Position numbers and translations under genes: made by a program | NCBI GenBank assembly: GCA_027068975.1 | Contig: JALXFN010000024.1 | Coordinates: 1 to 24,620, forward strand | Direction: 5' to 3' | DNA from: Campylobacteraceae bacterium | Lineage (GTDB): Bacteria > Campylobacterota > Campylobacteria > Campylobacterales > Sulfurovaceae | DNA length: 24,620 bases | Shown: piece by piece, positions 1 through 24,620 of the stretch | How the letters are laid out: each line of letters begins with the position of its first letter | Position numbering within the stretch: position 1 is the first letter of the stretch | The notes under the pieces: generated by a model | What the model saw: the letters and a program-made list of their open reading frames with translations, nothing else | Told to the model about the DNA's origin: nothing | The model's database searches: none

Positions 1-273
1 CTTCTATGTCTAATGGTTCTACTTTAATATTTTTACTATTATCACTATAAATAATTTTTTATATTCTTTTTTATTTCTTTTGTCATTGTTTAATTTTATG
101 ATATATAAATAGATTTAGCTATGAAAATAATATAGAATAAAATAAATTTGAACCTTATCTACACAAATAAAACTTTACTTTTAAATTTTAATATTATATT
201 TAAATATTTTAGCCTTATTTAAATAGAAATAAAATAAACTAAAATAATATTTCAATATATTAAAAGGATAAAA

Positions 274-2412
274 ATGAAAACAGATATGTTCTCAAGGTTA
301 AAACAGTTTATGTTTTTTATGTTTCTACTTTTTACTAGTATGACAAAAGCAAGTGCAGTAGATACTATAAATTCAATCAATGGTCCAACTTCCATTACAA
401 AAGGTCAGCGTATTACAGTTAATATTGATTATGAGACAGAAGATAAAGATTTAATACTTTTGTTACAAGAAGCAAAGTACCCATGGAAAAGTTGTTATAA
501 AGTACGAAAACATAGCAATGAAAATGGAAAACAAATTACATTTATGGTACCAAACACTATTAAAAATGATACACCCTTACAGTATCTAGTCTATTTAACT
601 CGAAAAGGAAAAGATTGGGAAGATAGAGTGAGTGTAAAATACCAAGAAAATGTGTTATTAAATACTGCTCAAGTAGAAAACTCTGGAAAAAATAAACAGG
701 ATACTTTAGATAAAAATAAATGGTCATATTTTGGTAATACTTATGGAAAACAAAGTCGTACATATAATGGAAAGCTTTTTATCTATTCAACACCTAAAGA
801 TGTAGGTTCAGGAATGTATCAAGAGATACCAACAGAAATAGGAAGAGAGTATGAAGTAAGTGCCATACTAATAGGTTCAGACACCAATAGAAAAGAACAG
901 TTCAATGGAGAATCATATTTAACTATAAGTAGTGCATTCCCCACACCATCTAAAGATTCTGTATTTGAAGAGTCAGAACATGTTACTGGAGGTGTAGAGA
1001 CTAAAGTTAGTTTTAGATTTACAGCTATATCTAGTAAAACATATTTAGCACTTAGAAGTGATAAAACTTGGCACTATGCAAGTGCACGAGCTGTATCGGT
1101 AAAAGCGCTAGGTAATGACCCAATAGGAGATACGACTAAGCCGGTTATTACACTGAATGGTAATAGTAGCATTACAGTATATCAAGATGAAACATATGTA
1201 GAACTAGGTGCAACAGCTAATGATAATATAGATGGAGATATTACATCTAATATAGAAATAACATCTAATGTAGATACCTCAACAGTTGGAACATATAAAG
1301 TAAAATACAATGTGTCTGATACAGATGGCAATAAAGTAGAAGTAGTAAGAACAGTGAACGTTGTAGATAAATCAGATAATTACCATTCGTTAACTGTAGT
1401 TAATTTAACAGATACATTAGTAATAAATAAGGATAATCAGACGATAGAAAATACACACTTTATATGTAGTAATACAAATTTTGAAGCAATTAAAGTTTCT
1501 GCACACAACACACTGATAAAAGGTAATTTATTTGAAAATTGTGCAACAGGTATTGTCTTATCTCATGCATTCAATACGCGTATTACTGGAAATAGATTTA
1601 AACATCTAGGTGCAGGGATTATTGGAACAGCTGGAGAGGATGGTTCTGTTATAACATATAATGAATTTGTTGATATAGGATCTCTTGATTGTACTGTAGT
1701 TGTAGGTGGTGAAAATTGTAGTATATATGGTGCACGAGAAAACAGTAAAAATAGTGTTTTTTCACATAATCTTGTAGATAACCGAGGGGCTACTGTTCGA
1801 TATATGGAAGATTATATATCTTTCTATACTACGAAGGAAGGAGTACAAAACATGAAAGCAGAAGATAATATATTGGTAGGAAGCATAGTATCCTCTAGTT
1901 CTGGTGCATGTATGTTGGTTGATGGACAAGGCTCAAAATATGCATTTAGAAGAAATCAATGTTATAATGTATCAGGATATGGTTTTGTTGCGGCTAGTAG
2001 TAAAGATGTGGTTGTGGAAGACAACTTAATTTACATGGATAGGGAACATGTGGAGAATATAACATATTTTAATTCTACGATAAAAAATGATGAATCTTAT
2101 ACTTTTGGTGCAACACCTTATTATAAAGGTGTTTGTGCTGAAAATATAACATTTCTAAATAATAAAGGTTATAATTATACTGAGGATGGCAAGGAGACTT
2201 GGAATATTGGATATGGATGGCAATGTTTAAGTAGTAGAACTGGAGATGCGAAAAAATGGTCTAAAGAGAGACTTTTTTCCTTAGAGGGGGAATATGCAAA
2301 TAATATTGTACTTTATGGAAATCAATTCTTTGAAGAGGATCCTCATTGGGAAATTCCAAGCAATTTATTTGATAACTTAGACAGTAACTATTTTAGTGGT
2401 AATACACATTAA
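274..2412 (+). CDS. Secreted protein with a bacterial Ig-like domain and right-handed parallel beta-helix (PbH1) repeats. Possible polysaccharide-active enzyme or adhesin.
   Basis: N-terminal Sec signal peptide (MKTDMFSRLKQFMFFMFLLFTSMTKASA). The central segment TKPVITLNGNSSITVYQDETYVELGATANDNIDGDITSNIEI...GTYKVKYNVSDTDGNKV looks like a DUF5011/HYR Ig-like domain. The C-terminal half has repeated NxxIxGNxF / GIVL motifs typical of a pectin-lyase-fold beta-helix. RBS-like AAAGGA lies upstream of the ATG. Confidence 0.5.
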   Translation: MKTDMFSRLKQFMFFMFLLFTSMTKASAVDTINSINGPTSITKGQRITVNIDYETEDKDLILLLQEAKYPWKSCYKVRKHSNENGKQITFMVPNTIKNDTPLQYLVYLTRKGKDWEDRVSVKYQENVLLNTAQVENSGKNKQDTLDKNKWSYFGNTYGKQSRTYNGKLFIYSTPKDVGSGMYQEIPTEIGREYEVSAILIGSDTNRKEQFNGESYLTISSAFPTPSKDSVFEESEHVTGGVETKVSFRFTAISSKTYLALRSDKTWHYASARAVSVKALGNDPIGDTTKPVITLNGNSSITVYQDETYVELGATANDNIDGDITSNIEITSNVDTSTVGTYKVKYNVSDTDGNKVEVVRTVNVVDKSDNYHSLTVVNLTDTLVINKDNQTIENTHFICSNTNFEAIKVSAHNTLIKGNLFENCATGIVLSHAFNTRITGNRFKHLGAGIIGTAGEDGSVITYNEFVDIGSLDCTVVVGGENCSIYGARENSKNSVFSHNLVDNRGATVRYMEDYISFYTTKEGVQNMKAEDNILVGSIVSSSSGACMLVDGQGSKYAFRRNQCYNVSGYGFVAASSKDVVVEDNLIYMDREHVENITYFNSTIKNDESYTFGATPYYKGVCAENITFLNNKGYNYTEDGKETWNIGYGWQCLSSRTGDAKKWSKERLFSLEGEYANNIVLYGNQFFEEDPHWEIPSNLFDNLDSNYFSGNTH

Positions 2413-3317
2413 AATATCTCTTTCTTCAACAACAAGTCACTCAACTCCTCCAAAGGCAAAGCAGTTTTTTCTTTAAACTGCGATGCATTAAAGGTTCTTT
2501 GCCTTTTTGCGAGTTGGGCTGTGTGGGTGACTATTTTTTCTTTCATTTCTATTTTACTGTAGTACCCATCTAGGTAAGATAAAACCTCTTTTATCCCTAT
2601 AGATTTCATGCAATTGGGTGCACGAGTATAGTTTTTTTCTAAATAAAATACTTCATCTATAAGTCCAGACTCTATCATTTTAACAGTTCTTTTATTGATG
2701 CGTTCTCTTAATATTTTACGTTCTACAGTAATTTCATAAATAGATAATGGCTCTACAATAGAGGGTTTGGGAGGATGTGTTTCAAAGTAGTTAGTAGGGG
2801 GCATACCTGTTTGAAAGTAGAGGTTGAGCATTTTCTCTATTCTGTAACGGTCATTGCTCTCTATAGACTTTAAGTATTTGTTGTCGATATCAGATAAAAA
2901 TTTATGAGCAGTAGTTAAATCTTTTAGTAACTCATTACTCTTATCTTTTGCCTCTTTTGAAATTTTTGGGAGTTCACTAATGCCTTTAATTAAAGCATTT
3001 AAATAGAAGCTCGTTCCTCCAACAATAATTAGATTTTTTTCATCTTTTATAGCTTGTTCTCTTGCTTGTTTGTAGAGTGTTATAAATGTTGTAACATCAA
3101 ATGGTTCGTTTGGGAAAATAACATCTATTCCAAAATGGTGTATATTTTGTCTCTCTTCTACAGTAGGTTTAGCCGAAGCGATGTCTATCTCTTTATAAAT
3201 AGCCAAAGAGTCTAAAGAGAGGATATAAGCGTTGTTTTTTTTTGCCAAATCAATAGATAAAGCAGTTTTTCCAGAGGCAGTTGAACCGATAAGTGCAAGT
3301 TGTTTAAATTTATTCAT
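2409..3317 (-). CDS. miaA: tRNA dimethylallyltransferase (tRNA isopentenyltransferase)
   Basis: N-terminal P-loop GSTASGKTALSIDLA followed by LSLDSLAIYKEIDIASAKP, the MiaA signature. Length 302 aa. Overlaps the upstream convergent gene by 4 nt. Confidence 0.8.
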   Translation of the reverse strand: MNKFKQLALIGSTASGKTALSIDLAKKNNAYILSLDSLAIYKEIDIASAKPTVEERQNIHHFGIDVIFPNEPFDVTTFITLYKQAREQAIKDEKNLIIVGGTSFYLNALIKGISELPKISKEAKDKSNELLKDLTTAHKFLSDIDNKYLKSIESNDRYRIEKMLNLYFQTGMPPTNYFETHPPKPSIVEPLSIYEITVERKILRERINKRTVKMIESGLIDEVFYLEKNYTRAPNCMKSIGIKEVLSYLDGYYSKIEMKEKIVTHTAQLAKRQRTFNASQFKEKTALPLEELSDLLLKKEIF

Positions 3318-3381
3318 AACCCAAATTATAGTTAAATAATCTAAAATAGGATAGAATTACGTTTTATATTTAGGAGCAAAA

Positions 3382-3933
3382 ATGTTATTTGATAAAGACA
3401 ACCGTTTTAACCTTGCCAATTTAATTACATTTGGTAATATTGCAGCTGGATTAATAGCCATACACTTTATAGTTCATGGAGATTTTTTTATAGCCATTAT
3501 TTTAGCATGGATAGCAGGTGCTTTAGATATTGCCGATGGAAAAGTGGCACGAAAATATAAGCTATCCACTGAGTTTGGAATACAAGTTGACTCCTATGCT
3601 GACTTTATCTCATTTGTAGTTATGCCATCATTTTTACTCTATTATGCTATTGCAGCAGATGCTTCAGGGGTGACACAGCTTATTTTAGGTTTAGTATTTA
3701 TTGCTTATATCATTGCAGGGCTTAGACGACTCATTGAATTTAATATGAAGTCAGAAGAGGGTGTTGTTACTAAATTTTTTGAGGGTGTTCCTACTCCTTT
3801 AGGTGCTATTCTACAATGGGTTCTTTACCTTTTATTCTCTTATGGTGTAATTACTAATGCTTATGTTATTGGTCTCTTTGTAGTAGTGATTGCTTGGGCA
3901 TTAAACTCTAAATTAAAAATTCCTCATCCATAA
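3382..3933 (+). CDS. pssA: CDP-alcohol phosphatidyltransferase, most similar to Bacillus-type phosphatidylserine synthase
   Basis: Motif D-G-x2-A-R-x8-G-x3-D-x3-D is present (DIADGKVARKYKLSTEFGIQVDSYAD). N-terminal ITFGNIAAGLIAI resembles PssA. Multi-TM protein of 183 aa. Confidence 0.6.
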   Translation: MLFDKDNRFNLANLITFGNIAAGLIAIHFIVHGDFFIAIILAWIAGALDIADGKVARKYKLSTEFGIQVDSYADFISFVVMPSFLLYYAIAADASGVTQLILGLVFIAYIIAGLRRLIEFNMKSEEGVVTKFFEGVPTPLGAILQWVLYLLFSYGVITNAYVIGLFVVVIAWALNSKLKIPHP

Positions 3934-3935
3934 TC

Positions 3936-4808
3936 ATGTTAAAAAACTTTATAACAAAACTTTCCCATCTCTCTGAGATGGTAATGCTAAAGCACTCTAT
4001 TTTCTCTTTACCTTTTATATTTATAGCCATGTTGGTAGCGTCCAAACTAGAATTTGGAACGGGTTGGTTTGGGTGGAAACTTCTTTTTTTAGGAGTTTTG
4101 GCAGCAGTAACAGCTCGAAACTTTGCCATGGGTGTAAACCGATATCTTGACCGTGATATAGATGTACTGAACCCTAGAACAAAAAATAGACCCTCTGTCG
4201 ATGGACGTGTCTCAAACACAACAATGATAGTCTTTATAGTAGTTAATGCTTTAGCATTTATTTTGGTGGCTTACTTTATTAATGATATGGCACTGATACT
4301 CTCCCTTCCTATCTTGATAATTTTAGGAGCTTATACCCTTTTTAAGCGTTTTTCATCTTTAGCTCATATTATTTTAGGTGTATCTTTGGGGTTAGCTCCT
4401 ATCGCTGGAGTAGTTGCAGTAACGGGAGAGATAACTACTTGGTCACTCTACTTGGCAGGAGGAGTTGTTTTTTGGGTAGCAGGGTTTGACCTCTTGTATT
4501 CACTACAAGATATAGAGTTCGACAAAGCCAATAACTTACACTCTATACCTTCACAATTTGGTGCAAAAAATACCATGCTTATAGCAAAGTTGTTTCATTT
4601 TATGACCATTGTGTTATGGGTACTCTTTATTAGTAGTGCAGGGTTAGGATTATTTGCTATGGTAGCAGTTGTTTTAAGTGCCATTATGCTAACCTATGAG
4701 CATTATTTGGTAAATAAAGACTTTACTAAAATAGATAAAGCATTTTTTACAGTCAATGGATATTTGGGAATTATGTTTTTAATATTAATTATTATGGAGG
4801 TGCTATAG
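3936..4808 (+). CDS. UbiA-family aromatic prenyltransferase. Quinone biosynthesis candidate: MqnP/UbiA/MenA-like.
   Basis: UbiA Asp-rich motif NRYLDRDIDVLNPRTKNRP plus a second Asp-rich region (DLLYSLQDIEFD). Eight or more TM helices. The start codon lies 2 nt after the pssA stop. Confidence 0.65.
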   Translation: MLKNFITKLSHLSEMVMLKHSIFSLPFIFIAMLVASKLEFGTGWFGWKLLFLGVLAAVTARNFAMGVNRYLDRDIDVLNPRTKNRPSVDGRVSNTTMIVFIVVNALAFILVAYFINDMALILSLPILIILGAYTLFKRFSSLAHIILGVSLGLAPIAGVVAVTGEITTWSLYLAGGVVFWVAGFDLLYSLQDIEFDKANNLHSIPSQFGAKNTMLIAKLFHFMTIVLWVLFISSAGLGLFAMVAVVLSAIMLTYEHYLVNKDFTKIDKAFFTVNGYLGIMFLILIIMEVL

Positions 4809-5144
4809 ATGGAAGCAGAGCAGTTACAGTTTATCTTTTCACTTTTTTCATTTGTTGGAGTTATTGGAATTTTATTTTATCTGATTTTAGCAAAAGCAAA
4901 ATCTGACGAGCAGACAGAATTGGTAGAGATTTTGGAACAAAAATTGACATCACTTCATGACTATGTGTATGAGTTGGAAGAGCGTAGTAAAATAGAAAAA
5001 ACCCCTGAACAACATGAGTTAAAACAAAAAATTATAGAGATGTTTGAAGAGGGAAAAGATTTGATGGTGATAGAAAATGCCTTAGATGTTCCTCGTGCTA
5101 AAATAGAGATGATTTTAAAGTTTCATAAATTACAGACAAAATAA
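4809..5144 (+). CDS. Small membrane-anchored coiled-coil protein, function unknown
   Basis: Its ATG immediately follows the UbiA stop (TAG ATG). GGAGG lies 9 nt upstream. One N-terminal TM helix, then a charged helical region. Confidence 0.45.
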   Translation: MEAEQLQFIFSLFSFVGVIGILFYLILAKAKSDEQTELVEILEQKLTSLHDYVYELEERSKIEKTPEQHELKQKIIEMFEEGKDLMVIENALDVPRAKIEMILKFHKLQTK

Positions 5145-5155
5145 CAAAAAAACTA

Positions 5156-5194
5156 TAAATCTGTTGATAAACCCTTGTAATCAACAGATTTATT
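5156..5194 (+). terminator. Rho-independent terminator hairpin that also overlaps the -35 region of the tRNA-Arg promoter
   Basis: Perfect 12-bp inverted repeat AAATCTGTTGAT ... ATCAACAGATTT with an 11-nt loop, followed by ATTT. It sits directly upstream of TGcTATAAT (5200-5205). Confidence 0.55.
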
Positions 5195-5223
5195 TGCTAT
5201 AATTTCGACCTCTTCACATATAT

Positions 5224-5300
5224 GCGTTCATAGCTCAGCTGGATAGAGCATCGGTTTGCGGTACCGAAGGTCTCAGGTTCGAATCCTGATGGACGTACCA
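5224..5300 (+). tRNA. tRNA-Arg. The anticodon reads GCG, i.e. G34 where most bacterial tRNA-Arg genes have ACG.
   Basis: Manual cloverleaf: acceptor GCGTTCA/TGGACGT (two G-U pairs), D-arm GCTC-AGCTGGATA-GAGC (same D-loop as E. coli tRNA-Arg, A20), anticodon stem TCGGT/ACCGA with loop TTGCGGT, T-arm TCAGG-TTCGAAT-CCTGA, discriminator A, encoded CCA. A TATAAT -10 lies 18 nt upstream. Confidence 0.8.
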
Positions 5301-5313
5301 TCTTTTATATTCT

Positions 5314-6477
5314 TTAATCCTCTAGTTTTTTTCCAAAAATCAATACTTTGAAAAATCTACTTCCCCATACACCGAACATGACCATCCATACCGTTAATGT
5401 TATATCAAAAAAGACAAGGAAGTTCCATGAGTTTGCAATGGCTAAAGAAGTTAGGATTCTCATCACTACAACAACTTGTGTCCAGTAAAACAGAATGGTA
5501 GTTAATCTATCTGCTCTCATTATGTTTCCAGAGTGACCAAGAGTTACTCTGGTTCCAAAACCGATAAGCATGGTAAAGAAAAATCCTAGTACTAAAACAT
5601 GTATATCTAGTGATAAAAAGTTTGTACCATTCATAAGTGAAAGAAGGTTTGTGATACTTGCCAGTGCAAATGCTACAGGTACCCAATAGAGGGCAATAAG
5701 TAAAATCCATATTAAGGGATTAGGGTTAGGTAGAGGTAGCTTCCATTGCCATAACTCTTTTCCTATCAAATATGCTAGAAGTATATCAGCTAAAAATGAT
5801 GAGCTTGGTTGAATGGTTTCTAAAACAACATGTAAAACAATAAGACCAATGATGACTTTAAAACGTTCTTTGTTTTTTATAACAGTTGTATGTGAAAAAA
5901 ATGGAACCATACGTTGAGCAACTGCAAAGATAACAATAAATAAGTAGAGGTAAATAGCAAGTTGTATAGCGAATTGATAGAGGGATGGTAACCCTATAGC
6001 CAAGATAAATAAGAGATGAGAAAATAGACCAAATGCCATACCTATTAATATCCACTCTTGGTCTTCCTTGTTTTCATGTACTGAACTTTTGTAGACATTA
6101 AGTAAAATCTTAATAGAGAGTATATGTCCTAAAAACATAAGAGCCATACCTATTACAAGTAGTGAAGTCGAAAAAAATATACCAATTTGATAAAAAATAA
6201 AAGCTACAATAAACATCCAAAATACGGTCATGTATTTTTGTTGAGCTATTATCTCTGTCCCTGAAAATCTTGGAAATGTAGTAAATAAAAATGCTAAAAA
6301 TGCAGGAGTAAAAAGCATATAAATAAGAGAATACGCATGATAGTCAATAGCTGAAATTTGACTGGGTAAAAACCCTTTTAATAGTAGCATAAAAATAAAC
6401 ATAGAGACAATTGCATTAACAAAAGCTAAAACAAAAAAAGGTTGATGAGGTTGGGAAAAGAAATAATGCTTATTCAT
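5314..6477 (-). CDS. Polytopic membrane protein, probably NnrS family (NO-response heme-copper membrane protein)
   Basis: 387 aa with roughly 12 predicted TM helices. The N-terminal HQPFFVLAF resembles the NnrS PFRLFF motif. Conserved His residues sit in TM segments. The assignment is tentative. Confidence 0.4.
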   Translation of the reverse strand: MNKHYFFSQPHQPFFVLAFVNAIVSMFIFMLLLKGFLPSQISAIDYHAYSLIYMLFTPAFLAFLFTTFPRFSGTEIIAQQKYMTVFWMFIVAFIFYQIGIFFSTSLLVIGMALMFLGHILSIKILLNVYKSSVHENKEDQEWILIGMAFGLFSHLLFILAIGLPSLYQFAIQLAIYLYLFIVIFAVAQRMVPFFSHTTVIKNKERFKVIIGLIVLHVVLETIQPSSSFLADILLAYLIGKELWQWKLPLPNPNPLIWILLIALYWVPVAFALASITNLLSLMNGTNFLSLDIHVLVLGFFFTMLIGFGTRVTLGHSGNIMRADRLTTILFYWTQVVVVMRILTSLAIANSWNFLVFFDITLTVWMVMFGVWGSRFFKVLIFGKKLED

Positions 6478-6556
6478 GGTGTTCCTTAATTGTACTTATA
6501 GCCCATAAGCATAGCTTAAAATGACTAAAATTAAGGAACAGAATATGAAAAATTAT

Positions 6557-7474
6557 TTAAAACTGTTCTTCTAAAAATGGAATTATCTGTTTTTTACGAC
6601 TCATCACCTTTGGAAGCCAAATTTGGTTGTTCTCTAAAGTAATGTTAAAAGCACTCTCTATTTTACTATTATCATCAGAAAGTACGAGTAGCTGAGAACC
6701 TTCTTGCATAATGTCAGTTAAAAGTAAAAGTACAGTATGTCTTGACTCTTCTGCTTTAAGTTCAGCCATTGCTTCAAAGAGTTCTTCTTTCATGTTGTCA
6801 AATACAGAGAGGTCAACGACTTCAAGTTGTCCTACACCTATTTTGTTTCCATTCATGTTAAAGTCTTTGAAGTCTCTTAGGACTAAAGCTCTTTTGGTGT
6901 CAGTTAAGACATCTGATTTTACGATAAACATCTCCATCCCAAGAGCTTTATAATCTTCTATTCCAGCTATTTGGGCTAACTCTTTACACGCTTTTGTATC
7001 CTCTTTGGTACAGGTAGGTGATTTGAAAATAACTGTGTCACTTAAAATAGCACACATCATCATCCCTGCTAACTCTTTTGGAATCTCTATATTATAGTAG
7101 TCAAACATCTGTTTGACAATAGTATTAGAACAACCAACTGGTCGTACCCACATCTCAAGAGGTGCATTTGTTTTTAAGTCGCCAAGTTTATGATGGTCTA
7201 CAATACCTAAAATAGTTGCCTCATCAATATCTTCAGGACTTTGAGAGCTCTCCATAAAATCAATGAGGTATACATTTTCACCTGCATAGTTTGTTTTAAG
7301 CATAGGTTGTTCAAATCCAAAACGTTCTAAGATAAAAGCTGTTTCAGGATTTATCTCACCTTGTCTAGTAGGAGTACAATCTTCTCCTAGTCTGTTTTTA
7401 AGATATGATAGGGAAATAGCTCCAATGATTGAATCGGAGTCAGGAGTAGTATGCCCAAATATATAAGTTGACAT
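6557..7474 (-). CDS. ppaC: Manganese-dependent inorganic pyrophosphatase, family II (DHH/DHHA2)
   Basis: N-terminal IFGHTTPDSDSIIGAIS (DHH-family H-x2-P-D-x-D motif). ~305 aa, typical of PpaC. Has the C-terminal DHHA2-like region. Confidence 0.8.
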   Translation of the reverse strand: MSTYIFGHTTPDSDSIIGAISLSYLKNRLGEDCTPTRQGEINPETAFILERFGFEQPMLKTNYAGENVYLIDFMESSQSPEDIDEATILGIVDHHKLGDLKTNAPLEMWVRPVGCSNTIVKQMFDYYNIEIPKELAGMMMCAILSDTVIFKSPTCTKEDTKACKELAQIAGIEDYKALGMEMFIVKSDVLTDTKRALVLRDFKDFNMNGNKIGVGQLEVVDLSVFDNMKEELFEAMAELKAEESRHTVLLLLTDIMQEGSQLLVLSDDNSKIESAFNITLENNQIWLPKVMSRKKQIIPFLEEQF

Positions 7475-7720
7475 GTTAAAGCCTTTAGTGAATTTTTTTT
7501 GGCATTATATCCAGCCCTAACTTTTCAATAACTTTTAAACTATTTGATAACTACTAATACAAAAACTTTAAATTTAACAACTATCGTGTTTTAAAGTTTA
7601 AAGAAATTGTTATTAATATATGATTTTAATCTCAAATTAACAATGAAACCCGTTTAACCTTATTTAAACTCGAATTATACTAAAATAATTCAACGAAATA
7701 TAATTTAATAAAAGTTTGGA

Positions 7721-8947
7721 GTGAAAATGAAAATATTATTGATAAATAATAATCCAGTAGTATCAAGATTAACTGCCTTAAGTGCTAGAAAAGAAGATAT
7801 AGAGATAGATGAAGTTCAAGAAGTTACAGAGTTGACATCTTACAATTATGATATTGTATTTGTTGATGTAGACTCATGGAACGAAGATGTAAAAAGTACG
7901 ATATTTTCACATATAAATACACAAAAAAGGGTTCTTTTCTATGCTCAAGACGATAATGAAGATTTAGATTTATTCGATAAAGGCATACTAAAACCATTTT
8001 TACCTTCAGAAGTTTCTACCGTTATTAGAAGTGTTGAAGAGAGTAATGCTTTAGATGATATTAGTAATGAGATGGAAGAAGAGAAGAGTATGAATGTGGT
8101 TGAAGATGTAAAAGAAGATGCTACGGCAACACTTGCATCAGAGTCTATAAATCTTGAATCAGCAGAAGTTAAAACTGATTTAATGGATGAATTAGAAAAG
8201 ATTGATGAAGAAAAAGTTGAAGAGCCTTTATTAAGCAGTGCTGAGCTTGAAGATGATTTATTTAAAGAAACCTCTAAAGAATTAAATATTAATGTTAGTG
8301 ATTTTGCTTCAAAAAATGATAAAGAAGAGTTATTTGAACTTGATTTAAATGACGATAAAATTTCATTGGAGGATGAACTCTTTAATGCAGAAGAAAAAAC
8401 TGAAAAAGTGTTAAAAGATGAATTATTAGAGTTTGATCTTGATAATGAAAAAGAGATTAATTTGGATAATGAAAATCTTTTTGAATCTAAAAAAGATGAG
8501 CTTGAACCTGAAAAAAACAAGCTTGAATCCAAAGAAGAAGAGCTTCTTGAAGAGTTAAAAGTTGTTGCTACAGAAGAACCTAAACCTGAAATTGAAACAA
8601 AAGTCTTAGATGCTGAAGAGATAGGAACCATTAAGGATATTCTTGAAGATGACACGAATGAAGTAATGGAGTTAGAAGATTTAGTTGCTCCAAGTATGGC
8701 AGCAGCAGGTATTTCAGCTATGGCATTATCTTCTAATAAGCTGGTTGCTTCTGATGAAGTTGTGAATGAAGAAAATATAGATAAAAAGAAAAAGAAGAAG
8801 AGTAAAAAAGAGAAAAAAATAATGGTTGAAGATACAGAGTCCTCAGATAATTTAGTAAATGCTCTTTCTAATTTAAAAGTTGAAAGTCTTAAAGAACTTC
8901 TTGCTGGTGCAACAGTAACTATTAATATTCAGTTTCCAAAAGCTTAA
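7721..8947 (+). CDS. Highly acidic 'poly-E-rich' protein with a degenerate receiver-like N-terminal domain and a C-terminal Lys-rich patch
   Basis: The E/D/K-rich low-complexity body gives a Ser-rich phantom ORF on the opposite strand. The N-terminus MKILLINNN...YDIVFVDVD...ILKPF resembles a CheY receiver with NN replacing the DD pair. It sits immediately upstream of gmk, as I recall for H. pylori HP0322 and C. jejuni Cj1178c. Confidence 0.6.
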   Translation: MKMKILLINNNPVVSRLTALSARKEDIEIDEVQEVTELTSYNYDIVFVDVDSWNEDVKSTIFSHINTQKRVLFYAQDDNEDLDLFDKGILKPFLPSEVSTVIRSVEESNALDDISNEMEEEKSMNVVEDVKEDATATLASESINLESAEVKTDLMDELEKIDEEKVEEPLLSSAELEDDLFKETSKELNINVSDFASKNDKEELFELDLNDDKISLEDELFNAEEKTEKVLKDELLEFDLDNEKEINLDNENLFESKKDELEPEKNKLESKEEELLEELKVVATEEPKPEIETKVLDAEEIGTIKDILEDDTNEVMELEDLVAPSMAAAGISAMALSSNKLVASDEVVNEENIDKKKKKKSKKEKKIMVEDTESSDNLVNALSNLKVESLKELLAGATVTINIQFPKA

Positions 8948-8954
8948 TGTTAAA

Positions 8955-9563
8955 ATGCAAGGAGCCATTTTAGTCCTTTCTGGTCCTTCTGGGGCTGGAA
9001 AGAGTACCATTATCAATCATGCCTCTCCTAATATAGGTGAATATTATTTTTCTATCTCGACGACAACACGTCAGCCTAGAGAGGGTGAAGAGCATGGTGT
9101 AGATTACTACTTTGTAACTCATGAAGAGTTTGAAGAGGGCATTAAAGCTGGTGACTTTTTAGAGTACGCTACAGTTCATGGAAACTACTATGGAACCTCT
9201 TTAAAGCCTGTGAATGAGGCTCTTGCTCAAGGGAAATTGGTCATTTTCGATATTGATGTTCAAGGTCATCGTTTGGTTCGTGCTAAAATGGGCGACTATG
9301 TTACTTCTGCTTTTATTACTCCTCCTACATTAAAAGAGTTAGAGAAACGACTCTATGCAAGAGCCACCGATGACACTTCCATTATAGAACGTCGTATTGA
9401 AAATGCCAAAGAAGAGATTAACGCTATTGGTGAGTTTGATTTTGTTATTATAAACGATGTTATCGAAGAGGCATCATCACAATTTACAACCATTGCTAAT
9501 GCTGCTAGATTGAAACAAAATAGAGAAGAATTAGAAAAAATGGTACTTCATTGGAGAAATTAA
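8955..9563 (+). CDS. gmk: Guanylate kinase
   Basis: P-loop GPSGAGKST and the motif ISTTTRQPREGEEHGVDYYFV. Length 202 aa. Confidence 0.9.
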   Translation: MQGAILVLSGPSGAGKSTIINHASPNIGEYYFSISTTTRQPREGEEHGVDYYFVTHEEFEEGIKAGDFLEYATVHGNYYGTSLKPVNEALAQGKLVIFDIDVQGHRLVRAKMGDYVTSAFITPPTLKELEKRLYARATDDTSIIERRIENAKEEINAIGEFDFVIINDVIEEASSQFTTIANAARLKQNREELEKMVLHWRN

Positions 9564-9632
9564 CCTAAATTGTGTATAATCTTTTATCAAATTTCTATAT
9601 AATGAGAAATATTACATAACAGAAGGAAACAC

Positions 9633-9875
9633 ATGGGAATGCCAAGTATGCCAGAGTTACTTGTTATCTTAGCGATAGTAGTACTACTTTTTGGAGCAAA
9701 AAAAATACCAGATCTTGCTAAAGGTGTAGGTAAAGGAATTAAAGACTTTAAGAAAGCTGTTAAAGATGATGAGACAGTTGCCGATGCAAAAGAGAGTGTC
9801 AAAGAGATTAAAGACGAGGTTAAAGAGACTATTGTTGAAGCTAAAGATGCTACAACTACTGCTCCCAAAGCATAA
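9633..9875 (+). CDS. tatA: Twin-arginine translocase subunit TatA/E
   Basis: N-terminal TM helix [33 protein letters not shown] followed by an acidic/Lys-rich tail. AGGAAA RBS present. Extended -10 TGTGTATAAT at about 9571-9580. Confidence 0.85.
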
Positions 9876-9883
9876 TTATTTTT

Positions 9884-9906
9884 CGTTTCCATTTTTTATG
9901 GGAACG
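9884..9906 (+). terminator. Candidate intrinsic terminator hairpin after tatA
   Basis: 9-bp stem CGTTTCCAT / ATGGGAACG (one G-U pair) with loop TTTTT, followed by U-rich UAUAUAUU. Confidence 0.35.
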
Positions 9907-9928
9907 TATATATTAGAGTTCGATACTC

Positions 9929-10013
9929 CAAATAGAATATTTTAAAGAGAAAACACAAACGCTGAGCGTCCACTATCGTGGATGGGTGTGTTCTCTTTAA
10001 AATATTCTATTTG
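9929..10013. repeat. Long near-perfect inverted repeat (23-bp perfect stem, extendable to ~27 bp) in the tatA-argS intergenic region
   Basis: CAAATAGAATATTTTAAAGAGAA (9929-9951) is the exact reverse complement of 9991-10013. The ~29-nt loop contains its own small hairpin CCAC-TATC-GTGG. Confidence 0.7.
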
Positions 10014-10060
10014 AAGTATTGTATATACTGCTCTTTATTCTACAAATCTACGGAACACAT

Positions 10061-11761
10061 ATGAAAATCAAATCACAACTTAGTAATATTATAAGCGATG
10101 CATTAAAAAGTGCCAATATAGAATCAGATGATGTTGTAATATCAGATGCAACAAAGCCAGAGTTTGGTGACTACCAGTTTAATGGTGTGATGAAACTGGC
10201 AAAAGTTTTAAAACAAAATCCAAGAGAAATAGCAACCAATCTTGTAGAGCATATAGATACCACAGGTATGATTGCTAAAGTAGAAGTAGCAGGTCCGGGG
10301 TTTATAAATATTTGGCTAAGTGATGAATGGTTGGCAAAAGAGGCAACAGCCATCTTAAACGATGATAGAGTAGGGGTAGGATATGTTGAAAACCCTCAAA
10401 AAGTAGTTGTTGACTACTCTGGTCCAAACATGGCAAAGCAGATGCATGTTGGTCATTTGCGTTCAACCATTATTGGTGATACCTTAGCAACACTTTTAGA
10501 ATTTTTAGGTAATGATGTTATTCGTCAAAATCATATTGGTGATTGGGGTACACAGTTTGGTATGCTTATCGCTTACCTAGAAGAGCAAGGTGCTGATGGT
10601 GCTACTACTGAATTGAAAGATTTGGAACAGTTTTATAAAGATGCAAAAGTACGTTTTGATGAAAGCCCAGAGTTTGCAGACAAAGCACGTGAGTATGTGG
10701 TCAAGATACAAAGTGGAGATGAACACTGTTTAAACTTATGGCAAAGTTTTATTGATGCATCCTTAGGTCACTGTGAAGAGGTTTATGATAAATTGGGCGT
10801 AAATTTAACGCGTGATGATGTTAGAGCAGAGAGCTTTTATAACCCAAAATTGGCAGATGTTATTAAAACACTAAAAGAGAAAAACCTCTCAACGGTTTCA
10901 GATGGTGCAGAGTGTGTTTTCCTTGATGGTTCAGAAGTTCCTGTTATCGTCCAAAAGGGTGATGGTGGATACCTTTATGCCACAACAGACTTAGCCGCTT
11001 TAGAGTACAGAGCCAAAGAGCTAAAAGCAGACCGTATCTGTTATGTGGTCGATGCCCGTCAAGGACAACACTTTAAACAAGTTTTTACCATTGCTAAACA
11101 AGCAGGAATGGTAGGAGAGAATGTTGCCCTAGAACATATAGGTTTTGGAACCATGATGGACAAAGGTGGAAAGCCATTTAAAACCAGAGATGGTGGGGTG
11201 ATTAAGCTTATAGATTTGCTTGATGAAGCTGTAGTTAAAGCAAAAGAGTCCATAAAAGAGCGTGATGCACACTCTGAAGATGAGTTGGAAAATATTGCTA
11301 CAGTTGTAGGGATAGGGGCTGTTAAGTATGCTGACTTAAGCATTAGCCGTGAATCAAACTATATCTTCTCATGGGATAAGATGTTGAGTTTTGAAGGAAA
11401 TACTTCACTCTATATGCAGTATGCTTATGCACGAATCCAATCTATTTTGCGTAAATATGATGGTGAGATTCAGGGTGACATAATCATCGGTGATGAGACA
11501 GAACATCGTTTGGCTCATTTACTCTTAAAATTTGAAGACACTTTAAGTAAAGCAGCCACTGATGCAACACCTCATACCATCACCTCTTACCTCTACGATT
11601 TGGTAACTCAGTTTATGAAGTTCTATGAGTTAAACCCTATTTTAAAGGGTGGCATAGAGGAAGAGGTGAAAATGAGCCGACTACAGTTAGCAAAACTTAC
11701 AGCTTCTGTTATAAAAAAAGGTCTTGATATTTTAGGAATTAAAGTGATAGATAAGATATAA
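10061..11761 (+). CDS. argS: Arginine--tRNA ligase
   Basis: HIGH motif HVGHLRSTIIGD, the typical ArgS N-terminal Add-1 domain, and a KMSK-region analog. The ORF track starts at 10019, but the conserved N-terminus MKIKSQLSNIIS begins at 10061. Confidence 0.9.
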   Translation: MKIKSQLSNIISDALKSANIESDDVVISDATKPEFGDYQFNGVMKLAKVLKQNPREIATNLVEHIDTTGMIAKVEVAGPGFINIWLSDEWLAKEATAILNDDRVGVGYVENPQKVVVDYSGPNMAKQMHVGHLRSTIIGDTLATLLEFLGNDVIRQNHIGDWGTQFGMLIAYLEEQGADGATTELKDLEQFYKDAKVRFDESPEFADKAREYVVKIQSGDEHCLNLWQSFIDASLGHCEEVYDKLGVNLTRDDVRAESFYNPKLADVIKTLKEKNLSTVSDGAECVFLDGSEVPVIVQKGDGGYLYATTDLAALEYRAKELKADRICYVVDARQGQHFKQVFTIAKQAGMVGENVALEHIGFGTMMDKGGKPFKTRDGGVIKLIDLLDEAVVKAKESIKERDAHSEDELENIATVVGIGAVKYADLSISRESNYIFSWDKMLSFEGNTSLYMQYAYARIQSILRKYDGEIQGDIIIGDETEHRLAHLLLKFEDTLSKAATDATPHTITSYLYDLVTQFMKFYELNPILKGGIEEEVKMSRLQLAKLTASVIKKGLDILGIKVIDKI

Positions 11762-11766
11762 ATTTG

Positions 11767-11793
11767 GGTTAAGATATAGGATACATCTTAACC
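11767..11793. terminator. Bidirectional terminator hairpin between convergent argS and htpX
   Basis: 9-bp stem GGTTAAGAT / ATCTTAACC with 9-nt loop. Followed by TTTTAG on the plus strand. The htpX stop codon lies inside the 3' arm. Confidence 0.5.
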
Positions 11794-12624
11794 TTTTAGC
11801 ATTTCTAGTCTCTCAATTCTCTGTTCAGTACTAGGATGGGTACTAAAGAGCTGTTTCATAGAGAAATCTTTCCCTGTGAAGGGATTGATAATAAACATAT
11901 GAGCGGTCTGTGGCTCTGCCTCATGCATGACCATACCTCTGGCATAGTGGTCAAGTTTTTGTAAAGCACTCTGTAGCCACTCTGGATGACCTGTTATTCT
12001 TGCAGCACCTTCATCTGCCATAAACTCTCTGTTTCTGCTCACCGTCATCTGAATGATGGTCGCAGCCATTGGCATAATGAACATTAATGCCATCATTACA
12101 ATAGGGTTTGGTCTTTCATCATCACTACTACCACCAAAAAACATTCCAAAGTTTGCCAACATAGCAATGGCTCCTGAAATGGTTGCTGTAATGGTTCCTA
12201 CAAGCATATCATAATGTTTAATATGGCTCAACTCATGAGCAATGACAGCTTCAACCTCATCTTCTGTTAAGAGTTCTAATAGTCCTTCTGTCACAGCCAC
12301 TACAGCGTGTTCATAGTCACGCCCTGTTGCAAAAGCATTGGGTACTTGGTCAGGAATAATGTAGAGCTGAGGCATTGGTAGCTTAGCTTTTTTTGTCAAT
12401 CTATCCATAATTGCATACAATCCATGGGCTGAATTTCTATCTACAGGAATTGCATTGTAATGTTTCAAAACCTGCTCATGACTGTAAAAATAGGCATAAA
12501 AGTTCATTCCTATAGCAGCCAAAAAAGCAATTATCATTCCTGTTTGACCAGCAATTAACCCACCAAACCAAATAAAAAGGAGGGTTAATCCTGTCATAAG
12601 TACATACGTTTTAAATTGTTCCAT
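11788..12624 (-). CDS. htpX: Zinc metalloprotease HtpX (M48 family)
   Basis: HEXXH motif [11 protein letters not shown]-terminal TM helices and the M48 architecture. Length 278 aa. Confidence 0.85.
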
Positions 12625-12652
12625 TGATTAATCTCCTTTTAATGGTTCTATT

Positions 12653-13162
12653 TTATTTCTTTTTAGGTATTGTAATGGTTAATACCCCATTTTTATATTC
12701 ACTTTTATACTTTACTGCATCAGCATCTTTAGGTAGTGTCATACCTCGTTGAACCATACCAACATGTCTCTCTTGGTGTATGATTTTATCACCCTCTTTT
12801 TGCTCTTTTTGGGTTTCACTCTTAGCTTGGACACTTAGGTAGTTATCTTTAACATCGATTTTGATGCTCTTTTCATCCATACCTGCTAAATCCATTTTTA
12901 ACTCATAGTTGTCCCCTTTGTCTACCAGATCGGTATTGGGTTTAAATGAGAAGCCTTTAGAAAAGTTTGGCTCAATTGCTACACCTTTAAAAGCTTTGTT
13001 CCTAAACTCTGCAAAAGCTCGGTCCATCTCCTCTTGCATCTTTTGAAAGTGTTGAAATATTGGGTCATTGGCAAAAGGATTTTTGGTTAAATTTGTATCT
13101 GCTTGTATAGCTACCATTGGCAAAGTAGCCAAAAGTAGGGTTTTTAAGATTCTATTTTTCAA
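12653..13162 (-). CDS. Hsp20/alpha-crystallin family protein with a Sec signal peptide (predicted periplasmic small heat-shock protein). TTG start.
   Basis: N-terminal MKNRILKTLLLATLPMVAIQA-DT has the n/h/c regions and an AxA cleavage site of a signal peptide. The ACD core is KGDNYELKMDLAGMDEKSIKIDVKDNYLSVQAKSE...GVLTITIPKK. It starts at TTG with GGAG 7 nt upstream, 11 nt after the stop of the preceding Hsp20. Confidence 0.65.
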   Translation of the reverse strand: MKNRILKTLLLATLPMVAIQADTNLTKNPFANDPIFQHFQKMQEEMDRAFAEFRNKAFKGVAIEPNFSKGFSFKPNTDLVDKGDNYELKMDLAGMDEKSIKIDVKDNYLSVQAKSETQKEQKEGDKIIHQERHVGMVQRGMTLPKDADAVKYKSEYKNGVLTITIPKKK

Positions 13163-13173
13163 AGTTATTCTCC

Positions 13174-13617
13174 TTATTTAATGGAAATGTTACGTGCCTT
13201 TCTTGACTCTTCTTTTTCTAGTGAAATGTAGAGTCTACCATCTTCATAGTTGGCTGAGATTTTCTCTCTGTCCACATCTTTTGGTAAGACAAAACTTCGA
13301 GAGATAAGTCCATAACTACTTTCACAAAGATAGTAATCTTCCTCTTTCACTTCCTCTTTCGTTCTGCGTATTGCATTGACAGTCAGATAGTCATCTTCGA
13401 TTTTTAATTCTATCTCATCTTTATTAACGCCTGGTAAATCAATTTCAATGTCATAGGTATCAGAGCTATGTTTTGCAAAGTTTGCCAAAGGAAGATGTCT
13501 TGCTACATTTCCTAATGCCTCTTTAGTAACCTCTAAACCTTTTTCAACCTTCTCTTCAACAGCATTTACCAACTCTTTTCCATTTTCAATAATTTTATCT
13601 TTTGTTATACTCATCAT
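13174..13617 (-). CDS. Small heat-shock protein, Hsp20 family (cytoplasmic)
   Basis: ACD motifs YDIEIDLPGVNKDEIELKIEDDYLTVNA ... GRLYISLEKE. A strong RBS AAGGAG lies 5 nt before the ATGATG at 13617. The track ORF's 13641 start is probably too long. Confidence 0.8.
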   Translation of the reverse strand: MMSITKDKIIENGKELVNAVEEKVEKGLEVTKEALGNVARHLPLANFAKHSSDTYDIEIDLPGVNKDEIELKIEDDYLTVNAIRRTKEEVKEEDYYLCESSYGLISRSFVLPKDVDREKISANYEDGRLYISLEKEESRKARNISIK

Positions 13618-13627
13618 TGACTCCTTA

Positions 13628-14065
13628 TTACTTAATCTCAATTTTTTTGCTTGAAGTATCTATTTTTAGTTTTGGAATGGTAATCTCTAAAATTCCATTA
13701 ATAAATTCAGCCTCAATATTTGAAGTGTCTACTCTCTCTGGAAGTGTGAAACTTCTTGAAAAGAGACCATAACGACTCTCTACCTTATGGTAGTCTTCAT
13801 CTTTTACCTCTTCTCTCACATTTCTTTCCCCTGAAATGGTCAAGACATTTCCATCGACCTTAATGTCAACATTCTCTTTTTTAACACCAGGAAGCTCAAC
13901 TTCAATATGGTAATTGTCTTCTGTCTCACGGGTATTTACCTTTGGACGAAAATCAACTACTTCTTGTTCTGACGCTGCTTGTTCACCAATGGTGTTTATA
14001 ATTGTATTTACAAGGTCAAAACTCTTTCTAATGTCATTAAATGGGGTGTATTGTTTTACTATCAT
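13628..14065 (-). CDS. Small heat-shock protein, Hsp20 family (cytoplasmic)
   Basis: ACD motifs YHIEVELPGVKKENVDIKVDGNVLTISGER ... GILEITIPK. AAGGA RBS 7 nt upstream of the ATG. Confidence 0.8.
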   Translation of the reverse strand: MIVKQYTPFNDIRKSFDLVNTIINTIGEQAASEQEVVDFRPKVNTRETEDNYHIEVELPGVKKENVDIKVDGNVLTISGERNVREEVKDEDYHKVESRYGLFSRSFTLPERVDTSNIEAEFINGILEITIPKLKIDTSSKKIEIK

Positions 14066-14175
14066 GTTTTAATCCTTTTTGTTGTTTGTTATATTTGTTA
14101 GCACTATGGGCTAAACATGAGAGAATTATAATATAAGGAGGAGAAAAAAAATGCCACTTTAGTAGCACTTTTAAA

Positions 14176-14751
14176 TTATTGAGAGTTTTTAATGATTTGC
14201 TGACTTATTTCATGACTACTTAATGAGCTTTTCATATCAAGTTCACCAATTAAATCTGCTCTAATATAGATTGTAAGTTTTGCTAATGCTTGAGAGAGGC
14301 TATCTGCATCATCCATACTTATTTCTCGGTCACTCGTTATTTTAGTATGAAAAACATTTAAGAAGTTATGGTACTCTTTTAAAACCTCAGGCGAAGCAAA
14401 AATTGCTAAACGATGAGTATGAAATGTTAATTGTGTAAGCTGCTTATCTGTAAGATTTTTTTCCATAATAATTTTTTCAATAGTATTTATAAGTTCTTGA
14501 TAAGTGTTTGTTTTTAACTCAAGAAACTTAACATTTTGTTCTTTTTCAAGTTCAACAGAAGTTTGCTTGTTTAGTAATAAGGCTGTAATAAGTATAGTTG
14601 CTACTGTACCTAAGACAATTAAAATAATCTCCTGTGTAAAAGGCGTTGAATCGCTAAGGTTATAGGCTAACCGAAGAAAAAAATAGCCTCCAATAAATAC
14701 TATTCCATTTAAAACTATTAATACAATGTTGTTGTTAAACCAATTTTTCAT
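14176..14751 (-). CDS. Membrane protein with 2 TM helices and a ~120-aa helical cytoplasmic C-terminal domain, function unknown
   Basis: TM helices at IVLIVLNGIVFIGGYFF and IILIVLGTVATILITALLL. It sits between the Crp-family regulator and the Hsp20 cluster on the same strand. Confidence 0.45.
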   Translation of the reverse strand: MKNWFNNNIVLIVLNGIVFIGGYFFLRLAYNLSDSTPFTQEIILIVLGTVATILITALLLNKQTSVELEKEQNVKFLELKTNTYQELINTIEKIIMEKNLTDKQLTQLTFHTHRLAIFASPEVLKEYHNFLNVFHTKITSDREISMDDADSLSQALAKLTIYIRADLIGELDMKSSLSSHEISQQIIKNSQ

Positions 14752-14823
14752 AATTACTCTTTTTTATTTTTTTGAACGCTAATTCTAACACAATTTCTAC
14801 CTTAGTAAGTTTAGTTTATAACA

Positions 14824-15549
14824 CTAATTTAAAAGCAGTTGTTCTGTATTTTCAAGTAACTTTTTAACATCTTTTACATAGATGTTTTTACGCTGGTTTT
14901 CAATCACATTTTCAGCCTCTAACTCTTTTAAGTGTCGCTCAACCACATTACGAACCGTTCCTAGAAGTTTAGCTATTTCTGTTTTTGAGAGGTTTTGAAG
15001 CAGTTGGTAGTAGTGTGCATCATTAGGGTTGATATTTTGAAGTAAGAGCTTGGAGAGACGCTCAGAGGTAGAATAAAGAGACAAATCAGAAGCCAACTCT
15101 TCTGTATGACGCATTTGAGAGGCGATGTAAGGGAAAAAGTGCTGATTAAACTTCTCATTGGTTTTTAGCCATTCACGCACTTTGGCAATGGGCAGTTCTA
15201 ATACTTCTGAACTTTCTAAAACTTCATAAAGAACATCATGAGGTTTTCCATCAAGCAAGATGAGCGTATCAAACATATCCCCAGCACGATAGACAAAGAG
15301 TGTCTGCTCTTTAGCATTTTCAAAATTTATTTGAAAACTTTTAATTTTCCCCTTAAGTACTATGTAGAAATATTTTGAAAGCTCTCCATTCAGAAAAGGG
15401 GTCTCTTTTTTCTTAAAAGAGACTATTTTACCATATTGTAAAAACTGCTCTTCAAAACTTTGCTCTAAATCTTTAAAAATTTCTATTCCATAGTGTTGCA
15501 TTTTATCTCTTTTGTTCTTTTTGTTTTTAAATTTGTATATTATATCCAT
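14824..15549 (-). CDS. Crp/Fnr-family transcriptional regulator
   Basis: N-terminal cNMP-binding-like beta-roll region, and a C-terminal Crp-type HTH (SKTEIAKLLGTVRNVVERHLKELEAENVI). Confidence 0.7.
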   Translation of the reverse strand: MDIIYKFKNKKNKRDKMQHYGIEIFKDLEQSFEEQFLQYGKIVSFKKKETPFLNGELSKYFYIVLKGKIKSFQINFENAKEQTLFVYRAGDMFDTLILLDGKPHDVLYEVLESSEVLELPIAKVREWLKTNEKFNQHFFPYIASQMRHTEELASDLSLYSTSERLSKLLLQNINPNDAHYYQLLQNLSKTEIAKLLGTVRNVVERHLKELEAENVIENQRKNIYVKDVKKLLENTEQLLLN

Positions 15550-15624
15550 TTAAAACTATTTAAGTCGTAAATTATATAGACTACTTAATCCAATAAAACT
15601 TCGTAATTTTTTAATAAACTTCTA

Positions 15625-16653
15625 CTATATAAATTCTATTTTTTTTATGACAAACCGACACCCACCCTCATAAGAATCATCTAAAAATAATTCATAACTA
15701 TTGTTTTCAGCCAAATTACGAGCAATGGAAAGTCCCAAACCAAAACCAGACTTCTCTCGGTTACGACTCTCATCTAAAGCAACAAAAGGTTCAAAAATAC
15801 GCTCTCTATCTTTTTTTACTATGCCTATGCCTGTATCTTGCACACTAATAGAGTTTTTATCTGCTATCAACGTAATTGTTCCATTTTTAGTGTACTTGGT
15901 TGCATTATGCAAAAGGTTTACCAAAATCTTTTTAAGTGCCATACGATTAAACTCTATCTGCAAAGTATCAGAGATAAGACACTTTAACTCAACAGGTTTT
16001 TCAACGCGAATCAAAGGACAAACATCAGCATGTATAAACGCTTTTAACAAAAATGTCTCTTTGCTCTCTACAAGCTCTTGAGACTCAATATAGCCAATAA
16101 CATCAGATGAGAGTTCATTGATGTAGGCTGTCTCTTTTTTTAATATACCAATGGCTCTTGGCATATCTTCTTCGCCTATCATGTTGTCTTCAAACTCTTC
16201 AAGATAACCATCAATAATGGTCAAGGGTGTTTTAATGTCATGAGAGAGTGAAAGTATGAGATTGTTTAAATTTTTATTTCTATTTTTTAACTCCAAAATT
16301 GAGTGTTCTAAACGCGTAGAGAGTTGCTTGATAGATGTATGGATATGGTTAATATCGACTATTTTGTCCGTATAATTCTCTTCTAAAAAACGATTTTCAC
16401 TAATGGCATCTAAACGCTGATTAATCGCCTCAAACTTCTTAGAAAAGTAGTTCCCCATAAAGTAACTAAAAAGTCCAATAAGGGGTAAGGTCACTAAAAT
16501 AGTTAGCCCTATCTCTGAGAGCATGGTCATACCAATAGGCACATCTATGATGAGGTAGGTCATAATGGCTGTAAACAGGGCAATCAAAAACCCAGCCAAA
16601 CCATACATAAGTATCAAAAAGTTTTTAATCTTCATAAAGTGTATACCCCACAT
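15625..16653 (-). CDS. Sensor histidine kinase (HisKA + HATPase_c) with two TM helices and essentially no periplasmic loop
   Basis: H-box LSHDIKTPLTII, N-box LLHNATKYT and G-box QDTGIGI. The two N-terminal TMs are separated by only ~10 residues. The start may be M7 or M16. It overlaps the upstream RR gene end by 11-29 nt. Confidence 0.8.
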   Translation of the reverse strand: MWGIHFMKIKNFLILMYGLAGFLIALFTAIMTYLIIDVPIGMTMLSEIGLTILVTLPLIGLFSYFMGNYFSKKFEAINQRLDAISENRFLEENYTDKIVDINHIHTSIKQLSTRLEHSILELKNRNKNLNNLILSLSHDIKTPLTIIDGYLEEFEDNMIGEEDMPRAIGILKKETAYINELSSDVIGYIESQELVESKETFLLKAFIHADVCPLIRVEKPVELKCLISDTLQIEFNRMALKKILVNLLHNATKYTKNGTITLIADKNSISVQDTGIGIVKKDRERIFEPFVALDESRNREKSGFGLGLSIARNLAENNSYELFLDDSYEGGCRFVIKKIEFI

Positions 16654-17308
16654 TTCTTACCGTTTTAATTATCTCTTCATCACTATAAAGAGCAATTTTT
16701 TTACGCAGTTGATAGATATGTGTACCTATCCCTTTTTTATCGATGTTTCCAATGTCATTATTGTACAATATCTGCGACAACTCCTCTTTAGAAAAGACCT
16801 TTTTAGGAGTAGAGTAAAGTGTCTCTAAAATAGTATATTCACTAACCGTTAAAGTTAAAGGGTGATTTTGAACATAAAAACGTTTTAACGCTTCATGATG
16901 CTCTAACATGGCAAAAGTAACATCTTCTACTTGTGTTAACTCAGAGCGTCTTTTTAGTAAAGAGCTTATCTTCAAAGCCACCATCTTAGGAGAAAAAGGT
17001 TTAGCAATATAGTCATCAGCCCCAAGAGCGTAAGCTTTCTCTCTTTTTTCGTCAATATCCAATGCAGAGACAATAATAATGAGTGAATCTTTATGCCGTT
17101 TACGTACCTCATCACAAAGGCTTAAGCCATCAACTGAGGGCAACATAATGTCCAAAGTAAGTAAATCAAAACGTTCATTTTGAATCAACTTTAATGCCTC
17201 ACCTCCATTGTACGCCACACTTACATCATAAATCTCAGGCTCTAACCGATTTTGGATAAGCTTGACAATCTCAGGTTCATCTTCGACGATTAGTATTTTG
17301 TATTTCAT
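16625..17308 (-). CDS. OmpR/PhoB-family response regulator
   Basis: Receiver domain ILIVEDEPEI...DLLTLDIMLP...KP plus a C-terminal winged-helix domain (GYTLY). Confidence 0.85.
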   Translation of the reverse strand: MKYKILIVEDEPEIVKLIQNRLEPEIYDVSVAYNGGEALKLIQNERFDLLTLDIMLPSVDGLSLCDEVRKRHKDSLIIIVSALDIDEKREKAYALGADDYIAKPFSPKMVALKISSLLKRRSELTQVEDVTFAMLEHHEALKRFYVQNHPLTLTVSEYTILETLYSTPKKVFSKEELSQILYNNDIGNIDKKGIGTHIYQLRKKIALYSDEEIIKTVRNVGYTLYED

Positions 17309-17845
17309 CTATTCAAAACTGTTTTGTAATTTGGTAAACAAAAAGTCATTCTCTTTTGCCACAGAGTGACAAGCAATACAACCTTTAGTTCCTTTGTTCC
17401 ATGCTTCAAACTTACCATCTTTTTTAATAAACCTAGCATAACCCCAGTTGTCTCCATTGGCATCAAAGTTCTTTGAATCTTTCACCATATACTCCACTCT
17501 CTGAATTTTATCTGCTTCTAAAGCCTTAGGGAAAAGTTCCATCTTCTTAACCGACCAACCAATCTTAACGATTTTAGACCCCTCAGGCATCACTTTTAGT
17601 TTATCTTTCAAAGCATTATACCCAATAGGATTGGCTAAAATATAGCGTAGTTCATTTTTATCGGTTCTAAAATGGGTTGCGACTATTTTGTAGTCTGGGT
17701 AGCCCTCTATCATCTGAAAAGTTAAGTTGTTGTCAGGCATTTTTAACTTAGGTAACTTTGTGTTATGTGTTAAGTAGATGTCACTTGCGTAGGCTACTCC
17801 CACGATGAGAGTGGACAGTAGTGTGATTTTTGTTAGATTGTTCAT
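17309..17845 (-). CDS. Periplasmic monoheme c-type cytochrome, possibly cytochrome P460 / c'-beta-like, first gene of the operon with the RR and HK
   Basis: Signal peptide MNNLTKITLLSTLIVGVAYA-SD and a single CxxCH (CIACHS) near the C-terminus. Its stop abuts the RR start with no gap. Confidence 0.5.
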   Translation of the reverse strand: MNNLTKITLLSTLIVGVAYASDIYLTHNTKLPKLKMPDNNLTFQMIEGYPDYKIVATHFRTDKNELRYILANPIGYNALKDKLKVMPEGSKIVKIGWSVKKMELFPKALEADKIQRVEYMVKDSKNFDANGDNWGYARFIKKDGKFEAWNKGTKGCIACHSVAKENDFLFTKLQNSFE

Positions 17846-17883
17846 AATATGCTCCGTTTATATTTAATAAACAGAGTATATGA

Positions 17884-17910
17884 AGAGTTTATCAAGATTG
17901 TGTGAAGATT
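17884..17910 (-). promoter_or_regulatory. Candidate response-regulator binding site: three direct repeats AAGA(T/G)T spaced 10-11 bp, upstream of the cytochrome-RR-HK operon
   Basis: The plus strand reads AAGAGT (17884), AAGATT (17894) and AAGATT (17905), one helical turn apart, 40-60 nt upstream of the cytochrome start codon. Confidence 0.3.

Positions 17911-24620: not shown

Follow-up and report, generated by a model that had tools for sequence, protein, structure and literature searches.

Comparative sequence analysis of an hspA-hspB-hspC-htpX cluster points to a stress operon with a putatively exported small heat shock protein in a Sulfurovum-like bacterium

The window analyzed here is a stretch of 24,620 nucleotides from a Campylobacteraceae bacterium (Sulfurovaceae; contig JALXFN010000024.1, assembly GCA_027068975.1). 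Inspection of the open reading frames and their translations revealed a run of four genes, hspA-hspB-hspC-htpX, all of them on the minus strand. hspA (13628-14065) encodes a protein of 145 amino acids and hspB (13174-13617) one of 147 amino acids. Both genes start with ATG, and both products were classified as cytoplasmic small heat shock proteins (sHSPs) with a C-terminal I-x-I tail (KKIEIK and RNISIK, respectively). A mechanical reading frame of hspB begins with a TTG at 13641, but the ATG at 13617, which is preceded by TAAGGAG, is the real start; in public contigs, hspB is annotated with 146/147 amino acids. hspC (12653-13162) encodes 169 amino acids from a TTG start, and htpX (11788-12624) encodes an inner-membrane M48 zinc protease of 278 amino acids with an HELSH motif. 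The genes are separated by 10 nt (hspA-hspB), 11 nt (hspB-hspC), and 28 nt (hspC-htpX), and each of these gaps carries an AAGGAG ribosome site. The hspB-hspC gap reads GGAGAATAACT, and its Shine-Dalgarno sequence (SD) AAGGAG overlaps the hspB stop codon. Pfam HSP20 matched HspA, HspB, and HspC with E-values of 1.9e-21 to 5.4e-26. For HspA (5e-26), which lacks a hydrophobic N-terminus, the match covers profile positions 3-102 of 102, and for HspB (7e-23) it also extends to position 102 of 102; the two proteins share 44% identity over the alpha-crystallin domain (ACD). HtpX was identified by Pfam Peptidase_M48 (5e-37) and by the NCBIfam equivalog NF002826 (425.8 bits vs. a cut-off of 369), and it has the HExxH motif and a hydrophobic N-terminus. 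An earlier note on this DNA had described three tandem Hsp20 genes followed by htpX, with hspC flanked by gaps of 11 and 28 nt; our domain assignments agree with this description and remeasuring the gaps gave the same values.

Upstream of the cluster, two additional genes are located on the same strand, and both agree with their description in the earlier note. The more distant one (14824-15549, minus strand) encodes a Crp/Fnr-family regulator with cNMP_binding (PF00027, 2e-12) and HTH_Crp_2 (PF13545, 1e-11) domains. Among solved structures, E. coli CRP comes closest (5e-13), and the two proteins align over the full length. The residues contacting cAMP in CRP (G71/E72/R82/S83) are replaced by D/T/H/D, the protein contains no Cys and hence lacks the N-terminal Cys cluster of FNR, and its scores for the NCBIfam CRP, Fnr, and NtcA models were far below the cut-offs. 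Judged by its sequence, this protein is a member of the Crp/Fnr factors, which is neither CRP proper nor FNR proper. Of the 13 species loci with enough upstream DNA, 11 have a Crp/Fnr-family gene ahead of hspA. The second gene (14176-14751, minus strand) lies between the regulator and the operon, and its product involves two hydrophobic helices (2-TM protein). For this protein, NCBIfam yielded no match and Pfam only a sub-threshold one (DUF4956). The gene is confined to the window species (L001, L002) and is absent in L006 and all other loci; L006 lacks it although the neighboring genes are about 96% identical. This pattern marks the 2-TM gene as an insertion particular to this lineage, outside the conserved module. 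The promoter of the operon itself lies downstream of the 2-TM gene, so that the gene does not belong to the conserved unit. Both upstream genes had been considered possible members of the same regulon. For the Crp-family gene, this idea is strengthened by its recurrence and by a palindrome at class II distance (see below), but for the 2-TM gene it was not retained.

The predicted promoter of the hsp operon involves a -10 hexamer TATAAT (14125-14130, minus strand), which is invariant in all aligned loci. It is preceded by a 16-bp palindrome, TGCTACTAAAGTGGCA (14152-14167), with the half-sites TGCNAC and GTGGCA, which constitutes a candidate Crp/Fnr-type operator. The palindrome occurs as a single copy in the window, is exact in 12 loci and carries one mismatch in L017 and L018. 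In a 12-locus alignment, it is invariant whereas its flanks diverge, and in all 13 loci a spacer of 21-22 nt separates it from the -10 box. Assuming that transcription starts 7 nt past the -10 box, the palindrome would be centered at -41.5 or -42.5, which would correspond to class II spacing, but a site at -41.5 could suit a repressor equally well. In the left half-site, position 4 can be T, A, G, or C and base pairing is not kept, so that a protein site is favored over an RNA hairpin. Together with a T-run, the palindrome also resembles a weak terminator. Its function as a mere intrinsic terminator of the gene before it is less likely because it is kept whatever gene lies upstream, because of its fixed distance of 21-22 nt and because of the unpaired position 4. 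A sigma-54 promoter reading of GTGGCA was rejected by eye, since no -12 GC was present at the right spacing in any locus and the conserved TATAAT follows. Between the -10 hexamer and hspA, the leader contains a stem-loop or inverted repeat (14098-14115, minus strand) of the TTTAGCC-loop-GGCTAAA type. This element was found at an equal position in 9/12 loci with stems of 6-10 bp (G.U variants included), and single-sequence folds gave -5.3 to -8.2 kcal/mol for the relatives vs. -3.4 kcal/mol for the window. Across loci, the leader hairpins fall into two types that are out of register. When we scanned positions 13950-14250 with Rfam, no thermometer family (ROSE, fourU) was detected. The stem-loop excludes the SD and the remaining leader is A-rich, and thus an RNA thermometer is unlikely. 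A search for CIRCE elements allowing up to 3 mismatches was negative, and the sole HAIR-like match (986-1006) was at chance level. Taken together, the short gaps of 10-28 nt, the single conserved promoter module and the synteny in 14 loci support the previous suggestion that the four genes form one transcription unit.

The N-terminus of HspC reads MKNRILKTLLLATLPMVAIQA|DTNLT, and codons 1-21 (MKNRILKTLLLATLPMVAIQA; 13100-13162, minus strand, beginning with the TTG) encode a predicted Sec/SPase I signal peptide with cleavage after Ala21 and before Asp22. It combines an n-region with three positive charges (K2, R4, K7), a short h-region (LLLATLPMVAI) whose hydrophobic core comprises 11-13 residues and has a Pro in its center, and an Ala at position -1. 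The positive charges lie ahead of this core, and the residues behind it are acidic or neutral. The 10-residue hydropathy maximum of HspC (2.33) is close to that of cytochrome P460, a periplasmic protein encoded in the same window (2.42), whereas HspA (1.27) and HspB (0.45) show lower values. Lipoprotein or Tat export was rejected, since neither a lipobox Cys nor a twin-Arg is present. Both the position of the start and the features of the signal are retained in about 90 HspC homologues down to an identity of 40%. Here, we found that the n/h/c architecture is kept in 89/95 homologues (40-94% identity) and that Ala21 is conserved in 90/93, while the signal residues themselves drift. Thus, orthologues with predicted signal peptides, for which the earlier note had proposed to search, do exist in other genomes. 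At position -3, the homologues carry I, L, V, or A, with Ile/Leu/Val in many members; these residues should be acceptable, being tolerated by SPase I but below its optimum. For hspC codons 2-21, a dN/dS of 0.20 was calculated, which indicates purifying selection. In the AF2 model, residues 3-12 form a low-confidence helix and residues 13-27 are disordered (pLDDT below 50).

The TTG is the first possible hspC start after the upstream stop, and an SD (AAGGAG) is located 7 nt upstream of it, as expected from the earlier report of a TTG start with a ribosome-binding site. In 14 other species-level loci, hspC starts at the equal position with ATG (13 loci) or GTG (1 locus). Alternative starts at Met16, Met42, and Met46 were rejected; Met16 is a Met in 53/93 and Met42 in 35/93 homologues, and no SD precedes either of them. 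A start downstream of the hydrophobic segment, which would have argued against export, is therefore not indicated: the start position is conserved and Met16 and Met42 are not. The proposal of an alpha-crystallin domain behind a genuine Sec signal peptide is supported by the conserved start, the n/h/c features, the dN/dS of 0.20 and the sequon described below.

Directly behind the predicted cleavage site, codons 22-26 (13085-13099, minus strand) encode DTNLT, a bacterial PglB sequon (D/E-x-N-x-S/T) at the predicted mature N-terminus. Such a sequon is present at this site in 80/95 HspC homologues. The individual columns are occupied by D/E in 86/93, N in 86/93, and S/T in 85/93 sequences; both x positions are variable and S and T alternate at the last position. 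The sequon is missing from one sub-clade (P0086-P0091, 46-49% identity). In the AF2 model of HspC, it falls in the flexible segment 13-27. The extreme N-terminus of the mature protein is an unusual placement for such a motif. PglB recognizes D/E-x-N-x-S/T (x not Pro) in the periplasm, and the enzyme of Sulfurovum lithotrophicum has been characterized (PMC6025236). Vent Sulfurovum sp. genomes carry N-glycosylation (pgl) genes (PMC2040194), and the link between PglB and the hspC-carrying genomes was drawn from this literature at the genus level (PMC6025236, PMC2040194). Since the conserved sequon is meaningful in the periplasm only, it constitutes independent evidence for a periplasmic HspC.

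The alpha-crystallin domain of HspC is encoded by codons 76-169 and the stop codon (12653-12937, minus strand). The protein ends with ...GVLTITIPKKK and carries no C-terminal extension. Correspondingly, the Pfam HSP20 match (1.9e-21, residues 80-169) stops at profile position 89 of 102, and alignments showed that the I-x-I/V tail is absent from HspC and the whole HspC family, in contrast to IEIK in HspA and ISIK in HspB. For the ACD (residues 76-169), the AF2 model reached a pLDDT of about 90. When this model was compared with the PDB by Foldseek, the best match was wheat HSP16.9 (1gme, probability 1.0), and a probability of 1.0 was also obtained for 3gla and 5zs3. There were 133 matches at E <= 1e-3, and the best 50 of these 133 were all of the sHSP/alpha-crystallin type. 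The PDB sequence matches of HspC were plant and bacterial sHSPs (E 2e-9 / 1e-9). Mature HspC retains an sHSP-type N-terminal region (DPxFxxFQKxQxxMDxxF), and the protein has diverged more rapidly (57-94% identity) than HspA, HspB, and HtpX.

The order hspA-hspB-hspC recurs in 14 species-level MAG loci, which were collected by a genome scan with the closer alignment set A2 reaching close relatives only. Throughout this Sulfurovum-like lineage, hspC occupies the third cistron after two classical sHSP genes, and usually htpX comes next. htpX follows hspC in 9 loci (L005-L011, L013, L018) and is clearly absent from this position in L016, and no htpX was detected behind hspC in L014 and L017. Thus, the previous assignment of htpX to the unit holds insofar as it is a frequent fourth gene, but it is not a universal one. 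Distant HspC family members are found in unrelated contexts, for instance directly upstream of a MoxR-DUF58-VWA-TPR operon, and therefore the link to HtpX is lineage-specific.

Considering gene order, start codon, signal features, sequon, missing tail, ACD fold, synteny and the conservation of promoter and palindrome, we propose with a probability of about 0.6 that hspA-hspB-hspC-htpX is one stress operon with an exported HspC holdase and Crp/Fnr-family control. Such an operon would serve three compartments, the cytoplasm, the inner membrane and the periplasm. The neighboring Crp/Fnr-family protein would most likely act as class II activator on the candidate operator TGCNACTAAAGTGGCA, possibly in response to a signal other than cAMP (CRP contacts replaced) or Fe-S (no Cys cluster). 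HspA and HspB would function as ordinary cytoplasmic sHSPs with I-x-I tails, and HtpX would remove damaged inner-membrane proteins. The HspC precursor would be exported unfolded via Sec and cut by signal peptidase I after Ala21, and Asn24 in the flexible new N-terminus (D22-T-N24-L-T26) would probably be N-glycosylated by PglB. In the periplasm, its N-terminal region and ACD may act as a holdase that binds unfolding envelope proteins without ATP. Having no I-x-I tail, HspC is probably a dimer or a small oligomer with an unoccupied beta4/beta8 groove.

The missing tail also bears on the question of whether HspC is a chaperone at all. The C-terminal I-x-I/V motif bridges sHSP dimers into oligomers, and classical sHSPs are fully active only if they have the I-x-I tail and assemble into large oligomers, so that an ACD protein without this tail may lack holdase activity. 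HspC might instead be an exported binding or adaptor module, which docks a periplasmic partner via its beta4/beta8 groove, or a structural envelope component that is co-expressed with stress genes for convenience. The family-wide absence of the motif needed for canonical sHSP assembly, the location of distant members in non-stress contexts (MoxR-DUF58-VWA-TPR operon) and the faster evolution of HspC compared with HspA, HspB, and HtpX fit this reading. However, the DPxFxxFQKxQxxMDxxF region, which is the main client-binding part in sHSPs, has been kept, and the constant position of hspC behind two classical sHSP genes, usually ahead of htpX, does not suggest a role outside the stress response, so that we consider a non-chaperone function rather unlikely.

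Two other scenarios concern the location of the protein. An uncleaved N-terminus would make HspC a membrane-anchored sHSP of type II topology, whose ACD would sit on the periplasmic side of the inner membrane near HtpX substrates. Anchor-like N-termini occur in 95/149 representatives of the wider clade, which suggests an ancestral membrane-proximal function. For HspC itself, however, a core of 11-13 residues with a central Pro is too short for a bilayer, the 19-residue hydropathy is 1.31 compared with 2 or more in anchored relatives, and the nearly invariant Ala at -1 (90/93) with an acidic residue next to it makes up a typical SPase I site; permanent anchoring is quite improbable on these grounds. 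A cytoplasmic HspC would imply that the start was misassigned or that the N-terminal stretch is amphipathic or associates with the membrane from the cytoplasmic side. TTG is rare as a start codon, and some sHSPs, such as Lo18 and Hsp17, do contact membranes from the cytoplasmic side. This scenario appears very improbable when confronted with the strong AAGGAG 7 nt before the TTG, the ATG or GTG at the same codon of the orthologues, the poorly kept Met16 and Met42 without SD, the purifying selection on codons 2-21, the positive charges that precede the hydrophobic core with acidic or neutral residues behind it, and a conserved PglB sequon that has no cytoplasmic role.

When the proposed exported holdase is compared with known systems, class A/B sHSPs (E. 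coli IbpA/IbpB, Xanthomonas HspA, M. tuberculosis Hsp16.3; PF00011) share the alpha-crystallin fold with HspC, which likewise has an N-terminal region with DPF...M(D/N)(K/R)xF, and HspA and HspB of this operon form a two-sHSP pair like IbpA/IbpB. Unlike these proteins, HspC carries a predicted cleavable Sec signal peptide and a conserved sequon but no C-terminal I-x-I/V tail, its proposed compartment lacks DnaK/ClpB and ATP, and ROSE, fourU, CIRCE, and HAIR elements are missing from the operon. Plant sHSPs of the ER lumen (HSP22-ER class) and chloroplast Hsp21 leave the cytosol via a cleavable N-terminal targeting sequence. HspC resembles them in this respect, and Hsp21 is among its structure and sequence matches; but the plant proteins keep their C-terminal extension and find ATP and Hsp70 partners in the target compartment, both of which the bacterial periplasm lacks. 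Human HSPB6 (Hsp20) is a dimeric protein without C-terminal I-x-I/V, the open beta4/beta8 groove of which binds partner motifs. It shares the missing motif with HspC, but HSPB6 resides in the cytosol of metazoans and forms its dimers in a different mode, and its homology to HspC is limited to the ACD.

The periplasm contains no ATP, and its known holdases (Spy, Skp, SurA, and HdeA/B) belong to other families than the stress chaperones of the cytoplasm. The job proposed for HspC, energy-independent capture of unfolding envelope proteins, is similar to that of Spy, Skp, and HdeA/HdeB, but their folds are unrelated to HspC. The Cpx regulon of E. coli includes spy, degP, and htpX. The logic of HtpX co-induction is alike, but here htpX would be coupled through an operon instead of a regulon, with a Crp/Fnr-family candidate regulator in place of a two-component system. 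In the PglB N-glycoproteins CgpA/HgpA of C. jejuni and H. pullorum, the sequon lies in a flexible segment near the signal-peptide cleavage site (PMC6025236), and HspC, the glycosylation of which is predicted, is comparable in its predicted periplasmic location and in the placement of its sequon near the cleavage site. The glycoproteins described in that paper do not include an sHSP (PMC6025236). The conserved sequon predicts an N-glycosylated chaperone and offers an easy read-out for export. To our knowledge, there is no bacterial example of an N-glycosylated chaperone. If secreted, HspC would bring the most widespread ATP-independent chaperone family into envelope quality control, where the release of clients without DnaK/ClpB would call for an explanation. 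Lacking the tail, the protein can be regarded as a natural experiment on ACD and N-terminal region minus I-x-I-driven oligomerization, and the operator/regulator pair would offer a new specificity within the Crp/Fnr family that can be tested.

For this vent-type Sulfurovum-like bacterium, the sequence of HspC points to an undescribed chaperone of the sHSP family outside the cytoplasm. Literature searches for bacterial sHSPs that are periplasmic, secreted, or anchored in a membrane, and for Hsp20 of Sulfurovum/Campylobacterota, did not turn up any periplasmic sHSP described from bacteria; candidate papers treat Hsp20 as a cytoplasmic chaperone or do not mention it in this sense. The view, voiced in the earlier note, that sHSPs are almost by definition cytoplasmic is contradicted by the sequences of the wider family. 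Among the 149 closest 50%-identity cluster representatives, 36 have signal-like and 95 anchor-like N-termini (at least 19 hydrophobic residues), and these 131 sequences suggest a broad phenomenon for which we found no description. These 131 representatives come from Gammaproteobacteria, Omnitrophota and others. Tentatively, HspC may typify a large uncharacterized class of extracytoplasmic sHSPs in diderm bacteria, either released via Sec or tethered by an anchor. In the Sulfurovum-like lineage, the protein would be N-glycosylated at its new N-terminus, would have lost the tail and would capture hydrophobic beta-strand motifs of unfolded envelope proteins with a free beta4/beta8 groove; its operon would be switched on via the new operator TGCNAC-N4-GTGGCA by a dedicated Crp/Fnr-family activator sensing a non-cAMP, non-Fe-S signal. 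As a marker of exported forms, Pfam PF27746 (Small_heat_shock_put) was rejected since it also matches soybean class I sHSPs; this entry is among the precomputed matches of some HspC family members.

The gene cluster is located on the minus strand of the window. A Crp/Fnr-family regulator gene (15549-14824, 241 aa) and a gene encoding a 2-TM protein (14751-14176, 191 aa) are followed by three Hsp20 genes, hspA (14065-13628, 145 aa), hspB (13617-13174, 147 aa) and hspC (13162-12653, 169 aa, TTG start), and by htpX (12624-11788, 278 aa), as obtained from the ORF listing and direct reading. The mechanical ORF of hspB begins at TTG 13641, and public gene calls use ATG 13617, behind TAAGGAG, as the start. 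The intergenic gaps of hspA-hspB-hspC-htpX measure 10, 11 and 28 nt and each of them carries AAGGAG. The argS gene is convergent to htpX and lies 26 nt from its end. Pfam matches were HSP20 (three proteins), Peptidase_M48, and cNMP_binding plus HTH_Crp_2, and the htpX product exceeded the NCBIfam HtpX equivalog cut-off. The earlier note had described three tandem Hsp20 genes running into htpX, with 11 nt before and 28 nt after hspC and a TTG start served by a GGAG-type ribosome-binding site; ORF listing, direct reading, Pfam and NCBIfam bear out these and all its other factual statements. A 34-kb ENA metagenome scaffold and contigs from two MAGs match the window with full identity, and the MAGs of related loci are labeled Campylobacteraceae bacterium, uncultured Sulfurovum sp. 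or Epsilonproteobacteria bacterium.

Related loci were collected by scanning one genome per species, which yielded 14 loci, and then by tblastn with the window's proteins. Here, we found that hspA-hspB-hspC are contiguous in every locus of sufficient length, and htpX directly follows hspC in L005-L011, L013 and L018. With tblastn, htpX was not found after hspC in L014, L016 and L017; in L016, the ORFs read show a convergent unrelated gene there. Across the loci, HspC is the fastest-evolving product (57-94% identity; HspB 81-97%, HtpX 84-96%). The suggestion that the regulator and the 2-TM protein belong to the same regulon holds in part. A Crp-family gene is present upstream in 11 of 13 loci (immediately adjoining in L006, L012, L013, L014, L016 and L017), but the 2-TM gene is confined to the window species and is missing even from L006, a locus with about 96% identity in the neighbouring genes. 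This identifies it as a recent insertion outside the conserved unit, and no family assignment was found for its 2-TM/coiled-coil product.

The N-terminus of HspC reads MKNRILKTLLLATLPMVAIQA, followed behind the predicted cleavage point by DTNLT. Three basic residues come before a hydrophobic core of 11-13 residues that has a Pro in the middle, and Ala occupies position -1; neither Cys nor a twin-Arg is present. The 10-residue hydropathy maximum of HspC (2.33) resembles that of the periplasmic cytochrome P460 encoded in the window (2.42), with HspA at 1.27 and HspB at 0.45. A database search returned 95 HspC homologues (40-94% identity, nearly all 160-180 aa), and despite residue drift the n/h/c layout is kept in 89 of them, so that orthologues with predicted signal peptides do occur in other genomes. 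Ala21 is conserved in 90 of 93 aligned sequences. These features make a Sec/SPase I signal peptide with predicted cleavage after Ala21, as first proposed from the single sequence, a well-supported inference. A true start downstream of the hydrophobic segment, which would have spoken against it, is not borne out: the start codon position is constant in 15 loci, 14 of them from further species-level genomes (ATG in 13, GTG in one, TTG only in the window), and a purine-rich ribosome site always precedes it. Met16 and Met42 were rejected as alternative starts since neither position is conserved (M in 53 and 35 of 93 homologues, respectively). Codons 2-21 gave a dN/dS of 0.20 across 28 pairs, which indicates that they are translated and constrained; the value for the alpha-crystallin domain (ACD) is 0.06. 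In the AlphaFold model, residues 3-12 form a detached low-confidence helix and residues 13-27 are disordered.

Right behind the predicted cleavage site, 80 of 95 HspC homologues carry D/E-x-N-x-S/T, a new finding that had been missed in the earlier note. In the 93-sequence alignment, position 22 is D/E in 86 sequences, position 24 is N in 86 and position 26 is S/T in 85 (T56, S29). The intervening positions 23 (S35, T25, N19 and others) and 25 (L53, I14, V5, A5 and others) change, and positions 20 and 27 are variable as well. This pattern is expected for selection on the sequon, not on a particular peptide. Campylobacterota glycosylate D/E-x-N-x-S/T sites through the oligosaccharyltransferase PglB, which modifies extracytoplasmic proteins in the periplasm and has already been characterised for Sulfurovum lithotrophicum (PMC6025236). 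N-glycosylation genes are present in the genomes of vent Sulfurovum and Nitratiruptor (PMC2040194). Glycosylation of HspC at Asn24 is thus predicted. A sub-clade of homologues (P0086-P0091, 46-49% identity) retains a signal peptide and lacks the sequon.

Residues 76-169 of HspC were modeled by AlphaFold as a confident ACD (pLDDT about 90). The best PDB matches in Foldseek were wheat HSP16.9, E. histolytica HSP18.5, M. marinum sHSP and Xanthomonas HspA (probability 1.0 each), and a PDB sequence search agrees. An sHSP-type N-terminal motif, NPF..DP.FQHFQK.Q..M(D/N)(K/R).F..F, spans residues 28-58, of which 34-58 are predicted to be helical. HspA and HspB end in KLKIDTSSKKIEIK and EESRKARNISIK, both with I-x-I. 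In HspC and its whole family, which end in GVLTITIPKKK, this C-terminal extension is absent, and for this reason the Pfam HSP20 match of HspC stops at profile position 89 of 102 (102/102 for HspA and HspB). In sHSPs, large oligomers are built through the I-x-I/V motif, which inserts into the beta4/beta8 groove of an adjacent dimer. Without this motif, HspC is predicted to stay a dimer or small oligomer whose groove remains open. HspA and HspB share 44% identity over the ACD, and HspC is about 30% identical to each of them; it is thus no recent duplicate of either.

The in silico data support an extracytoplasmic HspC, and three readings compete with the proposed periplasmic holdase. That HspC is a cytoplasmic protein like HspA and HspB is very improbable: a conserved PglB sequon would be functionless in the cytoplasm and thus provides evidence for export independent of the signal peptide. 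An uncleaved membrane anchor would also place HspC outside, and anchor-like relatives exist (see below), but this reading is improbable because the 19-residue hydropathy of HspC (1.31) falls short of what a transmembrane anchor needs. Finally, HspC may be a periplasmic ACD module without chaperone function; the missing tail would fit such a role and the sHSP-type N-terminal motif a chaperone, and we consider this reading unlikely.

Gene order, tight spacing, a single conserved promoter module, signal-peptide features, sequon, ACD fold and missing tail are seen in the sequences, and for HspC we propose a role as periplasmic holdase. A single transcript would supply HspA and HspB as cytoplasmic holdases, which could pass clients to ATP-dependent machines, HspC as periplasmic holdase and HtpX as inner-membrane protease, so that one regulatory input would protect cytoplasm, inner membrane and periplasm. 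HspC would leave the cytoplasm via Sec, lose its signal peptide by cleavage after Ala21 and be glycosylated at Asn24; it would then capture unfolding envelope proteins without ATP via its N-terminal region and open groove, and clients would leave spontaneously or go to periplasmic proteases or foldases. HspC shares domain and fold with the Hsp20 superfamily, but the classical tail is missing, and its signal peptide and sequon are both foreign to bacterial sHSPs. Its nearest functional analogues are the periplasmic ATP-independent holdases Spy, Skp and HdeA, and Cpx-type co-induction of a holdase with HtpX is a functional analogue of the operon. Architectural analogues are plant ER and organellar sHSPs (cleavable targeting peptide) and HSPB6 (without I-x-I). 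In full-text literature covering few subscription journals, we found no description of a periplasmic, secreted or membrane-anchored bacterial sHSP and nothing relevant on Hsp20 in Sulfurovum or Campylobacterota.

When 12 loci are aligned upstream of hspA, two blocks stand out as invariant amid diverged DNA, the palindrome (A)TGCNACTAAAGTGGCA and TATAAT, 21 nt apart in two loci and 22 nt in 11. The window contains a single copy of the palindrome, as does each related locus. Assuming a transcription start about 7 nt past the -10 box, its dyad centre would lie at -41.5 or -42.5; the -41.5 region is the classical class II position for CRP/FNR-type activators. The palindrome also scored as terminator-like. 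However, position 4 of the left arm varies (T/A/G/C) without maintained pairing and the element is kept whatever lies upstream, so that a candidate protein-binding site is the better reading. The adjacent regulator, which aligns full-length with E. coli CRP, shows D/T/H/D where CRP has its cAMP contacts G71/E72/R82/S83 and is free of cysteine; it is neither a receptor for cAMP nor an Fe-S sensor of the FNR type. A CIRCE element, a HAIR element near the operon and a ROSE or fourU thermometer were all looked for and not found. In 9 of 12 loci, the hspA leader (14098-14115 of the window, minus strand) forms a stem-loop of 6-10 bp that starts about 10 nt past the -10 box and shows G.U wobble variants on the sense strand. 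The stem-loop folds weakly in the window (-3.4 kcal/mol), leaves the ribosome site outside, is absent from the three loci without detected downstream htpX, and corresponds to no known RNA thermometer; a 5' stabiliser or a second operator are possible roles. In one related species (L008), a MITE-like element (2042-2313, 272 bp, perfect 20-bp terminal inverted repeats, AAGTACCTGACCATAATAAA) sits exactly in the loop of this hairpin, so that promoter and start codon are about 325 nt apart; no copy was found in the window or the remaining loci.

Searching 1.84 billion cluster representatives with a profile yielded 54 matches at E <= 1e-30. A crude hydropathy rule assigns a hydrophobic N-terminal segment to 131 of the best 149 new representatives, signal-peptide-like in 36 and anchor-like (at least 19 hydrophobic residues) in 95. 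In most of these, the profile match begins only at position 29-37, and thus the enrichment is no artefact of the query's signal peptide. In the anchored forms, a low-complexity linker joins the N-terminal helix to WDPF.EMERMQ.EMNRMF and an ACD, and an I-x-I tail may be present or absent; their short positively charged N-tails and kinship with signal-peptide forms suggest that the ACD lies outside. Named sources are Kaarinaea lacus, Methylococcaceae, a Gammaproteobacteria MAG and Omnitrophota, annotated just as Hsp20/alpha-crystallin family protein. Judged from these sequences, extracytoplasmic sHSPs appear to extend broadly beyond the Sulfurovum-like lineage. Further distant signal-peptide sHSPs stand alone, and since distant members occur in other contexts, the link to HtpX and Crp is specific to that lineage. 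A large set of anchored-type sHSPs with a transmembrane-like N-terminal helix is found among P0096-P0244 and P0259-P0367. The sequon-less signal-peptide sHSP P0086 (49% identical) is encoded 6 nt upstream of a Bat-like operon (L021:751-6245; MoxR AAA+, DUF58, DUF4381, VWA, VWA, TPR), another envelope-associated context.

In the window, nitrogen-oxide-related genes flank the hsp module on the minus strand: cytochrome P460 (17309-17845), then an OmpR-type response regulator and a histidine kinase (15625-17308) and, farther off, an NnrS protein (5314-6477). The P460 signal peptide is MNNLTKITLLSTLIVGVAYA, followed by SD, and the protein has its own D/E-x-N-x-S/T at residue 38. A tRNA-like Rfam match inside a 560-nt gene-free stretch (20279-20331, minus strand, model positions 5-66) is borderline (29.5 bits, gathering score 29) and was not called by ARAGORN; it may be a fragment of a tRNA. 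Between the DHH phosphoesterase and guanylate kinase genes lies an ORF of 406-408 aa (7721-8947, plus strand) with no recorded Pfam match, which is conserved in the near-identical same-species public contigs L001-L004.

Follow-up and report, generated by a model that had tools for sequence, protein, structure and literature searches.

A cytochrome P460 as the probable output of a dedicated, autoregulated two-component system in vent Campylobacterota

The contig analyzed here (24,620 nucleotides, hereafter the window) encodes a cytochrome P460, an OmpR-type response regulator and a histidine kinase, in that order on the minus strand, as read from its open reading frames and their translations. 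We consider it likely, with a probability of about 0.7, that these genes form a dedicated, positively autoregulated two-component system (TCS) whose output is a catalytically competent periplasmic P460. A cytochrome–regulator–kinase triad had been predicted from the DNA alone, and every feature of it was recovered. P460 appears to be at least an autoregulated output of the TCS, because a putative operator is conserved before the first gene and because the linkage of P460 with the TCS holds in both search directions. The features discussed below are as follows.

17889..17910, minus strand: putative response regulator operator, two direct repeats AATCTTCACAC AATCTTGATAA in an 11-bp register at the -35 position (30.6 bits, position weight matrix, PWM)
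17883..17888, minus strand: third hexamer ACTCTT, one helical turn further downstream, lineage-specific
17875..17880, minus strand: -10-like hexamer TATACT, 8 nt past the operator, from reading the sequence
17852..17855, minus strand: ribosome-binding site GGAG, 6 nt before the P460 ATG
17845..17309, minus strand: P460 gene, 178 aa
17845..17786, minus strand: predicted signal peptide, residues 1–20, ending AYA/SD, by inspection
Within the P460 gene, minus strand: capping Arg67, aligned with Arg50 of M. capsulatus P460 (McP460)
17566..17564, minus strand: codon of the cross-link Lys94, aligned with McP460 Lys78
Within the P460 gene, minus strand: distal Glu118, aligned with McP460 Asp102
17380..17366, minus strand: CIACH haem motif, residues 156–160 of 178
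17308..16625, minus strand: response regulator gene, 227 aa
16635..15625, minus strand: histidine kinase gene, 336 aa from the likelier start (alternative start 16653, 342 aa)
16444..16620, minus strand: kinase input module TM1-loop-TM2, from hydropathy
16545..16513, minus strand: periplasmic loop DVPIGMTMLSE, 11 aa, kinase residues 31–41

The three genes form one tightly coupled unit. The stop codon of the P460 gene is followed directly by the start codon of the regulator gene (TAG/ATG), confirming the zero-gap junction that had been predicted, and the regulator and kinase genes overlap by 11 nt (29 nt if the longer kinase start is used). Because of this junction and overlap, and because the P460-to-regulator gap is 0–9 nt in 26 of 29 loci, we interpret the genes as one transcription unit. 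The pattern that would separate the cytochrome from the TCS, a promoter or terminator of its own together with loss of conserved linkage, was not seen in the window. We note that consensus scans were uninformative at the operon, since they gave 20 promoter-like sites where 18 were expected and found no terminator within the operon or directly after it.

The pairing of P460 with this hairpin-type TCS is kept across phyla, and we found no description of it in the papers searched. Among related loci, all of which are metagenome-assembled genomes or metagenome contigs, a TCS was present in 38 of 60 genomic loci selected by their P460; by family, P460-centered sources contained the regulator in 38 of 61 cases and the kinase in 31 of 61. 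When metagenomic loci were instead selected by the kinase hairpin alone, 51 of 53 informative loci carried a P460. The co-occurrence analysis proposed for the triad thus found linkage in both directions (38/60 and 51/53). Five gene orders were observed, distributed over Campylobacterota, Aquificota and a lineage without taxonomic assignment, and one locus (L132) pairs the hairpin kinase with a second P460 subfamily. Literature searches combining P460 with a two-component system, a histidine kinase, Sulfurimonas or related taxa returned nothing relevant, and a 2025 review of the P460 family makes no mention of a dedicated TCS.

Sequence comparison identifies the cytochrome as a true P460, with conserved residues that suggest catalytic competence. 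Only PF16694 matched in a Pfam profile search (98.9 bits, cut-off 27, E=3.6e-28), and the closest solved relative is M. capsulatus P460 (6hiu, E=1e-19, residues 45–172); 9hrk matches the same residues 45–172 with E about 1e-19. The original prediction of an exported monoheme cytochrome with CxxCH near its C terminus agrees with the CIACH motif and the predicted signal peptide. It had also called the protein P460/c'-beta-like. Cytochromes c'-beta share the fold, have Phe or Met instead of the cross-link Lys and lack the distal carboxylate. The first half of that description stands, on the profile score and the 6hiu match, and the second does not: Lys and Glu at the diagnostic positions rule out c'-beta identity, and c'-beta chains align only to the C-terminal third of the window cytochrome (E about 4e-06).

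Arg67, Lys94, Glu118 and CxxCH, the source of the proximal His in this family, are invariant across 94 P460 orthologues. The cross-link Lys is Lys78 in McP460 and Lys70 in the Nitrosomonas europaea protein (NeP460), and NH2OH oxidase activity needs this Lys, a capping residue and a distal proton-accepting carboxylate, three features to which Lys94, Arg67 and Glu118 correspond (PMC11928373, Table 2). Since all three are conserved, we assign the protein as a P460 rather than a c'-beta. A Soret band at 440–460 nm is a further mark of P460 proteins. No substrates other than NH2OH and NO have been demonstrated for them (PMC11928373). Structure prediction (AF2, from a 15-sequence alignment with all members at least 69% identical) reached pLDDT 50.5 and pTM 0.45, too poor for judging active-site geometry or for a fold search, so the fold was assigned from sequence homology.

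The regulator belongs to the OmpR/PhoB family, with a Response_reg receiver domain (Pfam, E=1e-27), a winged-helix Trans_reg_C domain (E=1.2e-16) and the phospho-acceptor Asp53 present, together with Ser81 and Lys102. Its best NCBIfam match was PhoB at 154 bits, under the cut-off of 296, and the best matches of the kinase were PhoR/PnpS, with PhoR at 107 bits, under the cut-off of 334. These sub-cut-off scores, together with the missing PAS domain in the kinase, rule out PhoBR orthology.

The kinase fits the architecture of intramembrane-sensing histidine kinases, which are defined by two membrane helices, a loop under 25 residues and no further input domain. Pfam matched HisKA (E=2.2e-07, with His132) and HATPase_c (E=1.3e-19) and no other domain; neither a HAMP domain in the 65-aa linker nor a PAS domain anywhere in the kinase was matched. 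From the N-terminal MKIKN, TM1 spans residues of about 6–30, the loop residues 31–41 and TM2 residues of about 42–64, followed by SKKF. The predicted pair of closely spaced helices with a loop of about 10 residues is therefore measured here as an 11-residue loop, and neither start codon (16653 or 16635) adds a periplasmic domain, which had been named as the finding that would overturn this architecture. The hairpin carries a family motif, FTAxMTYxII[DG]xPIGxKMxxKI, kept from Campylobacterota to Aquificota and also in L132. Over that range no other non-catalytic part of the kinase is as well conserved as the hairpin, above all its II[DG]xPIGxKM core, and this includes the cytoplasmic linker. 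No conserved His or Cys was found in the hairpin across aligned relatives.

A conserved putative operator precedes the operon. It is a 22-bp bipartite site, cATCTTCAtAcAATCTTGAtAA, and the only PWM site in the window. On the mRNA strand, the repeats read AATCTT (17910-17905), AATCTT (17899-17894) and ACTCTT (17888-17883) in an exact 11-bp register, 38–65 nt upstream of the P460 ATG; this three-repeat pattern is unique in the window and had 0 matches in 100 dinucleotide shuffles. The three repeats spaced one helical turn apart had been noticed in the original prediction, and they are where it placed them, but relatives conserve only the first two. As a second PWM match, the third occurs only in the window, in L014 and in the L002 c3 promoter; its bases also occur in the close relative L001, under the PWM reporting threshold, and elsewhere the box and the -10 are separated at this place by a spacer of no conserved sequence. 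Most related promoters have TATACT or TATAAT at the matching offset, and most related loci have a GGAG/AGGA-type motif at the place of the ribosome-binding site.

In about 70 related loci, an operator-like site precedes the first gene of the operon by 16–53 nt. Equivalent sites in genomic loci lie 33–50 nt upstream, including 10 c3 promoters that were left out of PWM construction, and the box also precedes c3 wherever c3-c4 stand before P460. Applied to 72 hairpin-selected metagenomic loci, the PWM placed 32 of its 35 matches 16–53 nt upstream of P460, c3 or regulator starts, with 0 matches on shuffled loci, so that what had been proposed as a plausible regulator site is a conserved site of OmpR/PhoB style. 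The box was found in every gene order, including regulator–kinase–P460 (L132) and the divergent L039 operon. Aquificota have a different 11-bp-spaced repeat, GTTCAAG-N4-TTTCAAG, between divergent regulator and P460 genes, and three Campylobacterota P460 loci (L011, L040, L041) have the box and no adjacent TCS. No DNA-binding protein other than the regulator keeps company with the box across loci, and from this co-occurrence we infer that the regulator binds the box; it would activate transcription from the operon promoter. WYL/DeoR or Crp/Fnr proteins were rejected as binders, since L001 and L002 are the only loci in which WYL and Crp genes neighbor the box and since the repeat is direct, not inverted.

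Taken together, we propose the following mechanism. The two-helix hairpin of the kinase would perceive a signal at the membrane/periplasm interface, whereupon the kinase would autophosphorylate at His132 and phosphorylate Asp53 of the regulator. A regulator dimer would then bind the two 11-bp-spaced direct repeats, which would stand in for a -35 element, and activate a single transcript of P460, regulator and kinase. Once exported, P460 would gain its c-type haem and Lys94 cross-link and oxidize or bind NH2OH/NO, removing the stress and most likely also switching the system off. Our confidence differs between parts of this scheme: direct perception by the hairpin falls just short of even odds, and the identity of the inducer as N-oxide/hydroxylamine stress is put forward tentatively.

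How the signal enters the system can be read in more than one way. The best-surviving reading, to which we give somewhat less than an even chance, is that the hairpin itself picks up a cue, either membrane-borne or small and periplasmic, and that P460 is only the regulated, detoxifying enzyme. GraS, SaeS and DesK-type kinases, which sense their cues directly, are models for such an arrangement. The position of the box before P460 and the intact catalytic residues agree with it, as do electron-transfer partners and outer-membrane barrels co-regulated in relatives. Relatives co-encode cytochrome c fusions and c554-like multihaem cytochromes, which are candidate electron acceptors for P460. Also in its favor, a Sulfurimonas sub-clade (L004, L006) has near-identical P460, regulator and box with a 600-aa kinase instead, which carries a periplasmic module of its own (roughly 270 aa, weak dCache_3 match, E=0.0045) and a HAMP domain; the regulon can thus be driven by a self-sensing kinase. 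However, NO or NH2OH would hardly be detected by an 11-residue loop that offers no ligands to a metal or haem, and the near-obligate pairing of hairpin and P460 across phyla is tighter than for most kinases and their targets.

That tightness leads to a second, more doubtful reading, in which P460 is both output and sensor, serving as the ligand-binding input of the kinase, with its ligand or redox state read by the loop or hairpin, much as in Bce-type transporter/kinase pairs or HbpS-SenS. The kinase has no input domain, and its hairpin has no conserved His/Cys to hold a cofactor detecting NO, NH2OH or redox state. The hairpin, especially II[DG]xPIGxKM, is better conserved than any other non-catalytic part of the protein, the linker included. 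P460 accompanies the hairpin in 51 of 53 loci, through five gene orders, and does so with a second P460 subfamily in L132. In the remaining two loci, the P460 slot behind an equivalent box is taken by an SBP_bac_11 periplasmic binding protein, a classical type of kinase co-sensor, with no transporter genes seen beside it on these short contigs. On this reading, the hairpin would be a generic docking module, accepting a periplasmic binding protein in some lineages, and P460 would be a flux-type detector and detoxifier in one. Against a sensory role for P460, L004 and L006 keep P460, regulator and box, yet their kinase has its own periplasmic and HAMP module, and Bacteroidota have P460 orthologues with identical active-site residues and no TCS. 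A dedicated target would be expected beside the TCS genes just as much as a sensor would, and the catalytic residues of P460 are intact, with electron-transfer partners co-encoded.

Some variant operons hint that the signal could be sulfur or an oxyanion and not an N-oxide, since soxB lies inside the L115 and L122 operons (TIGR04486, 821 bits) and a binding protein can fill the P460 slot (ModA/Sbp-like, molybdate/sulfate-type, in L097 and L114). A thiosulfate, sulfite or sulfide signal, with a sulfur-related or general redox role for P460, would also suit hosts that are vent sulfur oxidizers and the di-haem oxidoreductase of the L039 operon, but we consider it improbable, given that P460 proteins have been shown to act on NH2OH and NO only (PMC11928373), that the active-site triad for this chemistry is invariant, that the NnrS and Crp/Fnr regulator genes near the operon in the window fit nitrosative stress, and that the soxB variant is limited to one lineage.

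Several known systems resemble the module that we favor, a dedicated autoregulated TCS with P460 as its output. In HbpS-SenS-SenR of Streptomyces reticuli, an extracytoplasmic haem protein encoded beside a TCS is both regulator target and accessory kinase sensor, a parallel drawn in the original prediction. As an analogy of logic it remains apt, with a gene for an extracytoplasmic haem protein adjoining a TCS and a conserved putative operator. It does not extend to homology: the window cytochrome matched only PF16694, HbpS holds its haem without a covalent link and is transcribed divergently, and SenS has five membrane helices whereas the window kinase has two. The intramembrane-sensing kinases of BceS-BceAB and LiaFSR in Firmicutes, which use accessory sensors that are also regulated outputs, share the two-helix short-loop input and the genomic coupling to an exposed extracytoplasmic protein; they belong to a different phylum, and the window partner is a soluble cytochrome instead of a membrane transporter or membrane protein. 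H-NOX/HnoK and NosP/NahK likewise combine a stand-alone haem protein with a kinase that has no ligand-binding domain of its own, and their ligand is NO, but those proteins are cytoplasmic with b-type haem, whereas the window protein is periplasmic, has covalent haem, is probably catalytic and has an unrelated fold.

The closest likenesses of the operator are to OmpR-family systems. In E. coli, the kinase PhoR has no periplasmic domain, the PhoR-PhoB regulon includes its sensing partner PstSCAB-PhoU, and the Pho box (CTGTCAT) has 7-bp direct repeats, separated by 4-bp spacers, in place of the -35 and some 10 bp away from the -10. The window system shares the kinase type and the repeat geometry at -35, but its repeats are ATCTTCA/ATCTTGA, with no PAS domain and no pst genes. 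In Sulfurimonas hydrogeniphila, which belongs to the same organism group, the OmpR-type SulR of SulRS offers a precedent, recognizing a pair of direct repeats that overlap the -35 (footprint -51 to -17); its partner kinase has an extracellular domain binding thiosulfate, and the system is linked to soxABXY1Z1 (PMC12936845). The different operator (TTTAYATTTAKKAGWTACAMTTA), kinase input and sox linkage rule out identity with SulRS, and the SulRS paper makes no mention of P460 (PMC12936845).

Compared with the cytochromes P460 (CytL) of M. capsulatus and N. europaea, the window protein has the same Pfam family, a full-length alignment to McP460 (6hiu), and the same C-terminal CxxCH, cross-link Lys, capping Arg and distal carboxylate, this last being Glu where McP460 has Asp. 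It differs in a conserved 24-residue N-terminal extension, in sharing its operon with a dedicated TCS, and in its host, a vent Campylobacterota that is neither nitrifier nor methanotroph. The findings bear on the physiological role of cytochromes P460 outside those two groups, and on how N2O and NO are released where conditions are sulfidic and denitrifying. A dedicated switch that regulates itself, with a defined putative operator, appears to control P460 in vent Campylobacterota and Aquificota, which offers an experimental handle on P460 use through a promoter reporter and candidate inducers. If P460 did act as co-sensor, it would be the first such TCS partner based on a P460 or c-type cytochrome, and haem-based gas sensing would then reach into the periplasm and include c-type haems that are catalytic.

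The module also defines a strongly conserved, previously undescribed membrane-hairpin input, the mechanism of which is approachable with three proteins; we know of no described counterpart of its PIGxKM motif. Within the window lineage, Thr and Glu replace two Lys of the loop, a variant found in three sequences only. A protein-database profile search with a 99-aa hairpin alignment returned three fragments only, which gives no gauge of family breadth, and one of these is what remains of a truncated kinase, next to a CRISPR-Cas locus.

Region 15625–17845 contains three co-directional minus-strand ORFs, encoding a cytochrome, a response regulator (RR) and a histidine kinase (HK). The three-gene arrangement named in the original prediction is real: the ORFs carry matching Pfam domains, the cytochrome stop codon (TAG) directly abuts the RR ATG, and the RR and HK reading frames share 11 nt.

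17845..17309, minus strand: cytochrome P460 (P460), 178 aa; Pfam Cytochrome_P460, 98.9 bits against a cut-off of 27
17308..16625, minus strand: RR, 227 aa; Pfam Response_reg and Trans_reg_C
16653..15625, minus strand, likelier start 16635: HK, 342 aa from 16653; Pfam HisKA and HATPase_c

The cytochrome has a signal peptide extending, by inspection, up to an AYA/SD boundary, and CIACH at residues 156–160 of 178. Its closest solved structure is M. capsulatus cytochrome P460 (McP460; 6hiu/9hrk, E ~1e-19, residues 45–172 aligned), whereas the match to cytochromes c'-beta is limited to the C-terminal third (E ~4e-06). According to the 2025 family review, NH2OH oxidase activity is decided by a cross-link Lys, a distal carboxylate and a capping residue, which in McP460 are Lys78, Asp102 and Arg50 (PMC11928373, Table 2). 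Their aligned counterparts in the window cytochrome are K94, E118 and R67. Among 94 orthologues drawn from 132 loci, some with and some without an adjacent two-component system (TCS), neither these three residues nor the CxxCH varies. Because of this alignment and the retention of these residues, the protein is, judged by sequence, a genuine P460 that has every sequence-testable feature of the family and is predicted to be catalytically competent. The c'-beta half of the earlier "P460/c'-beta-like" assignment is rejected on the same grounds. The structure prediction proposed to distinguish the two, run from a shallow alignment, gave a pLDDT of 50.5, too poor to add information.

The HK N-terminus consists of MKIKN, TM1, an 11-residue loop (DVPIGMTMLSE), TM2 and SKKF, in agreement with the two helices and ~10-residue loop described previously. 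Since the longer start (16653) adds merely six cytoplasmic residues, re-annotation of the start cannot yield a periplasmic domain. This hairpin is more conserved than any other non-catalytic part of the kinase, and its motif, FTAxMTYxII[DG]xPIGxKMxxKI...LP..G..SY.G, is kept from Campylobacterota to Aquificota (for example, VKIIGIPIGKRMFTKI in L057) and in the taxonomically unassigned locus L132. The motif contains no conserved His or Cys, and both loop Lys residues are replaced, by Thr and Glu, in the window lineage. By topology, the window HK qualifies as an intramembrane-sensing kinase, a class that to our knowledge has not been described in Campylobacterota, and the hairpin is an undescribed input module. 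At L133 4001–4503, near a Cas9/Cas1/Cas2 locus, a truncated gene of this kinase family retains just the hairpin (147 aa).

Linkage of the three genes was examined from both ends. Searching a genome collection with a P460 alignment yielded 60 loci (61 P460-centred sources with the window added), at which RR and HK family presence was scored by tblastn and ORF clustering; the RR family was present in 38 and the HK family in 31. Approximately 30 Campylobacterota loci have the order P460-RR-HK, with P460s 53–97% identical to that of the window and, in 26 of 29 loci, a P460-to-RR gap of 0–9 nt. RR-HK is divergently transcribed immediately upstream of P460 in all six Aquificota loci (L052–L057), with two multihaem c554-like cytochromes downstream of RR-HK, and L039 (341–6513) has a divergent operon of a di-haem oxidoreductase, an outer-membrane protein, an unknown gene, RR and HK. 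No TCS adjoins P460 at eight loci from Bacteroidota and several from Campylobacterota. Bacteroidota P460s (L045, L046, L049 and L060) belong to a conserved five-gene set without a TCS, comprising a small cytochrome c, a tRNA_anti-like OB-fold protein, YceI, a DUF5777 barrel and a lipoprotein-type P460.

In the reverse test, metagenomes were scanned by the kinase hairpin motif alone (T[YF]xII[DG][VET]PIG), and 47 of the 72 loci obtained had P460-RR-HK. Eight exceptions were inspected, two of which (L113 and L129) were cut at contig ends; P460 was within the unit at 51 of 53 informative loci. The co-occurrence check suggested alongside the original prediction thus recovered the pairing in both directions. 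The remaining exceptions, and a further variant from the P460-selected loci, were as follows.

L115 1508–3328 and L122 907–2682: bona fide thiosulfohydrolase SoxB (TIGR04486, 821 bits) between P460 and RR, giving P460-SoxB-RR-HK
L097 49–837 and L114 884–1660: SBP_bac_11 (ModA/Sbp-like) periplasmic binding protein in the P460 slot before RR and hairpin HK
L132 3268–5547: RR-HK-P460 with a McP460-like P460; 38% GC
L075 328–1661: hairpin kinase 21 nt after P460, no RR gene between
L004 7216–9033 and L006 7221–9014: kinases of ~600 aa in orthologous operons, periplasmic domain and HAMP replacing the hairpin

The last variant defines a sub-clade within Sulfurimonas, to which L004 and L006 and probably also L008 and L010 belong, with P460 and upstream box as in hairpin operons. 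Its RR (56–60% identical) and kinase core (57–62% identical) are of the same kind too, but the kinases (597–605 aa) carry HAMP and a periplasmic domain of ~270 aa that matches dCache_3 weakly (E=0.0045). This looks like an input-module swap alongside the same P460, RR and operator.

Three direct repeats had also been proposed as an RR site. The mRNA-strand hexamers AATCTT (17910), AATCTT (17899) and ACTCTT (17888) lie in exact 11-bp register, 38–65 nt 5' of the P460 ATG, followed by a -10-like TATACT (17880–17875) and a GGAG ribosome-binding site. Because the ORFs, junctions, hairpin and repeats are all present, and the three-repeat pattern occurs once in the window and in 0 of 100 shuffles, the underlying observation is confirmed. 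P460 upstream regions have cATCTTCAtAcAATCTTGAtAA in common, with TATACT or TATAAT ~8 nt later; the conserved element is a bipartite box, and the third hexamer is lineage-specific. A position weight matrix trained on 23 P460-upstream sites found one site and its one-turn shift in the 24.6-kb window. In the metagenomic set of 72 loci, selected independently, 35 matches reached at least 20 bits (0 in shuffled sequence), 32 of them 16–53 nt 5' of the start of P460, c3 (described below) or, in RR-first operons, RR. A second RR clade (43–50% identical) has a variant box, AATCTTTAGAcAATCTCCACAA, and the Aquificota divergent intergenic region contains GTTCAAG-N4-TTTCAAG. Only the RR, among DNA-binding proteins, accompanies the box; the flanking WYL and Crp/Fnr regulators are confined to the related loci L001 and L002. 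As in the Pho box, the -35 element gives way to a pair of 7-bp direct repeats separated by 4-bp spacers. The RR belongs to the OmpR/PhoB family only, and PhoB orthology was rejected. The SulR footprint in Sulfurimonas has a matching direct-repeat layout (PMC12936845). The window system is distinct from SulRS, and identity with it was rejected.

Many Campylobacterota have the operon order c3-c4-P460-RR-HK, where c3 is a Lipoprotein_15-repeat lipoprotein fused with a cytochrome c domain and c4 a DUF5777 outer-membrane barrel. At ten such loci the matrix found high-scoring sites 33–47 nt upstream of c3, none of which had served as seeds. The window is without c3-c4 and has ~2.6 kb fewer than the 94%-identical L002: c3, c4 and a 153-aa ORF are absent between the WYL regulator and P460 (window 17846–17955 against L002 1535–4388). 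Both breakpoints lie within paralogous box-containing promoters, so the window promoter equals the L002 c3 promoter joined to the L002 P460 leader. Sequence comparison suggests a deletion through recombination between these promoters, or the converse insertion.

P460, a canonical OmpR-type RR and a canonical kinase are firmly supported as one cross-phylum unit behind a conserved bipartite direct-repeat site. The most economical reading, with a probability of about 0.7, is a dedicated, positively autoregulated TCS that has P460 as its output, together with c3/c4 or other redox proteins of the periplasm at loci that encode them. The RR would bind the box and, once bound, activate operon transcription under NH2OH/NO stress. 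NnrS, encoded 9 kb away (5314–6477, minus strand), is a membrane protein with haem and copper that belongs to NO-stress regulons. We tentatively favour NH2OH/NO as inducer, since this is the only P460 chemistry known (PMC11928373), the active site is invariant, and the window has NnrS and a Crp/Fnr regulator.

How the TCS receives its signal is a separate question. Direct sensing by the hairpin kinase itself falls only a little short of even odds. The original prediction had P460 as the input, and a kinase without an input domain, a hairpin without cofactor ligands, near-obligate hairpin-P460 pairing across five gene orders and two P460 subfamilies, and a binding protein substituting for P460 at two loci are consistent with that model. 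However, the Sulfurimonas sub-clade kinase has a periplasmic domain of its own, Bacteroidota P460s occur without a TCS, P460 catalytic residues are intact with likely electron acceptors co-encoded, and close adjacency is equally typical of sensor-target pairs; we consider this model doubtful. The roles of regulated target and co-sensor are nevertheless compatible: HbpS, CpxP and BceAB are each target as well as modulator; the proposed parallel with HbpS-SenS-SenR holds as analogy, not homology. A sulfur or oxyanion signal rather than NH2OH/NO, to which the soxB and binding-protein variants could point, is unlikely.

No paper connecting P460 with a TCS turned up in full-text literature searches, and regulation is not discussed in the 2025 family review (PMC11928373). 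The main value of the system is a testable handle on P460 physiology, along with the undescribed hairpin input module.

At L114, the same operator sequence lies 42 nt upstream of the SBP_bac_11 gene, and no transporter genes are visible beside this gene within the short L097 and L114 contigs. The SoxB insertion is restricted to one low-GC lineage and has the operator upstream of P460. In the window, a Crp/Fnr-family regulator (14824–15549, minus strand), kept only in the closest relatives, lies directly downstream of HK. A DeoR-HTH, WYL and WCX regulator (17956–18879, minus strand), kept in L001 and L002, adjoins the P460 promoter on its upstream side, and is preceded by an SPFH/Band-7 gene matched only in L001. 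The minus strand at 11788–14065 encodes three HSP20 small heat-shock proteins in tandem and then an M48 (HtpX-like) peptidase. On the plus strand at 21179–22846, the gene for an RtcB RNA ligase has that for an RF-1-domain protein directly behind it, an RtcB/PrfH-like pair.
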